64,000 nucleotides of DNA from positions 4,352,001 through 4,416,000 of the forward strand of contig OZ242029.1 in NCBI GenBank assembly GCA_965205015.1. Direction: 5' to 3'. The stretch's first letter is position 1; each line of letters begins with the position of its first letter. This document shows, piece by piece, positions 1-64,000 of this stretch. This stretch comes from Candidatus Poribacteria bacterium. GTDB taxonomy: Bacteria; Poribacteria; WGA-4E; WGA-3G. The position numbers and the translations under genes were made by a program. Under the pieces are notes generated by a model that saw only the letters and a list, made by a program, of their open reading frames with translations, did not search any database and was not told the DNA's origin.

Positions 1-105
1 TGCTTCTCCTTCTTTTGCTTTTATTTTGATGATAGACCACTGCTATACTTTAGGAATATTTTAACAATTATACCTTAGTTTCGTCCATAAAGCAACCCAA
101 AAAGC

Positions 106-1452
106 CAGGGGTATTTAGTTTTAAGTTTTGTCACTGTATGAGTTTAACTGCGAGTTTAGGTTTTGCAGCGAAAAATCGCAGTGTTTCCGCAATTTTTGTG
201 TGTCCGTCAAAGCGTAAGAGAGCCAGGGCAGTGTTGCGTAGGGCAGCCATGACTTGTGGGAGTCTCCCTGTTCTTGCTTGTGAAGCGTCCTCCCCGAGGA
301 CGACATCTCGCACCCAATGGACTTTGTTTTCTATCGTCCAGTGTTGGCGTCGGAGTTTGAGCAAAGTTTCTGCGGATGCGTCTTGTGGTGTAAGACTCGT
401 GATGCCATACTGCGTCTGGTAGGTAGTCTCGCCTGTTTTGGTATTCTCCCGCTTGGATTGGTATTGATACACTTGTGCGAGTCCTGGCCAGTTGATATAA
501 TCCGTCAAGAGTGTGCTTGCTGTTAGCGTGCGTGTGGTGATAAACCCGTGTGATGTTTCAACGTCTGTGTGGGTATCAAGGTGTGCGTCTGCCTCGGTGT
601 GTAGGTTCTGAAACCGTCGTGCTTGGACGTGTGGTGTGTCTGTCTCCGAAAGCGGTTCAAAGAGTTCGCGAATGTCGTGATACATCTGTTTGTGATTCTC
701 TTTGACGGGCATTGCATAGTTTGCGTGATATTTGAGAACCTCTTTACAAAAGGTTCTTTGGGTCAAAAGTGCATCTGTTGTTATGACTTTCCCGGTGACA
801 TCAAAGGTTTTCAGAAGTTGCGTTGAGATGGGGATCTCATTTGTTTTTCCACTGACAGCCCGCTGTGTAAGGGTAATCCCTAACTCATGAGAGACAGCGG
901 AGAGTAAATGTGTGCGGTATCGGGTTTCTGGGTCTTTGGAGCCACATAACTCTTTGCCATCTATCGCCACCCCTTGTAAATCCTGTGTTTTCAAAACTTG
1001 AAGACTTTCAAGTTTTGAAAACACCCATTTCGTGAGTAAGGCTTCGAGACTCACGACGTCAAGACGCTTCAAAAGATTATGAAGCGTTCCAGCACACGGG
1101 GTCTTCTCTGATTTGAAACCTAACGCTTTTGCCAGGGCCCCTTGATGCCGTGCCCAAGTCGCTATAGACGTATACCCTTTATGATTCGACATTACACCGA
1201 TGACGAGCAGCGCAAGGATAGACCCCAAGTTGTAGCGTTTCCCTTTTTTATGGCGTGGATCCGGAACTTCTGCTAATATGTCAAGTAAGTGGCAAGAGGA
1301 ACTTCTTGTCATGATTCACCTCAAAAAATGTGATGGTTTTTTACGGTGAAGTATAGCAGATACAGCGGGAAAAGTCACGCTGTATCTGTTTATTTTATAA
1401 TATTAACAGATGTGAAAAATATTACGAAAAAACCGAAAACTGAATACCCCTG
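106..1452 (-). mobile_element. Complete ISAs1-family insertion sequence (1347 bp)
   Basis: 17-bp terminal inverted repeats with 1 mismatch (CAGGGGTATTTAGTTTT at 106-122; AAAACTGAATACCCCTG at 1436-1452), flanked by a 9-bp direct repeat CCAAAAAGC (97-105 and 1453-1461); encloses one transposase gene. Confidence 0.93.
131..1312 (-). CDS. ISAs1-family (H-repeat) DDE transposase
   Basis: 393 aa; DPR..KGKRY N-terminus, AIDGK, KTNEIP, TTDAL and HWTIENKVHWVRDVVLGED motifs typical of ISAs1. Confidence 0.93.
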   Translation of the reverse strand: MTRSSSCHLLDILAEVPDPRHKKGKRYNLGSILALLVIGVMSNHKGYTSIATWARHQGALAKALGFKSEKTPCAGTLHNLLKRLDVVSLEALLTKWVFSKLESLQVLKTQDLQGVAIDGKELCGSKDPETRYRTHLLSAVSHELGITLTQRAVSGKTNEIPISTQLLKTFDVTGKVITTDALLTQRTFCKEVLKYHANYAMPVKENHKQMYHDIRELFEPLSETDTPHVQARRFQNLHTEADAHLDTHTDVETSHGFITTRTLTASTLLTDYINWPGLAQVYQYQSKRENTKTGETTYQTQYGITSLTPQDASAETLLKLRRQHWTIENKVHWVRDVVLGEDASQARTGRLPQVMAALRNTALALLRFDGHTKIAETLRFFAAKPKLAVKLIQ

Positions 1453-1465
1453 CCAAAAAGCGGTA

Positions 1466-2570
1466 TTATTTCCGCTGCGCCTTCATTTTCAGGTAGCTTT
1501 CGATGAAAGGGTCTAAAGCGCCGTCCAATACGGCATTGACATTACCTGTTTCGACGTTCGTGCGGACATCTTTGACGCGTTGATAGGGGTGCAGAACATA
1601 CGATCGGATCTGGCTCCCAAAGTCAATATCTAAGCGTTCGCTTCGCTGTTTTGAAAGTTCTGCCTCCTGTTCCGCACGATATTTCTCATGAAGACGGGAA
1701 CGGAGTAATTTCATAGCGATTTCTCGGTTCTTATGCTGCGAACGTTCATTCTGGCATTGCACGATGATTCCGGTGGGTTTGTGTGTAATTCGAACTGCTG
1801 AGTCCGTGACGTTGACGTGCTGTCCACCCGCACCGCTGGCGCGATAGAAGTCTATGCGTAAGTCTTCAGGTTGAATATCCACTTCCACGGTGTCGTCGAT
1901 TTCTGGGGTCACGTCAATAGCAGCGAAGGAGGTATGCCGCCGCTTGTTGAAATCGTAGGGGGATAACCGAACGAGCCTATGCACGCCCGCTTCAGCTTGC
2001 AAATAACCATAAGCCGATGCGCCTGTAACAAGGATCGTGGTTCCTTTGATGCCGGCTTCGTCTCCCGAAGTGAGGTCTACAATTTCGGTCTGATAGCGGC
2101 GTTGATCGCACCAACGGAGGTACATCCGCATCAACATCCCCGCCCAATCCTGCGCGTCAATCCCACCGGCACCGGCATGAATGCTGAGGATTGCGTTGTT
2201 CTCATCGAACTCGCCCGTTAGCATTAAGCGGAGTTCCATCTGTTCAAGATGTTGTGTAACGGTGTTCAATCCGTCGACAATCTCGGTTTGTAGACTCTCA
2301 TCGTTCTCTTCAGTCGCGAGTTCGATCAGGGTTTGGATATCTTCAATTTTGAGGACGAGGGCTTCGTACGCCTCAACCTCATCTCGGAGAGTGGCGATGC
2401 GTTGGTTAACCTTTTGAACGCGTTGCGTATTGCTCCAAAAATCAGGCGCAATTGTCGCCTCTTCAAGTGTTGTTAATTCTTTTCGCTTTTCAGCCAGGTC
2501 AAAGATAACCTCCGAGTTCTTGGAGGCGGACGTGCCTCTCTTCAACCTGGTTTTTTAAATCTACAAGCAT
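1466..2570 (-). CDS. prfB: Peptide chain release factor 2, expressed through a programmed +1 frameshift
   Basis: GGQ motif (GAGGQHVN), SPY at the SPF position, RRHTSF. True start ATG at 2570 behind GAGG; 23 codons then CTT-TGA-C (2504-2498). Confidence 0.95.
2498..2513 (-). promoter_or_regulatory. prfB +1 frameshift site (internal SD GGAGGT, then TAT CTT TGA C)
   Basis: Minus strand reads GGAGGT TAT CTT TGA C, the canonical RF2 autoregulatory slippery site. Confidence 0.93.
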
Positions 2571-2588
2571 ATTATTCCTCGTGAATCC

Positions 2589-4229
2589 TTAAGAATGTCT
2601 ACGACGCTTTGATATTACGATGTGACTGCCGAACCCCCCAACGCAAATAAGTGCGCAAAGGATAGGGAACCAATCGCCGTAGCGGGTATAGAGTGTTTGT
2701 TTATGTTCCGTAGAAGAAAGAAGTGGAACGGTTGCGATGAGAATTTCCTGAGCGGTATTCGGTGTAATCAGTGGCGTCGTTATCCTACCGAATTTGTCTA
2801 CGACGCACGTAAATCCACCATTTGCGCATCGGAACACAGCAATGCGGTTCTCAATCGCGCGGAAAGGTGCCATCGATAGATGCAGTTCAGGGAAAGCAGT
2901 CCCTTTGAACCAGGCATCGTTCGTGAAGATTCCCATCACGCTGGCACCCATTTTTACGGGGCTGCGGAATTCATCTGGAAACACCGATTCAAAGCAAATC
3001 GAAGCACCGACCTCTATCTTCCGGGTGTTTGTCTTATTTTTAACGTCAAACACCGGTAAAAGGTTTACTGTTTTTCCGTGAGCGAAGGGTTCAAACTGGA
3101 TAAAATTGGGAATAAAATCCGGCAAGAGGTCCGCCAGAGGTACGTATTCCCCAAACGGAACAAGATGCATCTTCGCATAGTCCCCGTGTATCTTTCCATC
3201 TGGTGCTATCGACAGGACGCGGTTGTATATTTTCGTATCTCTTTTTTTCCCACTTTTGGAAAATTGACCGATCGCTGTATCCGTTTCTCCCGTGTTGGCT
3301 GTGCCGAGGAGTATTGGAATCCCTATATCCCGAAGCATCTGCGAGAATCTTCTGTAATAGGTGGGCCACTCGCCTGTCAACGCCCTGCTTCGTGTTGCAG
3401 TTTCGGGCCATACAATCAATGCAGGACCTGCTTCGCTGGCTTTATGCGTCAATTCGATATAGCGTTGCAAGATCTTTGGAAACTGACGGAGATCCCACTT
3501 CTGAAGTTGTGGAATGTTGCCGGGGATGAGCGCAACTTTTAAGGTCTCAGCGTTTGTTTGAGACGTTGCGTTTGTGCGTTTGTCTAAGGGGGTGGCATTC
3601 TGGAGTTGGAGAATACCGTAACCGAAACAGAAAAGCGTTAGGATGAGCGGCAAAACGACGGTGCGAATTTCCTGTCGCCAGTGGTGGCGGTTACACAGCA
3701 CGGTGGCAATGCTGGCATTGAAAAACACGATGACGAAACTGATACCGTGGACACCGACAAGCGAGGCTATCTGTATTCCAGGTAGGTTGTTCCATTGTGA
3801 ATAACCGATACTTCCCCACGGAAACCCTGTTATCAGCCAACTCCGGACCCACTCCAATGCTGTCCAGATACATGCGGCAGACAGAGAAAATAAAACGCTG
3901 GAACGCCTCGGTACAAAACGCATCAGCACTGCGAAAACAGCGAAATAGAGTGCCGTGTATCCCACTAATAGCAGGTACCCTACCAGTGTTGCAAAGATAT
4001 TCGCATACGGATAGAGCAGAAGAATGGCAGGGAGCAGTCCTGCGAAAAACAGAAAACCTGTTAGGTAGCCGATCCAAAAAGCAGATTTCCAGCCTGTTGC
4101 GCGCGTCAGGGCAATAAAAAATGGCACCATCGCGATCCAAGCAAGCGGAAAAAGATTTAAATTTGGGAAGCTGAGGAATAGCAACAGTGCTGAAAGTGCT
4201 GCAAGTATCCAATGTTGGTAGCGTTTCAA
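2589..4229 (-). CDS. lnt: Apolipoprotein N-acyltransferase
   Basis: N-terminal TM helices, GFPWGSIGYSQ, VWPET, K.HLVPFGEYVP, ICFES, TNDAWF and RAIEN nitrilase-fold motifs. Confidence 0.93.
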   Translation of the reverse strand: MKRYQHWILAALSALLLFLSFPNLNLFPLAWIAMVPFFIALTRATGWKSAFWIGYLTGFLFFAGLLPAILLLYPYANIFATLVGYLLLVGYTALYFAVFAVLMRFVPRRSSVLFSLSAACIWTALEWVRSWLITGFPWGSIGYSQWNNLPGIQIASLVGVHGISFVIVFFNASIATVLCNRHHWRQEIRTVVLPLILTLFCFGYGILQLQNATPLDKRTNATSQTNAETLKVALIPGNIPQLQKWDLRQFPKILQRYIELTHKASEAGPALIVWPETATRSRALTGEWPTYYRRFSQMLRDIGIPILLGTANTGETDTAIGQFSKSGKKRDTKIYNRVLSIAPDGKIHGDYAKMHLVPFGEYVPLADLLPDFIPNFIQFEPFAHGKTVNLLPVFDVKNKTNTRKIEVGASICFESVFPDEFRSPVKMGASVMGIFTNDAWFKGTAFPELHLSMAPFRAIENRIAVFRCANGGFTCVVDKFGRITTPLITPNTAQEILIATVPLLSSTEHKQTLYTRYGDWFPILCALICVGGFGSHIVISKRRRHS

Positions 4230-4266
4230 ATTTTTAATTTTACCTTGTTTGTAGATAGCAGGAAAA

Positions 4267-6456
4267 CTAAAAGAGGTCTGTTTTCAACAGGTATGAGACT
4301 TTGATAAACACAATACGCTCAGTGTCTCCTTCGACGTTACGGTTGTCGTTGTAGACGATAAAAAGATTGCTTTCAGGGCGATATTCATAGGCAAATAGAG
4401 CGAAGACTCGCCGTTCTCTCTCGATGGTGAATTCTGCACTGGCTCTGGCATACATACGCTGCGCAAACTGATAGTTCACGACAAAGCGACGCGTCCATTC
4501 GGAGAGTTCCCATGCTGTGGCATCGGGTTGTTTTTCGTGGAGTCGCTGCAAAATGAACTCAAAACTGAGTTTGGCAGTTGGACGAATTGTGATTTCGGGG
4601 CGGATAAAGAAAATATTTTTGTCATTACGTAGACCGAAGTTCCCGGTGTTTCGGATTTGCACATATTTCGGTGGAAACCACCCGATGAAGAAACGAGCGG
4701 TTCTGTCCTCATATAATTGATCGTCGTCATCGTCAATGTGATTGTACCATTCAGGTCCGATGAGGAAAAAGAAGTCGTAAACCCCGAAGAGTCCACTAAA
4801 ACCCGCCCTGTGATTTGTGAGTTCACCTGCGTGGTTCGTGAGACGTTCATATTCGACTTCACCGCGAAGTCGTTCAATAGCCCCTTTATACTGTTTATTA
4901 TAGCGACTTCTGATCATCACTCCACGTCTATCCACGCGGGGGACGAATCCTGTTTCAGGGTTAAAGTACTCTCCGATATCAGCGTAGATCGCATCGACTG
5001 AGAATACATTTGTCCGACGGGCAAGTTGCACGAAAATCAGGTCATCTTCGGTACTCTCTGCCATATCCAGACCACCGGCTTTCCATTCTCTTGCATACTC
5101 CAAATTAAGACTCGTAGCGGCGGGCAATTGGATGCGGGCATCAAGTCCGCCAGCCCGATCGTACGTGGCACCGCGCTGTTTGTTAACGCCTAAAAATCCG
5201 ACGGATGACGTTTTACCGACTTCCCGTTGTAACCGAAAAACGGAGTAGTTATAGTTCGCGAGCGGCAATTCACCTGTCTTTATTTCTCTATCAGGATTCT
5301 CCGGTCCCGCGACGGCTCCCACGAAAGCGAGATTGTACTTACTGAATTTTCCGATGACTTTTCCACCCCCGAGCAGTGCTTCGGCTTTTCGGCTGTAGAA
5401 CAGGTCAAGCGGCATTTGAAAGAGTTCGTTGCCTTCAAGGAAAAACGGGCGTTTTTCAGGAAAACGGAGCGGAATGTCGGTGAGATTCACGAGGTCAGGA
5501 TCCGCCTCGATTTGTGCGAAATCTGGATTTAGTGTTAGATCAACAGTAAAGTCTCCAATTGGATACCGGAGGTCTAACCCAGCGTCCGGTTCCAGAGCCG
5601 TTGATGTTTCACCATCTGCCGGTTGCAGGAGTTGTGGTCTGAGTGTGGCATAGGGTTTGAACTTCGTAGGTCGTTTGGTGACCAATCCAGAAATCGGGAG
5701 GTCTGTGAGATGTCCAAATTCTGAGACGGCGTATTGACGGTCCCCCAAATCTGCCCAGGTCTGTTCTTCGGCGGGGGATTCGTCGTTTCGCCAAAAGTTG
5801 ATGCCCCAGGTCGCTATTTCCATTCCCTTTGAAAACCGGAGTTCGGCAAACGGAATGGCGAATTCTGCTGTCCAGCTGTCTGTGCCTATTGCGGCTTGCC
5901 CCTGCCAGTCGCAATCCCACGAGATGGCGGTGCCGATCCTGGATTGACCCGTCCGCCTGTTCGAGCCTTCATTAATTAAGCGCCGGTCGGTTTGTGTACC
6001 GAGTGGGTTTAGAGCGAAGGCATAACAGTTTCTGCCGTCAAGGAAAGTATCGATGAGAATTTCGACGTGATCGTCGGAGAAGAAAAAGGAGTCGCGCCGC
6101 GTCAGATTCGCAGCGAGATTGTCCATGTTGGTTTTAAAGCATTCAAATGCGACATAGAGATTATTGGCATCGTAGGCGAGGTAGATAGTGGTTCGCTGCG
6201 TTGCGGGTTCACCACGCTGCGGTTCAAATTGGATGAGTTCACCGGTTTTGGTGCTATTTTGCCAGCATATATCATCTAATGTTCCGTCAATTTTTGGAGG
6301 TGTTTCGGTGCGTACTGCTTTAATGACGCGATTCTTGAGAATTTCGGGTGGTGCCTCATTGGTGTCTGCAAGCAATACTTTAAAGCCGCACAAACAAAGG
6401 ATGAGGTAGACTGTTAGTATCAAATACGGGCTAAGCCGTGCCCTAATTGTTCGCAT
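4267..6456 (-). CDS. Secreted/outer-membrane protein, CBM9-like plus DUF5916-like
   Basis: Signal peptide; PKIDGTLDD, WTAEFAIPFAELRF, DLTLNPDFAQIEAD and EKRPFFLEG motifs; C-terminal Phe. Confidence 0.75.
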   Translation of the reverse strand: MRTIRARLSPYLILTVYLILCLCGFKVLLADTNEAPPEILKNRVIKAVRTETPPKIDGTLDDICWQNSTKTGELIQFEPQRGEPATQRTTIYLAYDANNLYVAFECFKTNMDNLAANLTRRDSFFFSDDHVEILIDTFLDGRNCYAFALNPLGTQTDRRLINEGSNRRTGQSRIGTAISWDCDWQGQAAIGTDSWTAEFAIPFAELRFSKGMEIATWGINFWRNDESPAEEQTWADLGDRQYAVSEFGHLTDLPISGLVTKRPTKFKPYATLRPQLLQPADGETSTALEPDAGLDLRYPIGDFTVDLTLNPDFAQIEADPDLVNLTDIPLRFPEKRPFFLEGNELFQMPLDLFYSRKAEALLGGGKVIGKFSKYNLAFVGAVAGPENPDREIKTGELPLANYNYSVFRLQREVGKTSSVGFLGVNKQRGATYDRAGGLDARIQLPAATSLNLEYAREWKAGGLDMAESTEDDLIFVQLARRTNVFSVDAIYADIGEYFNPETGFVPRVDRRGVMIRSRYNKQYKGAIERLRGEVEYERLTNHAGELTNHRAGFSGLFGVYDFFFLIGPEWYNHIDDDDDQLYEDRTARFFIGWFPPKYVQIRNTGNFGLRNDKNIFFIRPEITIRPTAKLSFEFILQRLHEKQPDATAWELSEWTRRFVVNYQFAQRMYARASAEFTIERERRVFALFAYEYRPESNLFIVYNDNRNVEGDTERIVFIKVSYLLKTDLF

Positions 6457-6662
6457 TGGTTTATGTCTTCAGAGCCTCCTTTTGGTGTCAATCTATGTTA
6501 CGATTTTAGCGTGCATCTATTTTTCTGTCAACATCAAAAAGGAGAAGCAATATTTTTTTGCCGCTGTAAATGTAAACCAAATTAAAGCGATTTGCGTTAT
6601 TGCTCATGTTGTTATATAATATTAGATAGCACTGCTTTTGAATCAATGAATGGAGGAATTAA

Positions 6663-7787
6663 GTGTACTTTCTTATCCGCAAAATCTTCAGACTGCTTTT
6701 ATGTCTTGTCATCCTTTTTCCAGTGATGGCTTTTGCAGGACCCGGTCGGACAGGCGCGCAAATCTTGAACCTCGGTGGCGGCGCGCGGGCGCGAGCACTC
6801 GGCGACGCGTTTTCTGCGATGTCGGGTGATGTAACCACGTCGCTTTGGAATCCAAGTGGATTGGCAGACATGCCCGACAGTAAATTTCGTTCGGGTAGAA
6901 AAGCATCACAAGCCTCAATGTTTTATACGGACTACAGCGCGCCTTTTGGAGAAGCAGGAGAAGGGTTGTACTATACTTTCATCTCTGGCGCGATGCCCCT
7001 CGGCGATGTCGGAACTATCGGTGCGACACTCCAGCTGCAGGGACAAGGCACAATCGCCGTAACAACCGATTCTCCCGATATCCTTCGCGAGGAAAGTCTC
7101 GGCACCAACTTTGCGTTGACATTCTCATACGCCGATCGCATTACTGAGTCCTTATCAGCAGGGATCAACGGTAAAATGATTCGGATGGTCCTTGGACGCG
7201 AGAGTGGAAGCTCGTATGCTGTTGATTTGGGGATGCAATATCTCCTGCCCTTCGATCCTATCCCGACGACACTCGGTGTTGCGATTCAGAACGTTGGACC
7301 CGGTATCTCTTTCATTGATGAAAACCAAGCAGATCCGTTACCGCGGTTCTTGCGAATTGGGACCTCTATGAGCCTTTACCGTGCGAAGTATCACCACATT
7401 CGCCTCGTGAGTGGTGTCACAGCCTATATCGATAAATTGGCGGAGGATGAAAACGAATTAGCTGTTGATTTGGACCGGCTTAACGCCGAAAGAGAGGAAA
7501 AACTGACCCGAGAGCAACTCCTTTCCGATCGAGGGGTCGGTATCCGAGCACTTGAGTGGCGACACCTTCAAAAGAATCTCGGTTTGGAGTACTGGCTCGG
7601 TGGTACGCTTGCATTTCGTGTTGGCTACAAGTCGGAACCCGGCGTTAACTTACCGGACTTGGCAGATTACATTACTGCCGGTGTAGGTGCCCGATGGTAT
7701 CTATTCAATATTGACTTTACAATTGGACCGAGCTTTGGTCCAAGCCGCTCGCGACTCTATGAAACCACTTTGATGTTCATCTTTTAG
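6663..7787 (+). CDS. PorV/UPF0164-like outer-membrane beta-barrel protein
   Basis: Signal peptide; GAQILNLGGGARARALGDAF..WNPSGLA N-terminal motif; terminal Phe. Confidence 0.7.
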   Translation: MYFLIRKIFRLLLCLVILFPVMAFAGPGRTGAQILNLGGGARARALGDAFSAMSGDVTTSLWNPSGLADMPDSKFRSGRKASQASMFYTDYSAPFGEAGEGLYYTFISGAMPLGDVGTIGATLQLQGQGTIAVTTDSPDILREESLGTNFALTFSYADRITESLSAGINGKMIRMVLGRESGSSYAVDLGMQYLLPFDPIPTTLGVAIQNVGPGISFIDENQADPLPRFLRIGTSMSLYRAKYHHIRLVSGVTAYIDKLAEDENELAVDLDRLNAEREEKLTREQLLSDRGVGIRALEWRHLQKNLGLEYWLGGTLAFRVGYKSEPGVNLPDLADYITAGVGARWYLFNIDFTIGPSFGPSRSRLYETTLMFIF

Positions 7788-7804
7788 AAGGGAAACAACA
7801 AAAA

Positions 7805-8623
7805 GTGAAATCTAAGACCCAAATTTTAATAATCGTGCTGATGTTATGTTTAGCGTCCGGTCTCTGTGTAGCATCCGAAGGTTCCCGCGCGCCACTATTC
7901 ACAACTTTTTATTTGGATTCTGCACTTGGAAGCCGGACGCTTGAGAATCAATCCACTGTCGTTATGGAGGCAACCCAAGAGTTCCAGCCCCAAAAATCTC
8001 CAAACGAGGCGTTCCTGTATTCACTGGTTATTCCGGGTATGGGACAACTCTACACAGGCGCAAAACGCGGTTATCTCTATGCCGCTGCAGACGTTGTTTT
8101 GCTGACAACCTATTTTGTTCTACGAAACAATGCTTCAAACACTCGGGAAGACTATCGCGATGTCGTCAGGCAACACGTTACTTTTATCGGTCCGGGGTCC
8201 TTTGAAGATTGGGATCCTATAGAGGATTTTGAACACGCCACACAATACGAAACATGGAATCATGTCTACGATTCCGACCAGACACGGGCGCGTACTGGTA
8301 AATGGTACTGGGAAGATCTCGATCCAAATTTAAAAAACGAACCAGACTTAAACATCGACTTCGACTCGCAATACCGCTTGGAAGCGTTTGACTTACGGCA
8401 GAAAGCAAACGACACTTTTCAACTCGCTCGCACAATGTTAGGCGTGGCGATTTTAAATCACGTTGTCAGCGCGGTGGAGGCGCGGATTTCGACGAAGCGT
8501 TTCAATACCCGTTTGCAAAGGACACTCACACAGGCACGCGTCAACGGTCTTGAAATAGATTTACAAACAGACATAGCGGCAGGTGCACCCGTAGGGGTAC
8601 TTGTCCTACGGAAAAGGTTTTAA
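7805..8623 (+). CDS. Hypothetical exported/membrane protein
   Basis: 272 aa, signal peptide, KSP..A.LYSLVIPGMGQLY motif. Confidence 0.6.
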   Translation: MKSKTQILIIVLMLCLASGLCVASEGSRAPLFTTFYLDSALGSRTLENQSTVVMEATQEFQPQKSPNEAFLYSLVIPGMGQLYTGAKRGYLYAAADVVLLTTYFVLRNNASNTREDYRDVVRQHVTFIGPGSFEDWDPIEDFEHATQYETWNHVYDSDQTRARTGKWYWEDLDPNLKNEPDLNIDFDSQYRLEAFDLRQKANDTFQLARTMLGVAILNHVVSAVEARISTKRFNTRLQRTLTQARVNGLEIDLQTDIAAGAPVGVLVLRKRF

Positions 8624-8733
8624 TTTTACCTTGCGGAGGCACAACGTGCGTTTCTCAAATCCGTCCTCCATTACATTACTACATTACGGATTACGGACTT
8701 TGAGATTATCTTAACAGAATAAGGGAGAACTCT

Positions 8734-9672
8734 ATGCCATTAGAACTATCAAATCTTTTGGAGGCACTCAATTCGGTTACTGCGATTCCGATTGTTCCTT
8801 TCGATGGAGACACAATTGATTACACCGGACACGCCAAAAACATTGACTATTTGATGCGCAACAACTATCTTGACGAAGGACGACAGCGTGTCATTGCCAT
8901 CGCTGGAACGAGTTTGATCCATCATATCAGTGAAACTGAGCAGCTTCGGCTCATCGACCAAACCGGACGACAAATAGGGGATACTGGCATCCTTATGTCG
9001 GGTATCGTCCCGAATCCTATCGGTCAAGCCGGTCAACTCATTGAAGCGCAGTCTGAACTTCATAAACCGCCAGATGTGTATCTGCTCATGCCATTAACGG
9101 GAATCTCCAGTCCAGAGGGTATCTACCAACAGTACATGGCATTCGGTGAGAAATATGGAACCGATTGTGGGGCGCGCTTTCTCTACTATTTCCGTCAGAA
9201 ACGCGATTTAGAAGCCGTCATTCGTCTCCTGAACGATTCACCTCATTTCGTGGGTGTGAAGGTCGGGACAGGTGAAGAGGACGTTGTACCGCTCGTCGAG
9301 GGGGTTGGGGATAGCGGGATTGTGATGTGGGGTATCGGGGATAGATGTACCCGTCCTGCCCAACTCGGTACGAAAGGACATACCTCTGGTATTGCGGTAG
9401 CCTTCGCGCGTGCCTCTGACGAGATTAACAATGCCCAACGCCGGGAGGATTACGAGACCTCTGCCCGCATTGAAGCCGACATTGCCCCGCTTGAGGAGAT
9501 TCGTTTCATGAACGAGCGCGTCTACAACTATTCTGCCGTTGTTGAAGCGATGATCTTAAGCGGTTTCGACGATATTGCCGCTGGAACGGGGGGTCCATTT
9601 AATCCACGTGTTCCCTCAGAAATTCAGGAACACCTTCGCACGGTGATGCACACGTTGAAGCGTTACCATTAA
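8734..9672 (+). CDS. Dihydrodipicolinate synthase-family (class I aldolase-like) protein
   Basis: AIPIVPF..DTIDY, catalytic GVKVG Lys; RBS AAGGGAG. Confidence 0.75.
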   Translation: MPLELSNLLEALNSVTAIPIVPFDGDTIDYTGHAKNIDYLMRNNYLDEGRQRVIAIAGTSLIHHISETEQLRLIDQTGRQIGDTGILMSGIVPNPIGQAGQLIEAQSELHKPPDVYLLMPLTGISSPEGIYQQYMAFGEKYGTDCGARFLYYFRQKRDLEAVIRLLNDSPHFVGVKVGTGEEDVVPLVEGVGDSGIVMWGIGDRCTRPAQLGTKGHTSGIAVAFARASDEINNAQRREDYETSARIEADIAPLEEIRFMNERVYNYSAVVEAMILSGFDDIAAGTGGPFNPRVPSEIQEHLRTVMHTLKRYH

Positions 9673-9804
9673 AATGCTTTGACAAAAGCTATGATTTTAC
9701 GCTAAAATAACTTAAACTGCTATCGAAAAGGTCATAGACGTCTGAATACAAAGTCTTCTCAAGCGAAACATACATCACTCTTCAGTTTCGCACAGGACAT
9801 TGGA

Positions 9805-10188
9805 TTGACAAACGCAATCATCTTTATCGGGGTGGTTGTCAGTTATCTTTTCACCGCGCCACCTGTTTCGGTCAGCAGTTTCTCCGAGCGACTTCGGTTG
9901 ATAGTCGCTGATATAGGTGCCGTGATCCCGGCAGCATTTTTTGTGACATTTGCGATTGATGTAGGAGGATCGTCACTCATGTTATTCTGGAATTTGATGA
10001 AACGCGAGTTAAATAAATATGACGCTAAGCTTATAGAACAAGGAAGAACCGAGGGCATAGAACAAGGAAAGACCGAGGCCTACCAACAGATAGCCGAATG
10101 GAACGCTCGACGCCTTGAGGCGGCAGCAAAAGGTATCCCTTTCGATGAACCCCCACCGACACAAAACGGGGATCAACCGAACCCATAG
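9805..10188 (+). CDS. Hypothetical membrane protein
   Basis: Two hydrophobic segments, IEQGxTE duplication, C-terminal WNARRLEA..FDEPPP; start uncertain; TTGACA/TAAAAT promoter-like boxes at about 9679-9708. Confidence 0.55.
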   Translation: MTNAIIFIGVVVSYLFTAPPVSVSSFSERLRLIVADIGAVIPAAFFVTFAIDVGGSSLMLFWNLMKRELNKYDAKLIEQGRTEGIEQGKTEAYQQIAEWNARRLEAAAKGIPFDEPPPTQNGDQPNP

Positions 10189-10218
10189 TTCCCTCAACTG
10201 TAACGAGAAGCACTGAAC

Positions 10219-11928
10219 ATGTCTTATGATAGTTTAGCACTTCGCTTGGTCGTGCAGGAATTGCGTGAAACCCTTTTAAGCGGCACAATTCGGCACATTG
10301 AACAGGCGAACCCTCACACGTTTTCATTTAAAATCGGTCGCGGTCCTCAGATGCGTTGGCTGACTCTGTCGGCACACTCGTTGCATGCCCGCGCGCATCT
10401 CATCCAGAAGCCGTCCCCCGGACAGAAACAATCCTATCTGGCGGATTTTCTCACAACACATCTCAGACGCGGCACGATTACGGCGATTGAACAACTCGGT
10501 TGGGATCGGATACTCAAAATAACCGTTCAACCCGTTTCCGATGAACCGATACAGCCGTCGCCTAAAGCCATTATCGCCGAATTTATGGGCAAACATAGCA
10601 ACATTATTCTCATCGACGCAACCGACGACAGGATTTTGGAAAGTCTCAAACGTATTGACGAGACAATGAGCCGACATCGAGAGATCTTGCCCGGTGAAAC
10701 TTATACGTTGCCACCGCAACAGGAGAAGTTGGATCCACTAACATTGGATGAAGCAGCGTTCACAGAACTCGTTGGTGGACAGGAGGAGGTGCGGTGGCGG
10801 TACCTCTTTAACAACATTGACGGTTTTAGTCCGGCACTCGCAAAAGAGGTTGTCGCTCGGGCAGCGGAAACGGGACTTTGGGAAGCGTATCAGCAGGTCA
10901 TCGACTGTTTCGACGCAGCGCACACTTCACCGCAACTGCTCATGGATGGAGATGAACCGATTGCGGCTTCGGCTATGGTGCTTCATCAGTTTCCGAATGC
11001 TGCCTCTCAAGCGTTTGACACAATGAGCGACGCGCTCACTGCATATTACGAAGCAGTCACTTTGAAGGAGAACCTCGCTGCGGAACGCCGGACGCTCACG
11101 CAAGCACTGACGAAACAGGAGAATTTGCTCCAGCGAAAAGCAGATGGGCTGCACGCCGATCTGGGACGGGCAGAAAAAGCAGAGGATTATCGGATTCAGG
11201 GTGAATTGCTTCTCGCGAACCTACACACTATCACCCGCGGACAGGAACGGGTAGAATTACAAAACTATTACAGTCCTGATCTCGAAATGTTGTCGATTCC
11301 GCTGAACCCGGAACAAAGTCCATCGGAAAACGCACAGGCCTATTTCAAGAAATACACGAAAGCGAAACGGGGGCACTCACGCATCCAACAACTCATTTCG
11401 GATATAGAGGCGGATCAGGAGACACTTCGACTCTATGCCTCCAAATTAGAAGCGGCTGATACTTTAGAGGCACTGCAACGACTCCGTGCGGAGTTCGTCG
11501 CGAACGGCTATCTCAAGGCACCGCGGCGCGGTAAACAGAAACAGGAGGTGGGTGCAGGTCCTTTCCGAAGGTATACCTCTGTCAACGGCTTCCAGATGTA
11601 TGTTGGACGGAACAGTCAGTCGAATGACTTGCTCTTGCGTCAGATTGCCAAGCCCCGCGATATGTGGCTGCATGCGAAGCAAATTCACGGATCGCACGTT
11701 ATCATCCGCAACCCAGAGAATCGCCAGGATATTCCGATGCCGACGTTGTTACAAGCGGCGCAACTCGCGGCGTACTATAGCAAGGCACATCATGCCAGCA
11801 ACGTGCCTGTCGATTATACATGGGCGCGATATGTCGTGAAGCGTAAGGGTAACGTCGCTGGGTATGTGCATTACACGCGTGAGAAGACGTTATTTGTTGA
11901 GCCTGCTGTGCCTAAGTCGAAAGAATGA
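10219..11928 (+). CDS. rqcH: NFACT/RqcH (FbpA-like) ribosome quality control protein
   Basis: AEFMGKHSNIIL, ENAQAYFKKYTKAKR, VGRNSQSND, WLHAKQIHGSHV, AAQLAAYYSK, VDYT. Confidence 0.88.
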   Translation: MSYDSLALRLVVQELRETLLSGTIRHIEQANPHTFSFKIGRGPQMRWLTLSAHSLHARAHLIQKPSPGQKQSYLADFLTTHLRRGTITAIEQLGWDRILKITVQPVSDEPIQPSPKAIIAEFMGKHSNIILIDATDDRILESLKRIDETMSRHREILPGETYTLPPQQEKLDPLTLDEAAFTELVGGQEEVRWRYLFNNIDGFSPALAKEVVARAAETGLWEAYQQVIDCFDAAHTSPQLLMDGDEPIAASAMVLHQFPNAASQAFDTMSDALTAYYEAVTLKENLAAERRTLTQALTKQENLLQRKADGLHADLGRAEKAEDYRIQGELLLANLHTITRGQERVELQNYYSPDLEMLSIPLNPEQSPSENAQAYFKKYTKAKRGHSRIQQLISDIEADQETLRLYASKLEAADTLEALQRLRAEFVANGYLKAPRRGKQKQEVGAGPFRRYTSVNGFQMYVGRNSQSNDLLLRQIAKPRDMWLHAKQIHGSHVIIRNPENRQDIPMPTLLQAAQLAAYYSKAHHASNVPVDYTWARYVVKRKGNVAGYVHYTREKTLFVEPAVPKSKE

Positions 11929-11956
11929 AAATCTTGTTTTCTGTCAGAGTTGGGTT

Positions 11957-12190
11957 ATGATTGAATACAAAGGCTATATCGGTGCTGTCAATTTTGATCC
12001 AGAAATCGATCTTTTCCACGGAACGGTGATTAACACGAACGACGTAATCACGTTCTACGGGGCATCTGTAACCGAACTCCGCGAGGAGATGCAAAAGTCA
12101 ATTGAAGGTTATCTTGAATTCTGCACGGAGCAAGGGATAACACCAGAAAAGCCTTTCTCAGATAGATCCAACATAACATTGATTTCATAA
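11957..12190 (+). CDS. HicB-family antitoxin (short, no hicA partner)
   Basis: MIEYKGYIGAV.FD.E..LFHG.V....DVITFYG.SV.EL...M..SIE.YLEFC...G..PEKPFS is a HicB N-domain pattern; C-terminal DNA-binding part missing. Confidence 0.75.
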   Translation: MIEYKGYIGAVNFDPEIDLFHGTVINTNDVITFYGASVTELREEMQKSIEGYLEFCTEQGITPEKPFSDRSNITLIS

Positions 12191-12208
12191 GAAATAGGAA
12201 AATTTTGC

Positions 12209-13336
12209 ATGAACGATTTGAGAAATACTATTTCGCATATTCTTGAACACGAACAACACTTAGCAGATGCCAATGAGGCAACCATTCAACAATATGCCGT
12301 TTTACCGATTCTACGGGCTTTAGGATGGGATGATACCAACTTGGCATCTATGGAAATTCTACCAGAATATAAGGTTGAAAGTCGAAGGGCTGATTATGCC
12401 TTACATATCCAAAGAGAACAAAATCCTGTAGTGCTGATTGAGTGCAAACGGTGGAATCAAGCGATCGGAAGGAACGAAGAGCAAATCTGCTTTTACGCCT
12501 ATAGCGGAAATATCCCACTGGCGATAATTACGAATGGCAAACTCTGGCGATTCTACCTGTCTCGGTGGGAAGCTTCAAGTTTGAGTGACAGGATTTTTTG
12601 CGAAGCCGATATTGAAAGTCGAGGGAATGCTATCTCCGATTTGGAGAAATATCTCTTAAAGGCAAATGTAATCTCAGGTGAAGCAGAACTGAACGCCGAA
12701 ATAGCGTTGGAAGAAAAAAGTAAAACGAGTAACTCTGAAATTAGTCCAATCATTCCAAATCCTAATCCTGTTGATGCTGGTGTCAATGATAAATCGGAAA
12801 AAAGACCAATTACGATTCTTCCTGAATCGGATATTGAGTGGACAATTGATATGGTTAGAAGTTCATTATCCCAAGAGCTTAGAATACACTATGAAAAAAC
12901 ATACTCTGAAAAGAGACTTGAGTCGTTTTACGGTGCAGTTGCGGGCGTACAGAATTTGATAAAAAAAGAGAAGTGGGGGCTAAATCCACCAAAATTTTCA
13001 AAAATGCTTTGTGGCTTTTGGCTAACAGGTAAGGGAGTTATAGGAAGAATAAGAAGAATATTTGGGATTCTGCCTGACGGTCGTTTTCCTGTAATGGAGA
13101 TTGTAGGTAGAGATGGTAAATTAATTAAGGCTTCTATTCCACCGAGGATCTTTGTCCGAATAACCAAGGAAGAAGCAGAACAATTGGAACGTCAAAACGT
13201 CGATTTGGATGGATGTAAGTTTTGTGGTGTCGGCAAGGATAAAACAGTAGATTTCGTCTATTACAATATTCCTAAAAACATGTCTGACCTTCTTCCTGCG
13301 TTTGAGTTTGCCTATAACAAGCATCGCGGAAGTTGA
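12209..13336 (+). CDS. HsdR N-terminal-like restriction endonuclease domain protein
   Basis: NEA....VLPILRALGWD, PEY, RADYAL, LIECK, IITNGKLWRFY PD-(D/E)xK motifs; AT-richer than flanks. Confidence 0.75.
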   Translation: MNDLRNTISHILEHEQHLADANEATIQQYAVLPILRALGWDDTNLASMEILPEYKVESRRADYALHIQREQNPVVLIECKRWNQAIGRNEEQICFYAYSGNIPLAIITNGKLWRFYLSRWEASSLSDRIFCEADIESRGNAISDLEKYLLKANVISGEAELNAEIALEEKSKTSNSEISPIIPNPNPVDAGVNDKSEKRPITILPESDIEWTIDMVRSSLSQELRIHYEKTYSEKRLESFYGAVAGVQNLIKKEKWGLNPPKFSKMLCGFWLTGKGVIGRIRRIFGILPDGRFPVMEIVGRDGKLIKASIPPRIFVRITKEEAEQLERQNVDLDGCKFCGVGKDKTVDFVYYNIPKNMSDLLPAFEFAYNKHRGS

Positions 13337-13391
13337 TTCCAAAGAGCGAAGCATAGCGAAACCAACAATACAAATGTTATCGGTGTCAGAA

Positions 13392-13497
13392 GATGTCGGG
13401 TTTCACTCGTGTTGTGGTGATTTTATGCTGTTCGATGTCTTTGAAAGTCTATTTCCTTGATGACGCTTTGAGTCAGGTCCGTTCAACCCGACCTACG
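13392..13497. repeat. GTAG-family REP-like element
   Basis: GATGTCGGGTTTCAC ... GTTCAACCCGACCTAC inverted ends; the related CATAGCGAAACC(C)AACAA occurs at about 13352 and 62832. Confidence 0.5.
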
Positions 13498-13609
13498 GGC
13501 TTACGTCGAGTTCGCGTTAAATACCTTCCATGCCAATCCACTGAAATTTGTAGACACTACTTTCAATTGTGCTATACTATCCCTCAAAATTAACATAGGA
13601 GAAATTTTT

Positions 13610-14338
13610 ATGAAACTGGTTAAGTGGTTCATACTGATTGCACTCCTTTGTGTTGTCAGTCTTTTTACGACAGGAATCGCAACAGCATTAGACGAATGGG
13701 TCCATGTTGACTTGGAATCCTTCGTTAACTCAAAACTCGTTAAACACGAGTGGTGGACGAAACAGCCTGGAGATAGCACGCTTTCCCGCTTGCCTATCGG
13801 TGAAGTTGGCGAATTTGAGGGACCCGACGGAAAGGTAGAGTTCCAAATCATAGACGGTGCGATTGTGCTCTTCGGCACCAATGCTGGGATATGGCCAAAA
13901 GCAGTTGAAGACATCGTCGTTGGCGGTAAGGCAAAATTCGTCTATTTCTTCCACGCGACCGGCTGGGAACAGAACGGCGTGCCAAGCTACAAGTTCGTGA
14001 TGAATTATCGGACCGGAAAGAAGGAAGAGCTTGAAATGATTTCAGGTTTTAACTCCGATGACTGGTGCCACGACGATGCCGCGCTCCAAGACGATAACTC
14101 TGTCTGGGGATGGGTGAAGAAGGAGGGCGGTCCTTGTGGGCACGCAGGATTGGTTACCACAAAGTGGGAAAACCCGAGACCCGATGATTGGATTGAGACG
14201 ATAGATGCTATTTCTTTAGAATTGGGTTCAGTGCCTGTCATTCCGGCGATAACTTTAGGTGAAGCGACACTTGCAGTCGATCCAATGGAGAAATTAGCTG
14301 TGACTTGGGGAGGTTTGAAAAATCCGAGTGGACGTTAG
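13610..14338 (+). CDS. Secreted hypothetical protein with C-terminal AVDPxxKLAxTWGxLK motif
   Basis: Signal peptide, beta-rich domain, terminal AVDPMEKLAVTWGGLK. Confidence 0.75.
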   Translation: MKLVKWFILIALLCVVSLFTTGIATALDEWVHVDLESFVNSKLVKHEWWTKQPGDSTLSRLPIGEVGEFEGPDGKVEFQIIDGAIVLFGTNAGIWPKAVEDIVVGGKAKFVYFFHATGWEQNGVPSYKFVMNYRTGKKEELEMISGFNSDDWCHDDAALQDDNSVWGWVKKEGGPCGHAGLVTTKWENPRPDDWIETIDAISLELGSVPVIPAITLGEATLAVDPMEKLAVTWGGLKNPSGR

Positions 14339-14351
14339 AATCCCTTTACGC

Positions 14352-14386
14352 ATAGGCGAGGTTTCTTAATCTCGCCTATTTTTTTT
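14352..14386 (+). terminator. Rho-independent terminator
   Basis: ATAGGCGAG-N10-CTCGCCTAT stem followed by a T tract. Confidence 0.8.
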
Positions 14387-14411
14387 CTCTTCACGTCTTA
14401 CGATAATAAAA

Positions 14412-14440
14412 TTGACTTTGTGTGTCGTGTATGCTATAAT
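14412..14440 (+). promoter_or_regulatory. Sigma70 promoter of groEL
   Basis: TTGACT-17bp-TATAAT with extended -10 TG; no CIRCE element seen. Confidence 0.75.
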
Positions 14441-14501
14441 TATATCAGCGATTTGTAATCGCAACACTTTTGATTCTGTAATATTACAACACTAAAATTG
14501 A

Positions 14502-16160
<1,659 letters not shown>

Positions 16161-16176
16161 ACGTATTCATCGTTAG

Positions 16177-16265
16177 TAATGTAGGCAGGCACAAGACCTG
16201 ATGAATAATGTGGGCAGGCACAAGGCCTGATGAATAATGTGGGCAGGCACAAGGCCTGCCCCTAC
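16177..16265. repeat. Three tandem 29-bp REP-derived units
   Basis: TAATGTRGGCAGGCACAAGRCCTGATGAA twice, third unit ending in GCCCCTAC; a single copy of the same REP lies at 52599-52623. Confidence 0.85.
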
Positions 16266-16272
16266 TTTGTAT

Positions 16273-16734
16273 TTAATACCTTGCTTCCATCCCGCTATCC
16301 CAATCACAATCGAGACAAAACATCACCTTCGGTCCTAAGTACTGGATGTTTTTGCCACTACACTCCGGGCACACTTTTATCGGCTTCTCGATTTCATCGG
16401 TCTCACCGTGTTGGAGAATGTTCAGATAATACACCTTTAGCACACCCGGATAACGGTGTCCCATCGGACAGCGGATCAGATCGGAACTATCATTCTCAAA
16501 ACGTTCTATTGTTTCGCGAAGGAATGTCAATCGGCGGTGGCAGATTGGACAAGGATTGGGGGTCAATTCCTTCAGGACGATCAAGTCGGTATTTTCTTGT
16601 TGGATGGAGACTGATAAGGCGAGATGATGGGCGAGTTGCAAATGCGATATGCCTTGAGACCCGAGTTTTTTGGCGAGTTCAGAAACGAGTTTCGCGTAAC
16701 TTTGTGGACTGAGGACCACTTCTGTCGGAATCAT
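16273..16734 (-). CDS. Hypothetical Zn-ribbon protein
   Basis: 153 aa with CPIC, CPMGH, CPEC and CLDC pairs. Confidence 0.6.
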   Translation of the reverse strand: MIPTEVVLSPQSYAKLVSELAKKLGSQGISHLQLAHHLALSVSIQQENTDLIVLKELTPNPCPICHRRLTFLRETIERFENDSSDLIRCPMGHRYPGVLKVYYLNILQHGETDEIEKPIKVCPECSGKNIQYLGPKVMFCLDCDWDSGMEARY

Positions 16735-16824
16735 CGTTCCGCCCTTTAAGCTGGAGAGAAGTTGATAGATGCGTTCTAAAATGGGCTGCCACCCCCTATA
16801 CCTTTCTAACAGAATAGAAAAGAA

Positions 16825-17205
16825 CTATACTGTCCTACCTTCGGTGGGTTCAGAAGCTAATGTCCGTTCATTACCGCGCGCGAGTGGTGAAGAGGATACC
16901 CCCCTTTGGGAACGGTAAGCATCCGCTGGCTGGTTCCGGATCAGAATTAGATCGTCCCCATCACGTTCAATAATATCGTCCTGCATTAATGTGATTTCAA
17001 ATTTTCGCATGCTGGTCATGAAGTTAATGGTGACGCGCGCCGCTGCTTCCAACTTAATCTGCCAACCGGTTGCCGTTTTCGTCCGAGTGAACCGATCACT
17101 AATATCAAGGGACTGCATCTGGGCAGCGTTGACGATCACACCGCTCGCTGCTTGTGTTCGTTCTTGGGCTTCGACAGCACTCTGATTATTGTTTTGTTCC
17201 GCCAT
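16825..17205 (-). CDS. Hypothetical protein
   Basis: ORF with likely start MAEQNN behind GAGGTGA. Confidence 0.55.
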   Translation of the reverse strand: MAEQNNNQSAVEAQERTQAASGVIVNAAQMQSLDISDRFTRTKTATGWQIKLEAAARVTINFMTSMRKFEITLMQDDIIERDGDDLILIRNQPADAYRSQRGVSSSPLARGNERTLASEPTEGRTV

Positions 17206-17358
17206 GTTGCACTTCACCTCTACAAAATTCGAATTGAGCATATTTTAACAGAGGGCGTTCTCTGTTGTCAAACAATTTTTTCGAGGGTGTGCCTCATGTC
17301 CGAGATGCGGGCACTTAAAACAAAAAGTTAGGTGGCTCTGTGCCTGAGAAAAGCCCGC

Positions 17359-17387
17359 TTGACAATACGGCGAGGATATGTTAAAAT
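17359..17387 (+). promoter_or_regulatory. Sigma70 promoter of leuS-rnj
   Basis: TTGACA-17bp-TAAAAT with extended -10 TG. Confidence 0.7.
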
Positions 17388-17438
17388 TGATACTCGTAAA
17401 GCCACTATGAACAGGATTACAAAGGAGACGAACGCGAA

Positions 17439-20021
17439 ATGGAGAACCATCCTTACACTCCCACAGAAATAGAGCCCTATTGGCAAGCGGCGTGGGAAGA
17501 AAAAGAAGCATTCAAAATTCCAAACGATATTGAAACCTTGGCAAAGAAACCGAAGTTCTACGTGCTCGGAATGTTCCCCTATACTTCAGGTGCCGGACTG
17601 CACGTCGGACACTCAAAAAACTACTTACCCACCGATGTGCTTGCGAACTTCCGGCGAATGCAGGGCTACCACGTGATGCACCCAATGGGATGGGATGCCT
17701 TTGGACTTCCGACCGAACGGACAGCCGTCCGTGAAAATGAACACCCGGCGCACATCACACAACGGAACACGACCACCTTTCGTCAGCAGATGCAAAGGTT
17801 CGGTTTCTCTTACGACTGGTCGCGCGAAATTGATACCTCCCTCCCTGAATATTACAGATGGACACAATGGATTTTTCTCCGCCTTTACGAAAAAGGCTTG
17901 GCATATCTCGCCGAGGTCCCTGTTAACTGGTGTCCGGCGTTAAGTACCGTCCTTGCAAACGAAGAGGTGAAGGATGGAAAATATGTCGAAACGGGGGATC
18001 CGGTTGAACGCCGCCTCATGCGCCAATGGATGCTCAAAATTACCGCTTATGCAGATCGACTTCTGGAGGACCTGGATCTCTTGGATTGGCCCGAGGGGCT
18101 CAAAGAGATGCAAAGGCATTGGATCGGTAAGTCGGAAGGGGCGGACATCACCTTCGATGTTAAGGACAGTGATCACACGTTCACTGTTTTCACGACGCGT
18201 CCCGATACACTCTTCGGTGCAACCTACTGTGTCCTTGCTCCCGAACATCCGCTCGTCTCCGAGATAACGCACTCCGATGCAGTCTCCACAGTTAACGCTT
18301 ACGTCAAAGAAGCCGTCAACAAATCCGACCTTCAACGGACAGATCTCGCCACAGAGAAGACGGGTGTTTTTACGGGTGCCTATGCGATCAACCCGTGCAA
18401 CAACGCCCCTATCCCGATCTGGGTTGCAGATTACGTTCTAATGACATACGGCACGGGTGCCATCATGGCGGTTCCGGGACACGATGAACGCGACCATGAA
18501 TTCGCCACAACTTTCGGTATTCCGATCGTCGAAGTCATCCGCCCCTTCCCCGGAACGGGTGTGGACCCCGGCGGCGAAAAACCGATCGAAGCGGCGGCTT
18601 TTGAAGGGGACGGTATTTGCGTCAACTCCGGTTTCCTCAACGATTTACACGTTGCTGAGGCGAAAGAGAAAATGATCGGATGGCTTGAAGTCGAGAAAAG
18701 GGGAACGCGCCGAGTTCAATATCGTTTACGAGACTGGCTCTTCTCCCGGCAACGTTATTGGGGCGAACCCTTCCCTCTGGTGCATCTTGACGATGGAACG
18801 ATCGTTCAACTGCCAGACGAGGCGTTGCCTTTAGAACTTCCGCCTATTGATGCATACAAGCCGACAGAGGATGGTAAACCACCGCTCGCCCGCGCCGATG
18901 CGGATTGGTTAAGAGTAACGCTACCCGATGGTCAAACAGCGACGCGAGAGACGAACATTATGCCGCAATGGGCGGGTTCCTGCTGGTATTATCTCCGCTT
19001 CCTTGACGCACAGAATGCTGATACCGCCTTTGAGTCGGCACTTGAACGCTATTGGATGCCTGTCGATCTTTATTTAGGTGGTGCCGAGCACGCTGTGTTA
19101 CATCTGCTCTACGCCCGGTTTTGGCATAAGGTGCTTTACGATTGCGGATTGGTCTCCACGAAAGAACCGTTCCAGGGTTTGGTGAACCAAGGGACAATCC
19201 TCGCGGAATCGTATCAGGATAATGCTGGGAAGTATTACTACCCACACGAAGTTGAACGGAACAACGGGAAAGCCGTAACCAAAACCTCTGGTATGTCGCT
19301 TCATGTACAAATGGAGAAGATGTCCAAATCGCGCTTCAACGTTATCAACTCGGATGATGTTATTGACCAATATGGCGCAGATGCAATTCGCCTCTATCTT
19401 CTGTTTATCGGACCCGTCACAGCCAGCACCCCGTGGCAAGATGCCGGTGTAGAAGGCGTCTACCGATTCCTCCAACGCGTCTGGAGGCTCGTTATTGATG
19501 AAGAGAGCGGTGAACTCAGCGAGAAGTTAACCGACATTGCTGGCACAACGGAACCTGAACTTTGGCGGGAACTCCATAAGACCATCAAGCAGGTAACCGA
19601 AGACACGGCGTCCATCGACAAGATGAATACAGCGATTAGCCAGATGATGATTTTCGTTAACGTCGCTACACAGGCGAAAACGCTACCGAAAGAGATCTTG
19701 AAGGTCTTCTTACATCTGCTCTCGCCTTATGCACCGCATATCGCACAGGAATTGTGGCACCGCTTGGGTGAAACAGGGTTTATCGCGCTTTCACAGTGGC
19801 CTACACACGACGAATCCGTACTTACCAGTGCTACCGTAACCATTGTTGCCCAAGTCAATGGAAAACTCCGCAGCCGGCTCCAACTTCCTGCCGATGTAAC
19901 CGACAAGGAGATCGAGGCAGCAGCACTCGCAGATGAACGGGTTCAGCGGTTCATCGAAGGGAAACCGATTCGGAAGGTCATCGTCGTCCCGAACCGTAAT
20001 CTTATTAACATCGTTGTTTAA
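17439..20021 (+). CDS. leuS: Leucine--tRNA ligase
   Basis: [14 protein letters not shown] (HIGH), KMSKS, FTTRPDT editing domain, SRQRYWGEP. Confidence 0.97.
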
Positions 20022-20036
20022 AGGAATAATTAAAAA

Positions 20037-21845
20037 TTGGAATTTGAAGAAATTAAAGGAAACGTTTCGATTATCCCATTAGGAGGTTTAGGCGAATTTG
20101 GGCTTAACATGATGGTGTATGAGACCGAAGATGACATTATCGTCATTGATACCGGTTTCATGCTACCGAAATCAGACATGCCCGGGGTCGATCTGATATT
20201 ACCAGATATCCATTATCTTGTTGAACGACAGGAAAAGATTCGCGGGATCCTTCTAACTCACGGACATGAAGATCATATCGGTGCCTTATTCTACGTGCTA
20301 CGGCAGTTAGATGTGCCTGTCTATGGTACGCAGCTGACCCTGGCGATTGCCAGGGGGAGATTACGCGAATACGGTGTTCTCAGCAAGGCACAGCTCAATA
20401 CGATTGCACCCGGCGATACAGTGGAATTGGGTGATTTTTCAGCCGAATTCATCCATGTGACGCACAGTATTCCAGATACGGTAGCAATTGCGCTCCGCAC
20501 ACCCGTCGGTGTCATTGTCCATACAGGCGATTTCAAGTTCGACATGACCCCTATCGATGGAAAGTTGAGTGACATTCAGACGCTCGCGCGTTTGGGGGCA
20601 GAAGGTGTGCTTCTTCTCATCTCCGACAGTACAAATGCTGAGCGGCCCGGACAAACCCCTTCTGAGCGAAGTATTTATGGGACGATAGATAATATATTTC
20701 AGAAGACTGAGCAGAAGTTGTTCCTCAGCACTTTTTCTTCGAGTCTACACCGTATCCAACAATTCGTTGATTTGGCAAATATACACCGGAGGCTCGTTGC
20801 CGTCACTGGGCGTTCTCTGCTCAATAATATCCGCATCGCTTCTGAGCTCGGTTATCTCAACCTGAATCCGGCTTACCTCATCGATGCGCGCGATGCCTCC
20901 ATGTTCAAACCGAACGAGGTCATGATTTTAAGCACCGGCAGCCAAGGTGAACCCCGATCCGCATTGGCATTAATGGCGGTTGACAATCATCCGTTTTTAA
21001 AGGTAGAACCAGGGGATACTGTCGTCATCTCTGCCAGGATCATTCCGGGCAACGAAAAGGCTATCGGAAACGTCGTTAACCATCTGCTCAGACGCGGGGC
21101 AAAGATATATCATGAACGTAATGCAGACGTTCATGTATCAGGTCATGGGGCAAGCGAAGATCTGAAATTGATGCTCAATCTCTTGAAGCCTAAGTTTTTC
21201 ATACCGGTGCATGGTGAGTATCAAAACCTGATCCGGCATGCCGAACTTGCTGAGTCTGTGGGTATACCGAATGACAATATTAAAGTCGCTGAAGATGGCG
21301 AGCTCATTCGACTTACCTCGGAGACGTGTGAGATTTTTGGACGCGAAGGACGTTCCGGCCGCGTCCTTGTTGATGGCAAACCAGAATTTGAGCTTGAGGA
21401 TGTCGTCCTACGGGATCGTATCCAACTCGCCGAAGACGGTATTGTTATCCCTATTGTTGTCCTGTACAGTGATACGGGTGATGGCAGTCAGCCATCAGCC
21501 ATCAGCGATCAGGAAGAGGGCGGTCAGCAATCGGCGGTCAGCAGTGCGGAAGAGAATGTTTCTGCTGATAGCCAACTGCCGGTGGGTTCCGATGCCGATG
21601 CTAAAGCAGGACTCAACGCTGGACAGATAGAAATCATCTCGCGGGGATTTATCCAGATGGATAAATCGGAAGTACTGATAGAGGAAGCGAAAGAAATTAC
21701 CCTGAGCGTCCTTGAGAACCTGAGCGATGAACAGAAGCAGGAGACGGAGACAGTCCAAGACGAGATCCGAGGTGCGCTCCGCCGATTCTTCTCGAAACGG
21801 ATGCAACGGACACCGCTGGTCTTCCCAGTCGTCATGCGGGTTTGA
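20037..21845 (+). CDS. rnj: Ribonuclease J
   Basis: PLGGLGEFGLNM, THGHEDHIG, HVSGH, PVHGE; TTG start; carries a C-terminal low-complexity insertion. Confidence 0.95.
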   Translation: MEFEEIKGNVSIIPLGGLGEFGLNMMVYETEDDIIVIDTGFMLPKSDMPGVDLILPDIHYLVERQEKIRGILLTHGHEDHIGALFYVLRQLDVPVYGTQLTLAIARGRLREYGVLSKAQLNTIAPGDTVELGDFSAEFIHVTHSIPDTVAIALRTPVGVIVHTGDFKFDMTPIDGKLSDIQTLARLGAEGVLLLISDSTNAERPGQTPSERSIYGTIDNIFQKTEQKLFLSTFSSSLHRIQQFVDLANIHRRLVAVTGRSLLNNIRIASELGYLNLNPAYLIDARDASMFKPNEVMILSTGSQGEPRSALALMAVDNHPFLKVEPGDTVVISARIIPGNEKAIGNVVNHLLRRGAKIYHERNADVHVSGHGASEDLKLMLNLLKPKFFIPVHGEYQNLIRHAELAESVGIPNDNIKVAEDGELIRLTSETCEIFGREGRSGRVLVDGKPEFELEDVVLRDRIQLAEDGIVIPIVVLYSDTGDGSQPSAISDQEEGGQQSAVSSAEENVSADSQLPVGSDADAKAGLNAGQIEIISRGFIQMDKSEVLIEEAKEITLSVLENLSDEQKQETETVQDEIRGALRRFFSKRMQRTPLVFPVVMRV

Positions 21846-21927
21846 TAATGGTTCCCAAACGCGCAGTGAGAGTAAAACAGAACTCTGATTTAACAGTCCT
21901 CCTCTTAACTGAAAACTGATAACTATA

Positions 21928-22054
21928 ATAGGACTTACGCAATGCGCAATGAATTGCGCTACTACAAACCACTACTCTTCGGAGAAATGCTTGTATTTAC
22001 AAGAGCCCCACGCTCGTAGTGAGGCGATTTATCGCCTCTTTGCGTAAGTCCTAT
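21928..22054. mobile_element. MITE-like element with 15-bp perfect terminal inverted repeats and internal REP hairpins
   Basis: ATAGGACTTACGCAA (21928-21942) and TTGCGTAAGTCCTAT (22040-22054); internal GCGCAATGAATTGCGCTACTAC and GTAGTGAGGCGATTTATCGCCTC. Confidence 0.7.
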
Positions 22055-22074
22055 ATAAAAAGGACGGAATTAAA

Positions 22075-23229
22075 ATGAAAATATTTGCATTTATCGCGGC
22101 GATTGCTATCTTAATAGTCGGATTATCCGCCTGTGAGCGAGCGGCGCAGATTGTCCAACCTGCCACATCCGACGGAGTAGGAGCGAGTTCCACTGGCGAC
22201 CTCACCATCGGACTCGTTTTACCTTTGACGGGACACTTGGCTGCCACAGGTGAACTCATGAAACAAGGCTTTGACCTTGCCTTCGATGAAATTAACAACG
22301 CCCAGCTCGGTGGTACAAAATTCACATTCATCGTTGAGGATGACACCAGTACCCCTGAGGGGGCAGTGGACGCTTTCAACAAACTGATTCATCAAGACGG
22401 TCTGTCTGTTATTCTCGGTCCCGCGTCTTCAAGTGCGACTCGGGCAGCTTTTCCGGTCGCACAAGAGAATCAGGTCGTCGCTATGAGTGCCACAGCAGGT
22501 GCCCGTGGCCTCGGCGCAATCGGTGATTTTGTCTTTCGTGTGCCACTCGCGACAGATGTTTCGGCTCTTAAAGGTGTCGAGATAACACATGCAAAACTCG
22601 GGTATCAACGGGTCGCTACGCTCTATGACGACACCGATCTTTTCTCCACCGATCGAGACACAGCATTGCGGGAAGTTTTCGCTATGAAAGGTGTTGAGGT
22701 GCTCACCTCAGAAACTTTCCAGAGTGGCGATACCGACTTCTCGGCGCAGTTAACTCGGATAAAAGCGTTGAACCCGGAAGTTATCTTTGTCTCAGCGTTG
22801 CCCCCTGAAAAACCGGGGATCCTGATTCAAGCACGCCAACTCGGTATATCGGGCACCTTTATCGTTAGCTCCTTAACCGATCTTGAGGTCGAAGTCGCAG
22901 GGGCTGCCGCGGAAGGGGCAATTACTTTTATAGGGTGGCTCCCTACAGATGACACCCCCGGAAACCAAGCCTTTGTTCAGAAATATAGTGCCACTTACGG
23001 TATGGAACCAAACGCCTTCGCCACAGTATCGTATACCGCCGTCTATCTTTTAGCCGAGGCGATTAAGAATGCTGAGTCAACTGATGCCATCTCGATTCGA
23101 GATGCGTTGGCGAATATCACGGATTTTGACACGGTTTTAGGCAAGTTTTCTTTTGATGCCGACGGAGACGCTGTCTATGCCCCGAAGGCACTGATAGTAA
23201 AAGATGGGACATTGCAACCTTTTGAGTAA
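22075..23229 (+). CDS. Branched-chain amino acid ABC transporter substrate-binding lipoprotein (LivJ/K-like)
   Basis: Lipobox LSAC; IGLVLPLTG, GDTDFSAQLTRIKA, FSFDADGD. Confidence 0.88.
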   Translation: MKIFAFIAAIAILIVGLSACERAAQIVQPATSDGVGASSTGDLTIGLVLPLTGHLAATGELMKQGFDLAFDEINNAQLGGTKFTFIVEDDTSTPEGAVDAFNKLIHQDGLSVILGPASSSATRAAFPVAQENQVVAMSATAGARGLGAIGDFVFRVPLATDVSALKGVEITHAKLGYQRVATLYDDTDLFSTDRDTALREVFAMKGVEVLTSETFQSGDTDFSAQLTRIKALNPEVIFVSALPPEKPGILIQARQLGISGTFIVSSLTDLEVEVAGAAAEGAITFIGWLPTDDTPGNQAFVQKYSATYGMEPNAFATVSYTAVYLLAEAIKNAESTDAISIRDALANITDFDTVLGKFSFDADGDAVYAPKALIVKDGTLQPFE

Positions 23230-23241
23230 CCCATCAGACCT

Positions 23242-23376
23242 CGGTAGGTGGGGTTTCGTAACCGCCTCAGACGCCATGGGCCCGGTAGGGGCGGTTTCCT
23301 AACTGCACCGAATCGGCAAAAAAGACGCAAAATCGACAATTTATCCCTGGAGGGGCAGTCCTTGGTGGCTGCCCCA
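23242..23376. repeat. Cluster of GTAG-type REP hairpins
   Basis: CGGTAGGTGGGGTTTCGTAACCGC, CGGTAGGGGCGGTTTCCTAACTGCACCG, GGGGCAGTC..GGCTGCCCC. Confidence 0.55.
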
Positions 23377-23556
23377 TATCCATCATTTTAGGTTTGATAG
23401 AACAGCAATAGCAAACATCTCTAACCAACTGAAACACCGCTATGATAACGAAAGCCAATTTTAAAGATGTGCTCAAAACGCTTGGCTTCACTTGTGTCTA
23501 ATTAATTCCGTTTTTATTCTTAATAAGGACACATAAAGCACAGGAAAAAGAAAACT

Positions 23557-24960
23557 ATGAGAACACAAACGATGTATGAAAAAATATGGGAGGCGCATCT
23601 CGTTCGTGCCTCCGCAGACGAAGTGCCGATCCTCTATATTGACACGCACCTCGTTCACGAAGTCACATCCCCACAGGCGTTTGAGGGGTTAAGGCTCAAC
23701 AATCGGAAGGTCCGACGTCCGGATCTGACGTTCGCCACGATGGATCACAACGTCCCGACAACGGATAGGTCGCTGCCCGTCACTGATCTGATTGCGGCGA
23801 AGCAGATGAAAACGCTGGCGGAAAACTGCACTGAGTTTGACATCCCGCTCTACGATATCGATAGTCCTGAACAAGGCATCGTGCATGTCATCGGACCTGA
23901 ACTTGGCATTACACAGCCCGGCAAGACCATTGTCTGCGGGGATAGCCACACCTCAACGCACGGTGCACTCGGCGCACTCGCTTTCGGCATCGGCACGAGC
24001 GAGATTGAGCATGTCCTCGCCACGCAATGTCTCCTCCAACAGAAGTCGGAAACCTTTGAGATTCGGATTGATGGCACACTCCCCTACGGTGTGACGGCAA
24101 AAGACATCATTCTCTCTATCATCGGACATATCGGTATTGACGGTGGCAACGGTGCTGTCGTTGAATACACAGGCTCCGCTATCCGTGCCCTCAGCATCGA
24201 GGAACGGATGACGGTTTGCAATATGTCGATCGAGGCAGGGGCTCGCGCCGGTATGATTGCACCTGATGATACTACCTATGAATACATCGCTGGCAAACGT
24301 TTCGCACCGAAAGGTGAGGCGTTTGATGCGGCAGTCGAACACTGGAAGCAACTCCCGACTGACGAAGGTGCGACCTACGATCGCACTTTGCAACTCGATG
24401 CAGCAAAAATCGCACCGCAGGTGACGTGGGGCACCAACCCCGGTATGGTGACCGATGTGACAGGACATGTGCCAGACCCTGCAGACATGGCAACAGCCGA
24501 CGAAAAGACGGCTACCGAACACGCCTTAGCATATATGGATCTCAAACCCGGCACACCCCTCACAGATATTCCAGTGGATAGAGTGTTCATCGGCAGTTGT
24601 ACCAACTCCCGTATCAGTGATCTACGCGCTGCCGCGGAAGTCGCAAAGGGCAGGAAAGTCGCGGAGAACGTTAGTGCAATGGTCGTTCCTGGCTCACAGG
24701 CGGTTAAACGCCAAGCGGAAGCGGAAGGGCTCGACGAGGTTTTTCGAACCGCTGGTTTTGAGTGGCGAGAAGCCGGTTGTAGCATGTGTCTCGGTATGAA
24801 TCCTGATACCTTAATGCCGGGTCAACGCTGTGCCAGCACATCGAACCGGAATTTTGAGGGAAGACAGGGCAAAGGCGGACGCACGCACCTTGTCAGCCCG
24901 CAGATGGCGGCTGCGACTGCTGTCACAGGGCACTTTGTGGATATCCGAACGTTTGGGTAG
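23557..24960 (+). CDS. leuC: 3-isopropylmalate dehydratase large subunit
   Basis: [42 protein letters not shown]. Confidence 0.97.
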
Positions 24961-25017
24961 GAAGATTGGAAGGTGTTGTTTTCCTGCTATCTCCAACATA
25001 AGAAGGAAACAGAAAAG

Positions 25018-25599
25018 ATGGAAGCATTCAAAGAACACGTTGGACGTGTTGTCCCGCTTGACCGAATTAACGTTGATACCGACCAGATTATCCCGAAACA
25101 ATTCCTGAAACGGATTGAACGGACCGGTTTCGGTGAATTTCTCTTTAACGACTGGCGTTACCTTGAGAATGGGGATCCGAACCCAGAGTTCGTGCTAAAC
25201 CTCCCACGCTATGCCGGTGCCAGTATTCTCATTGCTGGTGCGAATTTCGGTTGTGGGAGCTCCCGCGAACACGCCCCGTGGGCACTCCAGCAGTACGGTT
25301 TCAAAGCGATTCTCGCGCCCTCATTTGCTGATATTTTTCGCAATAATTGCTACAAGAACGGTATTCTCCCGATAGCCTTGCCTGCGGATGTTATCACATC
25401 ACTCAGTCAAGAAGCACAGGACACCGAGGGCTATCAACTAATGATAGACTTGGAACAACAGTCGGTGATTTGCGCTGATGGCACCGCCCATAATTTTGAA
25501 ATCGGCGATTTTGAGAAGTACTGCCTGCTCAATGGGCTGGACGAAATCGGCTGGACCTTGCAGTATGAGGCGGATATTGCTGCTTATGAAAATCAATAG
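25018..25599 (+). CDS. leuD: 3-isopropylmalate dehydratase small subunit
   Basis: [28 protein letters not shown]; start set at ATG 25018 after AAGGA. Confidence 0.96.
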
Positions 25600-25674
25600 A
25601 TTAGTTTCCATATTCGAGGTCTATGGTATCCGTTTTGATCACTAATTGCGGTAAAATTAAGGTGGAGATAAAGG

Positions 25675-25935
25675 ATGGCACATGCCAAAAAGATAAGAGC
25701 AACCTACAAAAACGGAGTGATTGCGCCGTTAGATAAAATTAATCTTCCCGAAGGACAAGCACTTGAGGTAGAAATAAAAGCTCTTCCCTCCATCACTTCC
25801 GAACTTTCTCTTGACCAAAAGAGAGAATTGATTCAGAAAACTCGCGGCTCAATGAAAGGCACATGGGGAAGTAATGTTGAAGAAATTAATGCATACATCC
25901 GGTCAGAAAGGAACTCATGGGATCGAGAGTTTTAG
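25675..25935 (+). CDS. DUF104/AF2212-like antitoxin
   Basis: IRATYKNGVIAPLDKINLPEG pattern; ends ...ERNSWDREF. Confidence 0.7.
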   Translation: MAHAKKIRATYKNGVIAPLDKINLPEGQALEVEIKALPSITSELSLDQKRELIQKTRGSMKGTWGSNVEEINAYIRSERNSWDREF

Positions 25936-26004
25936 ATTTTCACTGAGTCTATCCTCAAACGGTATCAGTGTTTTTAGATGCCAATGACAGAGACTCGAAG
26001 AAAT

Positions 26005-26045
26005 CAGGCACTTGTGGGTTAACCATAACAGTGCCTGTTTTTATT
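26005..26045 (+). terminator. Probable terminator hairpin
   Basis: CAGGCACT..AGTGCCTG stem followed by TTTTTATTT. Confidence 0.55.
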
Positions 26046-26117
26046 TATTTGGCGAAATTTGGTGTGTCTATGGTTTTATAGGATCGCTTTTTTGCTTTTT
26101 GACAGGAGGACTGAACA

Positions 26118-27617
26118 ATGGCTCATTTTTTTTCTGAAGCAAGCCGGACTTTCAGTGAGTACTTGCTTTTACCTAACTTAACAACGAAGGATTGTATCCC
26201 GGAAAATGTTGTCCTGAGAACCCCTCTGGTGAAGTTTGAAGTCGGGCAACACCCTTCCCTGGAGGTGAATATTCCGTTGGCTTCTGCCATCATGCAAGCC
26301 GTTTCGGATCACAATTTGGCGATTGCACTGGCGAGACAGGGCGGGATATCCTTTATTTATGGGTCTCAAAGTATTGAAGAGCAGGTAGCAATGGTCCGAG
26401 CCGTTAAAAACCACAAAGCGGGTTTTGTCGTCAGCGACTCAAATTTAAAGTGTGATAACACAATATCAGATGTCGTGAAACTCACCCAAGAAACAGGGCA
26501 CTCGACGATCGCTGTAACCGAAGATGGCTCCCCGTCAGGTGAGCTGCTCGGACTGATAACGGATAAGGACTATCGATTGAGTCGCGTGGATTTAAATACG
26601 AAAGTCAGCGAATTGATGACACCGTTTTCTCAGTTGATCGTTGGTCGAAAGGGAATTACGATTGAAGGTGCCAACGACCTCATTTGGGAACACAAGATAA
26701 ATTGTCTACCGATTGTTGATGAAAATCGTAAACTGGTCCACTTGGTCTTTAGAAAGGATTACGATGACCATAAGAAGAATCCTCTTGAATCCATAGATTC
26801 CCAGAAAAGACTTATCGTCGGTGCCGGTGTGAATACAAGAGATTATAAGGAAAGAGTTCCAGCACTGGTAGAGTCAGGCGTTGATATTATTTGTGTTGAT
26901 TCGTCTGAGGGGTATACAGAATGGCAATCAGACACCATAAAATTCATTAAAAATACGTACGATGGGACTGTGAAAGTGGGCGGCGGGAATGTCGTTCACG
27001 GAGATGCCTTTATGTATCTGGTCGAAGCCGGTGCTGACTTTATAAAAGTGGGTATCGGTGGCGGTGCTATCTGTATAACAAGGGAACAGAAAGGTATTGG
27101 TCGTGGGCAAGCGACTGCCGTCATTGAAGTCGCTCGGCAAAGGGACCTGTATTTGAAGGAAACCGGGGTTTACGTGCCCATTTGCTCAGATGGGGGTATA
27201 TTCCAAGATTATCATATCGGTTTGGCGCTTGCCATGGGTGCTGATTTTGTGATGATGGGCAGATATTTTGCGAGATTTGATGAAAGTCCAAGTAAGATCA
27301 GAAAACTGGGTATGAATACAGTGAAAGAATATTGGGGAGAAGGCACAAAACGAGCCGCCAATTGGCAGCGTTACCACGAGGGCGGCGGTCCAGAATTGTT
27401 GTTCGAGGAGGGTGCTGATGCCTATGTCCCTTATGCAGGAAAGATGAACGATAGTTTGAAAACGACCCTCGCAAAAATCCGATCGCTCATGTGCAATTGT
27501 GGGGCGATATCCCTACCGGAATTCCGTCAAAAAGCGAGATTCGTGTTAGTCTCTTCAGCAAGTATTCGTGAAGGCGGGGTCCACGATATTATCCCAAGAA
27601 CGACGCAGGATGGATAA
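26118..27617 (+). CDS. guaB: IMP dehydrogenase with CBS pair
   Basis: [21 protein letters not shown] (catalytic Cys), CSDGG, MMGRYFA, YWGEG. Confidence 0.93.
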
Positions 27618-27620
27618 AAA

Positions 27621-29153
27621 ATGAAAACTCTCAACAACGAAATCGCGCTTAATCTTGACGGTGATGCAGAGGTGTCTGTCAAAGGTTTCATCGCGCCGAT
27701 TGAGTCCATGGACCCCAATTTCCATGAAGAATGGGATGCGCTGGCAAATTTGCGCGTTGCTGAACCGGAAAAGGCGTACTTTACTTCGGTTTTCCAAGCG
27801 TTCCTTCCAGATAAGCCTGTCTCCGTTGGGGATTACTGGCAGATTGACGACCAAGGCGCGCTTGCCTTGCTGAGGCAATTTCAACCCAATCCGAATCTGG
27901 ATATGCACATTAACGTCGGAGATTCCCGTGGTTTATGGGCATGCCTACGCGCGTACAACGCTGAATTCGCTGATATTGTGTTCCGCATCCATGCGGAATT
28001 TGCGTTAGAGGACGGTTGGTTCACGCCTTCTCAGTTTGCTGGACATCTGGTTATTGACCGTATGAAGAAGCGTGTCGTGTTTTTCCAGATGCGTGTTCCT
28101 GAAGATACATCGTTTGATGTCAACTGGAGGAAACACAAAGATCACTCTGGTTTTATTACCGGTGGTGGCGTTTGTCCGCACATTGAGCTTCTTACGAAAA
28201 TGCCAGATGTTACTCAGGAAACCGAGTTCACAACATCAATCGCGCGAGAAGAGGCTGAACGCATACTGATACAACGCTTCTATAAATCACAGCAAATTAA
28301 CTGGGTGCCATTTGAAGAGGCATCAGAAATATCACAAGCACAACAGAAACCGATCCATACCATTTCAGTCGATGGACCGCTCGCGGACGAGGCATGCTGA
28401 GGGAGCGGCAAAAACTTGAGGGCAGTTGTCCTCTCCGACGAACGAATCATTGAATTTCTGAACGAAAATTTTATCAATACGTGGGTGCGTAATGCCGAGC
28501 TTAGACGCATGCGTGATTCCCAAGGATTTGAGGAAATGCCTCCCTTGGCACGCACAATCATTACTAACAAATGGCGAAGAGGTCCAGTAGATACGTGGGT
28601 TATATCTCCCGAACTTGAAGCGATAGGACACGTAGCGGTCAATGATTACCTTGACAACAACCGCTGCAAGGATGGGACTTTGGAGAGTGAGAATTACCTC
28701 CTATTTCTCACGAATTCCTTAGAGGCAAAACTCCCCGGATTCGGGAACACTGTTCTCACACCCGAGCAACCCTCCCAACGAATATTGGACGTTGTTCGCA
28801 CCCCAGAATATGGACATCAAGACTACACGGTTGTCGTGATTGACACCACTGCATTTGAAAGAGGCGGTGCACTCATCATCGATATTGAAGTAGGTGGTGA
28901 AAAGGCGTATGGATCATTTCATCTTCTGGATGCCGATCACAAACTTACCTTTGATCCTTATTACAAACGTCCCGAAGGAATCCTTCTTGAGGAATCGCAC
29001 GACACAGGTTGGTTGAGTCCCAATGAAACGGGACAAATGACACATCGTTTTGAGTGTGGACAGATCTTCAAATTGGTCGCTCTGGGCTGGGCATCTAACG
29101 AGAAAGGAAGCATCAACGCTTTTCACGCAAGAATTTCTGTAGAGGAAAAGTAA
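27621..29153 (+). CDS. Selenoprotein N-like protein, copy 1 (510 aa, Sec at UGA 28398-28400)
   Basis: ORFs 27621-28400 and 28416-29153 are in one frame, joined by GPLADEAC-TGA-GSGKNLRAVVLSDERII; SECIS-like hairpin downstream; motifs resemble SELENON. Confidence 0.85.
28418..28433 (+). promoter_or_regulatory. Bacterial SECIS-like hairpin (copy 1)
   Basis: GAGGGC-AGTT-GTCCTC; loop starts 24 nt after the UGA. Confidence 0.7.
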
Positions 29154-29154
29154 A

Positions 29155-31152
29155 ATGGAAACTTCACCGAACAAAATCCCTCTCACACTCGGCAGGGATG
29201 CAGCAGTGTCCGTCAAAGGTTTCATCGCACCGATTGAATATACACAGTACAACTTCCACGTGAAATGGGATGAACTGGCGAACTTTCGCGTCGCTGAACC
29301 AGAGAAGCAGTACCCAACATCCATTTTTCAAGCGTTTCTTCCCTCGGAACCGGTTTCGGTCGGTGAATGTTGGGAGATTCAAGAAGAAGGCGCGCTAACG
29401 CTGTTGCGTCAACTTCACCCGAACCCACGACTGGACTTACACTTGGATTCTGGGGATTCTCACGGTTTGTGGGCATGTCTGCGCGCTTACAATAGTGAAT
29501 GTGCTGAAATTCTGTTCCGCATCCACGCCGAATTTGTTATGGAAAATGGTTGCTTTACACCTTCACAATTTGCTGGACGTCTCGTTATTGACCGGGTCCA
29601 CGGAACGATTGTCTCCTTCATGATGCACGTGCCGGCTGCCACACTGAACTTTGATGCAGGCTGGAGGGCCCCGGCGCATCCGGGGGGTGCCGCGGAAATC
29701 GGCTTTTGTCCGAAAATAGAACTCCGTACCGATATTTCAAGTGCTGTGCAGGACACCGAATTCACAGTATCTATTACCGAAGAGGCAGCGAAACGCGCGC
29801 TCATCTTGCGCTTCTATAAGTCACAGCAAATTAACTGGGTATCCTTGGCAGAAGCGTTGGAAATAGCACCCGCACAGCAAAAACCGATTCATGCGATTTC
29901 TGTAGATGGTCCCCTTGTAGATGAAGCCTGCTGAGGGACCGGCAAAGCTTTGAGGACAGGTGTCCTCTCCGACGAACGAATCATCAAATTTCTGAACGAT
30001 AATTTCATCAATACATGGGTTTCCAATTCTGAATTAGGACGCATTCCGAGTTTACGAGCTCCGATCGCCAAAAGACGCGAACGCGAGGGCAAGACCTTTG
30101 ATATGAACCATACTTTGGCACAAGCGATTATAAGAGGGTGGAGCAAATATTCACCGGTGGATTGTATGGTGATCACACATCAATTTGAATTGCTGGGGGG
30201 TATCGACTATAATGTGTTCCTCAGCAACTTGGGAGGTCTGCGCCACACAGAGGCTTACTTACTCTTTCTCAAGGGATCCTTGGACGGAAAACGCCCTGGA
30301 TTGGGAGACGTTATCCTTACTGCTCAACAGCCTTCACAGGAGGTAGTGGACACTTTTCGTATGGTCACGCCTGGGGAGTACACCGTCTTTGCCCTTGATG
30401 CTACAGCGTTTGAAGAGGGTGGCACGCTCAATATTGATATCCAAATCGGTAGAGACACGGCGGACGGTATGTTCTATCTGTTTCACGATGACAGCAAATC
30501 GCCAAAAAGAAAAAAGGTGCTTGATAGGGGAAAAAGCGATGTAGCGGTCTCTGACGCGCTTGCGAAAGTGCTGTGCTTATATGCCGGTGAAACGAAGCAA
30601 ATCAGACACCCTTTTGACCACGGTCAACGTTTTAAATTGTGTGCTATCGGTGATGAGGATGGGTGGTGCGGGGAAGGGGGCGTAAACGCTTTTCATGCAA
30701 AAATTTCTGTAGACGAACATTCCCCGAAGTCTCAGGTTGAATCCTTCACTGCCTCAACCCCTTTGAGCGTTATCCTCGACGGGACACAACCCTCGCAGGA
30801 GATATTGGATATTTTTCGCGCACCGGGAAACGGTTATCAAGATTACACTGTTGTCAATATCGATACAACAGCATTTGAAGACGGTGGCACGCTCAACATT
30901 GATATCCGGGTAGGGAGTGAAGAGGCGGCCGGTTCGTTTGATCTCTTTGATAGTGACACCGAACTCCCGACAGAGGGGATACCTGAAGCGCTCGTCTCGG
31001 CGTGGGTCATTAAATCCGGTAAATCGGGAACAATTAGCCATCGTTTTGAACGAGGTGAAATTTTTAGACTTGGGGCTACTGGAGACTGGTCCAGCGAGAA
31101 AGGGAGGATAAACGCCTTCTCTGCAAAAATTTCCGTGGAAACGGTAGACTAA
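29155..31152 (+). CDS. Selenoprotein N-like protein, copy 2 (665 aa, Sec at UGA 29932-29934)
   Basis: ORFs 29155-29934 and 29950-31152 are in one frame, joined by GPLVDEAC-TGA-GTGKALRTGVLSDERII; paralog of copy 1 with UGA at the same codon (260). Confidence 0.85.
29952..29967 (+). promoter_or_regulatory. Bacterial SECIS-like hairpin (copy 2)
   Basis: GAGGAC-AGGT-GTCCTC; same offset from the UGA as copy 1. Confidence 0.7.
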
Positions 31153-31856
31153 TCATTGATTACTCTCACTGCGAGGCAATCCGACAATCTCACAAACCGA
31201 TATCCATCCCGTTTAAGTGCCGTGATGATTCGATCTGTCGCTTCGATTGTCCCTAAACGGTTTGCCTGCTTATTCTCTGCTTTTCCATCGTGCAGGACGA
31301 TAATCGAACCGGGGCGTGTCTTTTTCAATACCGTTTTAGTGATACGGTCAGGATTCTGTGTCGTCCAATCCCAACTCCAGACGTTGCAGCTGATGTGCAC
31401 GCGGTTACCCTTCGCAAGTACCCACGCGACAGGTAGGAACCTTGTTAAGACCGGTGCCCGAAATACAATCTCTCCGATAATACGCTGTTGCCGAAGCAGC
31501 ACATCTGTTCGTTCAATCTCCCTTCGGACATAGAATGGCGGCAGAAAACCCAGCAAGGGATGGTTATAGGTGTGATTGCCGATCTGGTGTCCCTCAGCAA
31601 TAACCCGATTTACCGTTTCCGGATGCGTTTCGATCCGATTTCCTATCATGAAAAAGGTGGCTTTGACGTTGTGCTTGGCGAGGACATTAAGTAACCGCTC
31701 GGTGTAAGGCGGATTCGGTCCATCGTCGTAGGTGAGCGCGACAATCCGCTGGTCTGTGTTCAGACGAACGATATTCTTTCCGAACGGCGGTCTAAAGAAC
31801 AACCACAGCAGCATCACCATTACAAATGTTCCAACCACTGGGATGATGGGGTTCAT
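31149..31856 (-). CDS. Polysaccharide deacetylase (NodB/CE4) with N-terminal TM anchor
   Basis: ALTYDDGP, GNHTYNH, FRAP, DW, IVLHD motifs. Confidence 0.88.
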   Translation of the reverse strand: MNPIIPVVGTFVMVMLLWLFFRPPFGKNIVRLNTDQRIVALTYDDGPNPPYTERLLNVLAKHNVKATFFMIGNRIETHPETVNRVIAEGHQIGNHTYNHPLLGFLPPFYVRREIERTDVLLRQQRIIGEIVFRAPVLTRFLPVAWVLAKGNRVHISCNVWSWDWTTQNPDRITKTVLKKTRPGSIIVLHDGKAENKQANRLGTIEATDRIITALKRDGYRFVRLSDCLAVRVIND

Positions 31857-32569
31857 TGGGGGCGCGTCCTCATTTTACGTGTGACTGGCAAATGCCACCA
31901 CGGAACGTATGGATACTCGTGGTGTTCCCAATGATACCCAAAGTGATAACAGGTGATAAACGACCAGAATGTTGAATACGCGTTGCTCTGCGCACGGTGG
32001 GGGTTATCATACCCACCTTTCGGTAGACGATGGGGTAGATAGGTCCCGAAATAGAACAGTTGCAACGTGCTAAGTAATGCTGGCGAAACCCAGAACAGTA
32101 TCAGGTTGAGCGTGGGGATCCGCAAAACGTATTCCATAACCTGAAAAACAATTGCCATGCCGACTATCTGTTGCCAACTGAGGTATTCCTTCATAAAATG
32201 AAGATACCACGCCAAGAATCCAGTGTGCTTTCCATCGTGAAAATCCGGATCGGTGCCCCTTGCGGGTGTTCGGTGGTGCGCCCAGTGCTTCTCTAACAAT
32301 TTGCGATATGAAAATAGTGCGTATAACCCGACAGCAATTGCTCCAATTATATTATTGACACGTGGATAGGTCGGGCAAACGGATCCATGCATCGCGTCGT
32401 GTGCTGTGATAAACAGCCCCGTATAGAGAAACGTCTGACACAGTATCCCTATAGGTATCAGCACAATGTTGATATGCCCAACGTCCTGCGTGAGCACAAG
32501 TATGAGACTCAGTCCCCACAATTCGATAATCGTTGCCGCAATGAATAGACCCTTGTTCGTTTTCTTCAT
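31853..32569 (-). CDS. crtW: Beta-carotene ketolase (CrtW type)
   Basis: LYTGLFITAHDAMHG, HWAHH, DPDF, QLFYFGTYLPH, CYHFGYHWEHH. Confidence 0.88.
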   Translation of the reverse strand: MKKTNKGLFIAATIIELWGLSLILVLTQDVGHINIVLIPIGILCQTFLYTGLFITAHDAMHGSVCPTYPRVNNIIGAIAVGLYALFSYRKLLEKHWAHHRTPARGTDPDFHDGKHTGFLAWYLHFMKEYLSWQQIVGMAIVFQVMEYVLRIPTLNLILFWVSPALLSTLQLFYFGTYLPHRLPKGGYDNPHRAQSNAYSTFWSFITCYHFGYHWEHHEYPYVPWWHLPVTRKMRTRPQ

Positions 32570-32572
32570 GTT

Positions 32573-33406
32573 TTACCTTTTCAAAGCCACGAGTCCGAAA
32601 TAGATCAGTTGGGCAAAATAGAGGTGAATTGCGATTCGAGGCAACAGTTGACGAAAGAGTCCGATTTGTAAACCGATTGTTGCAAAGATAAAACTTAATC
32701 CAAACCACACCAGATAGTTCTGCAAGGGGATATCTCCGTTCATCCATGTCCAATAATCCAGTTTCACTGCCGCCGGTTCCATAAGCAAATCAAAGCAGAC
32801 CATTAGCAAAGCCACCAGAATAGCAGTCGGTGAGAGACTCGAATGGAAGGGAGGCAGATTGGACGGATGGGTACCCACCCGTCCTCCCTTCCATCTTTCC
32901 AACCGAGTCCGGAAAGCCGATAGCTGATATGCTAAGGATTTCGATGTAATTTTCTGAGCAACAGCAGTCGAGGCGACGAGCATCACGAACCAAGCAGCCC
33001 CGATGCTGATTGGCACATCCCCAATTGACGGCTGCAATGTCTGTCCGTACTGGTATGAACCGAAAATCTGTCCCGTCCGAACACCGAACCATTCAATACC
33101 GAAACTCACGACAAAAATTCCTATACCTACGATGGCAAATTTTGGTCGTTCATGCCGTGGGTATACTCGCCAGCATTCCCAAAATAGCCATGCCCCCAAA
33201 CCGATCATGATTGGTGAAGCGAGGACGCGCATGATTTCTTGGAACACACCGAGTACATGCCACAATCCACCGGCACCTAAAAGTAGATAGAGTACCCCTA
33301 TTTTATATTTTAATTTTACCTTGCGGAGTAGTCCAGTGAGTTTCTTATTTGAAGTTTTTTTCTCAAGAGTCGCCTGCACCGTTGTTGCAGACTTCGTTTT
33401 CGTCAT
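32573..33406 (-). CDS. cruF: Carotenoid 1,2-hydratase-like membrane protein (CruF/DUF422)
   Basis: E.FGV.TG.IFG.Y.YG, DLLMEPAAVKLDYW.W, PLQNYL.W; gene context; contains repeat-derived insertions. Confidence 0.75.
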   Translation of the reverse strand: MTKTKSATTVQATLEKKTSNKKLTGLLRKVKLKYKIGVLYLLLGAGGLWHVLGVFQEIMRVLASPIMIGLGAWLFWECWRVYPRHERPKFAIVGIGIFVVSFGIEWFGVRTGQIFGSYQYGQTLQPSIGDVPISIGAAWFVMLVASTAVAQKITSKSLAYQLSAFRTRLERWKGGRVGTHPSNLPPFHSSLSPTAILVALLMVCFDLLMEPAAVKLDYWTWMNGDIPLQNYLVWFGLSFIFATIGLQIGLFRQLLPRIAIHLYFAQLIYFGLVALKR

Positions 33407-34579
33407 TTAACTAAGTTTCCTATTTGAAGTTCTTTTCGCAGCCGCTGATTGCTGACTGCTGACTGCTATTTTTAGATCAATCTGCCGTCCTTTCCACTGC
33501 AAACGCCCCCGTCTGACTTGGCAAAACGAATTGATGCCAATCACCAATGTCAACAGTACACCAAATGGATGTAAAATTACGCTGGAAAAGAAAGAGTGCT
33601 TATATTTGAGTGCCAGCACCGTCCGCATAACGATGTTCATAATGATAGCAACGATTGCCGGTCCTCTCAGCGGCGCAAACCAGACAGTGATGTAGGGCAG
33701 AATACACATTGTAAATAGACTCAGGAGTAAAATAAAAAAGGGTATCATCTTGTAGCGGACCAGTCCAAACAGGTTTTTGGAAAATCCGTCCCAGACCTCG
33801 CTGAACGACTGATACATCCTACAAGATACCACACGCGTTCCCGCCGATGTCAAGATTCTGATATCCCTCTTTTTCGCCAATCGGCTGAGTTCAACGTCTT
33901 CAACAATCTGATTAGACACCGCTTGATGCCCACCAACCAATTGATACGCCTCACGGGTGAATGCAATCCAGAGACCGCTCGCCGCGGCAAGCGATGGAAA
34001 ACGGCTGAAGTAGGTAAGCCATAACGGAAGCCCGGCGTAAACGAACATATCCACTACCGGCACGACGAGTTTTTCTGCCAAAGTTATTGTCACTTTCTCT
34101 GGAAATGCTGAGAGCAAGCCAAGTTTCAGTTCCTGTATGTAGGCAACGGTATTTGCAATCGCGTTCGGGGCGGGACGGTTATCCGCATCCGTGAAAATGA
34201 GTATCTCCCCGTCTGCATGTTGGCTCAATTGATGACACGCCCAATTTTTTCCACTCCACCCTGCTGGCAACGGTTCGCCGCAGATTGCTTGAACTTCAGA
34301 GTACTGTTCGCCGAATTCTTCAATAATCGTACCCGTACGATCCGTCGATTGGTCATCAAGCACATAAATCTTGAAGTTATCGTAGTTTTGAGACAGGAAT
34401 CCTTCAATACAGGTGCCAATGTTGGCGTCTTCATTTCGCGCTGGAATCAACACCGAGACGCGTGGACGATTCTGAAGCCCTACGGATTTTTTCAACATCG
34501 GTGCAGTCGCAGCATTAAACAACGTGACTACCAAAACAACCGCCAACAGCACTATCGAAATAAGCATCAGGATAAACAC
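33407..34579 (-). CDS. GT2 glycosyltransferase (carotenoid glycosyltransferase, CruC-like)
   Basis: VSVLIPARNE, DDQSTD, GWSGKNWAC, FTDAD, VEDVEL, CRMY. Confidence 0.82.
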   Translation of the reverse strand: MFILMLISIVLLAVVLVVTLFNAATAPMLKKSVGLQNRPRVSVLIPARNEDANIGTCIEGFLSQNYDNFKIYVLDDQSTDRTGTIIEEFGEQYSEVQAICGEPLPAGWSGKNWACHQLSQHADGEILIFTDADNRPAPNAIANTVAYIQELKLGLLSAFPEKVTITLAEKLVVPVVDMFVYAGLPLWLTYFSRFPSLAAASGLWIAFTREAYQLVGGHQAVSNQIVEDVELSRLAKKRDIRILTSAGTRVVSCRMYQSFSEVWDGFSKNLFGLVRYKMIPFFILLLSLFTMCILPYITVWFAPLRGPAIVAIIMNIVMRTVLALKYKHSFFSSVILHPFGVLLTLVIGINSFCQVRRGRLQWKGRQIDLKIAVSSQQSAAAKRTSNRKLS

Positions 34580-34594
34580 GCCAACACCGGCCTT

Positions 34595-35254
34595 TCAATC
34601 CAGTAGATTTTGTCCCTCTTCTTGACGAAGAATCCGCAAAGCGAGATCATCTAACACTGCAGTTTCAGTCTGTTCAAGCCAATCCATCCCTTGAAATGTT
34701 TCTGGGGCAAACAAGTGGACATCGCCGAACAGAAAAAATACACTCGGACGCTTTTCACCGAGAAACTCGGTCCGAATTGCCAAAGGGAGCACTGCGATGG
34801 ATTTCCCATATTTCTGTAAAATCCATTCAACCCCGCGTCTGTAACCGAGAGGGCGCGTATGCCACGGCAACAGTTGCCCTTGCGGAAAAACTGTGACGAG
34901 CGGCATCTCTGGATTCAGTAATTCCACAGTGTATTCAAGGGATTCAAGAACACTACATCTATTCTCCGGTTCGATTGAATAAGCCCCTATTTTCGCGAAG
35001 AATTTGTATTTCGATAGCTGCTTTTCTAACATCATCAGATAGGCCGTCCGCCGGAAGATTTTTTTGTTGAGCAGATAAACGAAGAATCCATCCCACCATG
35101 TACTGTGGTTTGGCAGTAGTAACACCGGTAGATCGTCAGGTATTTTGGGTGGTGTTCCTAACAGTTGAATCTCATGGAAATTCCGCTTGAACACCCAAGT
35201 CAGATACGGTTGGAAGATAATGTCCGCCCAAAGACGGTGCTGCGCACGAATCAT
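34595..35254 (-). CDS. Acyltransferase (PlsC-like; putative carotenoid glycoside acyltransferase, CruD-like)
   Basis: NHSTWWDG and FPQG motifs; context. Confidence 0.78.
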   Translation of the reverse strand: MIRAQHRLWADIIFQPYLTWVFKRNFHEIQLLGTPPKIPDDLPVLLLPNHSTWWDGFFVYLLNKKIFRRTAYLMMLEKQLSKYKFFAKIGAYSIEPENRCSVLESLEYTVELLNPEMPLVTVFPQGQLLPWHTRPLGYRRGVEWILQKYGKSIAVLPLAIRTEFLGEKRPSVFFLFGDVHLFAPETFQGMDWLEQTETAVLDDLALRILRQEEGQNLLD

Positions 35255-36177
35255 TTGTTGATTATTCCTGAGTGGATTGGGAATAGTTTCTCCTGTGCCG
35301 ATAGGAATTTTGCCCGAATCCCCTCGTGTAACAGGATCCCAATTTTCTGGGTTGCTGGCACAAAGACTCGAGTTAAAAATGGGTCGTAATTGTGATCTTC
35401 AATCTTTCTTAAGATCCCGCGATAAATTTTAGCAGCCGAATAGATCGCATACTGCGATTCCGTTTCGAGCAAAGAAATACCCGGTATGGCTTCGGCGTAA
35501 TAGCGATCTGCACTTTCAACTTGAAATTTCATCAGTTCTTTCAATTGCGGTGTTAGTTTTTCTTCTAAGATGTCTTGCTCCGATACACCGAATCTTGCTA
35601 AATCCTTCTGTGGTAGATAGATGCGTCCCATGTCCTTATCCTCTTTGATGTCCCGCAGGATATTGGTGAGTTGCATGCCAATACCGAGTTGCTTGGCATA
35701 ACCAAACGCACGTTTGTCCTTATAACCGAGGACATAGGTCATCATCAGTCCAACAACAGCCGCGACCCGATAACAGAAAAGAGAGAGTTCATCAAAGGTT
35801 TTATACCGCGTCTTCTGGACATCCATGGCAACCCCTTTGAGCAAATCGAGTGGGTATTCAATAGGGATGCCATACGCCTTGGCGACGAGGATAAAAGCAC
35901 GAATAATTGGATGTTGAGACTCCCCTGTATTGTAAGCAACTTGTAATTCTTCTGTCAAGAGTTGTATCTCTCTAACGATTTCTGTTTCGGTGCGTTGACG
36001 GGGCGTATCAATCAGATTGTCGCAGTGTCGACAGAAACCGTATAATGCATAAGTTGCCCAACGCTTTTCTTTGGGCAGCATTCTTGCTGAGAAGTAAAAA
36101 CTTTTTGAATAGTAGGCGGTTATCCTGCGGGCATATTCAAAGGCGATCCGATTTTCTTCTGCTTTCCACAATTTCAT
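35251..36177 (-). CDS. crtB: Phytoene synthase
   Basis: YSKSFYF, YGFCRHCDNLID, CYRVAAVVG, QLTNILRDIKED, RIYLP. Confidence 0.93.
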   Translation of the reverse strand: MKLWKAEENRIAFEYARRITAYYSKSFYFSARMLPKEKRWATYALYGFCRHCDNLIDTPRQRTETEIVREIQLLTEELQVAYNTGESQHPIIRAFILVAKAYGIPIEYPLDLLKGVAMDVQKTRYKTFDELSLFCYRVAAVVGLMMTYVLGYKDKRAFGYAKQLGIGMQLTNILRDIKEDKDMGRIYLPQKDLARFGVSEQDILEEKLTPQLKELMKFQVESADRYYAEAIPGISLLETESQYAIYSAAKIYRGILRKIEDHNYDPFLTRVFVPATQKIGILLHEGIRAKFLSAQEKLFPIHSGIINK

Positions 36178-36321
36178 TTTTTAATTATCCCTTGCGGTTC
36201 GGCGAGGTGGGTTGGATCAATAACGTTCATTTTCGTATATCCGCCTGCGCCGTTGTTGCAGGCTACGGCTTCGTTAGAACTCTCGCGTAAGCGGAGCGGA
36301 ACGCAGCCCAGGGGTCCATAG

Positions 36322-37797
36322 TTAAAAGTCATTGATGACGAGTTTTACTGTCGTTTCTGCTGTCAGCAGGACACCCGGTACGCCTGCCCCGGGATGCGTA
36401 CTTGCGCCGACAAAGTAGAGTTTCTGTATATCTTCACTTCGGTTCTGCGGTCGAAAATACGCCGTCTGTGTCAGTGTTGGTTCAACACCCCACGCGCTAC
36501 CCAAATGGTTATTCCGTTCCCGTCTGAAATCTGAGGGTGTAAACGTTTCAAGCACTTCAATTGATCGCTTTAGATCTGTCAGTCCAAATCCATTTTCCAA
36601 GAACGTCAGCACTCTGTCCGTATATGTTGCCTTCGTCTTTTTCCAGTTGACACCGCTCTCCAAATTCGGCACTGGAATCAGGATGTACATGCTTTCATAA
36701 CCCTCTGGTGCCATTGATGGATCGGTTTGAGACGGAATATGGAGGTACATTGAAAAATCGTTCGGAAGCACTTTATTGTCAAAAATATCGGTTATCAACC
36801 CTTTGTATCTTTCAGACAGAATGAGCGTGTGATGCTTCAGTTGCGGATATTTCTTACGAACGCCGAGATAGAGCAGGAAGGCGCTCATCGAATATTGGGT
36901 CTTTCTGAGTTTCTTGTCGGACCATTTCCTACGATGTTCGGACTTAATAAGTTCGCTGTAGGTATGGAACAGGTCCGCGTTAGAAATCACGCCATCTGCT
37001 TCGTAAAATTGTTCGTTTGCAATAACGCCCTTTGCACACCGATTTTCAACAACGATCTGTTCAACCTCTGCCTCGGTTTCGACGACACCACCGAGTTGCT
37101 TAAACAGATCTTCTAAGGCACAAACGAGGCTATACATACCGCCCTTACAGAACCAGACCCCTCCGGTTTTTTCAAGATATGGGATCATCAGATAGACGGC
37201 AGGCGCCCGAAATGGATTGCCACCTATAAACAGGGGGTGAAATGAGAAAGTAAAGCGGTGACGCGGATCGTCAAAATACTTCTTAACGAAATCGTAGGCA
37301 GGTCTCAACGCTTGAAGCCGCAGTGCACGCGGCAGAAAACCGAGCATCGTTGGCAGATCGAATGCGGTTGCACCTAACCCATCCGTGATGACGGCATCGT
37401 AGAGTTGACGGGTATGTGCCATAAAATGATCGTAGTTATTAGCATCTGCTGTGTTGAACTGTGTCATTTGCCGTTTCATCTGTTCGCCATCGTCCGTGTA
37501 ATCGAGAGATGTCCGGTCATGAAAGTAGATGCGATAAAACGGATCGAGCTTCACCAAATCGAGGTAATCTTCCATCCGTACCCCAGCACATTCAAACAGG
37601 CGTTGAATCAAGTCAGGAGCGGTGATAATCGAGGGTCCCATGTCGAAGGTGTATCCCCCTTTAATCAGTTGATAGGCATGACCTCCAACTTTTGCATTCT
37701 TCTCCAGAAGTGTGACTTGCATGCCTCTCGCTTGCAGCCGAATCGCTGCTGCGAGACCGCCAAATCCTGAACCGATGATGACGATTTTGCGCTTCAT
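36322..37797 (-). CDS. crtI: Phytoene desaturase
   Basis: IIGSGFGGLAAAIRL, FDMGPSIIT, FVGASTHPGAGVPGVL. Confidence 0.9.
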   Translation of the reverse strand: MKRKIVIIGSGFGGLAAAIRLQARGMQVTLLEKNAKVGGHAYQLIKGGYTFDMGPSIITAPDLIQRLFECAGVRMEDYLDLVKLDPFYRIYFHDRTSLDYTDDGEQMKRQMTQFNTADANNYDHFMAHTRQLYDAVITDGLGATAFDLPTMLGFLPRALRLQALRPAYDFVKKYFDDPRHRFTFSFHPLFIGGNPFRAPAVYLMIPYLEKTGGVWFCKGGMYSLVCALEDLFKQLGGVVETEAEVEQIVVENRCAKGVIANEQFYEADGVISNADLFHTYSELIKSEHRRKWSDKKLRKTQYSMSAFLLYLGVRKKYPQLKHHTLILSERYKGLITDIFDNKVLPNDFSMYLHIPSQTDPSMAPEGYESMYILIPVPNLESGVNWKKTKATYTDRVLTFLENGFGLTDLKRSIEVLETFTPSDFRRERNNHLGSAWGVEPTLTQTAYFRPQNRSEDIQKLYFVGASTHPGAGVPGVLLTAETTVKLVINDF

Positions 37798-37799
37798 AT

Positions 37800-38020
37800 T
37801 TTTAATTATTCCTTACGGAGTAACGACGATATTTGTAGTTTGAGGTTTCTCGCGGTAGAGTCGCCTGCGTCGTTGTTGCAGGCTGCTGATTTTGATGATT
37901 TTCTCAATTGTAGTCCGTAACGAAGTGGAGGTGTTTTTGCTTGGGCGTTTCCCCTAGATATACGGAGAGGCACTCTATGTATCAAACCCACCTGCCCGAA
38001 CCGCAAGGTAAAATTAAAAA
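37800..38020. mobile_element. MITE-like element with TTAATTwTwCCTTRCGG ends
   Basis: Inverted ends TTTAATTATTCCTTACGG and CCGCAAGGTAAAATTAAAA; core CGCCTGCRYCGTTGTTGCAGRCT also at 36242-36264 and 33371-33393. Confidence 0.65.
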
Positions 38021-39495
38021 CTGTTTTCTGCAATCAGCGTTGCCGCTATTTTCCCGGACAATATTACCAACGGGATTCCGCCCCCCGGATGGACTGAGCC
38101 GCCTGCAAAGTAAAGCCCACTCAGAAAGCGACTTCGATTCGGTAAACGCCTGAACGCAGTGGTTTTGCTATTTGACGATACACCGTAGATACTTCCCTGA
38201 TTACTGGCATAAAGTTCAGAAAAATCTTCTGGTGTGTAAATCTGTTCTACCTCAATCTGATCTGCGATGTCGAAACCGAGCGTCTTTAATCTATCCAACA
38301 CACCCTTTCGCATCCGAATTTTTTCCTTCTCCCACATCTGCTCGGGGACCAAATAGGGCATGTTCAACAACACAAACCAATTTTCGCCCTCAGCTGGTGC
38401 GTGCGCGGCATCCGCTTTGCTGGTTATGGCAATGTAAATAGTCGGTTCATTCGGCACTTGCCGATCTCTGAAAATCTGTTTGAACTCGGTGCTATAGTCG
38501 GTGGAAAAGATAATGTTGTGATGTGCTAAGGTTGGATGCTTCGCTCTAACACCCCACAAGAATACCATTCCGGATAGCGACGGCTCCAATTGGTTTAGTC
38601 TTTCGCGTTGATGCTGAAGTCCATCAATCAATTCGCGATATGCTACGACGGCATCCGCGCCGCATAACACATAATCGGCATCAATCCTCTCTCCATTAAC
38701 TTGTACCCCATTCACCCGTTTGCCATCATGGCATATTTTTTCGGCTTTTGCTGATGTGTGAATCTGAACACCTAACTCACATGCGACCGCCTTCAATGCG
38801 TCAACCAAGCGGTATATGCCCCCTTTGATGTAAAACCCGCCCAATCTGTATTCAATGTACGGAATTATGTTAAGGGTTGCGGGAGCTTGGAACGGATCTG
38901 AACCGTTGTAGGTCGCGTAACGGTCAAAGAGTTGAATGAGGCGCGGATCTGAGAAAAAACGTGATACACTCTGGTGAACCGTCCGAAATGGATCAATTTG
39001 ATGAAACCTAAACAGGGTCCCAAAATACCGATGTCGCATGAGTTTCCGAAATTCATGGATCGGGGTAAACATAAAGATTTCGGCTGTTAGATTATGAATG
39101 CGTTCTGCGTATTTCAAAAACCGTTCATATGCCTTAACGTCGCTCAGGGATAGTTGCGCAATCGCGGTTTTCATTTTCTCCTTATCCGCACTTGCGTCCA
39201 TCACCGACCCATCTGGAAAAAAGTATCGACATATCGGGTCAATTGGTACGAAATCGAGATAAGTTGACCGCTTGAATCCAGCGAAATCGAAGAGTTCATC
39301 GATGATAGATGGCATTGTCAATAGCGATGCCCCCGTGTCAAACCGATAGTCCGTCAAGACGACTTCATTCACCTTGCCACCGAGTTTCGGATTTTTCTCG
39401 AATAACTGGACAGAGAATCCGAGTCGTGCGAGGCGGATCGCACCACTCAATGCTCCAAGTCCACCACCAATGACCGCTACTGTTTTATTTTCCAT
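38014..39495 (-). CDS. Second CrtI-family carotenoid desaturase/oxidase (CrtD/CrtP-like)
   Basis: VIGGGLGAL, FDTGASLLTM, YATYNGSDP, AGGSVHPGGGIPL. Confidence 0.85.
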   Translation of the reverse strand: MENKTVAVIGGGLGALSGAIRLARLGFSVQLFEKNPKLGGKVNEVVLTDYRFDTGASLLTMPSIIDELFDFAGFKRSTYLDFVPIDPICRYFFPDGSVMDASADKEKMKTAIAQLSLSDVKAYERFLKYAERIHNLTAEIFMFTPIHEFRKLMRHRYFGTLFRFHQIDPFRTVHQSVSRFFSDPRLIQLFDRYATYNGSDPFQAPATLNIIPYIEYRLGGFYIKGGIYRLVDALKAVACELGVQIHTSAKAEKICHDGKRVNGVQVNGERIDADYVLCGADAVVAYRELIDGLQHQRERLNQLEPSLSGMVFLWGVRAKHPTLAHHNIIFSTDYSTEFKQIFRDRQVPNEPTIYIAITSKADAAHAPAEGENWFVLLNMPYLVPEQMWEKEKIRMRKGVLDRLKTLGFDIADQIEVEQIYTPEDFSELYASNQGSIYGVSSNSKTTAFRRLPNRSRFLSGLYFAGGSVHPGGGIPLVILSGKIAATLIAENSF

Positions 39496-39499
39496 GTTT

Positions 39500-40168
39500 T
39501 TAATTATTTCTAAGTTTCTCGTAGAGCATCGCGTTAAAGAGCATCAGTGTGAATCCGTATCCGAAATCCTCAATGGGAATTGTTAAAATTCGGTAACCCA
39601 TCTGATACGCCTCACCATATAAAACCACAGGTCGCGCCGTGAGATAACCGTTGAATACCAAAATCAGACCTGAAACGATTGCTAAGTAGACATAAGTTTT
39701 TGATTGTAGAAGCAGGTCAGTTCGTAAAAATGTATCCACCAGTCCAACTATCCCAAAACAGCATAGCACCAGTCCAGTATACTGCTTGCCTATGCTGAAA
39801 ACCCATATACCCACCGGCACTGCAGCGTATAAAACCCTTCTGATATACCGAAGCGATCTCAGTTGTCTTGAGAGTTTTGCATCCGGCAATGTTTCCCATA
39901 CCAACAAGCACCCAAACGGAACTGTGAGAAAAAAAAGCCACTCTTCAATCGGCAAACCGAACAACCGGAAGTCAAGCGTATATGTCTCGTTGAACCACCA
40001 ATGTGAACCAGTGACAAGCGCGTCCCATATAATATACGGAATCATGACGATTCCATTCGTGATCAATTTCAATCGCCACTTTGATATATGCTTAATCTGG
40101 TGGTTAAGTTGGAATACTATGGGTCCAGCAGGCACAATGAGGTTAAACAGAAGATACTCAAATTTCAT
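39500..40168 (-). CDS. Membrane lycopene cyclase (fused CrtYc/Yd type)
   Basis: Two repeats with LPIEEWLFF and IPIEDFGY motifs. Confidence 0.85.
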   Translation of the reverse strand: MKFEYLLFNLIVPAGPIVFQLNHQIKHISKWRLKLITNGIVMIPYIIWDALVTGSHWWFNETYTLDFRLFGLPIEEWLFFLTVPFGCLLVWETLPDAKLSRQLRSLRYIRRVLYAAVPVGIWVFSIGKQYTGLVLCCFGIVGLVDTFLRTDLLLQSKTYVYLAIVSGLILVFNGYLTARPVVLYGEAYQMGYRILTIPIEDFGYGFTLMLFNAMLYEKLRNN

Positions 40169-40761
40169 TGATGGTTGACCGGGTCCTGAGATTTCAAGCT
40201 GCCTTTGAGTATTTGGAGATACGCCTTCTCACCCTCCGTCAGTTTCACATTTTCGAGCAAGAACGCAACAACATTTGTGATTAACTTCGGGTCATAGGTA
40301 TCCATCTGATACGGCATCAATTTTATAATTTTTCTGAAGTCGCGCTGGGCATCATCACCACGCCTGAAGAAGAACGGCAAATAGTAGCAGGTCGAACCGT
40401 GGATGAACAAAGCTTCAAGGTCATTCGGAGTTTTCTGTAACCCGTTATCCATAATCGCCAGACCGCGCTTCACCCATTTGAGTTTCGTGTGGGGAAAGAA
40501 AGCGTGCTTCCCCTTGAGAGCAATAAGTGCCCCCATGTAAACTTGGGTACGTCCAGTATATTTTGGCTCTATTTGCTCAATTCGTTCAAAAAGTCTAATC
40601 GTCGGTGCAATTTGCTTTTCATCTTCAACCGCGACGTAAAATTGTGCTCGCGCACGTTTCAGCATTTCTCCTATCGGTTCGTTAGATGCGAGTCCCTTAA
40701 CCGATAAGAAAAAAAGGAGTCCGAATGCCAGCGTTAGATGAATGAATTTGTTAAACTTCAT
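40165..40761 (-). CDS. Hypothetical exported helical protein in the carotenoid cluster
   Basis: Signal peptide (MKFNKFIH...), TPR-like helices, YYLPFFF motif; overlaps its neighbours. Confidence 0.6.
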   Translation of the reverse strand: MKFNKFIHLTLAFGLLFFLSVKGLASNEPIGEMLKRARAQFYVAVEDEKQIAPTIRLFERIEQIEPKYTGRTQVYMGALIALKGKHAFFPHTKLKWVKRGLAIMDNGLQKTPNDLEALFIHGSTCYYLPFFFRRGDDAQRDFRKIIKLMPYQMDTYDPKLITNVVAFLLENVKLTEGEKAYLQILKGSLKSQDPVNHQ

Positions 40762-41287
40762 TGGGAAAAATAGTTTTTTCTGATTGTTCAACGACGCGAT
40801 CCAACGTCAATTTGAACCAATACGTGTAGTTCTCTGGATTCTCCCGAATATCCTGCTTCAACGCCCTTATGTTCATCCACTTCCAATCATCAACTTCGTC
40901 CAGGTTCGGGATGGGTTGGCCGTTATAGTGTCCAATAAAGACATGATCCAGTTCGTGCTCGAATAGACTATTATCGAGTTGGGCGTGATAAATAAAACTG
41001 AAGAGTCCAGTCAATTCACAATCGAAACCCATTTCCTCATTGAGTCGTCGTCTTGCCGCGCTGTGATAACTTTCGCCCGGACGTGGATGACTACAGCAGG
41101 TGTTCGTCCACAGTCCACCAGAATGATACTTCGTTCGCGCTCGCTTTTGAAGTAACAATTCGCCTACGGCGTTAAAGATGAAAATCGAAAACGCACTGTG
41201 TAATTTACCATCACGATGTGCTTGCATCTTTTCTTGAGTGCCAATTTCTCTGCCCTTCGGGTCGACGAGTATTACATGTTCTTGCAT
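40751..41287 (-). CDS. idi: Isopentenyl-diphosphate isomerase type 1
   Basis: LHSAFSIF, LLQKRA..KY, WTNTCCSHP, EHELDHVF. Confidence 0.93.
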   Translation of the reverse strand: MQEHVILVDPKGREIGTQEKMQAHRDGKLHSAFSIFIFNAVGELLLQKRARTKYHSGGLWTNTCCSHPRPGESYHSAARRRLNEEMGFDCELTGLFSFIYHAQLDNSLFEHELDHVFIGHYNGQPIPNLDEVDDWKWMNIRALKQDIRENPENYTYWFKLTLDRVVEQSEKTIFPNEV

Positions 41288-41575
41288 TGCTTCTACTTAT
41301 TCCCTTCGCATCGGTTGTGCTTCATAAACCAATCTGTTGTCAAACAGCAGTTGATAGATTTTTTAGATGAAGTTGGGATGTGAATCTCTATAGACATTAT
41401 TACATATTGTCTATATTTTGTCAATAAATAATTTATACAATTTTACCCTAACTTCGATTTTGTATAGAAAATATGGAATCTGATAAAATCAGACGCCTCG
41501 ATAGTTATTCAGGGTAAATCGTCAATTCAAAAGGAAATTAAGGTTCCTTCTCCATCTAATTCTGAAACTTAGACG

Positions 41576-41615
41576 GATACAATTTCTTGACAAATAGTGT
41601 ACAGAATGTTATATT
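41576..41615 (+). promoter_or_regulatory. carH promoter overlapped by putative CarH operator repeats
   Basis: GATACA, TTGACA and TGTACA at 11-bp spacing (41576, 41587, 41598); TTGACA-17bp-TATATT. Confidence 0.6.
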
Positions 41616-41795
41616 AAATCGTGAGATTTGGATGTGAAAGCGTGAGCAGATAAGATTCGGTTTATGATAACTCAGCGCATCCGTGTGGTAAGATTCAATT
41701 TAACTGGAATTATATCTCTCGATGTTACCTCGTAGGCACCGAAGCAATCGGATATTCCATTAATGTAAACGAAGATAAAAATAAACAAGGAAAGA

Positions 41796-42767
41796 TTGAT
41801 GACGGACGAGCATAAATATGGTATTCAAACCGTTGCTATTCAGACGGGGTTAACACAATTAGTCATTCGGGCATGGGAGAGACGATATAATGTGGTTACA
41901 CCGCTGAGAACGGAAACGAATCGCCGTCTCTATTCCAATTCGGATATATCTCGGCTCACGTTGCTGCGGCTGGCGACTGAGGCGGGGCATGGTATTGGCC
42001 GCATAGCAAACCTGCCGACCGAAGAGATTCTTCAACTCATTGGATCGGAACGGGAGATTGTGCAGCCCTCCGCAAGCGCGACAGAAGCGGGCTCACAAGA
42101 AGCATCCCTTCGTTTTTACATTGCTTCGTGCATCGCAGCGGTTAAGGAGTTTAAGGCACACGCACTTGAGTCGACCCTCTTCGCTGCATCCGTTGCCTTT
42201 AGCCAACCTGTTTTCCTTGAACAGTTGATCTCACCTCTGATGCGAGAAATTGGGGAACAGTGGAGGGCAGGAATTTTGCGGATTGCACACGAACATCTCG
42301 CTACGGCGGTTGTCCGGACACTGTTGGGCAATATTTGCCAAGGCTTTGATACAGCTGCCGCAACGCCAAACTTAGTGATCGCGACACCGCGGGGGCAGCT
42401 CCACGAAATCGGCGCATTAATTGCTGGAACGACCGCAGCCTCGCAAGGGTGGCAAGTTACCTACCTCGGTCCCAACCTGCCAGCTGAAGAAATTATAGGG
42501 TGTGCGGTGCAAAACGGGGCAAAGGCGATTGGGTTGAGTATTATTTACCCCACAGATGACCCACATTTGGCAAATGAATTGCGAAAGCTTCGGCGCGGAA
42601 TCCAAGAGCATGTTGCACTGTTTGTTGGAGGGAGGGGAGCAAGTGCTTACAGTCCTGTCATCAGCTCCATCGGGGCGGTGAGAATCAATGATATGCCGAC
42701 TTTTCGTACCCAACTCGCAGCCTTGCGTGCGCAACAGAACGCGGCGGTAGCGTCGGAGGAATCGTAG
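41796..42767 (+). CDS. carH: MerR-family B12-binding photoregulator (CarH/LitR)
   Basis: MerR HTH (IRAWERRY..RLYS), W-x9-EH motif, QLHEIG, YLGPNLP, VGG; divergent from the crt operon. Confidence 0.85.
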   Translation: MMTDEHKYGIQTVAIQTGLTQLVIRAWERRYNVVTPLRTETNRRLYSNSDISRLTLLRLATEAGHGIGRIANLPTEEILQLIGSEREIVQPSASATEAGSQEASLRFYIASCIAAVKEFKAHALESTLFAASVAFSQPVFLEQLISPLMREIGEQWRAGILRIAHEHLATAVVRTLLGNICQGFDTAAATPNLVIATPRGQLHEIGALIAGTTAASQGWQVTYLGPNLPAEEIIGCAVQNGAKAIGLSIIYPTDDPHLANELRKLRRGIQEHVALFVGGRGASAYSPVISSIGAVRINDMPTFRTQLAALRAQQNAAVASEES

Positions 42768-42922
42768 CGGAGAGACTATCTTGGTTCAAGTTGCCAGTTG
42801 TCGATGTCGGACAAGGTTTGTGTGGTAACAGGAACCACTGCGTTATGCTCGTATCTTTAACCAATAACTGATAACCGAGAGGATTTCACAGAGATCTGTA
42901 CCGAGAACCGTTCTTCCAATAA

Positions 42923-44854
42923 TTATTTCCTTCGGATCGCTCGTCGTAAGGTTCTCATCTGTTCAAGTGTTGCAGGTGAGACCTTTCCATCCTGAGTAAT
43001 CCCCATATTCATCGTAATTACCAACTTCTGGGCAATACAGGTCTGCACATAATCAATAAGCCGCTGAGTGGCAAATAGGGGGGCGGCAATATCGGTGTCT
43101 GGGTATCCATGTTGCCAAGGGTCGTCAAGAAAGATCATACCGTGCGGTTGTAGTCCACTGGCACTGCCATTTTCGGAAAAGAAACTTGCAGGTGGCGTTA
43201 CAAGAGCACCGCCAAACTCGCCACCGTAGTACTCTTGAAATTCAGTCGTTTTAGGGAGAATCCAACTGTTCCAAGCGACAATACGGTCAGGGTTCCCAAC
43301 TTTGGTCGCCTCGTACAGTTCTGCAAACGGTTGAAGTGGATATCGATCGTCGAACCAGTATCCCGCAACCTTTTTGCCGTATCGGTGTCCGATCTCGGTA
43401 AGAATATCGCGTTCAATTCTAAAAAATCTCGACTTATCTGGACTTAAAAACCCTGCCGCTTTCATCCACTCTATATCCCCAACGCCATGATGGAAATAGA
43501 GAATAAGGGGTATATCATATTCTTGCAGTTTGTCAGCCATCTCTCCGATTAGGTCGCGTCTACAGGTGCGTTCCGGCATAACCGCTTCGATCGATTTTAG
43601 CGGAGCTGGGAAGTGCATAATTCCGTGGACAGAAGTGAAAATGACGTAACCCGCACCAGTTTCACGCACCATATCGGCGAAAGCATCGATGTCAAAAGCG
43701 TTCACAGCGTCTGGGTAAGATTTTTGTGGACCACGTAGTGGCTGTGTCGTTGTTGTCCAGTGGAACATCATGCCGTATTTTGCCTTGACGAACCAATCGG
43801 TACTCGCTCGCATCCTTCGAGCCTTCTTCCTTGAGTCAATCATTACCTTTGCCGCGGTGGATGAAATCAGCTCAAGCGAATGAACTTTTATATTCTCAGC
43901 GGAGTTTGCCTCTCCGATGAGACGCAGCTTAATTGTACTTTCACCTTGGGGAATGCGTAATGTCTCCTGAAGCGGTATCCTTTCAAAATTCTGCGAATCT
44001 CCTGCCCATCCGGTTGTTTGGCGGACTGCCCAAGTAATTTGGCTTTGTCCTGCAACAATCTCGAATACCAAGCCTATTGCGTTGACATCGGCAGTATAGG
44101 TTAGCGCAAGTTCATAATCAGAAGGCACCGGGAGTTTCACCTTCCATGAAAGTGAAGCGGATGGTTTGTTCCAACCTTCAATCCAGTCTTGTGCCTGCAA
44201 GTGCGCGAGACCGCCATCTGTCTTGGCGCTATCCCCGAAAAGATAGATAATCGACGAAGGATCTGCTTCAACCAATCGTGGTTTCTTAAGCGTAGCGGGA
44301 TCCGCTTCAATATCAAGAACGACGATGTCATCAACACCGTTTTGGTATTCCTCCGGGACCACGATCAAAAGTCCCCATGGATGCTGTCTCACAATACCCC
44401 ACGAAGCACCATCTGCTGTAGGATGTTCCAGAATCCAGGCGTTCTTCACCACCCGATCAGTGATGGCTGGAAGGGCGATATTGTTCTTTCCATCCCAAGA
44501 AAGCACATGAACATAGATTCTGCCATCCTTGTAGGTTGTGACGTATTGGTCGGTAGGTTCAAATGGACCGCCGCGAGTATCAATGATCGATTCTCCGTTC
44601 TCATCAATCCACTTTTCAATTGCTTCCTCTGCTCCAGAAAATTGGGATTTTTCCTGACTATCCGATAATGGATTGGCATTGATCTCTGAATCGCTGCCCG
44701 CTGCACGCACCAGGTCTACAATCAACGCCTTGGCGGTTCCTTGATTAGGCATAATTTCCTCCTGTGCGTGGACAATAGAGACTACGTAGAGGAGCGCAAG
44801 TAAAATTGTAAAAAACGGACTTAGCATGAAACTTGTCGGGTTTCTCCAAATCAC
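42923..44854 (-). CDS. Secreted GH29/alpha-L-fucosidase-like glycoside hydrolase with CBM-like module
   Basis: WFVKAKYGMMFHW, GAGYVIFTSVH, RDLIGE, YWFDD; N-terminal GESIIDTRGGP and beta-sandwich. Confidence 0.65.
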   Translation of the reverse strand: MIWRNPTSFMLSPFFTILLALLYVVSIVHAQEEIMPNQGTAKALIVDLVRAAGSDSEINANPLSDSQEKSQFSGAEEAIEKWIDENGESIIDTRGGPFEPTDQYVTTYKDGRIYVHVLSWDGKNNIALPAITDRVVKNAWILEHPTADGASWGIVRQHPWGLLIVVPEEYQNGVDDIVVLDIEADPATLKKPRLVEADPSSIIYLFGDSAKTDGGLAHLQAQDWIEGWNKPSASLSWKVKLPVPSDYELALTYTADVNAIGLVFEIVAGQSQITWAVRQTTGWAGDSQNFERIPLQETLRIPQGESTIKLRLIGEANSAENIKVHSLELISSTAAKVMIDSRKKARRMRASTDWFVKAKYGMMFHWTTTTQPLRGPQKSYPDAVNAFDIDAFADMVRETGAGYVIFTSVHGIMHFPAPLKSIEAVMPERTCRRDLIGEMADKLQEYDIPLILYFHHGVGDIEWMKAAGFLSPDKSRFFRIERDILTEIGHRYGKKVAGYWFDDRYPLQPFAELYEATKVGNPDRIVAWNSWILPKTTEFQEYYGGEFGGALVTPPASFFSENGSASGLQPHGMIFLDDPWQHGYPDTDIAAPLFATQRLIDYVQTCIAQKLVITMNMGITQDGKVSPATLEQMRTLRRAIRRK

Positions 44855-44860
44855 TATTTT

Positions 44861-46840
44861 TTAAAACCTCCCAAAAACGCGCACAAAAATTTCCATATAA
44901 TTCTGGTCATTAACATCCCCGATTGCGCGCTGATCTATGTAACGCGCGCCAATATGCAGAAACATACGCTTCTCGTAAGCGACAAAACTCTTTTCCATTT
45001 CAGCCAACAATGCTTGGCGGACAAAGTCATTGTCGTTCTTCAGCATATCATTGAACAGGAGGATTTGACCGCCACCGGTGAGTTTGATGGTTTTCGTGAA
45101 CTGATAAACGACCTTAAGGATAAGTGCCGAAGCCATGTCCCGGACGTTCGCACGTTCAATTTCGCGCAATCGGAATCGACGGGAGACATCCCTACCGTCG
45201 ATTTCCCCAACTAAGGACAGATATTCAAGCCGATCCTCCGCCATTCGGAAGCCGTTGCGAACGGTGGTTTTGAACATCGGACTGATTTCCAGCGACTTGG
45301 AAGGACGCAAACGGTACAGGGATTTGAAGATACCGACCTCGTAATGTTGGTTGTCCTTTTCAAAATCGTAGTCGTATTGAATCTTCGCGCGGGCCGTCGT
45401 GACCATCCGTTCGATGCCCAGGTATTCATACGTGATTTTGGCAGTGTTAATCAAGTCATTCTGCATCAGTAATGGATCTCGGCGCCGTTTTTCGACTTCG
45501 GCACCCCCATCGGTATAGAAGAACTCAACATTACCATTTCTCTCCATTTTACGGACTTCCGGCTGCGCCCGATACAACCCTTCCTCCGTTCCGCTCAGAA
45601 ATCCGGCATAATACCATGTTTCGTCAGGGATCCGGTCTTTTACCAGTTTCAGTTCATTTTCAAAAACGAGTGAAGAAGCCCGAGCAAGTTCTTTGCGATA
45701 AACGAGATTGCCAAACGCTTTCGTTGAGGATGGCGTATTTCTGAGTCTCAGGTTTTCTTCGATCTGTAACCCAAGGTCCAGGTTGACGACGCTTGCCTGC
45801 TGACTTATTTTACGGTTCATGAAAAGCCGGACGCCTTGGAGTCCAACATCGAACTCGTAATTCGGATCCTTATCGTTCTCTTCCTCATCTCGGATGCCGT
45901 TATTGTTCCGATCGCTTTCGTCAAGGAAATCCTCATCGACATCGAAAAGCAAAATGTCATCTTCATAGTCGAAGATGCCGTTGTTATTTTTATCGAGGTC
46001 TCCGGGAATAATTAGGGAAGGAGGATCGAGCGGTGTGTTATCGGAGTAGCGGTCCTGGTCATCGTTATCGCCGACGGAACGGGAGGCATCGAATCTCGGA
46101 CCGACGCGATACGCTTCCGCCTGAAAAATCGTATCCCCAACGGTTTGGAATGCTTTGAGAACTGTTGTCGTCGCATCGAAACGTGAACGTAAGTTTTTCT
46201 GCAGCGCACTCTTCGGTGTAACAGCCAACTCTGCTTTTACACCGTAGTTGGTGAAATTGGTTTCCAGGTCTACTGCCCATACGGGTGTCTCACGGAAGTA
46301 CCAAGAGAGCCCTAATTGGGATCTACCGAACTTTGTGACTTCACGTAAGCCGATACCAGATTTTTGTCCTCTTCCCTCACGTCCGTTCAGGCGGTTGAGC
46401 AAACCGGGCACCATTAGGATTGTCCAATCGGTGCGATTGGAACGGACCTCCCAACGGACACCGCTTAAGTCGATCTGGTCGAAGGTGAATTTTGTGAAGG
46501 TTGTCGGAACCTCTCCGAGACTCAAGATGTTTTTGACGCTACCAGCGGTCTCCTCAATCACCATGACACTATGGAAGCCGCGCCGAAAGAGTCGATCAAA
46601 ATCAAAACTGTCTTGCCTAACACGTTCCTCCTCCGTATCCGCGAGGAAGTTTCGCCTGTTTGTGAAATCGTATTCGACACGTCCGGATAGGAACAGCTTA
46701 CCGAATAGACTGTACGCATCCTCAGCCTCAGCGCGAAATGCGAGAGAGCAGCAGAGCAAGACCTTCAACAGCAAAAGCAGACTTTTAACAGGAAGACGGG
46801 CACGGATCCAGGACTTTCGGTTGTCTATATTTATTTCCAT
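44861..46840 (-). CDS. Hypothetical outer-membrane protein with Ca-binding DxNxNG loops
   Basis: Signal peptide, DLDKNNNGIFD and DRNNNGIRD, alternating beta-strands, terminal Phe. Confidence 0.6.
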   Translation of the reverse strand: MEINIDNRKSWIRARLPVKSLLLLLKVLLCCSLAFRAEAEDAYSLFGKLFLSGRVEYDFTNRRNFLADTEEERVRQDSFDFDRLFRRGFHSVMVIEETAGSVKNILSLGEVPTTFTKFTFDQIDLSGVRWEVRSNRTDWTILMVPGLLNRLNGREGRGQKSGIGLREVTKFGRSQLGLSWYFRETPVWAVDLETNFTNYGVKAELAVTPKSALQKNLRSRFDATTTVLKAFQTVGDTIFQAEAYRVGPRFDASRSVGDNDDQDRYSDNTPLDPPSLIIPGDLDKNNNGIFDYEDDILLFDVDEDFLDESDRNNNGIRDEEENDKDPNYEFDVGLQGVRLFMNRKISQQASVVNLDLGLQIEENLRLRNTPSSTKAFGNLVYRKELARASSLVFENELKLVKDRIPDETWYYAGFLSGTEEGLYRAQPEVRKMERNGNVEFFYTDGGAEVEKRRRDPLLMQNDLINTAKITYEYLGIERMVTTARAKIQYDYDFEKDNQHYEVGIFKSLYRLRPSKSLEISPMFKTTVRNGFRMAEDRLEYLSLVGEIDGRDVSRRFRLREIERANVRDMASALILKVVYQFTKTIKLTGGGQILLFNDMLKNDNDFVRQALLAEMEKSFVAYEKRMFLHIGARYIDQRAIGDVNDQNYMEIFVRVFGRF

Positions 46841-46875
46841 ATTTTATCGGTTATCGATCAACTGACAACCATTCC

Positions 46876-49800
46876 TCACCTCAAAATATCCTCGGGTCCG
46901 TAAGACTCTGTGAAGGTTGTCCAGATTTCTGTGCGTTTATCGAAACGGCTCAATCCACGATAGGTCCCAAACCAGACATAGGGACTATCTACAGCCATGG
47001 AAAGGATACCGTTATGCGCCAAACCATCCTCTCGCGTGTAAGTCGTCCAGCTATTCGTGAACTGGTCAAATCGACTGACCCCTGCATTGTAGGTGCCAAT
47101 CCAAACTTCAGCGCCATCAACACCGATAGAGGTAACTTTGTTGCTGGCAAGTCCATCTTCTGTCGTATAGTCAGCCCAAACCTCTGTCTTTTCGTTATAG
47201 AGTGTCACACCGCGATCGCTGCCAAACCAGACGTTGTCGCCATCAATCACGATACAACTCACTTCATCACTCGCGAGTCCATCTTCTACTGTAATTGTCT
47301 TCCAGATATCCCGACCGATATCATATTGACTGACCCCTCTGCGTGTCCCGACCCAGACGTGTTTCTTGCTCGCCGTGATACACCAAATTTGATCGGTAAC
47401 CAACGATTCTGCGAACTCCTTGGATACAGCGGACGGTTGTATCTCGGTTCCCGACGTGTAAGTAATCCAAGCATTGCGATCATCCGCTGTGCGGGGATAC
47501 TTTCCGATCCCAGAGTTCGTCCCAACCCAGATGCTATCGACATCGCTGCTGACAGAAGTTACATTATTGGCAGGCAATCCATGCTCAGTTTTGTACTGAT
47601 CCCACCGCAGGGCTATCTTATCAAAGCGATTCGCCCCGTCGCGTGTCCCGACCCAGACGTATTGGTCATCGACCATAATAGAACTCACAACGTCATCGGA
47701 GAGGCAGTCTTTCTTTTTTCTTCTATGCCGATGCCAATGGCCCCCGTGGGTTTCTATGTTTTCGGAGCCGCCCTCCTGTTGATAATTCTTCCAGATACCT
47801 AAAACCTTATCGTAGCGGGACATCCCTTCGTCAGTACCGACCCAGACGAAACGTTCATCTGCGTCTACCGTCCGAATGGTGCGTCCAACGAGGGTGGGAA
47901 GTGCGGTCAAAGGGGTCCAAGATTCCTTCCGCTTGTCGTAACGGGAAAGCCCGCGCAAGGTGCCTACCCATACATAGTCCTCGTCCACTGCAAGCCCATA
48001 CTCGCCGACATGGTTATGGAGCAATCCTTTGATATCTCTAAACCTTGCCCAAGTACCGGAGGCAAAATGAAATCGTCGAAGCCCATCGTTGGGGGCAGCT
48101 AACCACAGATAATCGTCATCGGCTGCCAGTTCGAGCGTTCCGCGTCCCGATCTGATTGTCGTCCACTCCTTTGTACGCCGATCGTATCGGGTGACACCGG
48201 CGTCATCCCAGGGTCTATAGAGTATCCAGATATCGTTCTCTGTTGAGATAATGCGTCTAATGGTATTCGCAGCGAGGACATCGTTCGTTGAAAACGTCGT
48301 CCACTTTTTTGTCTTCTTATCGTATCGGGACAACGGACGGTTGCTGCCTCGGTCCCATTCCGAACGCGCAACCCAGATAAAATCGTTATCCACAGTAATC
48401 CATTCACCGCCTCTACCTGCCAGACCATCCCTTGGTCCGAAATCCTTCCATTCACCCGTAATTTCATTGTAACGCGTGAGTCCACGCCCAGATGAAAACC
48501 AGACATTCGGTCCATCAACTCCAAGTGCCTTTACACGCTCAATCTCGCGGTGATCTTTCTGTTCAACGATTTCCCATGTTCCCGTCGCTTTACTATAATG
48601 GTTTAATTCCAAACCTATCATCGGAATGACCCAGACGCTCTGCTCACTGATATCAATTCTATTCACATCGTTTGTAGAGAGTCCATCTTCCGTCGTAAAA
48701 TGCTGCCACGTATCCGCTATTTTATCGTAACGGAGAACACCGTAGTCCGTAGTGAACCAAACGGCATCAGTATCGACATAGGTCCAACGGATAAAGGTCA
48801 TAGATCTTTTCTGAGTGGACTGCAGAATATCTAAACGTGTGAAACGCCGCCATGTTGCTGTTGGACGATGAAACCGTACAATACTACCGTTCGGCGAAGA
48901 TCTCCAGTTAGTGAACCAAATGTAGTCGCCATCAAATTGGATGTGTGAGATTTTGGTTTCAAGAAATGGCTCCCGCACTGGACGAGATTGATGTAGGGCC
49001 TCTCTTCCACTTTGTGTGTCATATTCAACCAGTCCTGTATCTGTCGCCAACCAAAGTGTACCATCTGCGTCACACAGGATGTCGCGAATGTTATACGGCA
49101 CATTTGAGAGCGAATTCCAAGAATCGGAAGCGATCGTGTAACTTCCCAGACCTCGTGGTGTGCCGATCCAGAGTACACCATCTTGAAAGGCGAGTGCAGT
49201 AACATTAGGCGACGGCAATTGGTCATTAAAGGATAGCGGGATCCAACGCTGACGGGTCTTGTCATATTTTGCGACACCTCGGTGTGTGCCTGCCCAAAGT
49301 GTCTGTTCTGTGGCAAGCAGCACATTAACGTACGGATTCGGAAGCCCATCGGCAACACGGTGCATCTGCTTATCGGCGATTGCGTATTGCCAAACACCTT
49401 CCGCACCACCAAACCAGACTTTCTCATCGTGAGCAAGCACTGATAATATGAGCGGATTTTTCGGCGTGTCTGGGAATGTCAGTTGTGTCCATTCCTGAGA
49501 TGTTGTATCGTACACCGCGGGACCGAAACTTGTACCAACCCAGACCCGGTGATCCTGCGAGACAGTCCCCGTATCCACAGATGTCACAAAAGCTTCGCCT
49601 TGCGTCTGTGTTCGAGATGGGACATGGAATGTCCACTCTTCATCTAAATATGCTCGCGTGCCAAGCCCTCGATCGCTTCCAATCCAAATGGCTTTCGGCT
49701 GTCGGCTCTCGGCTGTCGGTAAAGCGGTTCCTGATACCCCTACCCCTTCTTGCTGATCGCTGACCGCTGACTGCTGACTGCTATTCGGCTGATGGCTAAT

Positions 49801-51162
49801 ATGGATTGACGTGACATAGGGAGTCGGCAGACCATCTTCCTTGGAAATGATTTCCCAGTTGCGCGTTTTAGGGGAGTAAATCGAAATTCCTGCGACCGTT
49901 GCCGTCCAAATGTTTCCATCGGGATCACGCGTTACATAACGGACATCGTTATCCGCGAGAAAATCGGCTTGTTTGTAAATTGTCCACTCGCCACTTATTT
50001 TATCAAATCGGCTCACACCATCCTCTTTGCTCGCAAACCAGACATCATTGCCTTGTGTCGTAATCCAACTCACATGATTACTCGCCAATCCATCTGCTTT
50101 GGTGTAATGCACCCACGTATTGACAGGCTTAATGAATCGATGTACACCCGCATTGGCAGTTCCAAACCAGACTTGGAATCCATCTGCGCGGACACAGGTA
50201 ATCATATTGCTTTTCAGTAAATCTGTTTTCGTGTATGTTTTGATGAACGTCTGGTCAACTTGGTTGTACTGACTGACACCCTCTTTCTGAGTACCAAACC
50301 AAACGCTGTCATCGTCCACCGCAATCGTAGCGATCTCACTATCTATTAAGCCATCGGATTTCGTATAGTTATTCCAAGAATCGGTATCTCGATGGTAGCG
50401 ACTTACCCCGCCCCTACTGAACCTCGGATCCTCGTCCCATCCATGCGGATCTGGATTTATTTCTCTGTCGGTGCCGACCCAGACGTACTCTGGCTCGACT
50501 GCGATGGTTGTAATGACTTTGCTAACCAAACCATCTTTCCGAGTGCGCACCGCCCAACTGTCAATCGTTTTGTCATAACGATTCAATCCTTCGGATGTCC
50601 CAAACCAGACGTAGTTCCCATCCACCGCAATCGAGGAGACTTGGTCACTGGCTAATCCGTCAATGGTTCGGAAGGTCGTAAAGGTGTCTGTTTGCATATC
50701 GTAGCGACTTACGCCTTCATCTGTGGCGAACCAGACCCATTGTCCATCCACCGCAACGGCATTTACCATATCGTTCGATAACCCGTCTTCCATTGTATAG
50801 TGGGACCACTTATCCTGCTGGCGGTCCCAGCGAGAGACCCCCCGCGCCGTCGCAATCCATATATTATCTAAGTCTGCAGCAATACAATTAACTTCGTTGC
50901 TAACGAGTGTCCGCTCCACGGGCCATGTCTTTTCAGACACCGTATCTGTTTTGGAACCATCATAGGGAAGTCCAGATTGCGGATCGGTGGTTACCAATGG
51001 ACCGCACCCAACACTCATAAAGAAGGAGACCAATAATAAGACACATGCCATTGAAGCTGCGCACACAGGTCGGCATTTGCGTTCAGTAATCCACTGTTGG
51101 GAATCGGAGTTCCCTCCTACATCTGTTTGTTTCATCATTTCCACCGTCTCCCTTTCACCCAA
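46876..51162 (-). CDS. Large multi-beta-propeller lipoprotein (Reg_prop-like repeats)
   Basis: Dozens of YTxxDGLxSNxVxxIxVDGxxVWFGTxxGVSRYD repeats; lipobox SVGC; start uncertain. Confidence 0.8.
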   Translation of the reverse strand: MGERETVEMMKQTDVGGNSDSQQWITERKCRPVCAASMACVLLLVSFFMSVGCGPLVTTDPQSGLPYDGSKTDTVSEKTWPVERTLVSNEVNCIAADLDNIWIATARGVSRWDRQQDKWSHYTMEDGLSNDMVNAVAVDGQWVWFATDEGVSRYDMQTDTFTTFRTIDGLASDQVSSIAVDGNYVWFGTSEGLNRYDKTIDSWAVRTRKDGLVSKVITTIAVEPEYVWVGTDREINPDPHGWDEDPRFSRGGVSRYHRDTDSWNNYTKSDGLIDSEIATIAVDDDSVWFGTQKEGVSQYNQVDQTFIKTYTKTDLLKSNMITCVRADGFQVWFGTANAGVHRFIKPVNTWVHYTKADGLASNHVSWITTQGNDVWFASKEDGVSRFDKISGEWTIYKQADFLADNDVRYVTRDPDGNIWTATVAGISIYSPKTRNWEIISKEDGLPTPYVTSIHISHQPNSSQQSAVSDQQEGVGVSGTALPTAESRQPKAIWIGSDRGLGTRAYLDEEWTFHVPSRTQTQGEAFVTSVDTGTVSQDHRVWVGTSFGPAVYDTTSQEWTQLTFPDTPKNPLILSVLAHDEKVWFGGAEGVWQYAIADKQMHRVADGLPNPYVNVLLATEQTLWAGTHRGVAKYDKTRQRWIPLSFNDQLPSPNVTALAFQDGVLWIGTPRGLGSYTIASDSWNSLSNVPYNIRDILCDADGTLWLATDTGLVEYDTQSGREALHQSRPVREPFLETKISHIQFDGDYIWFTNWRSSPNGSIVRFHRPTATWRRFTRLDILQSTQKRSMTFIRWTYVDTDAVWFTTDYGVLRYDKIADTWQHFTTEDGLSTNDVNRIDISEQSVWVIPMIGLELNHYSKATGTWEIVEQKDHREIERVKALGVDGPNVWFSSGRGLTRYNEITGEWKDFGPRDGLAGRGGEWITVDNDFIWVARSEWDRGSNRPLSRYDKKTKKWTTFSTNDVLAANTIRRIISTENDIWILYRPWDDAGVTRYDRRTKEWTTIRSGRGTLELAADDDYLWLAAPNDGLRRFHFASGTWARFRDIKGLLHNHVGEYGLAVDEDYVWVGTLRGLSRYDKRKESWTPLTALPTLVGRTIRTVDADERFVWVGTDEGMSRYDKVLGIWKNYQQEGGSENIETHGGHWHRHRRKKKDCLSDDVVSSIMVDDQYVWVGTRDGANRFDKIALRWDQYKTEHGLPANNVTSVSSDVDSIWVGTNSGIGKYPRTADDRNAWITYTSGTEIQPSAVSKEFAESLVTDQIWCITASKKHVWVGTRRGVSQYDIGRDIWKTITVEDGLASDEVSCIVIDGDNVWFGSDRGVTLYNEKTEVWADYTTEDGLASNKVTSIGVDGAEVWIGTYNAGVSRFDQFTNSWTTYTREDGLAHNGILSMAVDSPYVWFGTYRGLSRFDKRTEIWTTFTESYGPEDILR

Positions 51163-51556
51163 GTGTGAGTCTCACAATTTCAAGATTGTTTTCGCCAGTT
51201 TGCATTTATTATGCCATTAAAATACTACATAAGCAAGAAAAGCGTAATTGCAGGCGGGTTCATTTAGCTGGTAACATGCGATTCAACGATTACCGATTCT
51301 CTCACAAAAAATCATCACGAGTACCTATAACTGTGTGACGTATATCATCGGAGCATCCCTTAAAAAAGTTTTAATGGTTTTCAGTAACAAGAGGTTTCTG
51401 ATGAACTGAATATCTCGTGTTACTGACGACCAGCAACTGAAACTGACACCTATTCTTCAAAAAGTCTTTGACAAAAATCCTTTGATGTTTTACAGTGTAA
51501 ATAAGAAATCAAGGGATCAATCCACTGACTTGATTATAGAGATGGAGATATTCATA

Positions 51557-52582
51557 ATGCCTTATGGAGACAACGACTGGCTCGCTTTAACCGAAGAACC
51601 GACACTGGAACCAGAGTTACCTATCTGCGACCCGCACCATCATTTTTGGGATTTCCGAACCGAGCGTATCCCTTACCAACGGTATCTGCTCCACGAGTTG
51701 ATTGCAGATATTAATAGTGGACACAACGTGCGTTCTACTGTGTTTGTTGAGGCGAGAGCGATGTACCGAGCCGATGGACCGGAGGAGATGCGTCCTGTCG
51801 GTGAAGTCGAATTTGTGCAAGGTCTCGCAGCTGCGAGCGCGAGTGGTTTATATGGCGAAAGTCGTGCCGCCGCTGCAATCGTCGGACACGCCAACCTAAA
51901 TTTGGGTGAACGCGTTGAGCCGGTCTTGGAAGCCTTGCAGGCAGCGAGCCCAAATCGGTTTCGGGGTATCCGTCATTCTGTCACTTGGGATCCGCACCCT
52001 GAAATAGCAGGCGCTTCCGCTTACAGAATAGAAGGGCAACTGGCGCGTGAGGACTTTCGTGCGGGTGCGCGGGTGTTGGCAAGCATGGGGATGTCTTTCG
52101 AGGCATGGATGTACGCGCCACAACTCTCGGAACTCGCTGATTTCGCGAGAGCGGTTCCCGATCTGACAATTATCTCAAATCATATTGGCGGTCTGCTGCG
52201 GGACGGTCCTTATGGTGGCAGAGATGACGAAGTGCTGGCAAACTGGCGGAGCGGTATCGCTGCTATAGCCGCTTGTCCGAACGTTCACATGAAACTCGGC
52301 GGTATTGGAATGCCACGCACCGGCTTCGATTGGCACGAACGGGAACAGCCGATCGGTTCTGAAGAGTTAGCCGAGTCTATGGCACCCTTCATGAATTACT
52401 GCATAGAACAGTTCGGTCCGGAGCGGTGCATGTTTGAAAGCAACTTCCCCGTCGACAAGGTCTCGTTCTCCTACCACGTGATGTACAATGCGTTCAAACG
52501 GTTGTCATCTGGCTACTCGGACACCGAACGCGCACTGCTATTTCACGATACCGCCGCTCGTGTGTATCGGATAGATGTCTGA
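51557..52582 (+). CDS. Amidohydrolase_2 family (lactonase-like)
   Basis: ICDPHHH, FRGIRH, NHIGG, MKLGG, CMFESNFPVD. Confidence 0.85.
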   Translation: MPYGDNDWLALTEEPTLEPELPICDPHHHFWDFRTERIPYQRYLLHELIADINSGHNVRSTVFVEARAMYRADGPEEMRPVGEVEFVQGLAAASASGLYGESRAAAAIVGHANLNLGERVEPVLEALQAASPNRFRGIRHSVTWDPHPEIAGASAYRIEGQLAREDFRAGARVLASMGMSFEAWMYAPQLSELADFARAVPDLTIISNHIGGLLRDGPYGGRDDEVLANWRSGIAAIAACPNVHMKLGGIGMPRTGFDWHEREQPIGSEELAESMAPFMNYCIEQFGPERCMFESNFPVDKVSFSYHVMYNAFKRLSSGYSDTERALLFHDTAARVYRIDV

Positions 52583-52598
52583 GGTTATGGGCAAGAGT

Positions 52599-52623
52599 GG
52601 GCAGGCACAAGACCTGCCCCTAC
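52599..52623. repeat. GTAG-family REP
   Basis: GGGCAGGCACAAGACCTGCCCCTAC, same as the unit downstream of groEL. Confidence 0.75.
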
Positions 52624-52683
52624 AAATTGGATAGATGAGAACATTTACAACTACCGCACGAACTACCGACCGCCGATTGCTGA

Positions 52684-52812
52684 CTACCATTTCATCCCGA
52701 ACTCCTTGGCGACCTGCTCAAGCGTAACCGTTTCCGCTGTTCCATCTTCATAATCTGCTATACGCCGGTCTAATTCCTCGGCAAACTTTGGACGAAGTTC
52801 CAATCCTTCGAA
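52684..52812 (-). pseudogene. 3' remnant of an addiction-module antitoxin-like gene
   Basis: Reads FEGLELRPKFAEELDRRIADYEDGTAETVTLEQVAKEFGMKW-stop; the 5' part is replaced by the dprA-like gene. Confidence 0.5.
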
Positions 52813-52816
52813 ACAG

Positions 52817-53737
52817 ATGAAAATTAACACAGACTATTTCTGGTTCTGGCTCTTTAAAGCACACGGCATAGGATCTAAGACACTGGCTTCCGTTGCGAAG
52901 ATATTAGAGGCAGAGGGCCACAATCCAGAAACATTGCCACTCAACCAAAACGACCTCTCGGAGCAGTTTCCAAAATTCGCGAAAATCCTTACGGGAAAAA
53001 TTCGCGAAGAGGATAGCGGAAAGGTATTCGCAGCGTATGAGCAACTCAAAGAGCAGGGAATTGATATTATTCACCCCGGGCACCCAGATTTTCCATCACA
53101 GCTTCTTGAAATTTCACCGGTTCTGTTTACGAAAGGACAGCAAAAACGCCTTATGTCCGATAGCGTAACGATTGTTGGGGCGCGGAATGTATCAGATGAA
53201 GGGATTCATATCACAAGAAAACTGGCAGGGGATCTTGTAGGGGCGGGGATAAATATCGTCTCTGGATATGCCGAAGGTGTTGACTTAGAAGCACATTTAG
53301 GTGCGTTAGAAGCAGACGGAACAACGACACTCGTGCTTTCTAACGGCATCAAGCAGCTCCGTAAAAAAAGTGCCTTTAAGAAATTCAATTGGGATCAAGA
53401 TGTACTCGCGGTTTCACAGTTTGACCCAGACGCCAAGCGGCACTTGTGGTATGCACTGCCGCGAAATCAGCTGGTATGTGGACTCTCCACAGCTGTTGTC
53501 GTTATTGAATCCGGACCTGAGCAGGATGTTCACGGTAAGATGAGTGGAACGTTTTATACCGCAAAAACGGCACTTGACATGAATCTACCGCTTTTTGTTC
53601 TCAACCCAAGTTGCCTTGACAATCCACCAAAAGGTAATGCAGCACTAATTGCGTTAGGCGGTTATAGTTTAGATGCGATTAATGGCGCGGAGAAGATTGT
53701 AGAACATATTTCTGACAAAAATGTTTATTCCCCTTGA
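52817..53737 (+). CDS. DprA/SLOG-family DNA processing protein
   Basis: IVGARN, IVSGYAEGVD..AH, RNQLVCGLS, VVIES, SGT. Confidence 0.82.
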   Translation: MKINTDYFWFWLFKAHGIGSKTLASVAKILEAEGHNPETLPLNQNDLSEQFPKFAKILTGKIREEDSGKVFAAYEQLKEQGIDIIHPGHPDFPSQLLEISPVLFTKGQQKRLMSDSVTIVGARNVSDEGIHITRKLAGDLVGAGINIVSGYAEGVDLEAHLGALEADGTTTLVLSNGIKQLRKKSAFKKFNWDQDVLAVSQFDPDAKRHLWYALPRNQLVCGLSTAVVVIESGPEQDVHGKMSGTFYTAKTALDMNLPLFVLNPSCLDNPPKGNAALIALGGYSLDAINGAEKIVEHISDKNVYSP

Positions 53738-56229
53738 ACCAGCTTGAACTTGTGTGCCGCCTCTGCTATGCCGACGAATCGGCTGTAAATCGCAACACGG
53801 CTGAGTTTACCTTCCCAGTTCCTGCCACCACTCGCTTCATCACCGAAAAGCAATGGATAGCGTTCCCAATTGCTGAAATCCCCTTGTGTTCCGTTGCTAA
53901 GGTGCGCGAGCTCACCGTCGATATAGCAGTAGACATTCCCCGGAAAATAACTGACGATGACATGTATCGGTTTTTCCGATTCGATCTTACCGAAATGAAA
54001 CTCACCGCCCAACGCATTCGTGCCCGTCCGAGGCGTGCGGATCCTCACAGCGAAACGGTTTCCGTCTTGCCCAAAAGTAAAGTTACGGTGGGTAGAATCG
54101 TTCGAGAATGAGATAATCCGCGCGGGACCGCTCTGATCCAAGTTATCCGTCGTAACGAGACACTCAAGCGTCAATTGGTTGCTTGCCTGACATGCTTCCA
54201 AAAGCGCGTCGTTAACATCTTTCGTAAGAAATGCACCACCAGTGAGATCCATCTGTCCGTCCGCGTCGATTTTCGCATCGCCGTGGGGTTCAACCTCTCC
54301 ACTGTCCTCAAGCGCGCCGTGCCAGAGAAAAACAAGCCCATCGCGCGAACCGGGGAATTCCGTATGCGTCCCGATGTCAACCGGTGCCGCCGGTGATACA
54401 TGGATCGCAAGGGATGTCGTTGAGGTGTCACCCTCTGGGTCCATCACGGTGAGCGTTGCGACGTACTGTCCGAGGTTTTCGTAGACGTGCGTCAGATTCG
54501 ACGCAGTGCTTGTCGTACCGTCTCCAAAACTCCAGTGGTGTGCAAGGTCGCCTGCCGCTGAGAAGTTCACTGTGAGTGGGGCACTGCCTTGAAGAATATC
54601 GGCAGATGCTTTCGCCTCTGGACGGAGTTTCTCGCCCGGGGCGTATGGCGTAAAGCGATACGCGACCCCGTTATGTGGCGAAGCGAACGTATGTTCTCCG
54701 GGGTGTGCTGTGCCAACAGGGACAATCTTCATATTCCACGTATCCACGCGATCGACTTTATAAGGTCGCTCGCCTTTCAAGTCCAGTGTTATCGTTTGCG
54801 GTTCGGTTGTGTAAGTAAGGTAGTATTCTCCATGTTTCGCGAGGATATATCGTCCCTTATCATCACCGATCGGTTCGAGCGTTTCAAAGGCTGGTGTGTT
54901 GGTTTCCATGAAGTTTTTGAGAAACGCGATTCGCGGTGGACTCTCACCTCGTAGCACACCCCCTTTCGCCCACCACAGTAGGTTTTCGCGGTGTTTGTAT
55001 GTCTCTCCGTGTCCGACATAGCAACCGGAGACTGTCCCCGCCCAAAAGCGTTGCACCATCTCTTCAGCAGTGATATTTCCCCATCCTTGCGGAATATCGC
55101 CTTCGTACCGACACTCATCGTAGATAACAGGTTTTCCGTATTGCGTGCGATAGCGGATACCTTGTGCCATGTTGGAGGTTTGAATACTGGTATGTGTCAC
55201 CCATGGCTTATTGTGGTCATACCAACGTCTGCCGTTGTGAATCCCGCGCAGCCGCTGATACGGATCGTGATCTCGGATAATCTGGAAGAACCGATCCCAA
55301 TCGGATTCCTCTTTCGCCGGCATAAAGTCGTATTCATTAGCAAGGGACCACCAGACGTTTCGGAACGCCGCCAGGCGGGCAACGGCGTAACGGATGTATC
55401 GGTCATCGTTTTCGGCATCCATGTACTCAAAACCCCAACGGTCATAGGTATGAAAGAGGATGATGTCCGCCTCGATACCGAGATCCAAAAGGTCTTGCAC
55501 CCGCCCTTCGAAATGCTGCCAAAATTCAGGATTGAATCTGGTGAAATCCCAATCCTTTAGCGGTTTCCCTTCATAAGGATAGTAGACGGGTTCGTTTTTG
55601 TTGTAAACGTAGTCTTTTGGAAAAATGCACATCCGCATCTTGTTGAACGGTGCCTCGGCAAGGGTTTCGAGCGTCTGTTTTTCCATCGCTTCTCCCTGAT
55701 GTGCCCAGGCATAACAGGTCGTTCCGAATTGATGGTAGGGTGTGCCATCGGCATAGTGGAGATAGAAATCTTTATAGACGCGGACAGGTCCGTGATTTCC
55801 CTCGGATGGCGCGACGCACGTAAACTGCCCTGTCTTACCGTTGAGTTCTGGGATGTTACTTTTTGTGGTGTACGTCCACTCACCGACCGCATCGGGCATG
55901 AATCGGATTTTGTAAATTCCGTTGCCGTCATAGAATCCCTGAGGCTCGAACATCTGTTCCGCATTTGTATCACGACGTTTAAATTTTGCTGTTAATTCGA
56001 CCTCAGTGAACGAATTTCCTGTACTCGGTCCATTCAAAATTACTTCATATACTCCCCAACGTTCAACCATATTCGCCTCCGATTTTGGCACAGTTTGCTG
56101 GTTTCCAAAACTTTCTGTTAAAAAGTGGGCATTCGCGAGCGAGAACACAACTGCAAAAATCACGATAGGAAAAATGTTCCTCACCATTAAGTGCCTCCAT
56201 AAGCGCAAGAAAAAAATTGTCAATTTCAC
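53725..56229 (-). CDS. Secreted DUF5060/DUF4038-type glycoside hydrolase-like protein with PKD and LamG domains
   Basis: GFYDGNGIYKIRFMP, GTTCYAW, WWSLANEYD, DECRYEG; PKD WSFGDG; LamG C-terminus. Confidence 0.75.
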   Translation of the reverse strand: MKLTIFFLRLWRHLMVRNIFPIVIFAVVFSLANAHFLTESFGNQQTVPKSEANMVERWGVYEVILNGPSTGNSFTEVELTAKFKRRDTNAEQMFEPQGFYDGNGIYKIRFMPDAVGEWTYTTKSNIPELNGKTGQFTCVAPSEGNHGPVRVYKDFYLHYADGTPYHQFGTTCYAWAHQGEAMEKQTLETLAEAPFNKMRMCIFPKDYVYNKNEPVYYPYEGKPLKDWDFTRFNPEFWQHFEGRVQDLLDLGIEADIILFHTYDRWGFEYMDAENDDRYIRYAVARLAAFRNVWWSLANEYDFMPAKEESDWDRFFQIIRDHDPYQRLRGIHNGRRWYDHNKPWVTHTSIQTSNMAQGIRYRTQYGKPVIYDECRYEGDIPQGWGNITAEEMVQRFWAGTVSGCYVGHGETYKHRENLLWWAKGGVLRGESPPRIAFLKNFMETNTPAFETLEPIGDDKGRYILAKHGEYYLTYTTEPQTITLDLKGERPYKVDRVDTWNMKIVPVGTAHPGEHTFASPHNGVAYRFTPYAPGEKLRPEAKASADILQGSAPLTVNFSAAGDLAHHWSFGDGTTSTASNLTHVYENLGQYVATLTVMDPEGDTSTTSLAIHVSPAAPVDIGTHTEFPGSRDGLVFLWHGALEDSGEVEPHGDAKIDADGQMDLTGGAFLTKDVNDALLEACQASNQLTLECLVTTDNLDQSGPARIISFSNDSTHRNFTFGQDGNRFAVRIRTPRTGTNALGGEFHFGKIESEKPIHVIVSYFPGNVYCYIDGELAHLSNGTQGDFSNWERYPLLFGDEASGGRNWEGKLSRVAIYSRFVGIAEAAHKFKLVQGE

Positions 56230-56279
56230 AGAAAAGTTATATAATATTCCTATATGCTAAAGGTGAAGAGGATATTCAA

Positions 56280-57425
56280 ATGACGTATCAACCCCTTGCT
56301 GAAGTACGGAAGACACTCTATGTAAAATGGTATCGCAGCAAAATAGATCGCACAACCCTACGGAACTTGTCAAAACGAAGCGACGTGCAAGGCTGGTTTC
56401 AGGCAGGCGGACATCTTGCCCTCTGGTTATTGACGGGGAGTGTCGTCTACCTCTTTTGGTCGCAAGCGATGTGGCTTGGCTTTTGCGTTGCCCTATTTTT
56501 GCATGGCACAGTCGCCAGTTTTTTCAAAGGGACAGCCAATCACGAATTGGGACACGGCACCGTGTTTCGCACCAAGTGGTTGAACAAATTTTTCCTTTAC
56601 CTCTTTAGTCTCATCAGTTGGTGGGATCATTTTGACTATGCCAGTAGCCATACCTACCATCACCGTTACACGTTATACCCCGAAGGGGATCGCGAAAACC
56701 TTCTTCCACTTGAACCCAAGTTGGGATCCTTATTCGTTCTCCAACTGTTTACCATCAATTTGCTCACGCAACCCGGGCGCACCTTTAGCAAAGGTGGACT
56801 CATTGCTGCGGTTGTCTGCACGATCCGTAGCGCCTTTGGCAAAGAAGGACCACCAGAAATCCCGAGTCAGGAGTGGCTGGCATCATTACATGTGGACCAA
56901 CCCGAAGAGCATAAAAATTCGATGGGGTGGTCTCGGGTTCTACTCCTTTTTCATGGCACGCTGCTTATCGTTTCGCTCGCCACAGGCTATTGGGTTTTCC
57001 CGCTCATCATCACTGTTAGTGCATTTATTGCCAACTGGGGCTCCTACGCCGTTTCCCTCCCTCAACATTGTGGTCTAAAAGAAAATGACCCTGACTTCCG
57101 CAAATGCACACGGTCAATTACACTCAATCCCTTGGCAGAATTTTTGTATTGGCGTATGAATTGGCACACTGAACATCACATGTTTGCCGGAGTCCCCTGC
57201 TACAATTTGAAAAAATTGCATCATCTCATTGCCGAAGATATGCCTGAACCGCGCACGCTTTTAGGGGCTTGGCGAGAAATGCGAGAAACTTGGCAACGAC
57301 AGAAAACCGACCCCGACTACTTTTATGATACGCCACTTCCACCAACGGCTCAGCATATACCTACCGAAGAATCCGATATGCTGGAAAGTTCCATTGGGGA
57401 ATTGGCACCTAAGGGGTTGGAGTGA
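56280..57425 (+). CDS. Fatty acid desaturase-family membrane di-iron enzyme
   Basis: His boxes HELGH, HTYHH and HTEHH. Confidence 0.85.
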   Translation: MTYQPLAEVRKTLYVKWYRSKIDRTTLRNLSKRSDVQGWFQAGGHLALWLLTGSVVYLFWSQAMWLGFCVALFLHGTVASFFKGTANHELGHGTVFRTKWLNKFFLYLFSLISWWDHFDYASSHTYHHRYTLYPEGDRENLLPLEPKLGSLFVLQLFTINLLTQPGRTFSKGGLIAAVVCTIRSAFGKEGPPEIPSQEWLASLHVDQPEEHKNSMGWSRVLLLFHGTLLIVSLATGYWVFPLIITVSAFIANWGSYAVSLPQHCGLKENDPDFRKCTRSITLNPLAEFLYWRMNWHTEHHMFAGVPCYNLKKLHHLIAEDMPEPRTLLGAWREMRETWQRQKTDPDYFYDTPLPPTAQHIPTEESDMLESSIGELAPKGLE

Positions 57426-57490
57426 TGAACCACCAACGCCTCTTCTGTTTCTCAATTGTGTAAAAATCTGCCATTGTGACGGGTCTTTCT

Positions 57491-58438
57491 TTATCTTTTC
57501 GGTGGTTTAATCATCAGATTTTCAATGATGTGCACAAACTCGCTATCTGACAACCGAACTTTTAGATAAGACCGGGAACCGGGTTTCATCTCCCACTCAT
57601 ATCCGTTCGATAGTCTGCCTTTACCCTCTGTAATTTCAGTGAAATCGTCACCGAGCCCGCGTACGCCATATAAAACCGCGATCTGGTCCCAACTGGAACG
57701 TCCCTTGTATTGTCCGTTGAACCTTCGATAATACGCCTCCCGTACCGGATTTTCATCAAGTGTCTCTGCGAGTCTCGCACCGGTATGTACAGTCTCGCCG
57801 TGCTCACTGATAACAAGGGGCGTGGGCCAATTGCGGATAACATACTCCGATTTATCAATCAGACCGTGGCGAACCGTATTGTAAGGATCGTCGATACGTA
57901 ACGCCATCACCACAAGTTCTGTAACCTTTTGGGAAACGAGGTTAGCATCCGCTTGCAAGAGGTCGTAGAGATTGTTGAGAAACCCGACGCTGATAATTGT
58001 CACCGAGTTGTCCGGTTGTTCGCTTAACACTTGCCGATAGATTTCCAAGGAACTGGGTGTTGGCGCAGTCGGGAGATCATGTGGGAAATTAGCGGCGATG
58101 CCCTCCAAATAACTCGATTCATCAGGATCAGCGAGATCGCCCTTATAGGTACCGATCGGAATATCACCTCGATTGTACCATGTATTTATTGCACAAATGG
58201 CACCAGCACCGCTCGGATGTACTTCGTTGAAGGAAATAGCGAGGATTTCAACCTCTCCGTTATCCGCAAGCGCGTGCAACACAGCAAGCGCACCGACATC
58301 ATCTACGTCGGTACACATATCCGTCTCAAATATCACTCTCTTTGGAAACATTTCCTCGGTCCCTTCTGCCAGCAAGTTGGATGGTGTCAGTATCATAGGA
58401 AAAAACGTCAATATTGTCACAAGATATGAAACTTTCAA
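57491..58438 (-). CDS. Nucleoside hydrolase-like protein (exported)
   Basis: IFETDMCTDVDDVGAL, SVGFLNNL, RSSWD. Confidence 0.75.
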   Translation of the reverse strand: MKVSYLVTILTFFPMILTPSNLLAEGTEEMFPKRVIFETDMCTDVDDVGALAVLHALADNGEVEILAISFNEVHPSGAGAICAINTWYNRGDIPIGTYKGDLADPDESSYLEGIAANFPHDLPTAPTPSSLEIYRQVLSEQPDNSVTIISVGFLNNLYDLLQADANLVSQKVTELVVMALRIDDPYNTVRHGLIDKSEYVIRNWPTPLVISEHGETVHTGARLAETLDENPVREAYYRRFNGQYKGRSSWDQIAVLYGVRGLGDDFTEITEGKGRLSNGYEWEMKPGSRSYLKVRLSDSEFVHIIENLMIKPPKR

Positions 58439-58476
58439 ATGTCTCTCCCCAAGAAAACAAAAACTGAATCCTGTAT

Positions 58477-59514
58477 TTATACCCTTATACCGTCAGTCCT
58501 CGCGAAAAAAGTGTCTTTCGTGCTGAGATGCCGCCATCTCTCAATAATTTCGCTATAGACTTCAGGTTCATCTTTGTCGTGGATGCGTCCGCGGGCATCA
58601 AGCCAACTAACAATCCGACGCACACCTTCAACGAACGGAATCGTATAGCGGAAATTCAGGTCCGCTTTGGCGGCAGCGTTATCAAAAATATTGTTGTGTT
58701 GAAAATTCTCTCTACACCATTCGGCAGCCTTTGGAACAACCTCAAATAGCAGATCGGTTGGAATGTGCACCAGTTCGGGTTCAGAGGCGTTCATCGCTTG
58801 TGCAACTGTCTGATGGTACTGGTTCCAAGTCATCGCTTCTTCGCTCGCCGTGTGGTACCCTTTGCCGAATGCCTTTTCATTGCCAACCGCTTCGGCGAAC
58901 GCTTGTCCTACATCGTCACGATGACACGCTGCCCAGAGAGAAGAACCATCACCGTGCGTGATAATCGGCTTCCCTTTGCGGATACGATGGAAGTAGTACG
59001 CACCGCCGAGACCGAGTGAATGAATCAGACCGCGCCCCTCGCCATAAGTGTGGGCAGGACGGATAATCGTGACCGGAAAATCGCCACGTTGGTATGCTTC
59101 CTCCAAAAGACGCTCACACTTTGCCTTATTGTAGGCGTAGGGGAAAGATGGCATAGGTTCCCGCGCTGCATCCTCACGAATAGGATAGCCCCGCGCCGGT
59201 TTCGTATAAACATCGACTGTGCTACAGAAAATGAATTGTCCAATATTACCACGAAACGCACGGATCGCACTCTCAATATCCGCTGGCACAAAACCGATCA
59301 TGTCAATGACAGCGTCGAAATTCCCTGCTTCTGTCATCTGTGCTTCAAAAGCGGCGGAGTCCTTCCGATTACCAATAATGGTATTATACCGTTCTGGAAT
59401 ATCAGCCTCCGTCTGTCCACGGTTGTAGAGCGTCACATCATCCCCACGCGCAATGAGAGCGCGTGTAATCGCCGTGCTAATCAATCCTGTCCCACCAATA
59501 ATTAAAACCCGCAT
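58477..59514 (-). CDS. NAD-dependent epimerase/dehydratase (SDR)
   Basis: IIGGTGLIS, YAYNK, IIRPAHTYG. Confidence 0.85.
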   Translation of the reverse strand: MRVLIIGGTGLISTAITRALIARGDDVTLYNRGQTEADIPERYNTIIGNRKDSAAFEAQMTEAGNFDAVIDMIGFVPADIESAIRAFRGNIGQFIFCSTVDVYTKPARGYPIREDAAREPMPSFPYAYNKAKCERLLEEAYQRGDFPVTIIRPAHTYGEGRGLIHSLGLGGAYYFHRIRKGKPIITHGDGSSLWAACHRDDVGQAFAEAVGNEKAFGKGYHTASEEAMTWNQYHQTVAQAMNASEPELVHIPTDLLFEVVPKAAEWCRENFQHNNIFDNAAAKADLNFRYTIPFVEGVRRIVSWLDARGRIHDKDEPEVYSEIIERWRHLSTKDTFFARTDGIRV

Positions 59515-59621
59515 GAATGTCTCCGATCTGATGTAAAGATAAAAACGCCTTCTACTGCCAAGTATATTTTAACAAGTGAGATATGTCAAGGAGTTCTGTA
59601 ACGTGAGTCTTTTGAACAGAC

Positions 59622-59726
59622 CTGTTCAGAAATTGAACGATGGGAAACAATTCATGGGTAAACCGTCCCAAAATTCTATTGTAGCGGCAGTTTTGCGCTT
59701 GAATGACCTTTGGCACAAAAATTGCT
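59622..59726 (+). promoter_or_regulatory. Sigma54 promoter with upstream palindromic enhancer (copy 1)
   Basis: TTGGCACAAAAATTGCT (59710-59726; GG-N10-GC); CTGTTCAGAAATTGAAC at 59622-59638. Confidence 0.7.
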
Positions 59727-60005
59727 TAAATAGCCTTAAGGCTCGTTTATTGATTTGGAAATTTGTGTAAAGTGAATTGATTCTATTGTATTTTCTTTAG
59801 AAGGGAGAATTTAAAGATGAAAAACCTTACCTGCTGCACTGACTGTATCATAAAACAGGTCGGATAATATAATGTGTCCTACTGGACAGCGAAGGTTTGC
59901 TCGGCGTTTATTATCTTTTCAGCACCTAAGACCAATTCATTGATCTTACCGGCTTCCCTAAGAAAATACTAATTCTTGCAAGTTGTAGGTTAGCGAACAA
60001 TTATA

Positions 60006-60542
60006 ATGATTGAAATTCAAAAGCACGGTGCAGTCCTCCATACGGATCCAGACGGGTATCTTATCCCCGACGTAAGTTTGGATAATATCGTTCCTCCGTG
60101 GGATGAAGCCGTCGACTTTATTAAAAACGCATATATTGGACACCTCGGAGAAAGTCTCCACAGTGTGTACATCCGGGGATCCGTGGCGCGAGGCTTAGCT
60201 GTTGAAGGTATCTCCGACCTTGACTCTTTTGCACTTGCTCGTGGATACCCATCTAAAATGGAAGGGGTCAAGATAGGCTGCAGGTGGATTTGTAAGCGGT
60301 TTCTACGCGCTGGGATGGATCTCGTGTTATCACGTTCAAAGGCTTTCACTCGCGATCTGTATTATTGCTATGAAGAATTTGCTAAGTTCTATCCACAGCA
60401 GGATGCCGCGATGTGGCAGGCATTGGAATACGCCATAAATCCGACAGGAAATGTAGAGGAACTTCTTCCACTTGTTAAGGAACTTGGTGACTTTCTTGCG
60501 CAAGAGGCAGACGTTGTGTTTGGAGTGCCGCAAAACTCGTAA
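60006..60542 (+). CDS. Nucleotidyltransferase-domain protein (possibly internally deleted)
   Basis: HSVYIRGSVARG..SDLD Pol-beta NTase motif. Confidence 0.65.
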   Translation: MIEIQKHGAVLHTDPDGYLIPDVSLDNIVPPWDEAVDFIKNAYIGHLGESLHSVYIRGSVARGLAVEGISDLDSFALARGYPSKMEGVKIGCRWICKRFLRAGMDLVLSRSKAFTRDLYYCYEEFAKFYPQQDAAMWQALEYAINPTGNVEELLPLVKELGDFLAQEADVVFGVPQNS

Positions 60543-60599
60543 AACAGATAGTGGGTGATCACCCAGAAATGATTGTATATACAGAAAGGAGAAAGTTCT

Positions 60600-61100
60600 A
60601 TGAGAAATTCATATTTAACCCAGATTGTTTTCAATAAACATTCTTGTTATTTCTTGATACCGATTATGAGTCTTTTACTTATCACTATTTACATACCCGG
60701 GTGCGGGGCGGACGGCGATACCGACGAAGAATCCAGTAGTCCAACAAGTATCGTTCAACCCGCATCGACCCTTTCTACGTCGACCACGCCGCCACCAGTG
60801 GCAATCGCTGAAGCCGAACCAGAAGAAGAGATCGGCATCTCTTTCCAGAACGACATTTTGCCGATTCTCGAAGAGAATTGCGCACTTGCTGGATGTCACG
60901 TCGCTGGCGGCGCAGCAGGACTCGACCTGACGGGGTACGACTCCTTCGAGAAAAGCGGTACGTTCGTCCCAGGAAACGCTAAAAGGAGTATCCTTATTAC
61001 CCGCATTGACGGCGGTGGCATGCCACCCGCAGGACCTCTTGACGATGACTTGATAGACCTTGTCAAAGACTGGATTGATGAGGGTGCCGAGAATAATTGA
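60600..61100 (+). CDS. Lipoprotein with planctomycete-type cytochrome c domain
   Basis: Lipobox IPGC, ISFQNDILPILEENCALAGCH, GMPP, WIDEGA. Confidence 0.7.
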   Translation: MRNSYLTQIVFNKHSCYFLIPIMSLLLITIYIPGCGADGDTDEESSSPTSIVQPASTLSTSTTPPPVAIAEAEPEEEIGISFQNDILPILEENCALAGCHVAGGAAGLDLTGYDSFEKSGTFVPGNAKRSILITRIDGGGMPPAGPLDDDLIDLVKDWIDEGAENN

Positions 61101-61160
61101 TTTTATCCATCATAAAATTCAATTCTGTCTGCCGATATATCACCTAAGGAGGATTCTGCG

Positions 61161-62408
61161 ATGCGAATACCGATGCTTTTTCGTTTCTCACTCTACGGTT
61201 TCCTCAAAAATCAACGCTACTACGACCCTTTCCTGATTCTGGCATTTCTTGAAAAGGGACTGTCATTCTTTCAGATTGGGATCCTCATCGGATTTCGGGA
61301 GGTCTGTACCAACCTATTTGAAATCCCCTCTGGTGCAGTCGCAGACCTGTATGGTCGTCGCAGTTCGATGATCTTCTCCTTCTCTGCCTACATCGCCTCC
61401 TTCGTGACGTTCGCGCTGAGCAACTCACTCTTTCTACTGTTTTTGGGGATGTTCTTCTTCGGCTTAGGTGATGCCTTTCGGAGCGGAACACATAAGGCGA
61501 TGATTTTCGACTGGGTTGACTTTGAGGGGCGATCGGATGAGAAAACAAAAATTTACGGATTCACCCGTTCATGGTCACAGATGGGGTCCGCCATTTCCGT
61601 GCTGATTGCCGGTGGATTGGTTTTCTACCGCGGCAACTTCACGGACATCTTCTGGTTCTCAATCATCCCCTACGCTCTCAACATCGTCAACTTCCTTGGC
61701 TATCCCAAACGCCTTGACGGTGAGCGAAAAAACGAATTTTCACTCAGAGCCGTTGCCATCCTTCTCGGAGCCGCTTTGAAACAGTCTGTCCAATTCCGGC
61801 CACTGCGACGGCTCGTTTTTGAGTCAATGGGATTTGAGGGTATGTACAAAGCCTGTAAAGACTACTTGCAACCCATTCTTCAACAGACCGCAATAGCATT
61901 GCCGTTGTTTTTAGCCTTTGATACAGAAAAGCGGTCAGCGGTGCTGGTAGCCCTCGTATACTTTGTGTTGTACTTCCTCTCTTCCCTTGCCGCCCGCAAT
62001 TCTCACCAAATCGCTGATTGGCGTGGAAGTGATGATGGCGCAGCGCGTTTTATGTGGTGGATCAACGGTGCGATATTCGTCCTTTTAGTCCCAACATTGT
62101 GGTTCAACTGGTATCCGGCAATGATCGCCCTTTTTGTTGGATTGGCGATCCTCCAGAATTTCTGGCGACCGGTGCTCATCGCTCGGTTCAACACGAATTC
62201 TGCACCAGATATGAGCGCGACAGTGCTCTCCATCGAAGCACAGTCTCAATCGGTAGCAACGATTGTGCTCGCGCCTTTACTCGGCTGGACAGTCGATCTT
62301 GTTGATGGATTCTGGACAGTAGGTGTCACAGGTCTGGTCATTGCGATAGTGATTATCCTCACAGGATTGCCCCTGAACGTTCAGAAAGAACAAGAGATAC
62401 ACTCTTAA
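61161..62408 (+). CDS. MFS transporter
   Basis: About 12 TM segments; FEIPSGAVADLYGRR, AFRSGT. Confidence 0.88.
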   Translation: MRIPMLFRFSLYGFLKNQRYYDPFLILAFLEKGLSFFQIGILIGFREVCTNLFEIPSGAVADLYGRRSSMIFSFSAYIASFVTFALSNSLFLLFLGMFFFGLGDAFRSGTHKAMIFDWVDFEGRSDEKTKIYGFTRSWSQMGSAISVLIAGGLVFYRGNFTDIFWFSIIPYALNIVNFLGYPKRLDGERKNEFSLRAVAILLGAALKQSVQFRPLRRLVFESMGFEGMYKACKDYLQPILQQTAIALPLFLAFDTEKRSAVLVALVYFVLYFLSSLAARNSHQIADWRGSDDGAARFMWWINGAIFVLLVPTLWFNWYPAMIALFVGLAILQNFWRPVLIARFNTNSAPDMSATVLSIEAQSQSVATIVLAPLLGWTVDLVDGFWTVGVTGLVIAIVIILTGLPLNVQKEQEIHS

Positions 62409-62454
62409 CTTAAATTATAGTGTCAGAACTTTTGTGGATACATTACAAACGCTG

Positions 62455-62560
62455 CTGTTCAGAAACTGAACAGTGAAAAACACTTCTTCGCGCAATATTG
62501 ACCAAAAACTCTCTCCTAAAGGTATTTTTCGGTTGAATTCACTTTGGCACGAAAATTGCC
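62455..62560 (+). promoter_or_regulatory. Sigma54 promoter with upstream palindromic enhancer (copy 2)
   Basis: TTGGCACGAAAATTGCC (62544-62560); CTGTTCAGAAACTGAACAG at 62455-62473. Confidence 0.72.
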
Positions 62561-62571
62561 CATTATGTTCA

Positions 62572-62670
62572 CACAACTGCGAACCAACTGGGATAGCCTC
62601 CTCCTTGGAAAAATTTGGAGCGGTGCAATAGGCTTTCCCATATTTTGACTGTTGCATTGCTCCCTCTATC
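62572..62670 (+). ncRNA. Putative sigma54-dependent small RNA
   Basis: No credible ORF after the promoter; CCAA..CCTCCTCC..TTGG small hairpin, then a 15-bp stem at 62617-62663. Confidence 0.4.
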
Positions 62671-62875
62671 AACCCAAAAATCGTCTTTAGAACTTGCAAA
62701 ATCACTGAGAGGTGCTAAAATGTTATTATGGAAGAAGAAACCGGAGATAACGCGTCAAGACGGTTGGCTCAAGGTCGATTATCAAGATTGTAGAGTAAAT
62801 TCCGTTCCTCAATGTCCGATTTATACAGGAACATAGCGAAACCCAACAACCTAAACACGAGGATGGGAGAAACAC

Positions 62876-64000
62876 ATGCGTATTATTACAATAGTCATAT
62901 TTTTTCTTCTATTACTTAGTGGGTGTGGCATAAAATCAGTCCAACCACCGGCACCTGTCACAGCAGAAATCGTTAGAAAAGCCGACTGGGAGGTAGAATT
63001 CAGGGATGTCTTCTTCCGCGATGCAAAGCACGGTTGGGTCATTGGAGAGAAAGGGACAATCCTCTACACAGAAGACGGTGGCAAAAATTGGAAAACGCAG
63101 AAGAGCGACACTGAAGCACGTCTGAACAAGATGCAGTTCATAGATGAAAAGCGCGGTTGGATTGTCGGAAACGAAGGAACTTTCTTACGAACAGGAAACG
63201 GCGGGAAAAAATGGCAGAAACGGGTTGTCAGGGACGGGAGCATGAGTCTGATCAGCCTTCACTTCTTGGACGAACAACGCGGCTGGATAACTGGGGAAGG
63301 GGGTGCGCTCTATTATACGGCAGACGGCGGAGAATCGTGGGACTTCCGTGCCAGCGGTGTGGGTGAAGCACTCCTCGACATCCACTTTGTTAGCGAAAAT
63401 GAAGGCTGGTTGATCGCACAACTCGGCACAACATTGCACACGACAGACGGCGGGAAAACATGGGATTATAAATCGGTAGGACCTCAGGACGGTCTGCTTA
63501 ATATACAGTTCGATTCTGACCAGAAAACGGGCTGGGCTGTCGGAATTGCGTCTGCTGTGCTCTCAACGACAGACGGCGGAAAAACGTGGACCCGTGGGGA
63601 ACCCGGCATTGAAGGCTCCCACGCCATCTATGATCTCTGCTTTACAGATACGAAAAAAGGATGGTTAGTCTCACAAGTTGGGGGCGTGATACACACACAG
63701 GACGGTGGACAGACATGGACGGTTCAAGAGACAGGTACACGTAGTGATCTGATGGCTGTGCATTCTCCTGACGCGAAACATGTTTGGGCAGTCGGCAGCT
63801 ACGGAACAATGCTGCATTCTACCGATGGTGGGAAAATGTGGATAATTGATTCCGAAAGTAATGCCGAACCTTTAGCAGGTGTGGAGATGGCGGATAGCGG
63901 ACGCGGCTGGGCTGTTGGGCGTCGCGGGGCAATCTTCCGCACGGAAAATGAAGGACGCTCTTGGGAGCAACAGGACAGTGGTCTCTCTGTCGGTTTGAAT
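62876..64000 (+). CDS. YCF48/BNR-repeat beta-propeller lipoprotein (runs off the window end)
   Basis: MRIITIVIFFLLLLSGC lipobox; repeated GWxVGxxGxILxTxDGGxxW; missing from the ORF track because there is no stop in the window. Confidence 0.85.
   Translation, partial: MRIITIVIFFLLLLSGCGIKSVQPPAPVTAEIVRKADWEVEFRDVFFRDAKHGWVIGEKGTILYTEDGGKNWKTQKSDTEARLNKMQFIDEKRGWIVGNEGTFLRTGNGGKKWQKRVVRDGSMSLISLHFLDEQRGWITGEGGALYYTADGGESWDFRASGVGEALLDIHFVSENEGWLIAQLGTTLHTTDGGKTWDYKSVGPQDGLLNIQFDSDQKTGWAVGIASAVLSTTDGGKTWTRGEPGIEGSHAIYDLCFTDTKKGWLVSQVGGVIHTQDGGQTWTVQETGTRSDLMAVHSPDAKHVWAVGSYGTMLHSTDGGKMWIIDSESNAEPLAGVEMADSGRGWAVGRRGAIFRTENEGRSWEQQDSGLSVGLN

What the first reader, a model, noticed from the sequence alone, without database searches (positions are those of the whole stretch)
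27621..31152. Tandem pair of bacterial selenoprotein N (SELENON)-like genes hidden by in-frame UGA
Seen: the four ORFs form two same-frame pairs, each broken by one TGA at codon 260, reading DGPLADEAC-*-GSGKNLRAVVLSDERIIEFLNENFINTW and DGPLVDEAC-*-GTGKALRTGVLSDERIIKFLNDNFINTW. The two paralogs have diverged widely but keep the TGA and conserved coding on both sides. The 'downstream ORFs' have only TTG starts inside this conserved block. UGA is a normal stop in this genome (rqcH and rnj end in TGA, and prfB uses its UGA frameshift), so this is not codon reassignment. Known, recalled from memory: human SELENON has [36 protein letters not shown] and upstream RIHAEFQL..FWFSPAQFTGHI, matched here by RIHAEFAL..WFTPSQFAGHL. 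Inference: two thioredoxin-fold selenoproteins (510 and 665 aa) with a vicinal Cys-Sec redox site, homologous to an animal ER protein, with no evident TM anchor or signal peptide. Standard pipelines would annotate them as four hypothetical proteins.
Basis: partly seen in the sequence, partly recalled or inferred. Interest (0 to 1): 0.93.

Follow-up and report, generated by a model that had tools for sequence, protein, structure and literature searches.

The report
Bacterial selenoprotein N homologues, tandem pair
Two neighbouring genes of a sponge-symbiont bacterium each use a UGA codon for selenocysteine and are bacterial relatives of animal selenoprotein N, a muscle-disease protein whose chemistry is still poorly understood.

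Summary
Window 27621-29153 and 29155-31152 are two single genes (510 and 665 aa), each with one in-frame TGA at codon 260 in ...DEAC-U-GxGK. They are homologous to animal selenoprotein N: phmmer E about 1e-21 over 1.84 billion proteins, and hhalign probability 100, E 3e-42, over 345 columns.

The organism is a Poribacteria sponge symbiont. In 77 related loci, 193 of 193 copies of the motif carry TGA. A 6-bp hairpin 20-35 nt after the TGA is conserved, with frozen synonymous sites and compensatory changes. dN/dS is 0.11-0.28 on both sides of the TGA. Cys forms exist in other bacteria. selA, selB, tRNA-Sec and a Sec-containing selD are present in 5 of 5 related genomes.

The family is expanded to 8-17 TGA-bearing copies per complete genome, often in tandem arrays, and also occurs in Planctomycetota. 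AlphaFold puts Cys-Sec at the start of helix 1 of a DsbH/AGR-type thioredoxin fold. This fold follows a beta domain with no PDB match and precedes one or two jelly-roll domains. The transmembrane anchor and EF-hand of SELENON are absent.

I found no description of bacterial SELENON homologues in seven literature searches. Selenium insertion itself is inferred, not shown.

The parts
27621..29153 (+). Gene 1: SELENON-like selenoprotein, 510 aa including Sec260, stop TAA. It starts 3 nt after the IMPDH gene's stop.
   Evidence: homology; dN/dS 0.11-0.28 on both sides of the TGA against 8 orthologues
28398..28400 (+). In-frame TGA = Sec codon 260 of gene 1 (motif A-C-U-G)
   Evidence: (193 of 193 TGA)
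28418..28433 (+). Putative bacterial SECIS hairpin of gene 1: GAGGGC-AGUU-GUCCUC, at +20..+35 from the U of UGA
   Evidence: 95.7% of cells paired in 179 unique sequences; compensatory G:C/A:U changes at pair 23-32
27621..28220 (+). Gene 1 N-terminal beta-rich domain (residues 1-200) with the FRIHAEF / TPSQF motifs shared with SELENON
   Evidence: pLDDT mostly above 90; alignment; no PDB fold match
28233..28736 (+). Gene 1 thioredoxin-like domain (residues ~205-372). Cys259-Sec260 lies just before helix 261-268, and the nearly invariant Pro322 lies before strand 323-328.
   Evidence: (DsbH, Thioredox_DsbH, AGR2/3, ERp19, thioredoxin; prob 1.00, TMt 0.52-0.71)
28746..29150 (+). Gene 1 C-terminal beta-sandwich (jelly-roll-like) domain, residues ~376-510
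   Evidence: the same module sits at the C-terminus of an S9 peptidase and of an ECF sigma factor
29155..31152 (+). Gene 2: SELENON-like selenoprotein, 665 aa including Sec260, stop TAA. It starts 1 nt after gene 1's stop and is 54-58% identical to gene 1.
29932..29934 (+). In-frame TGA = Sec codon 260 of gene 2
29952..29967 (+). Putative SECIS hairpin of gene 2: GAGGAC-AGGU-GUCCUC. The G-to-A change in the 5' arm relative to gene 1 still pairs with U.
30307..30717 (+). Gene 2, first copy of the C-terminal beta-sandwich module (approximate limits; QPSQ motif at residue 392)
30766..31149 (+). Gene 2, second copy of the C-terminal beta-sandwich module (approximate limits; QPSQ motif at residue 545)
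26118..27617 (+). Upstream IMP dehydrogenase gene. The order IMPDH - SELENON-like array - convergent polysaccharide deacetylase (31149-31856, minus strand) is conserved in relatives. This is context only; no functional link is shown.

Best explanation
The two genes encode bacterial homologues of the conserved core of selenoprotein N. In each, UGA260 is decoded as selenocysteine by the bacterial SelB route. A 6-bp hairpin inside the coding sequence, 20-35 nt after the UGA, acts as the SECIS element and recruits SelB with Sec-tRNA(Sec). Translation then continues into the rest of a thioredoxin-fold domain and one (gene 1) or two (gene 2) C-terminal beta-sandwich modules.

The product has a vicinal Cys259-Sec260 pair at the N-terminal end of helix 1 of a DsbH/AGR/ERp18-type thioredoxin fold. 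That is the canonical redox-active position. The pair most likely cycles between selenol/thiol and an intramolecular selenenylsulfide, and so acts as a thiol-disulfide or sulfenate oxidoreductase, or as a redox sensor, on protein partners. The partners are presumably held by the N-terminal beta domain and the C-terminal modules.

Both window copies lack a signal peptide, so they should work in the cytoplasm. They belong to a family expanded to 8-17 Sec-bearing copies per Poribacteria genome.

Shown: the gene structure, the homology, the conservation of the UGA and the hairpin, the selection on both sides, Sec machinery in relatives, and the predicted fold. Inferred: actual Sec insertion, redox chemistry, substrates and localisation.
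For: 1. Single-gene structure. One TGA per gene at codon 260. dN/dS is 0.11-0.28 upstream and 0.11-0.25 downstream of the TGA against 8 orthologues.

2. Conserved UGA. 193 of 193 motif instances have TGA. All 150 listed matches in 175 genomes of the phylum carry an in-frame TGA, one of them two.

3. Sec/Cys pairing. P0127, P0129, P0132 and P0149 read C-C at this column.

4. SECIS hairpin.
- 95.7% of cells are paired, against 44-81% when the 3' partner is slid.
- Pair 23-32 is G:C in 112, A:U in 22 and G:U in 22 sequences. None of 2000 shuffles reached this.
- Synonymous sites are frozen against the genes' own codon usage: Leu YTG 175/179 (background 0.39), Arg AGR 179/179 (0.31), Leu CTC 171/179 (0.19), Cys TGC 177/179 (0.48).
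- A rival extended stem is 84.7% paired, has no compensatory changes, and is less stable in 144 of 179 sequences.
- The relatives' selD, itself with a TGA, has a comparable 6-bp hairpin with an AGG loop at +14..+28.

5. Machinery in 5 of 5 related complete genomes: selA at E 1e-154 to 1e-158, tRNA-Sec at 59-78 bits (gathering score 47) next to selB, and selD over its cut-off.

6. SELENON homology. Whole-library phmmer gives E 1.1e-21 (wombat) and 1.4e-21 (Nematostella). The wombat protein's relatives are named Selenoprotein N, human included. BLASTP gives E 5e-27 and 1e-28. hhalign gives probability 100, E 3.2e-42, over 345 columns.

7. Fold. AF2 gives pLDDT 86.9 for the whole protein and 91.0 for the core. 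Foldseek matches DsbH, Thioredox_DsbH, AGR2/3, ERp19 and thioredoxin.

8. RNA libraries. Contigs of four metatranscriptome runs from one study, about 92% identical, span gene 1 across the TGA.
Against: - No direct evidence of selenium insertion: no proteomics and no 75Se labelling.
- The window's own genome is not held, and the window has no tRNA or Rfam hit. The Sec machinery is therefore shown only in relatives that are 71-90% identical in this gene.
- For each single sequence the hairpin's folding energy is no better than shuffles (z +1.0 to -0.5). Its support is comparative only. Because the sequences are related, the shuffle statistics overstate significance.
- A Shine-Dalgarno-like GGGAG lies 11 nt before the downstream TTG of gene 1, so some termination plus re-initiation cannot be excluded.
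- In one orthologue group Sec is replaced by Gly (a GGC codon), and in P0014/P0015 the column reads Trp. The selenol is therefore not indispensable for every member.
- Pfam and NCBIfam give no thioredoxin hit.
- The RNA-library contigs cannot prove transcription or read-through.
Confidence: 0.9

Rival explanations
1. Four separate genes. Translation stops at UGA, giving a 259-aa N-terminal protein, and a second protein starts at the TTG 15 nt downstream.
For: Table-11 ORFs exist with TTG starts. A GGGAG stretch lies 11 nt before the TTG of gene 1. Public annotations call the N-terminal halves as stand-alone 280-282 aa proteins.
Against: The conserved peptide block runs straight across the TGA in one frame. 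The Cys forms and the Gly form are single uninterrupted ORFs. Animal SELENON aligns across the junction. The model puts the break inside one thioredoxin-fold domain, between strand 1 and helix 1. A TGA kept in 193 of 193 copies, with never TAA or TAG, is unexpected for a plain stop.
Confidence: 0.04
2. UGA is read through by something other than Sec: near-cognate Trp/Cys/Gly insertion or a local code change.
For: Some homologues have Gly or Trp at the column. No direct Sec evidence exists.
Against: TGA ends 9 other long ORFs in the window, including rqcH and rnj. A full Sec machinery is present in 5 of 5 relatives. A conserved hairpin sits at SECIS-like spacing. The column is Cys in distant homologues. 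Animal homologues are named selenoproteins.
Confidence: 0.03
3. Decaying pseudogenes with a shared nonsense mutation.
For: Each gene has an in-frame stop under table 11.
Against: dN/dS is 0.11-0.28 on both sides. There are no further stops or frameshifts. The same single TGA occurs in 193 of 193 copies that are 50-90% identical.
Confidence: 0.01
4. On origin rather than identity: the Poribacteria genes were acquired recently from the sponge host's SELENON gene.
For: Poribacteria live in sponges (record titles). The sponge Amphimedon has a SelN gene (PMC3473315, passages). An AU test does not reject a tree joining the animal and Poribacteria clades (p 0.222).
Against: Identity to animal SELENON is only 28-31%, against 34-36% to other bacterial forms. 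The ML trees nest the Poribacteria clade among Planctomycetota-type and Cys-form bacterial sequences and place animals elsewhere. The genes have no EF-hand or transmembrane region, use a bacterial in-ORF hairpin, and occur in 130 of 175 genomes of the phylum.
Confidence: 0.08

Closest known systems
Animal selenoprotein N (SELENON / SEPN1 / SelN)
   Same: The two share a homologous core of about 350 residues (hhalign probability 100, E 3.2e-42). It comprises a beta-rich domain with the FRIHAEF and (T/S)P(S/A)QF motifs, followed by a thioredoxin-like domain. The Cys just before the Sec aligns. Three animal gene models are disrupted exactly there. Like SELENON in algae (PMC7539508, passages), the family is almost always the Sec form.
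   Different: The window proteins have no N-terminal transmembrane anchor, no EF-hand and no ER context; PMC9344019 (passages) gives these features for SELENON. They carry one or two extra C-terminal beta-sandwich modules. Sec decoding would use a bacterial in-ORF hairpin and not a 3'-UTR SECIS. The genes are multi-copy tandem arrays, whereas animals have one gene. The SCUG wording of the animal motif is recalled, not taken from a call.
Bacterial selenoproteins of the thioredoxin-fold class (Trx-like, Prx-like, DsbA-like, SelW-like families of the marine selenoproteome surveys)
   Same: An in-frame UGA sits at the redox position of a thioredoxin fold, with Cys homologues, an in-ORF stem-loop, and dependence on selA/selB/selC/selD. 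The general pattern is described in PMC2398784 (passages).
   Different: The motif is a vicinal C-U and not CxxU or UxxC. The protein has a large N-terminal domain without a PDB fold match. SelN/SELENON is not named in the main texts I could search; supplements were not visible.
DsbH / Thioredox_DsbH (DUF255-type) and AGR/ERp18 thioredoxin-like proteins
   Same: These are the best structural matches for residues ~205-372: 3ira, 7tkv, 2ju5, 9i3u, 3ph9 and 1sen, with prob 1.00 and TMt 0.52-0.67.
   Different: Sequence identity is 14-18%, there is no Pfam hit, and the redox motif is CU and not CxxC or CxxS.
Thioredoxin reductase C-terminal Gly-Cys-Sec-Gly redox centre (recalled from general knowledge)
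   Same: A vicinal Cys-Sec followed by Gly is expected to form a selenenylsulfide.
   Different: In thioredoxin reductase the motif sits on a flexible C-terminal tail of a flavoenzyme. Here it lies inside a thioredoxin fold. No homology is implied and none was tested.

Membership tests
SELENON (selenoprotein N) family | Significant sequence homology over the conserved core downstream of the EF-hand | tested here: met
   phmmer E 1.1e-21 and 1.4e-21 over 1.84e9 proteins. BLASTP E 5e-27 and 1e-28. hhalign probability 100, E 3.2e-42, 345 columns, SELENON profile positions 121-551 of 554. The hit's relatives are named Selenoprotein N.
SELENON (selenoprotein N) family | Sec directly after a Cys and before Gly, at the homologous position | tested here: met
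   Window: A-C-U-G. The preceding Cys aligns with the animal ...DDQSC. Animal records skip, truncate or mis-splice exactly here (P0247, P0248, P0221). Many unnamed relatives end at ...DDQSC. That the animal residue is Sec rests on the family's name and on recalled knowledge.
SELENON (selenoprotein N) family | N-terminal transmembrane anchor (type II ER membrane protein) | tested here: not met
   The window copies have no hydrophobic N-terminal stretch, and their ORFs cannot extend upstream. The feature is as described in PMC9344019.
SELENON (selenoprotein N) family | Luminal EF-hand calcium sensor | tested here: not met
   No Pfam family was found at E up to 1 apart from one noise hit. The hhalign match starts after the EF-hand region.
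SELENON (selenoprotein N) family | Redox activity towards SERCA in the ER | not testable with these tools
   This is biochemistry. A bacterium has no ER or SERCA context.
Bacterial SelB-dependent selenoprotein gene | In-frame UGA conserved among orthologues and paralogues, with coding constraint on both sides | tested here: met
   193 of 193 TGA. 150 of 150 listed matches carry a TGA. dN/dS 0.11-0.28 on both sides.
Bacterial SelB-dependent selenoprotein gene | Homologues with Cys at the Sec column | tested here: met
   P0127, P0129, P0132 and P0149 read C-C.
Bacterial SelB-dependent selenoprotein gene | Stem-loop shortly downstream of the UGA inside the ORF (bacterial SECIS) | tested here: met
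   A hairpin at +20..+35 is conserved in 179 unique sequences, with compensatory changes and frozen synonymous sites. It resembles the selD hairpin of the same lineage. The published spacing and loop rules of bSECISearch are recalled and were not checked in a paper. Single-sequence energies are not significant.
Bacterial SelB-dependent selenoprotein gene | selA, selB, selC (tRNA-Sec) and selD in the genome | tested here: inconclusive
   The window's genome is not held and none of these genes is in the window. All four are present in 5 of 5 related complete Poribacteria genomes.
Bacterial SelB-dependent selenoprotein gene | Selenium actually incorporated | not testable with these tools
   Needs 75Se labelling or mass spectrometry.
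Thioredoxin-fold oxidoreductase (DsbH/AGR/ERp18-like) | Thioredoxin fold | tested here: met
   AF2 core model with pLDDT 91.0 and pTM 0.88. Foldseek prob 1.00 to DsbH, Thioredox_DsbH, AGR2/3, ERp19 and thioredoxin, TMt 0.52-0.71.
Thioredoxin-fold oxidoreductase (DsbH/AGR/ERp18-like) | Redox motif at the N-terminus of helix 1, and a conserved Pro before strand 3 | tested here: met
   C259-U260 lies directly before helix 261-268, after strand 245-250. P322 is nearly invariant, animals included, and precedes strand 323-328. Its cis conformation was not assessed.
Thioredoxin-fold oxidoreductase (DsbH/AGR/ERp18-like) | Match to a curated thioredoxin-family sequence model | tested here: not met
   No Pfam or NCBIfam hit.

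The most novel reading that the evidence does not exclude
The catalytic core of selenoprotein N is an old and widespread bacterial selenoprotein module, and the animal protein is a late derivative that added a membrane anchor and an EF-hand. Poribacteria have multiplied the module into the largest single-family set of selenoprotein genes seen in a bacterium: at least 8-17 Sec genes per genome, in fast-turning tandem arrays with swapped C-terminal modules. They use it as a diversified intracellular and secreted redox-sensing or repair system tied to life inside sponges. Its fusion to ECF sigma factors in other bacteria would mean that the module works as a redox sensor, which would also recast what SELENON senses in muscle.
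Probability: 0.35. Interest if true: 0.9.

Novelty: new variant of a known kind. Interest (0 to 1): 0.8.

Why it matters
SELENON mutations cause a congenital myopathy. Yet the protein has no match among solved structures by sequence, no Pfam model, and only partly understood chemistry (PMC9344019, passages). Four things follow from the bacterial branch found here.

1. **Soluble material for structure and enzymology.** The bacterial proteins have no membrane anchor, exist as natural Cys forms, and give confident models.
2. **A clean natural experiment on which residues matter.** R122, P136 and P160 are invariant, and the FRIHAEF motif, PSQF motif, C259 and P322 are nearly so, from bacteria to man.
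3. **An evolutionary origin for a family treated as a eukaryotic or animal selenoprotein.** PMC7016017 (passages) treats SelN as a metazoan accretion.
4. **Hundreds of genes now annotated as pairs of hypothetical proteins.**

The finding also shows that sponge symbionts, whose bins were reported as enriched in SelA/SelB (PMC5649159, passage), spend that machinery largely on one expanded family. Their selenoproteomes are therefore much larger than annotation suggests.

Tried and rejected
**Things that led nowhere or were rejected**

- Pfam and NCBIfam on both proteins, on a SELENON and on a Cys form gave nothing.
- A PDB sequence search gave no hit at E up to 1.
- The whole-model Foldseek list was dominated by generic jelly-roll matches to the C-terminal domain, including weak full-length matches to Cry and other toxin structures with TM about 0.15, which I regard as meaningless. 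I therefore modelled residues 1-372 alone.
- The N-terminal beta domain found no PDB match (prob below 0.15). The CorA/MopE match (TMt 0.40) was too weak to use.
- Single-sequence folding of the SECIS region was not better than shuffles.
- An extended stem that pairs the bases right after the UGA was considered and rejected in favour of the compact hairpin.
- I suspected that the Gly and Trp forms were translation-table artefacts of the protein database. For the Gly form this is wrong: the DNA has GGC. The Trp forms (P0014, P0015) were not checked at DNA level.
- The AU test on the 113-row tree did not finish in three runs. On a reduced 42-row set it did not reject animals plus Poribacteria as one side of a branch (p 0.222). 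The direction and age of any transfer therefore stay open.
- RNA evidence: four metatranscriptome runs held only 8% of the sampled words. Laid out, they are contigs of a relative about 92% identical, covering gene 1 only. The uncovered gene 2 says nothing.
- The MAFFT run timed out and was redone with faster settings.
- The selD motif search found nothing and was redone more loosely.

**Literature**

- Seven searches found no paper on bacterial SELENON homologues.
- Term look-ups in the main texts of PMC2398784, PMC9312934, PMC13188914 and PMC13326102 found no SelN or SELENON.
The family tables of the GOS study and of BSepDB (111 families) could hold an unnamed 'hypothetical' family that corresponds to this one.

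- The genome search 'own' had no genome.

Full report
**1. The observation**

Under the standard bacterial code the region holds four + strand ORFs:
- 27621..28400 (259 aa, ATG)
- 28416..29153 (245 aa, TTG)
- 29155..29934 (259 aa, ATG)
- 29950..31152 (400 aa, TTG)

With TGA read as a residue they become two ORFs of 510 and 665 aa. Each has exactly one TGA, at codon 260 (28398-28400 and 29932-29934), inside ...DGPLADEAC-U-GSGKNLRAVVLSDERIIEFLNENFINTW and its paralogue. The two proteins are 54-58% identical.

TGA is otherwise an ordinary stop in the window. It ends 9 other ORFs of 250 aa or more. I did not check the prfB claim.

**2. Whose genes these are**

The closest relatives are hypothetical proteins of Candidatus Poribacteria, uncultured symbionts of marine sponges.
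- A scan of species-representative genomes found 311 relatives. The 77 loci kept were all from Poribacteria or 'uncultured bacterium' MAGs, the best 89% identical.
- The gene order IMPDH - one to three SELENON-like genes - convergent polysaccharide deacetylase recurs in L001-L010. The window therefore comes from a Poribacteria genome.
- No whole genome is held for the window itself.

**3. Is the TGA a Sec codon?**

Several independent lines agree.

- *Conservation of the TGA.* In the window plus the 77 loci, a motif that allows any residue at the critical position occurs 193 times, and the codon is TGA in all 193. Across 175 genomes of the phylum, 130 have a match at E <= 1e-20. All 150 listed matches contain an in-frame TGA, and one has two.
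- *Selection.* Against eight orthologues, dN/dS is 0.12-0.28 upstream and 0.11-0.25 downstream of the TGA, in the same frame.
- *Cys forms.* Distant bacterial homologues read straight through with Cys at this column: P0127, P0129, P0132 and P0149, motif ...DE(S/A)C-C-(G/A)(S/T)GK. This is the usual Sec/Cys signature.
- *Truncated database entries.* At least 75 of the 148 representative hits examined end exactly at the Cys before this column. Gene callers would produce this at a UGA.
- *Sec machinery.* Five of five related complete genomes have:
  - selA (E 1e-154 to 1e-158);
  - a tRNA-Sec at 59-78 bits (gathering score 47) lying beside a selB ORF of 647-656 aa;
  - selD, which itself contains one in-frame TGA.

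  An earlier metagenomic study had noted SelA/SelB co-occurring in most sponge-symbiont bins (PMC5649159, one passage).

**4. The SECIS candidate**

Downstream of the TGA, 179 unique sequences share a hairpin at +20..+35. Its stem is 5'-GAGRGC paired with GYNCUC-3', and its loop is AGKU.

- *Pairing.* 95.7% of pair cells are canonical, against 44-81% when the 3' partner is slid by 1-3 columns.
- *Covariation.* Pair 23-32 is G:C in 112, A:U in 22 and G:U in 22 sequences, with 23 mismatches. None of 2000 column shuffles reached this. The sequences are related, so this is not a true probability.
- *Frozen synonymous sites.* Compared with the same genes' overall codon usage:
  - the Leu before the stem is always YTG (175/179; background 0.39);
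  - Arg is always AGR (179/179; 0.31);
  - the Leu in the 3' arm is CTC (171/179; 0.19);
  - the Cys before Sec is TGC (177/179; 0.48).
- *Rival structure.* An alternative extended stem using the bases right after the UGA is 84.7% paired, shows only pair-breaking variation, and is less stable than the hairpin in 144 of 179 sequences.
- *Internal control.* The selD gene of the same lineage has a 6-bp hairpin with an AGG loop at +14..+28 after its own UGA.
- *Caveats.* Taken singly, the window's two hairpins do not fold better than shuffles. The published bSECIS spacing rules are recalled, not checked.

**5. Homology to selenoprotein N**

- A full phmmer pass over 1.84 billion representatives gave 486 hits at E <= 1e-3. 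Among them were a wombat protein (E 1.1e-21), a Nematostella protein (E 1.4e-21) and a jellyfish protein.
- The wombat protein's relatives are named Selenoprotein N in UniRef and NCBI, the human one included.
- BLASTP of gene 1 against the wombat protein gives E 5e-27, with 28% identity over 294 columns. The Cys before Sec aligns, and the animal record has a two-residue gap where U-G would stand. Gene 2 against Nematostella gives E 1e-28.
- A profile of 14 Poribacteria sequences against a profile of 12 animal SELENON sequences gives hhalign probability 100, E 3.2e-42, over 345 columns. The match covers residues 18-373 of gene 1 and positions 121-551 of 554 of the SELENON profile. That is everything after the EF-hand.
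- Neither Pfam nor NCBIfam has a model for either side.

**6. Structure**

- AlphaFold2 with a 61-row alignment gave mean pLDDT 86.9 and pTM 0.79 for the whole protein. Residues 1-372 alone gave pLDDT 91.0 and pTM 0.88.
- The protein has three parts:
  - a beta-rich N-terminal domain (1-200);
  - a thioredoxin-like domain (~205-372);
  - a C-terminal beta sandwich (~376-510).
- In the thioredoxin-like domain, strand 245-250 is followed by C259-U260 and then helix 261-268. The nearly invariant Pro322 precedes strand 323-328. This is the classical geometry of a thioredoxin active site.
- Foldseek against the PDB matches this domain to a DUF255-type domain (3ira), a Thioredox_DsbH protein (7tkv), DsbH (2ju5), AGR2/AGR3, ERp19 and thioredoxins, with prob 1.00 and TMt 0.52-0.71.
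- The N-terminal domain has no credible PDB match.
- The C-terminal domain resembles generic jelly-roll or CBM-like modules. It also occurs at the C-terminus of an S9 peptidase (P0261) and of an ECF sigma factor (P0226). Gene 2 has two copies of it.

**7. Size and shape of the family**

- *Copy number.* Using P0001 as query at E <= 1e-10, five complete Poribacteria chromosomes hold 9, 8, 8, 9 and 17 TGA-bearing copies (my count from the table).
- *Tandem arrays.* Loci of about 9.5 kb hold up to six copies in tandem.
- *Signal peptides.* Of 179 complete ORFs in the 77 loci, only 15 have a hydrophobic N-terminus. A second abundant subfamily, truncated in databases at 280-282 aa, does have one. 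Cytoplasmic and exported forms therefore coexist, and the window's two are of the first kind.
- *Lengths.* ORF lengths cluster at 500-575 aa and at 650-700 aa.
- *Loss of Sec.* In one orthologue group Sec has been replaced by Gly. The codon is GGC in genome G006, with the hairpin still largely intact, while the orthologue in G003 keeps TGA.
- *Outside Poribacteria.* Named relatives come from Planctomycetota MAGs. Other relatives are fused to ECF sigma factors (P0129, a Cys form; P0239, cut at the Sec) or to leucine-rich repeats (P0233).

**8. Phylogeny**

- A 113-row tree of the N-terminal domain puts the window's genes in a Poribacteria clade (SH-aLRT 99). This clade nests among '...DDESC' sequences that include the Planctomycetota and Cys forms.
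- The seven named animal rows, plus one unnamed row, form a long-stemmed clade (SH-aLRT 100). It lies in the other half of the tree, among unnamed '...DDQSC' groups. At least one of those groups carries a bacterial lipoprotein-type signal (P0152; my reading).
- A reduced 42-row tree agrees, but an AU test does not reject joining animals with the Poribacteria clade (p 0.222).
- A recent host-to-symbiont transfer is therefore unlikely on identity and topology, but it is not formally excluded. The root is unknown.

**9. How it most likely works**

*Shown:* the gene structure, homology, conservation and predicted fold.

*Inferred:*
- SelB with Sec-tRNA(Sec) binds the +20..+35 hairpin while the ribosome sits at UGA260 and inserts Sec.
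- The Cys259-Sec260 pair at the N-cap of helix 1 forms a reversible selenenylsulfide.
- The pair exchanges reducing equivalents with protein thiols, disulfides or sulfenates held by the flanking domains.
- The cytoplasmic thiol systems re-reduce it.
- The ECF-sigma fusions hint at a sensing role.

I put about 0.9 on 'true Sec-decoded SELENON homologues'. I put about 0.7 on 'thiol/selenol oxidoreductase or redox sensor'. I place no weight on any particular substrate.

**10. Expression**

Four metatranscriptome runs of one study contain contigs about 92% identical to gene 1. They run from 27621 to 29140, across the TGA, at word depth 15-48. This shows that a close relative's gene is present in RNA libraries as one piece. 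It does not prove transcription or read-through.

**11. Novelty**

- SELENON is described in animals, sponges included (PMC3473315, passages), and in a few algae (PMC7539508, passages).
- A study of ER calcium systems treats SelN as a metazoan accretion (PMC7016017, passages).
- Seven full-text searches gave no description of bacterial homologues.
- Term look-ups in the GOS selenoproteome paper, two reviews of prokaryotic selenoproteomes and the BSepDB paper also gave none.
- Supplementary tables could not be read, and subscription journals are not covered. PANTHER/InterPro membership could not be consulted.
- I therefore file this as a new variant of a known kind: a bacterial, anchor-less, EF-hand-less, multi-copy branch of the SELENON family, decoded through a bacterial SECIS.

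Noticed in passing
L119 (genome G006) versus L065/L089 (genome G003): In one orthologue group with a 28-aa insertion and a signal peptide, Sec is replaced by Gly. The codon is GGC and the preceding Cys codon is TGT, while the hairpin is still largely intact. The 80%-identical orthologue in another genome keeps TGA. Sec-to-Gly, rather than Sec-to-Cys, is an unusual replacement.
   Followed up: partly
P0014, P0015 (database proteins, 526 aa): Two full-length relatives read Trp at the Sec column, and P0015 also lacks the preceding Cys. I did not check at DNA level whether this is a true TGG codon or a TGA translated under another table.
   Followed up: no
L087, L088 (selD loci of genomes G004, G001); L080-L086: Poribacteria selD is itself a selenoprotein gene (...KCAG-U-ASKLAPGE), with a 6-bp hairpin and an AGG loop 14-28 nt after the UGA. 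The tRNA-Sec gene lies within about 40-180 nt of the selB ORF.
   Followed up: partly
P0129, P0239, P0226, P0261, P0233 (database proteins): The SELENON-like core is fused behind ECF sigma-factor domains in two proteins and behind leucine-rich repeats in one. The C-terminal jelly-roll module alone follows an ECF sigma factor in one protein and an S9 prolyl-oligopeptidase in another.
   Followed up: partly
L033:1451-3445, L033:3929-5932, L076:3923-5932: Some secreted paralogues carry a further C-terminal module of about 110 aa (...VMNAFVKAFKNLD...KVEGIWLIY) with no Pfam match.
   Followed up: no
L001-L010 versus window 26118-31856: The number of SELENON-like genes between IMPDH and the polysaccharide deacetylase varies from one to three among close relatives. 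Window gene 2 has no close orthologue; the best is 67% identical. The array therefore turns over quickly.
   Followed up: partly
window 31149-36177, minus strand: A run of genes sits convergent to the selenoprotein pair: polysaccharide deacetylase, fatty-acid-desaturase-like, carotenoid biosynthesis protein, glycosyltransferase 2, acyltransferase and phytoene/squalene synthase. This looks like a carotenoid (glycoside ester?) cluster.
   Followed up: no
window 28014-28048 and 30002-30026: In run X4, one 539-nt RNA-library contig at depth 299 touches both genes at their conserved blocks, with 452 other letters between. It most likely comes from another paralogue or organism.
   Followed up: no

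Follow-up and report, generated by a model that had tools for sequence, protein, structure and literature searches.

The bacterial SECIS (bSECIS) model of Zhang and Gladyshev (2005), in the form in which a later source restates it, describes a hairpin with an upper stem of 4–16 bp and an apical loop of 3–9 nt. One of the two leading loop positions is expected to be a G, as a rule with G or U next to it; the spacing between UGA and loop is constrained, and the free energy is −7.5 kcal/mol or lower (PMC13188914). In the following, positions are numbered from the U of the UGA, which is +1. The SECIS of E. coli fdhF is a hairpin inside the gene that SelB recognizes, in which G23, U24 and a bulged U have roles; its apical loop is GGUC and lies at +22..+25 (sequence from NC_000913.3).

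SELENON, the animal gene for selenoprotein N, underlies SEPN1-related myopathy. Eukaryotes have their essential SECIS in the 3′ UTR, where SBP2 and EFSec recognize it, and the SRE (selenocysteine redefinition element) is an accessory element, as outlined in the relevant parts of the literature (PMC1440920, PMC8704476, PMC2248747, PMC12839072). In animal SELENON mRNA, this SRE is described as a helper hairpin that lies fewer than 10 bases after the UGA (PMC1440920, PMC8704476). Our literature search found no paper describing a bacterial selenoprotein N, and the main text of the prokaryotic selenoproteome reviews consulted contains no mention of it.

Here, we analyse a 64,000-nt stretch of DNA (the window; contig OZ242029.1, positions 4,352,001 to 4,416,000) from Candidatus Poribacteria, a sponge symbiont. 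Two tandem paralogues in this window each contain an in-frame UGA followed by a hairpin. Each hairpin is very probably a bacterial-type SECIS, directing selenocysteine (Sec) insertion at the UGA via SelB in a bacterial relative of selenoprotein N. If so, public annotation splits two single selenoprotein genes, and the same holds for hundreds of relatives. The features are as follows.

27621..29153, + strand: gene 1, selenoprotein N-like, 510 residues, predicted Sec at residue 260 in the motif DEAC-U-GSGK
28395..28410 (−2..+13), + strand: gene 1, second mini-hairpin, holding the UGA, UGCUG / CGGCA with a 6-nt loop
28398..28400, + strand: gene 1, in-frame UGA, predicted to be read as selenocysteine
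28418..28433 (+21..+36), + strand: gene 1, putative SECIS hairpin, 6-bp stem GAGGGC/GUCCUC, loop AGUU
29155..31152, + strand: gene 2, selenoprotein N-like paralogue of gene 1, 665 residues, predicted Sec at residue 260
29929..29944, + strand: gene 2, second mini-hairpin, holding the UGA, UGCUG / CGGCA
29932..29934, + strand: gene 2, in-frame UGA, predicted to be read as selenocysteine
29952..29967 (+21..+36), + strand: gene 2, putative SECIS hairpin, 6-bp stem GAGGAC/GUCCUC, loop AGGU

When translated with read-through, both frames are open (510 and 665 residues), that of gene 1 through a single TGA, and both proteins have C-U-G at residue 260. Gene 1 has 402 homologues in Poribacteria, most of them annotated at 280–282 aa, a length that results from truncation at the UGA. 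A profile search matched 803 cluster representatives to the family at E up to 0.001, and related genomes contain 16–34 matches each, in tandem arrays. The Sec motif is A-C-U-G in both window genes and S-C-U-G or A-C-U-G among the homologues. In the AF2 model, which has a mean pLDDT of only 64.5, the C-U pair is located between a strand (245–250) and a helix (263–270), and Foldseek matched this same low-pLDDT model to the thioredoxin folds of DsbH, DUF255, ERp19 and AGR3 (probability 1.0, TM 0.5–0.65). On the strength of this model, the central domain of the gene 1 protein is thioredoxin-like. The window copies do not have the N-terminal hydrophobic segment present in most bacterial homologues. 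Pfam searches of both proteins at E up to 0.1 returned no domain; comparing the two with NCBIfam and with PDB sequences, and a profile with PDB, returned nothing meaningful and no PDB relative of either protein. An ESM Atlas search with a natural Gly-form homologue (P0007) returned a Poribacteria cluster only (0.77).

The UGA could also be a true stop, with the halves being separate genes or a programmed-termination pair, and with the hairpin serving coupling, re-initiation or mRNA stability. Public annotation draws two ORFs here, most database homologues end at the UGA, and a TTG occurs within the hairpin (at 28416 and 29950), all of which would suit a stop. Among relatives, however, 265 copies have the UGA at one and the same aligned site and contain no other stop. 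A Cys precedes it, and its place in the modelled thioredoxin-like domain is the N-terminal end of a helix that comes after a β-strand. Furthermore, in eight copies the UGA is lost to a sense Gly codon (GGA or GGC), and the frame stays continuous. These Gly copies still have the stem, which counts against the SECIS reading. Five of them are one mutation away from UGA, and the three GGC copies, from one lineage, are the only sequences lacking a G in the loop (AACU). Cys forms were sought among the homologues and none was found, only these recent Gly forms. Trp and Thr variants occur among the homologous proteins at the protein level (P0015–P0017), and a metagenome scan for the DNA of the Trp variant P0016 returned a single locus, which was another UGA copy. 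Cnidarian homologues that align across the junction and Sec machinery in related genomes (both described below) likewise speak against a stop. Weaker evidence of the same kind comes from RNA libraries, in which contigs from four runs of one study, belonging to a relative ~92% identical, span 27621–29140 across the UGA; by themselves, these contigs show neither transcription nor read-through. Altogether, we consider a true stop very improbable.

A link to the animal protein was provided by a profile search that matched cnidarian proteins (E 1e-35 and 1.3e-31). In BLASTP, the gene 1 protein (P0001) aligned to proteins of Nematostella and Sanderia with 27–29% identity over ~330 residues (E 1e-33 and 1e-35), and these homologues align across the UGA junction. 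One is named as EF-hand domain-containing and the other has weak EF-hand Pfam matches below cut-off; both gene models are interrupted precisely at C-U. Judging by the EF-hand and the break at C-U, these proteins are probably SELENON orthologues, an assignment of our own because the records name EF-hand or predicted proteins. A word-based search toward eukaryotic SELENON, using residues 215–330 of the gene 2 protein (P0002), returned 24 matches, of which none was SELENON and none carried a source name. At the level of sequence, the Poribacteria proteins would fit as bacterial relatives of animal selenoprotein N. Both share a C-U-G redox motif followed by S-G and a basic residue four positions after Sec (U260-G-S-G-K264 here; Sec462 and Arg466 in human SELENON, as given in PMC12839072), as well as a thioredoxin-like domain, which on the Poribacteria side comes from AF2 and Foldseek. 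In contrast to animal SELENON, the Poribacteria proteins have no Pfam EF-hand and no transmembrane N-terminus, and they possess an extra C-terminal β domain, which is duplicated in gene 2. The family is also multiplied in tandem arrays, and its putative recoding signal is an intragenic bacterial-type hairpin; Rfam at gathering thresholds gave no match in the window, and hence no SECIS family of the 3′-UTR kind.

Both hairpins (GAGGGC-AGTT-GTCCTC and GAGGAC-AGGT-GTCCTC at the DNA level) are located where the first-pass annotation had placed them, with the 18th base after the UGA (+21) as the first stem base in both genes. The fifth stem pair, which had been put forward as a pairing-preserving change, is indeed G·U in gene 1 and A-U in gene 2; the change is one-sided and non-synonymous (GCA Ala to ACA Thr). 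Alone, the 16-nt hairpins have energies of −7.7 kcal/mol (gene 1) and −8.3 kcal/mol (gene 2). Folding of the single sequences, which had been proposed as a check, did not favour them: dinucleotide-shuffle z-scores for the two genes were +0.40 and +0.55 over 53 nt and −0.08 and −0.39 over 91 nt, so that the hairpins are no stabler than chance. The hairpin belongs to the minimum-energy fold in gene 2, and in the 53-nt minimum-energy fold of gene 1 it is replaced by a competing GGGAG/CUCUCC pairing. Only comparison shows that the hairpin goes beyond chance. The structure analysis covered the region up to +75.

Among 218 distinct UGA copies from relatives, 211 have a perfect 6-bp hairpin in the same place: 185 have 6/6 pairs in the original register and 26 have 6/6 pairs with the 3′ arm moved by 2 nt, while 7 have five pairs or fewer. 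As a null, synonymous codons of 212 copies were resampled with the family's own codon usage, resulting in a perfect hairpin in 1776/42400 cases (4.2%) versus 206/212 (97%) observed. For +19..+42, folding energies average −8.8 kcal/mol versus −3.4 in the null, and 193/212 copies are at or below −7.5 kcal/mol for this segment. Codon choice within the hairpin (n=218) is strongly skewed. The Arg codon is AGG in 83%, AGA in 17% and CGN in 0% (background 8%, 19% and 73%), which makes the rarest Arg codon in background usage the most used one. One Leu codon is YUG in 98% (background 39%) and the other CUC in 96% (background 18%); the Ala/Thr codon ends in A in 99% (GCA background 36%), and the loop codon GKU ends in U in 217/218 (background 35%). 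Just outside the hairpin, third positions (+39, +42, +45 and +54) have a top base in only 39–57%. The loop (n=212) is AGGU in 131 copies, AGUU in 73, ACGU in 5, and CGUU, AGGC and GGGU in 1 each, the five ACGU copies having a CGUG loop in the shifted register. A27, G28 and U30 are thereby almost fixed, and position 29 is G or U, so the protein toggles between Gly and Val. Judged by these codons, the hairpin is kept by selection on RNA and not on protein.

The two hairpins might instead resemble each other as a by-product, because the peptide L-R-x-x-V-L is conserved or because the paralogs recently underwent gene conversion, with RNA structure free of selection. In favour of this, no part of the protein is more conserved than the one in which the hairpin lies, three of the six pairs are invariant, and z-scores from single sequences are near 0. 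This account is difficult to reconcile with the resampling null, with the preference for the rarest Arg codon and the complete avoidance of CGN, with the absence of AGA opposite C, or with distant paralogs that build the helix from other codons (both below). Gene conversion is further disfavoured since the neighbouring third positions vary freely. The by-product reading, already largely refuted by the codon bias, the resampling and the AGA/AGG counts, is the least probable of those considered here.

Covariation across homologues, which the first-pass annotation had named as a test, revealed pairing-preserving codon choice: AGG occurs with GUC in 129 copies and AGA with GUC in 0, while opposite U both AGA+GCU (27) and AGG+GCU (23) are found, so that AGA is present only where the partner base is U. 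Accordingly, pair 24–33 is G-C in 135, A-U in 28, G-U in 28 and A-C in 0 copies. For the covariation counts, 150 of 185 distinct 48-mers were used in an ungapped alignment, in which 96.2% of cells are paired versus 35–71% in slid controls. Cells changed on both sides number 17 versus 4.3 in shuffles, and 0/500 shuffles reach 17. On the 150 homologues, RNAalifold predicts exactly and only the +21..+36 helix (−8.29 kcal/mol), with a small covariation term (−0.18). An underpowered sign test on 12 phylogenetically independent pairs gave ~4 changing the same way, 0 the opposite way and ~8 with the partner unchanged (median p 0.125).

Compared with the bSECIS model as restated in PMC13188914, both window copies agree with all four published criteria. 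They have a 4-nt loop on a 6-bp stem, a G as second loop base with U or G after it (AGUU, AGGU), a distance of 23 nt from UGA to loop (+4..+26) that is constant across 150 copies, and energies below −7.5 kcal/mol, a value that hairpin 1 only just passes. As in that model, the hairpin is part of the coding sequence and follows the UGA at a short distance. It departs from the model in that its stem is among the shortest permitted, no lower helix has support, the 3′ arm slips by 2 nt on a CUCUCY run to give two registers, and a second small hairpin contains the UGA itself. Like the SelB-read hairpin of fdhF it is intragenic, and both share an apical CAGGU (C-AGGU-G in the main family, GCA-GGUC-UGC in fdhF). 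Distant paralogs, with the peptide LRAGPLS, form another stem of 7 bp (GAGAGCG/CGCUCUC), starting at the same +21 and complete (7/7 pairs) in 10/12 copies, with a loop at +28..+31 that is GGUC in 12/12, identical to the fdhF tetraloop. Unlike fdhF, the Poribacteria hairpins have their loop 5–6 nt farther from the UGA (+27/28..+30/31 versus +22..+25), and they have neither a bulged U in the stem nor a long lower helix back to the UGA.

The machinery for decoding is present in the relatives: selA, selB, selC (tRNA-Sec, 78 bits) and selD were found in 5/5 related genomes, and in all five a full-length SelB (346–355 bits, profile positions 1–579 of 581) adjoins the tRNA-Sec gene. A tRNA scan of the window found none. 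TGA ends 9 other long ORFs of the window as an ordinary stop, which counts in favour of recoding at the two UGAs. The proposal that a eukaryote-like selenoprotein is here served by a bacterial-type SECIS is thus well supported by the excess of perfect hairpins over the synonymous null, the pairing-preserving codon choice, the agreement with the bSECIS model in its restated form, the machinery in 5/5 relatives and the cnidarian matches. We infer that SelB binds the hairpins and that Sec is indeed inserted. With the ribosome at the UGA, the +21..+36 stem and its A-G-(G/U)-U loop would be positioned just outside the mRNA entry channel, where the C-terminal domains of SelB would bind the hairpin. 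SelB would then deliver Sec-tRNA(Sec), competing with release factor 2 for the UGA, and the product would be a redox protein of thioredoxin fold, made in full length and with C-U-G as its active site. For bacterial SECIS elements, the more than 200 distinct copies constitute a natural mutagenesis series that shows which nucleotides may change.

The UGA-holding mini-hairpin appears in the predicted 91-nt folds of both genes, and it has 5/5 pairs in 187/212 copies versus 29.7% under synonymous resampling. One arm is invariant, so no covariation is possible, and RNAalifold did not predict it on the 150 homologues. It may form the lower portion of the recoding signal or have some helper role. A different lower stem had been suggested in the first-pass annotation, pairing CGG (+9..+11) with CCG (+38..+40). 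Such a pairing is available in both copies (28406–08/28435–37 in gene 1, 29940–42/29969–71 in gene 2), but it shows no covariation: its sole variable pair is paired in 157/212 copies versus 155.1 expected, and it competes with the conserved mini-hairpin. An alternative GGGAG/CUCYC pairing clashes with the SECIS hairpin and has no covariation either.

The synonymous constraint extends over the whole of −2..+36, mini-hairpin included, so more than one element may act. This would also be expected if the conserved hairpin were a SelB-independent helper that causes pausing or anti-termination in the manner of the SRE, with the true SelB-binding SECIS elsewhere in the mRNA; animal SELENON has just such a hairpin beside its UGA, according to the descriptions in PMC1440920 and PMC8704476. 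We regard this as improbable, as RNAalifold gives no second conserved helix between −2 and +45, the hairpin agrees with every bSECIS criterion in the restated model, and in the distant paralogs a GGUC loop of fdhF type lies at a constant distance from the UGA. A SelB-read SECIS is our preferred reading of the +21..+36 hairpin.

In both SELENON/SEPN1 and the Poribacteria genes, which are probably homologous, a coding-region stem-loop is located a few bases past the Sec UGA, going by the SRE descriptions cited above. In the protein alignment, the hairpin codons L-R-A-V/G-V-L align with L-R-E-G-P/A-L of the cnidarian homologues. The SRE is presented in those sources as an accessory element, unlike the proposed role of the bacterial hairpin as a SECIS. 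That the two are the same element by descent is a tentative idea, which we consider doubtful. The SELENON gene might then have been transferred, together with the hairpin on its L-R-x-x-x-L codons, between bacteria and early eukaryotes or animals. The hairpin might have survived as an accessory once the 3′-UTR SECIS took over, or events might have run in the reverse direction. If true, it would be a molecular fossil linking bacterial and eukaryotic UGA recoding. Because SELENON, the probable animal homologue, also carries a hairpin next to its UGA, the origin of the SRE is directly testable with the bacterial copies.

Outside this family, the hairpin motif did not lead to further selenoproteins, as had been hoped: TGA-N17-GAGRRCAGKTGYYCTC gave 34 matches in five related genomes versus 0 for the reversed control, and all 34 belong to the same family. 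The selD gene of the related genomes itself carries one TGA, and its hairpin differs in stem, in loop (CGGGU or CAGGG) and in spacing. The suggestion that the motif might define a SECIS model for the whole lineage therefore does not hold, because the motif is confined to one family and the selD hairpin differs from it in sequence and spacing. In the window itself, a scan for other frames of at least 200 codons with a single TGA yielded four further candidates.

Genes 1 and 2 are tandem, co-oriented paralogs, each interrupted by a single in-frame TGA, and their read-through proteins share the motif DEAC-U-G(S/T)GK at residue 260.

27621-29153, forward strand: gene 1, one in-frame TGA at 28398, 510 residues on TGA read-through
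29155-31152, forward strand: gene 2, one in-frame TGA at 29932, 665 residues on TGA read-through
28418-28433, forward strand: hairpin of gene 1, GAGGGC-AGTT-GTCCTC
29952-29967, forward strand: hairpin of gene 2, GAGGAC-AGGT-GTCCTC

Nine other long ORFs in the window end in TGA with a further stop 0-56 codons on, so there is no reassignment of the genetic code. Four RNA-library runs from a single study gave contigs, derived from a relative ~92% identical, that extend uninterrupted across the UGA over 27621-29140 (one run from 27679); this is weak evidence, proof of neither transcription nor read-through. Gene 1 starts 4 nt past the stop of an upstream IMP-dehydrogenase-like ORF, and both window copies (27621-27700, 29155-29230) lack the ~20-residue, signal-like hydrophobic N-terminal segment of most homologues. 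In gene 2, a C-terminal beta-rich domain is present twice (30300-31152), with two occurrences of the segment QPSQE..DYTV..IDxTAFExGGTLxIDI..INAF.AKISV.

Sequence searches of the window proteins against Pfam, NCBIfam and PDB returned no meaningful match. In the AF2 model (mean pLDDT 64.5; residues 220-340 at 83-94), C259-U260 is predicted to lie between a strand and a helix, and Foldseek retrieved the thioredoxin-like folds DsbH, DUF255, ERp19 and AGR3 (probability 1.0, TM 0.5-0.65). Profile matches include a Nematostella vectensis 'EF-hand domain-containing protein' and a Sanderia malayensis protein, to which gene 1 aligns over ~330 residues (E 1e-33 and 1e-35), and whose gene models break off precisely at C-U, resuming with GSGRTLREG(P/A)LES. 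We take these cnidarian proteins to be probable SELENON orthologues. Animal selenoprotein N is described as an EF-hand protein with a SCUG motif, Sec462 and Arg466 (PMC12839072). The window proteins match it in the U-G-S-G-basic spacing, whereas its EF-hand and transmembrane N-terminus are absent from the bacterial proteins. We conclude that the predicted window proteins are probably bacterial relatives of selenoprotein N, which agrees with the eukaryote-like selenoprotein proposed in the first-pass annotation. A literature search turned up no publication describing bacterial selenoprotein N or a Poribacteria selenoprotein expansion, and the main text of the prokaryotic selenoproteome reviews consulted does not mention the former.

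Named homologues come from Candidatus Poribacteria only. Most homologous database entries are 280-282 residues long, cut at the UGA, and many of the family matches listed stop at profile position 280, directly before it. Of 1.84 billion representatives (50% identity) searched with a profile, 803 matched at E<=0.001 and 542 at E<=1e-10; the named matches greatly understate the size of the family. One database protein from a Logan contig (P0152) carries an annotation in which ECF sigma-70 regions 2 and 4 are fused to a selenoprotein N-like domain (668 residues); the fusion may be genuine or result from run-through in the annotation. In our scan of species-representative genomes, 311 encoding stretches came up and 77 loci were kept (74 titled Poribacteria, 3 'uncultured bacterium'), and five related whole genomes (G001-G005) hold 16-34 family matches apiece, nearly all with one internal TGA and often in tandem arrays. 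All retrieved loci together yielded 265 copies in which TGA occupies the aligned position, representing 218 distinct 105-nt segments and 212 distinct 1203-nt segments. All five genomes encode tRNA-Sec (78 bits) with a full-length SelB (profile positions 1-579 of 581, 346-355 bits) directly adjoining it, e.g. at G001:C1:3339964-3342059, as well as SelA and SelD; selD is itself a selenoprotein gene whose frame contains a single TGA.

Counting the U of UGA as +1, the hairpin stem pairs +21..+26 with +31..+36 around a loop at +27..+30 in both genes. Both sequences lie exactly where the first-pass annotation had placed them, with the first stem base being the 18th base past the UGA, and the fifth stem pair, G.U in gene 1, is A-U in gene 2 with a differing encoded residue, as it had noted; this is a one-sided change that also alters the residue (Ala to Thr). 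The 53-nt and 91-nt pieces folded no more stably than dinucleotide shuffles (z +0.40, +0.55, -0.08, -0.39), and the 53-nt minimum-energy fold of gene 1 is a competing structure, not the hairpin. Because single-sequence folding alone stays at chance level, the case for a hairpin beyond chance comes from comparison.

Across the five genomes, the strict motif TGA-N17-GAGRRCAGKTGYYCTC occurs 34 times, and the reversed control 0 times. The suggested check of conservation among homologs upheld the hairpin in UGA copies: all six pairs are formed in the originally proposed register in 185 of the 218 distinct copies, and in another 26 once the 3' arm slips by 2 nt on a CUCUCY run (giving a 6-nt loop, or a 4-nt loop plus an extra A-U pair), while 7 copies have five pairs or fewer. 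For 150 48-mers taken from the 185 distinct ones, RNAalifold returned precisely the hairpin helix and no other (-8.29 kcal/mol; the covariation term is small, at -0.18). Paired cells amounted to 96.2% versus 94.9% in shuffles and cells changed on both sides to 17 versus 4.3, neither value being reached in 500 shuffles, although relatedness alone can lift sequences above shuffles with structure absent. Sliding the 3' arm as a control left 35-71% of cells paired. Pair 24-33 is G-C in 135 copies, A-U in 28, G-U in 28 and A-C in 0, with 27 unpaired cells, mostly from slipped-register copies; in codon combinations, AGG+GUC is found 129 times versus 0 for AGA+GUC, and with U as the partner AGA+GCU 27 and AGG+GCU 23 times. 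Mapped onto a FastTree phylogeny of the 212 hairpin-masked proteins, position 24 has undergone no fewer than 24 changes and position 33 no fewer than 19, and an underpowered set of 12 independent pairs gave ~4 same-way changes, 0 opposite and ~8 without partner change (median p 0.125). Distant paralogs with L-R-A-G-P-L-S carry a different predicted 7-bp helix, GAGAGCG/CGCUCUC, also starting at +21, with 7/7 pairs in 10 of the 12 copies and GGUC as the loop (+28..+31) in all 12; this helix provides the best structural argument for the hairpin.

Codon choice in the hairpin (n=218) and codon usage in the rest of the same 1203-nt gene segments (background)
Arg (+22..24): AGG 83%, AGA 17%, CGN 0%; background AGG 8% (rarest), AGA 19%, CGN 73%
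First Leu: YUG 98%; background 39%
Third base of Ala/Thr (first loop base): A 99%; background GCA 36%
Third base of loop codon: U 217/218; background 35%
Second Leu: CUC 96%; background 18%
Third positions directly 3' of the hairpin (+39, +42, +45, +54): top base 39-57%

The encoded residues do not account for the hairpin. A perfect 6-bp hairpin is present in 206 of 212 copies versus 4.2% (1776/42400) under synonymous-codon resampling by family usage, with mean energies of -8.8 and -3.4 kcal/mol, respectively. Gene conversion as the cause is argued against by the third positions 3' of the hairpin, which vary freely. The loop codon (+28..+30; 28425-28427 and 29959-29961 in the window) is GGU in 132 and GUU in 74 of 212 copies and hardly anything else, so that the residue toggles between Gly and Val. 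This toggle fits an RNA loop requirement of G-K-U, and it looks as if the RNA dictates the protein here.

The bacterial SECIS consensus (bSECIS) describes a 4-16 bp stem capped by a 3-9 nt loop, a G within the first two loop positions that is mostly followed by G or U, a UGA-to-loop distance of 16-37 nt and an energy <= -7.5 kcal/mol (PMC13188914). The window hairpins fall within these ranges: their loops are of 4 nt (AGUU and AGGU), their stems of 6 bp, the spacing is 23 nt and the energies are -7.7 and -8.3 kcal/mol. This supports the initial reading of a bacterial-type SECIS 3' of the UGA. In Escherichia coli fdhF (NC_000913.3), the apical loop GGUC lies at +22..+25 on GCA/UGC; this tetraloop is shared with the distant Poribacteria paralogs, and CAGGU with the main Poribacteria family. 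Judged by sequence and predicted fold, the hairpin counts as an ordinary bacterial SECIS. In animal SELENON, the selenocysteine redefinition element (SRE) is a coding-region hairpin <10 bases downstream of the UGA (PMC1440920). The boldest reading is that this element and the bacterial SECIS, situated on homologous codons, may share a common descent.

Two further proposals of the first-pass annotation were not borne out. A CGG/CCG lower pairing is possible in both window copies (CGG at +9..+11, CCG at +38..+40), but it shows no covariation (pair 9-40 paired in 157/212 versus 155.1 expected), and we set it aside as unsupported. The same CGG is also the 3' arm of a conserved mini-hairpin enclosing the UGA, which excludes the lower stem.

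28395-28410, forward strand: mini-hairpin UGCUG/CGGCA enclosing the UGA, gene 1
29929-29944, forward strand: mini-hairpin UGCUG/CGGCA enclosing the UGA, gene 2

This mini-hairpin (UGCUG/YGGYA, -2..+13) is part of the 91-nt fold of each gene and has 5/5 pairs in 187 of 212 copies versus 29.7% under synonymous resampling. Synonymous choices favour it, with Cys UGC in 99% of copies versus a 42% background, Ser always AGY versus 22%, and Gly GGG in 83% versus 16%. The hairpin motif was also put forward as a SECIS model for the lineage, which it is not, since 34/34 matches are family members and the selD hairpin differs (GCUC, loop CGGGU or CAGGG, GAGC, ~16 nt past the UGA).

Among the homologues examined we found no Cys forms; Trp and Thr forms are present among homologous proteins. 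Gly replaces Sec in eight copies of one orthologous clade (loci L078, L108, L109, L112, L115, L118, L124 and L125 of relatives; GGA 5, GGC 3), with the stem kept in 8/8. The five GGA forms are one mutation away from UGA, and the three GGC forms, from one lineage, are the only sequences without the loop G (AACU). Gly in place of a supposed catalytic Sec is unusual. The clade is marked by a ~28-residue N-terminal insertion, and within it UGA was replaced by Gly several times, never by Cys, while its sister genomes retain UGA.
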